A stretch of 8,567 nucleotides of DNA from Amoebidium appalachense (taxonomy: Eukaryota; Protista; Ichthyosporea), in contig CAVNZM010000098.1 of assembly GCA_963693365.1 (NCBI GenBank), forward strand, positions 1 through 8,567, written 5' to 3'. This document shows, piece by piece, positions 1 to 8,567 of this stretch. The notes beneath the pieces were generated by a model. The model worked only from the letters and a program-made list of their open reading frames with translations, did not search any database and was not told where the DNA came from. A program made the position numbers and the translations under genes. How positions within the stretch are numbered: the first letter of the stretch is position 1; every line of letters begins with the position of its first letter.

Positions 1-365
1 TGTCATATAAAACACAACCAACACAATAGAGAGAGAGGGCAATCGGAGTTGTTCACGACACGAGAAAGATTGAAACAACAACTGACGTTTATTGCACTCT
101 CGGACCTTTTTGTTCTGGCCACTCATCATCTCATCTCATCTAAAAAGAAGAGAACCAATCGGGTTCCTTCAACTACAGAGCAAATACATTCCAACGAGAA
201 AACGCTTTCTAACTTCCGTTACAACAGAAGCTTAGAAACTCTACTTAAATAATTTAAGTAACTCAAACAACTTGTCACTATTAATACACATATATATTTA
301 CATTCGTCTCTATAAAGAAACTCATCTAAATACATATATTTCCTGAGAGTCGACACTCTCAGAGT

Positions 366-418
366 TGTGCTGATGAGCACTCGTCGACTATCGCCGATAA
401 GCGAAACCGATATTCACA
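366..418 (+). ncRNA. possible degenerate type I hammerhead ribozyme
   Basis: TGTG-CTGATGA(370-376)-GC...GC-GAAA(403-406)-CCGATA-TT-CACA: both core boxes, a 2-bp closing stem II and a 4-bp stem I. Stem III is mismatched. Confidence 0.3.
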
Positions 419-672
419 TTGGTGGATATCCATCCACGCTGATATCTTGATGTCTATCCACCTGCAAATAAAACACGGTAGACAGACCTCGGAAGGTCAG
501 TCTGGCAAGTCTCGAAGCAGGCTACAAACATTCGATTCACAGTCACTCTCAGAGTGGGGACACATCATGGGAAACGGATTCAAATAGATCTAATGTGTCC
601 AATCAAAACACATCTATAAATAGACTGGAATGCAACACCACGGTCTAGAGTTGGGCTCACTCGCGTCTAGTT

Positions 673-714
673 ATTTCATCTCGCCCCCTCCTCCCTTCTT
701 CTTACTCTAAGCTT
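673..714 (+). repeat. left terminal inverted repeat of putative linear chromosome
   Basis: ATTTCATCTCGCCCCCTCCTCC (673-694) is the exact reverse complement of 8546-8567; the match extends to 36/42 by manual alignment. Confidence 0.9.
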
Positions 715-715
715 T

Positions 716-835
716 GTAGGTAGGGGTATTTTTGATGTAGGGAGGGGTAATTTTAGATGGAGGGTGGAGATTTATGAATGTAGGGAGGGGGAATTTTAGA
801 TGGAGGGATAGGAGGGGTGTATTTTAAGTAGGTAA
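716..835 (+). repeat. G-rich subterminal short repeats
   Basis: ATGTAGGGAGGGG(T/G)AATTTTAGATGGAGGG at 735-764 and 778-807, plus partial flanking units; almost no C on the + strand. Confidence 0.8.
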
Positions 836-849
836 GTGGTTCTAGGTTG

Positions 850-1965
850 GGCAGCAAATTGCGTCGGGGGGGAGCCAGGTATTATTTGTGTCTTTCATAT
901 AAATTTAATTTTAATTTATTTTCTTCTCTTAACCGACATTAGTGAGGAATTTCAACCCTAAGCACTAACTAAATGGTAGGATACTTTTCTGGTCAGCTAG
1001 CTTCCGGGGGGGAGCTAGGTATTATAGGTAAACCCTTTTTTTATAGCGAGGATTTTCAGCCATTTACTAAAACCCAAAGTGGTTACATTAGCCCAATTTT
1101 AAAGATAAATTTAGTGTCTTTCATCCCAATTTAGTTCTAGTTTTTAATCTCCATTAGTGAGTAATTTCAATACTTAGCCCGTGCTATATGGTAGGATACT
1201 CTTCTGGGTTGGCAGTCTCCGGGGGAATAGGTATTTGAGGTAAACCTTTAAATGACAGTGACTATTTTTCAGCTATTTACAATATACAAAAGTGGTTACA
1301 TGCACCTTAATTTTAAGCAAAAATAAGTGTCTTTTATAGTTATTTTATTAAAAATTTTAACCCACATTAGTGAGTAATTTCAATACTAAGCTCTAACTAA
1401 ATGGTCGGATACTCTCCGGGCTAGAATTGTTCCGGGGGGAGTTAGGTATTCGAGGTAAACCTTAAAATTACAAAGAGCATTCTCAGCCATTTACGAAAAA
1501 CTAAAATCTATAAAATTCTATTTATGACAAGCACCTTATTTCCAAGAAAAATTTGGTGTCTTTTATAGCCAATTTATTCCCCTGGGGACCTTTAGTTAGT
1601 GAGGAATTTCAATAGTTAGCTCGTCCTAGATTATAGGATACTCTCCTGGTTAGCTTGCTTCCGGGGGGGAGCCAGGTATTATAGGTAAACCCTTTCTTCA
1701 TAGAGAACAATTTCAGCCATTTACAAAATACAAAACTTGTTACATGCACCTTATTTTCAAGTAAAATTTAGTGTCTTTCATAGAAAATTTCTTAAAAATT
1801 TTAACCTCCATTAGTGAGGAATTTCAATACTAAGCTCGTCCTAAATGGTCGGATACTCTCCTGGCTAGATTTGTTCCGGGGGGAGTTAGGTATTATAGGT
1901 AAACCTTAAATTGACAAAGAGCATTTTCAGCCATTTACTAAAAATTAAATTTATTACATTCACCC
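850..1965. repeat. subterminal tandem repeat, unit ~215 bp, about 5.5 diverged copies
   Basis: Anchor CCGGGGG..AGGTATT..AGGTAAACC at 1004, 1219, 1432, 1661 and 1876 (spacings 215, 213, 229, 215), with an internally deleted unit from ~865. Shared blocks TTCAGCCATTTAC, GTGTCTTT, TTAGTGAG(G/T)AATTTCAA and GGATACT. Confidence 0.93.
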
Positions 1966-1978
1966 CAAAACACTACTG

Positions 1979-2085
1979 ATTCCTGCACAATCACAATTGT
2001 TTCATGCACTTCTGTTATTCCTACATTCATGCATAACCACATTTTATTCATGCACTCTTGTTATTCATACACCCATGTCATGCTC
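1979..2085. repeat. short degenerate TTCATGCA-based repeats
   Basis: TTCATGCACTTCTGTTATTCCTACA (2001-2025) resembles TTCATGCACTCTTGTTATTCATACA (2047-2071); additional TCATGC units are present. Confidence 0.65.
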
Positions 2086-2230
2086 AAGAAAAATCGATCC
2101 GGTTATTTTTGTAATATGCTGATATTTTTTGGAATCAATTCTAAATGTTTAAAATCGTACTAAGACATGACCTGCCTAAATGATGATGATAAACCTTTAC
2201 ATTACAATAAATAATAATAGCTTGCTTAGT

Positions 2231-2257
2231 AAAAAGTCCCCTCTCAACTAGGAGAGG
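2231..2257 (-). terminator. hairpin plus T-tract downstream of nad4 (terminator or 3' processing signal)
   Basis: Minus strand CCTCTC-CTAGTT-GAGAGG GGAC TTTTT, starting 18 nt after the nad4 stop. Confidence 0.4.
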
Positions 2258-2275
2258 TAAATCTTAATTAATAAT

Positions 2276-3739
2276 TTAGAAGTAAGTAAGAATCATTAAA
2301 CATGAAGAATGTAATGAGTTAAGGATTACATCTGGATAGATTCCTAGAAGAATTACAAAAAAGATTAAGGGTAAAAGGGCATAAAATTCTCGACGAGAAA
2401 GATCACGAATAAGAACCGTTGAAAGGTATGGACTTAAAGACCCAAAAGACACACGATTGTAAAGAAATAAAGAATATGCAGCAGAGAAGATAACTCCTGT
2501 TGTAGCAAGAAAAGCTATAAATGGGTTATATTGAAAGATAGCTAAAAGAGATAAGAATTCTCCAATAAAATTAGCCGTTAAAGGTAAACCTAAATTAGCA
2601 AGGGAGAATAAAAGGAAAGAAAGAGAAAATAAAGGCATAACTGCAGCTATCCCTCTATAATATTTAAGAATACGAGTATGAGTACGTTCATATAAAAGAG
2701 TTACACAAATGAAAAGAGCGGAACTTGTAATACCATGAGCTACCATCAAGAAGATCGAAGCTTCAAGACCTTGAATACTACATGTAAATAAAGATAAAGT
2801 TACAAGACCCATATGACTAACACTAGAATATGCAATTATACGTTTAAGGTCTATCTGTCTAAGAGTTGTTAAACTAGCATAAATTACTCCTATCACACTG
2901 AATGTAAATACTAAAGGAGAGAAATATACACTAGCGTAAGGGAATAACGGTAAAGAGAAACGAATAAACCCATAAGCACCTAATTTTAATAACACTCCAG
3001 CTAAAAAGACAGATCCAGCTACTGGTGCTTCAACGTGAGCTTGTGGTAATCATATATGAAACGGTACTTTAGGTATCTTAACAGCTAAAGAAGCATAGAA
3101 AGCTAAGAATAATCAAATTTGAGTTGTCTCATCTAATGTTAATCCTGCTGTTGCTAATAAAACTTGATAATCCGTTGTACCCATATTATAATATAACACA
3201 AAAATTCCTAATAACATTAATACCGAACCTACTAAAGTATATAAGAAGAAATAATAAGCAGCTTGAACCTTTTGGCTACGACTTCCTCATACTCCTATTA
3301 ATACAAACATTGGTATTAACACGCTTTCGAAGAATATGTAGAAAGAGATTACATCTAATACAGTGAAAACTAACATTAACATACCTTCAATTAGTAACAT
3401 ACTAATATAAAATTCTTTAATCATGTATTTAATGCTATCTCAACTAGCTAAGATACATATTGGTGTTAATAATGCGGATAAGATGATAAAATTTAATCCT
3501 ATACCATCTATCCCTAATGTAAACGTTCCACCTGCTAATGGTATTCAATCCATACTTGTTAACATTTGAAAATTTGTTCCACTCAAATCATAATCCATTC
3601 AGATTTTTAATGACATTCATAATGTTATTATTGATGTTAATAACGATGTTCTTTTTATTTGTTCTTCTTTTTTCATTCCTAATAATATTATTAATGCTCC
3701 TATTCATGGTAAACTTACCAATATTGTTAATTTTTCCAT
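2276..3739 (-). CDS. nad4: NADH dehydrogenase subunit 4 (mitochondrial), 487 aa, TGA=Trp code
   Basis: Manual translation from ATG at 3739 (in-frame TAG upstream at 3761-3763) runs without frameshift into the 2276..2995 ORF if TGA=Trp (8 in-frame TGA). It starts MEKLTILVSLPWIGALII and contains ND4/NuoM motifs [84 protein letters not shown] and NFIGEF. Ends at TAA (2276-2278). Confidence 0.98.
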
Positions 3740-4701
3740 TCTTACTTTGATTTTTACCCTCTACTATTTTTCTTTCCTAAGATTGTTATTTCTTGCGTAC
3801 GGCACTCTAAATTCCTAGGCCCAGTTACCACGGGAGGACCACTCTTACAGTATCATTACTATAATACGGGGAGGAGCCGTTCAATAGGTAGGCTAATTTT
3901 ATTAATTCAAAAGCTTTTATCATAGATAAATTATATCTTGTTCTTCGCATGAATGGCTAAGATAAATAGGTTATTACATAAGTCGCAAGAATAAACCCCC
4001 TATAGCTACCATATGGTAACTTATCTTTGGCTCATGTCTGCAGCAAGACAAATTATAACTTGTCTTCAATGCCTATAGCATCTAGTATTATTTTTCTTAG
4101 CCTTATCGGGAAAACAGTCTGATGTTTTTAACCTAAACTGGTCACTAGACAAGAGTCTTGGTTATTTTTCATGACAGGGAAAATATTCTCTTATCATCTA
4201 TGATAAAAGCATAAGAATATTTATATTGACTGAAGGAGTCGCTAAATAACTAGACTTTAACTATCTAAAGGTATACTAAATAATCTTATGAGTCTGCCAA
4301 ATTACCGCATCTGCCACAGCTAATCCAATTTATGATTGGTTTTGAAACCTTATACCTACGTTTAAACGCATTAAAGTCTGTGTGTTATATTAAATTTAAT
4401 CTTTAAACTAGATTTGTTAATAAGGAAGTAACTATAACCTTTTAAGATCAATTCAATAAAGTTAATTTATTCTCTTCTCCCTCCGAGTCTATAATTTCTA
4501 ACTTCCAAACTGCGGATTTGAAAATTAGCCTTCTAAATCTTAGATGCTCCAATGTGTTGACTATAGCTAAGCTTGTTTAGAACTAAGTTATTGCACACCT
4601 ATTCAATGAACTGTTACGTATTCTTTTAAATATAGTGGTTTAGAGCTTACTTTAACATATTTATTCGGTATTAATTATACTAGTATCTTATTATTAGGTA
4701 T

Positions 4702-4784
4702 TATCTCTGGTGAGACTTGAACTCACAAGACTATTCATCACTGTATCCTAAATACAGTCCGTTTACCAATTTCGACACAGAGAT
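4702..4784 (-). tRNA. trnL: tRNA-Leu(UAG), intact
   Basis: Minus strand: acceptor ATCTCTG/CAGAGAT plus discriminator A, D-loop with TTGGTAAAC, anticodon arm CTGTA-TTTAGGA-TACAG, long variable region, T-arm GTGAG-TTCAAGT-CTCAC. Confidence 0.95.
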
Positions 4785-4838
4785 CTCATAATCTAATAAT
4801 CTTACGTTCAAAGATACCCCCCCCCAACAAACCTCATT

Positions 4839-5065
4839 AGTTGAAAGTAAGACTTGAAAAGTTTTTACTAGTTTAATGCGAGTACTAAACGAGCTTGTCG
4901 TCGTATGATGACAAGAACATAAGACTTTTATCTTAGCGAGAAAGCTCTACTGAGACTCTAGTACTACCTTGGTACCTACGGAAATCGACGGAACTTTCGC
5001 GGTGCTCCCACCTACAACCAGTACATTAGAAGTTTACTGTTCTACCCTATTTGAGCCCTATCAAT
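4839..5065 (-). pseudogene. trnR: tRNA-Arg(UCU) split in the T-loop by a 152 bp composite insertion (4857-5008)
   Basis: Removing the insert gives ATTGATA GG GCTC AAATAGGGTA GAAC A GTAAA CT-TCT-AA TGTAC TGGTT GTAGG TG^CAAGT CTTAC TTTCAAC T. Several stem mismatches. Confidence 0.7.
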
Positions 5066-5076
5066 TAGCCTTGTAA

Positions 5077-5376
5077 TAGGTATTGCAGGACTTTCGTAGG
5101 AAGGGTCCAACTAGCTTAGGAGAGATCTTGCGCACTTAAAAAAGATCCTGCGCACTTAGGAGAGATCCTGCGCACTTGGAAGGGACCTTGTCGCTAGACA
5201 TAAGTCTATACTCTTGCCTTAACCAGCAAACAAACTTACAGCTGTAATTTTGTAAGAATTATGCTCTACCAATTGAGCTAAATGCGAGTTGCGAGTTCTA
5301 GACGAGCTTGTCGTCGTATGATGACAAGAGCATAAGACTCTTCTCTTAGCGATAAGGCTCTACTGAGACTCTACCT
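5077..5376 (-). pseudogene. trnV: tRNA-Val(UAC) with insertions in the acceptor stem (~5283-5371) and T-loop (~5095-5232)
   Basis: AGGTA^TT TA GCTC AATTGGTA GAGC A TAATT CT-TAC-AA AATTA CAGCT GTAAG TT^..AAGT CCTGC AATACCT A. After joining, the acceptor AGGTATT/AATACCT, the D-stem and the anticodon stem are all perfect. Confidence 0.75.
5115..5194. repeat. 20 bp tandem repeat x4 (CTTAGGAGAGATCCTGCGCA)
   Basis: Units start at 5115, 5135, 5155 and 5175; the array lies inside the T-loop insertion of the trnV pseudogene. Confidence 0.85.
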
Positions 5377-5549
5377 CAATCCTATCCCCATCCCTTTAGA
5401 TATACCTTGGCCCTATAATTCTTGGCTTCCCCGATGAATGATCTTCTAATTAACCACTAAAATTAATATTCAACAATCAGCACTAAAGCAGAAACAATAG
5501 GCCTTTCACTCTAAAGAGCCCACCTTTAGCAAAAGATCCAACTATCCTG

Positions 5550-5632
5550 TGTACTTAAAGGGACTTGCATAACCCTCAACTTTATTTCTCACTGTATTAT
5601 AAGAAAAGCGTGCATTAAGAAACTATAACTAT
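5550..5632 (-). pseudogene. degenerate tRNA remnant (identity unclear) with 3 extra nt in the T-loop
   Basis: T-arm GAGGG TT[ATG]CAAGT CCCTT followed by TAAGTAC A; 5' ATAGTTA TAG pairs 5/7 with it. Anticodon arm not resolvable. Confidence 0.4.
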
Positions 5633-6100
5633 CAATCGCGAGAATTTATCTATTGAGACACAGAGATTAAGTTATTCTCGTAATTAATCCAATTATAAAG
5701 AAGGCACAAATCGAACTTTATACTCTACAATAGAGCGACCTTTCTCAAAAGAACTTGCTTACAAGAGTTTCAGTAGAGCCTTATCGCTAAGAGAAGAGTC
5801 TTATGCTCTTGCCATCATACGACGACAAGCTCGTTGTGAGAGTCTCTAAAGAGCCTTATCGCTAATAAACTTATGCTCTTTGACTCTGAGGAGCCCAAGA
5901 GTCTCAGTTGAGCCTTATCGCTAAGGAACTTATGCTCTTGGGTACCTACGGAAGCCTACGGAACTTTCGCGGTGCTCCAATCTGAGGATCCCAAACTCGT
6001 CTAGTATTCGCAACTCGTATTAGTACTCGAAACTCGCAATTCACCTTGTACGGGTAAGGAGAATTTTACAAATCACCTCTTCTTCCCCTTCGTCATTTCT

Positions 6101-6349
6101 TGGATCTAATAGGACTTGAAAATTTCTTACTACTTTAACTTTTTCCGTCAAGGGAAAGAACCAATGACTCTTGTCTGGTGACAAGTCTCATGGCAAGAGC
6201 ATAAGACTATTTGTCTTAACGACAGAGTACTCTTAGAGCGGTGACTCTACTGAGACTCTAGTACTAACTTGGTACCTACGGAAATCTACGTAACTTTCGC
6301 GGGGCTCCAACTTATAATCTTCAGTTTGTAAAACAGATGCTATATGCCC
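6101..6349 (-). pseudogene. trnV: tRNA-Val(UAC)-like pseudogene, D-arm deleted, 190 bp T-loop insertion (6119-6308)
   Basis: GGGCATA TAGC (D-arm missing) A TCTGT TT-TAC-AA ACTGA AGATT ATAAG TT^CAAGT CCTAT TAGATCC A. Confidence 0.6.
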
Positions 6350-6445
6350 GTAACGTATCTCGGATTTCGCACTTACTCTGAACCTTACTTGTTGTCTCAT
6401 GACAAGAGCATAAGACTATTCTCTAAGTTAGAAGTCCGTTAACGA

Positions 6446-6583
6446 ATTCTCTGATAAAACTTGGTACCTACGGAAATCGACGGAACTTTCGCGGTGCTCC
6501 ACCCCATAACATATTCATTGGAAGTGGTCCTGCCGTGGTAACTCTGAACATCCCAAATGCTCTATTATTTGAGCTATAGAGAT
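6446..6583 (-). pseudogene. trnG: tRNA-Gly(UCC) copy A with a 28 bp anticodon-stem insertion (6527-6554) and a 37 bp T-loop insertion (6464-6500)
   Basis: ATCTCTA TA GCTC AAATAATA GAGC A TTT^CA CT-TCC-AA TGAAT ATGTT ATGGG GT^CAAGT TTTAT CAGAGAA T. Confidence 0.65.
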
Positions 6584-6644
6584 AATAAGTGCTAAGAGGA
6601 GTTACATCAACATGCTTCACTAATTAAGTGGAATGTTTGTAACG

Positions 6645-6934
6645 TATCTCTGATGAGGCTTGAAAAGTTTTTACTATTTTAACTTATCCCGTCATGGGAA
6701 AGAACCAATGACTTTCGTCTGGTGACAAGTCTCATGGCAAGAACATAAGACTATTTGTCTTAACGACAGAATACTCAACAAGCGGCTACTCTACTGAGAC
6801 TCTAGTACGAACTTGGTACCTACGGGAATCGACAGAACTTTCGCGGTGCTCCAACCTATAAGATTTCATTGGAAGTAACCCTGCTGTGGTAACTCTGAAC
6901 GTCTCAAAGGCTCGACCAATTGAGCTAAGGAGAT
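6645..6934 (-). pseudogene. trnG: tRNA-Gly(UCC) copy B with a 28 bp insertion (6878-6905) and a 190 bp T-loop insertion (6663-6852)
   Basis: ATCTCCT TA GCTC AATTGGTC GAGC C TTT^TA CT-TCC-AA TGAAA TCTT ATAGG TT^CAAGC CTCAT CAGAGAT A. Confidence 0.65.
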
Positions 6935-7250
6935 AAAAGGTATCGAAAGGAGTTACATCAACATGCTTCACCAATTAAATTAGATGCTTGTAACGTATCT
7001 ATGATTAGGCTTGGTACCTACGTAAATCTACGGAACTTTCGCGGTGCTCCAACCTATAAGATTTCATTGGAAGTAACCCTGCTGTGATAACTCTGAACGT
7101 CTCAAAGGCTCAACCAATTGAGCTAAAGAGATAAAAGGTATCGAAAGGAGTTACATCAACATGCTTCACCAATTAAATTAGATGCTTGTAACGTATCTAT
7201 GATTAGGCTTGGTACCTACGTAAATCTACGGAACTTTCGCGGTGCTTCAC
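6812..7250. repeat. 198 bp near-perfect tandem duplication (~2.2 copies)
   Basis: R1 starts at 6816, 7014 and 7212, and the intervening sequences are nearly identical; a more diverged copy lies at ~6460-6662. Confidence 0.92.
6996..7132 (-). pseudogene. trnG: tRNA-Gly(UCC) copy C with a 28 bp insertion (7076-7103) and a 37 bp T-loop insertion (7014-7050)
   Basis: The 5' part is a 198 bp tandem duplicate of copy B; the 3' part reads CAAG CCTAAT CATAGAT A. Confidence 0.65.
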
Positions 7251-7275
7251 CCTTAAGCTACACTAGTCATATATA

Positions 7276-7500
7276 AGTGGATAGTAGGACTTGTAAATTC
7301 TTATTACTTTAATGCGAGTACTAAACGAGCTTGTCGTCGTATGATGACAAGAGCATAAGACTTTTATCTTAGTGAGAAAGCTCAAAAGAGGCTCTAGTAC
7401 CCACTTGGTACCTACGGAAATCGACGGAACTTTCGCGGTGCTCCAACCTACAACCTATTGATCCGTAGTTAACTATCCTATCCAATTGAATTATATCAAC
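7276..7500 (-). pseudogene. trnR: tRNA-Arg(ACG) split in the T-loop by a 151 bp composite insertion (7294-7444)
   Basis: Removing 7294-7444 gives GTTGATA TA ATTC AATTGGATA GGAT A GTTAA CT-ACG-GA TCAAT AGGTT GTAGG TT^CAAGT CCTAC TATCCAC T. T-stem perfect, acceptor 6/7 paired. Confidence 0.8.
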
Positions 7501-7511
7501 TATTATCTGAC

Positions 7512-7582
7512 TGCACCATAGTGGAATCGAATCACTATTATTGATATGAAAATCAAGGTCTTAACCGTTAGACGAATGGTGC
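7512..7582 (-). tRNA. trnE: tRNA-Glu(UUC), near-intact but non-canonical
   Basis: Acceptor GCACCAT/ATGGTGC perfect, Glu-type D-arm GTC-TAACGGTTAA-GAC, anticodon stem TTGAT/ATCAA with only a 6-nt loop TTTCAT, T-arm AGTGA-TTCGATT-CCACT with an A53:C61 mismatch. Confidence 0.75.
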
Positions 7583-7591
7583 TATAATTTT

Positions 7592-7709
7592 TAAGGAGAG
7601 TGAGACTTGGTACCTACGGAAATCGACGGAACTTTCGCGATGCTCCAATGCACGAGCCCGGAAGCATCAAATTAGCAATTAGAATGCTTTAGCAAACAGC
7701 AATCCATTC
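7592..7709 (-). pseudogene. trnS: tRNA-Ser(GCU)-like pseudogene with a 37 bp T-loop insertion (7610-7646)
   Basis: Anticodon arm TCTAA TT-GCT-AA TTTGA, long variable arm TGCTTCCGGGCTC, GTGCA TT^CAAGT CTCAC TCTCCTT A. Acceptor and D-arm degenerate. Confidence 0.55.
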
Positions 7710-7806
7710 TGGTGAACCCAATCATAAATTTAACTCTCTTAATCCAATGACAGGTAGCATCGAGATGGTATGAGTTCATGGGATTCAAATAAAGATCGAC
7801 TCTTAA

Positions 7807-7840
7807 GAACCGTATGAGCGACTTTTATCGCATACGGCTC
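7807..7840 (-). ncRNA. group II intron domain V (isolated remnant)
   Basis: Minus strand GAGCCGTATGCGATAAAAGTCGCTCATACGGTTC: a 34 nt hairpin with the AGC triad, a 2-nt bulge and a tetraloop, closely matching the DV consensus GAGCCGTATGCGATGAAAGTCGCACGTACGGTTC. Confidence 0.8.
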
Positions 7841-7924
7841 GCGCAATTATCAAGAAATTTAATACATTAGATCCGGGTGTTACTAAAACCCCGATATCTC
7901 TCTGGTTATTACACCACTGTGAGA

Positions 7925-8104
7925 GCGCAGGTACACAGTACCAAGCTAGCTTAGGCTATTGCCTGGCGCTCAGGGATTTTATCCCAAGCTAGCTTAGGCC
8001 ATTCGCCTTGCGCACAAGGTACACAGTACCAAGCTAGCTTAGGCAATTCGCCTTGCGCACAGGGGGTATCATCCCAAGCTAGCTTAGGCTATTGCCAGGC
8101 GCCC
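7925..8104. repeat. GC-rich ~44 bp palindromic tandem repeat x4
   Basis: CCAAGCTAGCTTAGGC at 7941, 7984, 8029 and 8074, with linkers alternating between GGTACACAGTACC and GGG(A/G)..ATCCC hairpins. Confidence 0.88.
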
Positions 8105-8391
8105 GTAAGATCACCTAGTTTAAATCAGCAAGATTTTACTTCGTAGCATAACTACTATCTCCTCCATTACAGAAGAGCATTCTCACTAATAGAGTAATCT
8201 TATGCTCTTATCATCATACGACGACAAGCTAGTCTAGGACTCGCAACTCGCATCTGTTCTTTTCAATTATGCTTTTATAGTCTTAGAGAACTACTAACAT
8301 AGTACTAAATTCCTTACTATACATAGGTTTAAATCCAATTTAAGATTTTTATAAAGTTCATAAATTACAAATCCTGATCGGCTAAAATTAC

Positions 8392-8482
8392 AAAATTGAC
8401 GATTTTTTGAAATTTGACGATTTTCCGGATTTTTGACAATTTTCCAAAATTGACGCTTTTCTGAAATTTGACATTTTCCGGA
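8392..8482. repeat. right subterminal ~18 bp tandem repeat x5 (AAATTGACGATTTTCYGA-like)
   Basis: TTGAC(G/A)..TTTT units recur every 18-19 bp just inside the right terminal repeat. Confidence 0.85.
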
Positions 8483-8525
8483 CATCTGTATTTAGGATTT
8501 TTATTTTCATCTTATATAGTGACAG

Positions 8526-8567
8526 AAGCCTAGAATAAGAGTAGAGGAGGAGGGGGCGAGATGAAAT
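8526..8567 (-). repeat. right terminal inverted repeat; the window ends exactly at its outer edge
   Basis: Reverse complement ATTTCATCTCGCCCCCTCCTCCTCTACTCTTATTCTAGGCTT matches 673-714. Confidence 0.9.

What the first reader, a model, noticed from the sequence alone, without database searches (positions are those of the whole stretch)
4839..7709. Tiny non-coding elements repeatedly inserted at one exact position of the tRNA T-loop (TT^CAAG)
Seen: a 37 bp element (R1, 9 copies) sits between positions 55 and 56 of the T-loop (GG-TT^CAAGT on the sense strand) in tRNA bodies with five different anticodons: Arg UCU, Arg ACG, Val UAC, Gly UCC and Ser GCU. Excising it, or the larger composite it begins, restores recognisable cloverleaves; in Arg(ACG) the T-stem GTAGG/CCTAC is perfect. 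The intact trnL carries the same unoccupied TTCAAGT loop. Established: bacterial and organellar tRNA introns (group I/II) are usually in the anticodon region, and small mobile hairpin elements occur in fungal, algal and sponge mtDNA. I do not recognise a described T-loop-specific mini-element. Inference: this is either a site-specific selfish mini-element that inactivates tRNA genes, spreading by targeted insertion or gene conversion between T-arms, or an unrecognised class of removable tRNA intron. Stem mismatches in most hosts favour pseudogenes. Some copies come from later segmental duplication.
Basis: partly seen in the sequence, partly recalled or inferred. Interest (0 to 1): 0.85.

Follow-up and report, generated by a model that had tools for sequence, protein, structure and literature searches.

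The report
Mini-repeat plugging T-loops of dead tRNAs
A 37-base repeat sits at one exact spot, the T-loop, in damaged copies of several mitochondrial tRNA genes whose uninterrupted versions exist elsewhere in the same DNA samples, so it is likely a small selfish element with a preferred landing sequence rather than a new kind of intron.

Summary
The observation largely holds. R1 (37 bp) has 9 copies, 7 of them between T-loop positions 55 and 56 of tRNA bodies with five anticodons; one is a deletion chimera and one lies outside any tRNA. The window looks like one linear chromosome of a multipartite, Amoebidium-like mitochondrial genome (inferred). Public contigs settle most of the intron question: a class about 8-9 times deeper holds an empty-site trnS(GCU), and trnR(ACG) and trnR(UCU) matches that stop at the insertion point; loose ends give an empty-site trnV(UAC). 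Several of their variants mend the window copies' defects, so these four hosts are decaying duplicates. R1 also occurs in other tRNA T-loops (Met, Thr, Ile-like) and at non-tRNA sites keeping T^C(A/C)A. It fails group I, group II and BHB tests and is not a stable hairpin. Best reading: a non-autonomous repeat with a T(T)^CAA(G) target, spread between T-arms by short-homology recombination. One loose end: the high-depth tRNA cluster itself carries a doubly interrupted trnG(UCC)-like unit, no intact trnG was seen, and splicing could not be tested.

The parts
7610..7646 (-). R1 copy in T-loop of a decayed trnS(GCU) copy (gene body about 7709-7592)
   Evidence: empty-site form with perfect T-stem in contigs of runs X2 and X12, joint 7609->7651
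7408..7444 (-). R1 copy in T-loop of trnR(ACG) duplicate (body 7500-7276)
   Evidence: high-depth paralogue pieces begin at 7445
7294..7407 (-). X114: second module after R1, starts with a repeat of CAAGT, holds hairpin repeat R2
   Evidence: fold z -2.45
7212..7248 (-). R1 copy fused to a tRNA D-loop; likely microhomology deletion between D-arm and R1 start
   Evidence: only copy with A at position 2; mechanism inferred
7014..7050 (-). R1 copy in Gly(UCC)-like unit (7132-6996), part of the 198-bp tandem duplication
6816..6852 (-). R1 copy in Gly(UCC)-like unit (6934-6645)
6663..6815 (-). X153 module after R1 in the Gly unit
6464..6500 (-). R1 copy in Gly(UCC)-like unit (6583-6446); the same interrupted unit is on a high-depth tRNA-cluster contig
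   Evidence: X11 record 10
6527..6554 (-). R3: 28-nt insert in the anticodon stem of the Gly unit at TT^CA (also 6905-6878 and 7103-7076, at TT^TA)
   Evidence: partial copy on + strand near 3821
6272..6308 (-). R1 copy in T-loop of a D-armless trnV(UAC) copy (body 6349-6101)
   Evidence: loose ends at 6309 and 6344 give an empty T-loop and an intact D-arm
6119..6271 (-). X153 module after R1 in trnV copy
5942..5978 (-). R1 copy outside any tRNA, inside an R2-type repeat (TT^CCAAG)
5179..5232 (-). R4: unrelated 54-nt insert at TT^CAAGT in the T-loop of the tRNA-like unit starting near 5287
   Evidence: the X11 high-depth match appears to end at 5232 (from_end values)
4972..5008 (-). R1 copy in T-loop of decayed trnR(UCU) copy (body 5065-4839)
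   Evidence: high-depth paralogue ends at 5009 and restores U8-A9 and the D-stem
4857..4971 (-). X115 module after R1 in trnR(UCU) copy
4702..4784 (-). trnL(UAG), uninterrupted, empty TTCAAGT loop
   Evidence: score 114.5
7512..7582 (-). trnE(UUC) pseudogene copy, one base missing in the anticodon loop; no R1 (T-loop TTCGATT)
   Evidence: 114.4 as Glu with contig variants

Best explanation
R1 is a 37-bp dispersed mitochondrial repeat that sits without a target duplication at T(T)^CAA(G) sites, mostly in T-loops of decayed duplicate tRNA genes, and is likely a non-autonomous selfish element spread by short-homology recombination between similar T-arms and by segmental duplication. Shown: the copies, the flanks, empty-site or insertion-free paralogues, extra hosts and non-tRNA sites in other contigs, and near-identical R1+X composites in different tRNA genes. 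Inferred: a tRNA cluster was duplicated onto this chromosome; the redundant genes tolerated insertions; the TTCAAG T-loop is the commonest perfect target in the non-coding DNA; an occupied T-arm would then convert empty ones through the shared bases on each side; the insert is not removed from RNA. The enzyme that makes the first insertion is unknown and not encoded in the window; a host double-strand-break repair route or an intron-encoded enzyme acting in trans is the most likely source.
For: Empty-site trnS(GCU) as DNA at depth 2424 versus about 255-313 for window-identical contigs in X2, and also in X12. High-depth trnR(ACG) pieces begin at 7445 in X2, X12 and X10; the trnR(UCU) piece ends at 5009 in X10, X2 and X11, and its variants raise the score from 89.7 to 110.7 (one of the applied changes, at 5009, was assumed, not read). 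Loose ends give an empty T-loop and whole D-arm for trnV. Neighbouring trnE, which has no R1, is equally decayed, so decay is regional. Both Arg genes share one composite (193 nt, 87%) and Val and Gly share another (213 nt, 87%). Non-tRNA flanks: 1 of 9 window copies plus several loose ends. Other inserts use the same TT^CA site: R3, R4 and a 3-nt insert at 5570.
Against: The high-depth cluster contig (X11 record 10, 988 nt, depth 30.2) carries the Gly unit with both R1 and R3 next to trnL and trnS(UGA), and a second high-depth joint (5283->6267, depth 2549 in X2) shows R1 before a well-formed tRNA 3' half. No intact trnG was seen among the rows shown (50 joints and 315 loose ends were hidden). 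T-loop hosts look over-represented for a bare TTCAA target: 27 such sites outside nad4 are unoccupied. The 3' halves of the intact Arg genes were not read directly. No mobility was observed, and no R1 presence/absence polymorphism between isolates was tested. Contig depth is not copy number.
Confidence: 0.68

Rival explanations
1. R1 is targeted to the T-arm as such, by RNA-level recognition of the T-loop (reverse splicing or retro-insertion into tRNA) or a T-loop-specific recombinase; non-tRNA copies are off-target or secondary.
For: 7 of 9 window copies at 55/56; three more hosts read from single contigs: Met(CAU), Thr(UGU), Ile-like; the 3' end of module X abuts a T-loop CAAG in 4 of 5 matches; all nine copies have the same orientation as the tRNAs.
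Against: Non-tRNA sites in the window and in other contigs; R3 uses TT^CA in an anticodon stem; sequence and structure are confounded because 4 of 5 unoccupied TTCAAG sites outside nad4 are T-loops; shared composites cut the number of independent events.
Confidence: 0.17
2. R1 (with R3) is a removable tRNA intron of an undescribed kind, at least in the Gly(UCC) and Thr(UGU) genes of the high-depth cluster.
For: Interrupted Gly unit on the high-depth cluster contig, with variants at 6502, 6512 and 6513 that restore U54 and the anticodon stem (98.9 after removing both inserts); precise position after U55; no intact trnG among the rows shown.
Against: Four window hosts have insertion-free paralogues as DNA; no omega-G, catalytic core, GUGYG start, domain V or BHB (hand pairing); R1 fold z +0.72 on the tRNA strand; A. 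parasiticum is listed with at least 25 mt tRNAs, enough for a full set, if this organism is alike (PMC7027106 Table 3). Only 5 of the 16 differences in the high-depth Gly unit were visible.
Confidence: 0.05
3. R1 began as a tandem duplication of a tRNA core (positions about 21-55), which by itself puts it at 55/56 and gives it T-arm homology for spreading.
For: R1 starts like a D-stem 3' strand and ends like a T-stem 5' strand; its length is near the 35-nt core; 4 of 5 pairs in the anticodon-stem register.
Against: Grafted into two Arg shells, R1 was matched or beaten by 9 of 300 and 86 of 300 shuffles; two other registers also give 4 of 5 pairs; the loop has no U33 and the interior does not resemble either Arg core.
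Confidence: 0.08
4. The pattern is an assembly artefact or a chance result of choosing cuts that restore cloverleaves.
For: Ser, Val and Arg(UCU) rejoined scores (86-90) lie near chance hits in the window.
Against: Independent runs cross the junctions; empty-site paralogues define the same boundaries.
Confidence: 0.02

Closest known systems
Small dispersed mitochondrial repeats: sponge repetitive hairpin elements, Allomyces double-hairpin elements, yeast GC clusters, Volvox palindromes
   Same: Short, non-coding, many copies, nested in one another (Volvox passages); no flanking duplication, as said of Allomyces elements (PMC2800124 passage); yeast GC clusters have putative target sites (reference title only).
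   Different: R1 is not a stable hairpin (z +0.72 and -1.06); in the passages read those elements lie in intergenic regions, introns, rRNA and some protein genes, not at a fixed tRNA position.
Group I introns in the T-loop of bacterial tmRNA (PMC11915505)
   Same: Insertion after a T-loop uridine; its position 3 probably equals 55/56 (my reading of the numbering; figure not seen).
   Different: Those average about 293 nt, end in G and keep the catalytic core; R1 is 37 nt, ends in C and has no core.
BHB-type short tRNA introns of Crenarchaeota and Cyanidioschyzon (PMC3978253 passages)
   Same: Short inserts at non-canonical sites, including the T-arm, several per gene.
   Different: No BHB at the R1 junctions; hosts are mitochondrial and have insertion-free paralogues.
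Prokaryotic integrative elements that use the tRNA T-loop as attachment site (recalled; general statement in PMC4033280)
   Same: T-loop site; module X is bounded by a repeated CAAG(T).
   Different: No integrase, no restored gene, only 37-190 bp.
Amoebidium parasiticum multipartite mtDNA (PMC2518934 and PMC7027106 passages)
   Same: Linear chromosome with terminal inverted repeats, one coding strand, UGA=Trp, group II remnant, look-alike tRNA bodies.
   Different: Species identity is inferred from architecture, not shown; the primary paper was not held, so it is unknown whether it describes R1.

Membership tests
Group I intron | U at -1 paired with G in P1 | tested here: inconclusive
   U precedes R1 in 8 of 9 copies; by hand no convincing guide sequence in R1
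Group I intron | terminal omega-G | tested here: not met
   R1 ends in C; composites end in T or A before CAAG
Group I intron | catalytic core P3-P7, about 100 nt or more | tested here: not met
   37 nt; no group I match in Rfam at E<=1 over the window
Group II intron | GUGYG start and AY end | tested here: not met
   starts GGAGC; R1 ends AC but composites do not; motif recalled
Group II intron | domain V inside the insert | tested here: not met
   the only domain V match is 7789-7842, outside all inserts
BHB tRNA intron | bulge-helix-bulge at the junctions | tested here: not met
   hand pairing for Arg(ACG): 0 of 4 central-helix pairs; junction fold shows none
Any tRNA intron | removed from the RNA | not testable with these tools
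   only contigs were available, no raw reads
Any tRNA intron | host gene intact and not redundant | tested here: not met
   Ser, Val and both Arg hosts are decayed with insertion-free paralogues; open for Gly and Thr
Hairpin-type mitochondrial repeats (RHE, DHE) | stable hairpin or double hairpin | tested here: not met
   R1 z +0.72 (minus) and -1.06 (plus); X114 does fold in 1 of 2 copies, z -2.45 and -1.03
Hairpin-type mitochondrial repeats (RHE, DHE) | short, dispersed, multi-copy, present or absent at homologous sites | tested here: met
   9 window copies, varied flanks in other contigs, empty versus filled trnS site
MITE or DNA transposon | terminal inverted repeats and target-site duplication | tested here: not met
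   R1 has neither; module X has a CAAG(T) repeat at its ends
Integrative element at a tRNA site | integrase gene and restored tRNA | tested here: not met
   no long ORF but nad4; hosts not restored

The most novel reading that the evidence does not exclude
In the high-copy tRNA cluster the only trnG(UCC), with R1 at 55/56 and R3 in the anticodon stem, and perhaps trnT(UGU), are live genes whose inserts are cut out at TT^CA junctions by an unknown mitochondrial activity, making R1 and R3 a new class of micro-introns that also spread as selfish DNA.
Probability: 0.05. Interest if true: 0.9.

Novelty: new variant of a known kind. Interest (0 to 1): 0.38.

Why it matters
How tiny non-coding repeats move in mitochondrial DNA is unresolved. 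Here several unrelated inserts share one TT^CA junction, filled and empty alleles of the same gene coexist, and boundaries are exact, so target choice can be tested. It also warns annotators: this chromosome's tRNA cluster is a decayed duplicate, and inserts hide tRNA genes from standard scans. If the Gly gene were spliced it would be a new tRNA intron class, but that is unlikely.

Tried and rejected
No whole genome is held, so no genome-wide census of R1 flanks was possible. No RNA holder listed; X10 and X17 are only guessed to be RNA and are contigs, so they are not used as evidence on splicing. For the record, no joint that skips R1 cleanly was listed for them (14 joints shown, 1 hidden; 15 shown, 50 hidden), an X10 contig at 7445-7509 carries the paralogue's variants, and R1 depth is high in both. 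R1 patterns: 0 hits in viral contigs, 0 in prokaryote genomes, 6 in metagenomes, none with the full element; no phage match. nad4 found no useful locus in viral contigs and its homologues did not name the organism. Earlier scan findings: none. R1 as tRNA core: weak. X153 interior as a real Lys tRNA: ARAGORN 99.2 (0 of 300 shuffles) but no Rfam tRNA match and non-canonical loops; treated as a hairpin repeat. G>A-rich deep contigs in X8 look like a base-conversion library and were not used. Burger et al. 2003 was not held under three ids. Nine paper searches listed no title or abstract on a T-loop mini-element; most subscription papers are not in the library.
Full report
Setting. The window carries a 487-codon nad4 read with UGA=Trp (2276-3739, minus), 42-bp terminal inverted repeats (673-714 and 8526-8567), subterminal repeat arrays, an orphan group II domain V and tRNA sequences all on the minus strand. 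This fits one chromosome of a multipartite linear mitochondrial genome like that described for Amoebidium parasiticum (passages of PMC2518934, and PMC7027106). The species is inferred, not shown; nad4 homologues did not name it. No genome is held.

Observation. R1 has nine copies with 0-3 differences from consensus. Seven lie between T-loop positions 55 and 56: Ser(GCU), Arg(ACG), Arg(UCU), Val(UAC) and three related Gly(UCC)-like units. One (5978) lies in a non-tRNA repeat and one (7248) is fused to a D-loop. Four copies are followed by a 114-153 nt module X that begins with CAAG and ends before the true CAAG of the loop. After excision only Arg(ACG) passes ARAGORN's cut-off (103.5; best of 104 deletions). 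Ser, Val and Arg(UCU) score 86-90, near chance hits in the window. The Gly units reach 97-100 only when a second 28-nt insert (R3) in the anticodon stem is removed too, and one of the three needs contig variants as well.

Are the hosts live genes? Contigs of six public runs were laid on two stretches (all contigs, many rows hidden). In X2, window-identical pieces have depth about 255-313 and a second class about 2360-2550. That class holds trnS(GCU) with an empty T-loop and a perfect T-stem (joint 7609->7651; also in X12). It holds trnR(ACG) pieces that begin at 7445 and a trnR(UCU) piece that ends at 5009, both at the insertion point; their 3' halves were not read. The Arg(UCU) variants restore U8-A9 and the D-stem (110.7 versus 89.7; one applied change was assumed). 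Loose ends in X2, depth not given, show an empty trnV T-loop with a fully pairing acceptor strand and the D-arm that the window copy lacks. The neighbouring trnE has no R1 and is also broken while its paralogue is sound (114.4). So the window holds a decaying duplicate of a tRNA cluster, and for these four hosts no splicing need be assumed. Depth is not copy number.

Where else is R1? Single contigs place it in the T-loops of Met(CAU) (joint 5013->5261), Thr(UGU) and an Ile-like body (loose ends at 7452 and 7447); these are my readings of 20-30 letter fragments. Other loose ends are AT-rich and not tRNA-like but keep T before and CAA, CA or CCAA after. Summed depth over R1 in X2 is 34,000-42,000, a rough sign of many copies. 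In the window, 4 of 5 unoccupied TTCAAG sites outside nad4 are T-loops, while 27 TTCAA sites are unoccupied. A 6-base target and a T-loop target therefore cannot be separated here. Other inserts use the same junction: R3 (anticodon stem), R4 (54 nt, T-loop at 5232) and a 3-nt insert in a perfect T-arm at 5570 (0.15 expected in shuffles).

Mechanism. Both Arg genes share one R1+X composite and Val and Gly share another (87% each), although the genes differ. This is best explained by transfer of the whole insert between T-arms through short flanking homology (inferred). The 198-bp tandem array adds copies. R1 has no terminal inverted repeats, no target duplication and no stable fold, and it fails group I, group II and BHB tests. 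The first insertion step is unknown. The idea that R1 is a duplicated tRNA core got weak support only (9 and 86 of 300 shuffles as good).

Against my reading. X11 record 10 (988 nt, depth 30.2, versus 3-8 for window-identical pieces) carries the Gly unit with R1 and R3 in place, together with trnL and, by its loose end, trnS(UGA). Visible variants improve the Gly cloverleaf, but only 5 of 16 were shown. A high-depth joint also shows R1 before a well-formed tRNA 3' half, probably Thr. No intact trnG was seen. A pseudogene inside the cluster with an intact copy elsewhere is the simpler account, since A. parasiticum is listed with at least 25 tRNAs, but RNA-level removal could not be tested.

Literature. 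Passages read: PMC7027106, PMC2518934, PMC2670323, PMC2800124, PMC11244446 (nothing relevant), PMC7218506, PMC3978253, PMC4033280; PMC11915505 passages and part 1 of its Results. No supplements were read. Nine searches listed nothing on a T-loop mini-element; Burger et al. 2003 was not held and may describe these repeats.

Verdict. Real and site-precise, most likely selfish DNA in redundant tRNA copies: a new variant of small mitochondrial repeats, interest 0.38, with about a 5% chance of a new micro-intron class.

Noticed in passing
window 7789-7842 (-): Orphan group II intron domains V-VI (Rfam 41.7 bits), followed by a sequence that resembles a tRNA T-arm 3' half; no 5' part found.
   Followed up: partly
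window 6684-6773 and 6140-6229 (-); 4091-4181 (+): The interior of module X153 folds into a cloverleaf-like shape (ARAGORN 99.2 and 92.2) without canonical loops; a diverged inverted copy lies upstream of nad4.
   Followed up: partly
window 5560-5577 (-): Isolated perfect T-arm with a 3-nt insert at the same TT^CAAGT junction; could be a footprint of insertion or excision.
   Followed up: partly
window 4702-4784 (-): The intact trnL differs at 12 of 91 positions from the copy on the high-depth X11 contig, so it too is a diverged duplicate.
   Followed up: no
window 865-1949: About five diverged units of roughly 215-230 bp with G-runs, next to the left terminal repeat; likely conserved subterminal sequence.
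   Followed up: no
window 7929-8093 and 5115-5177: Tandem arrays of 45 bp and 20 bp, both with GCGCA cores.
   Followed up: no
window 1-672: Sequence beyond the left inverted repeat, unlike the rest; may be a fused neighbour or an extended end.
   Followed up: no
loose end before 5938 in X10: An R1 copy abuts sequence like this window's right subterminal region, so R1 may also sit in chromosome leaders.
   Followed up: no
run X8: Very deep contigs with G>A-only differences, as from a base-conversion library; not used.
   Followed up: no
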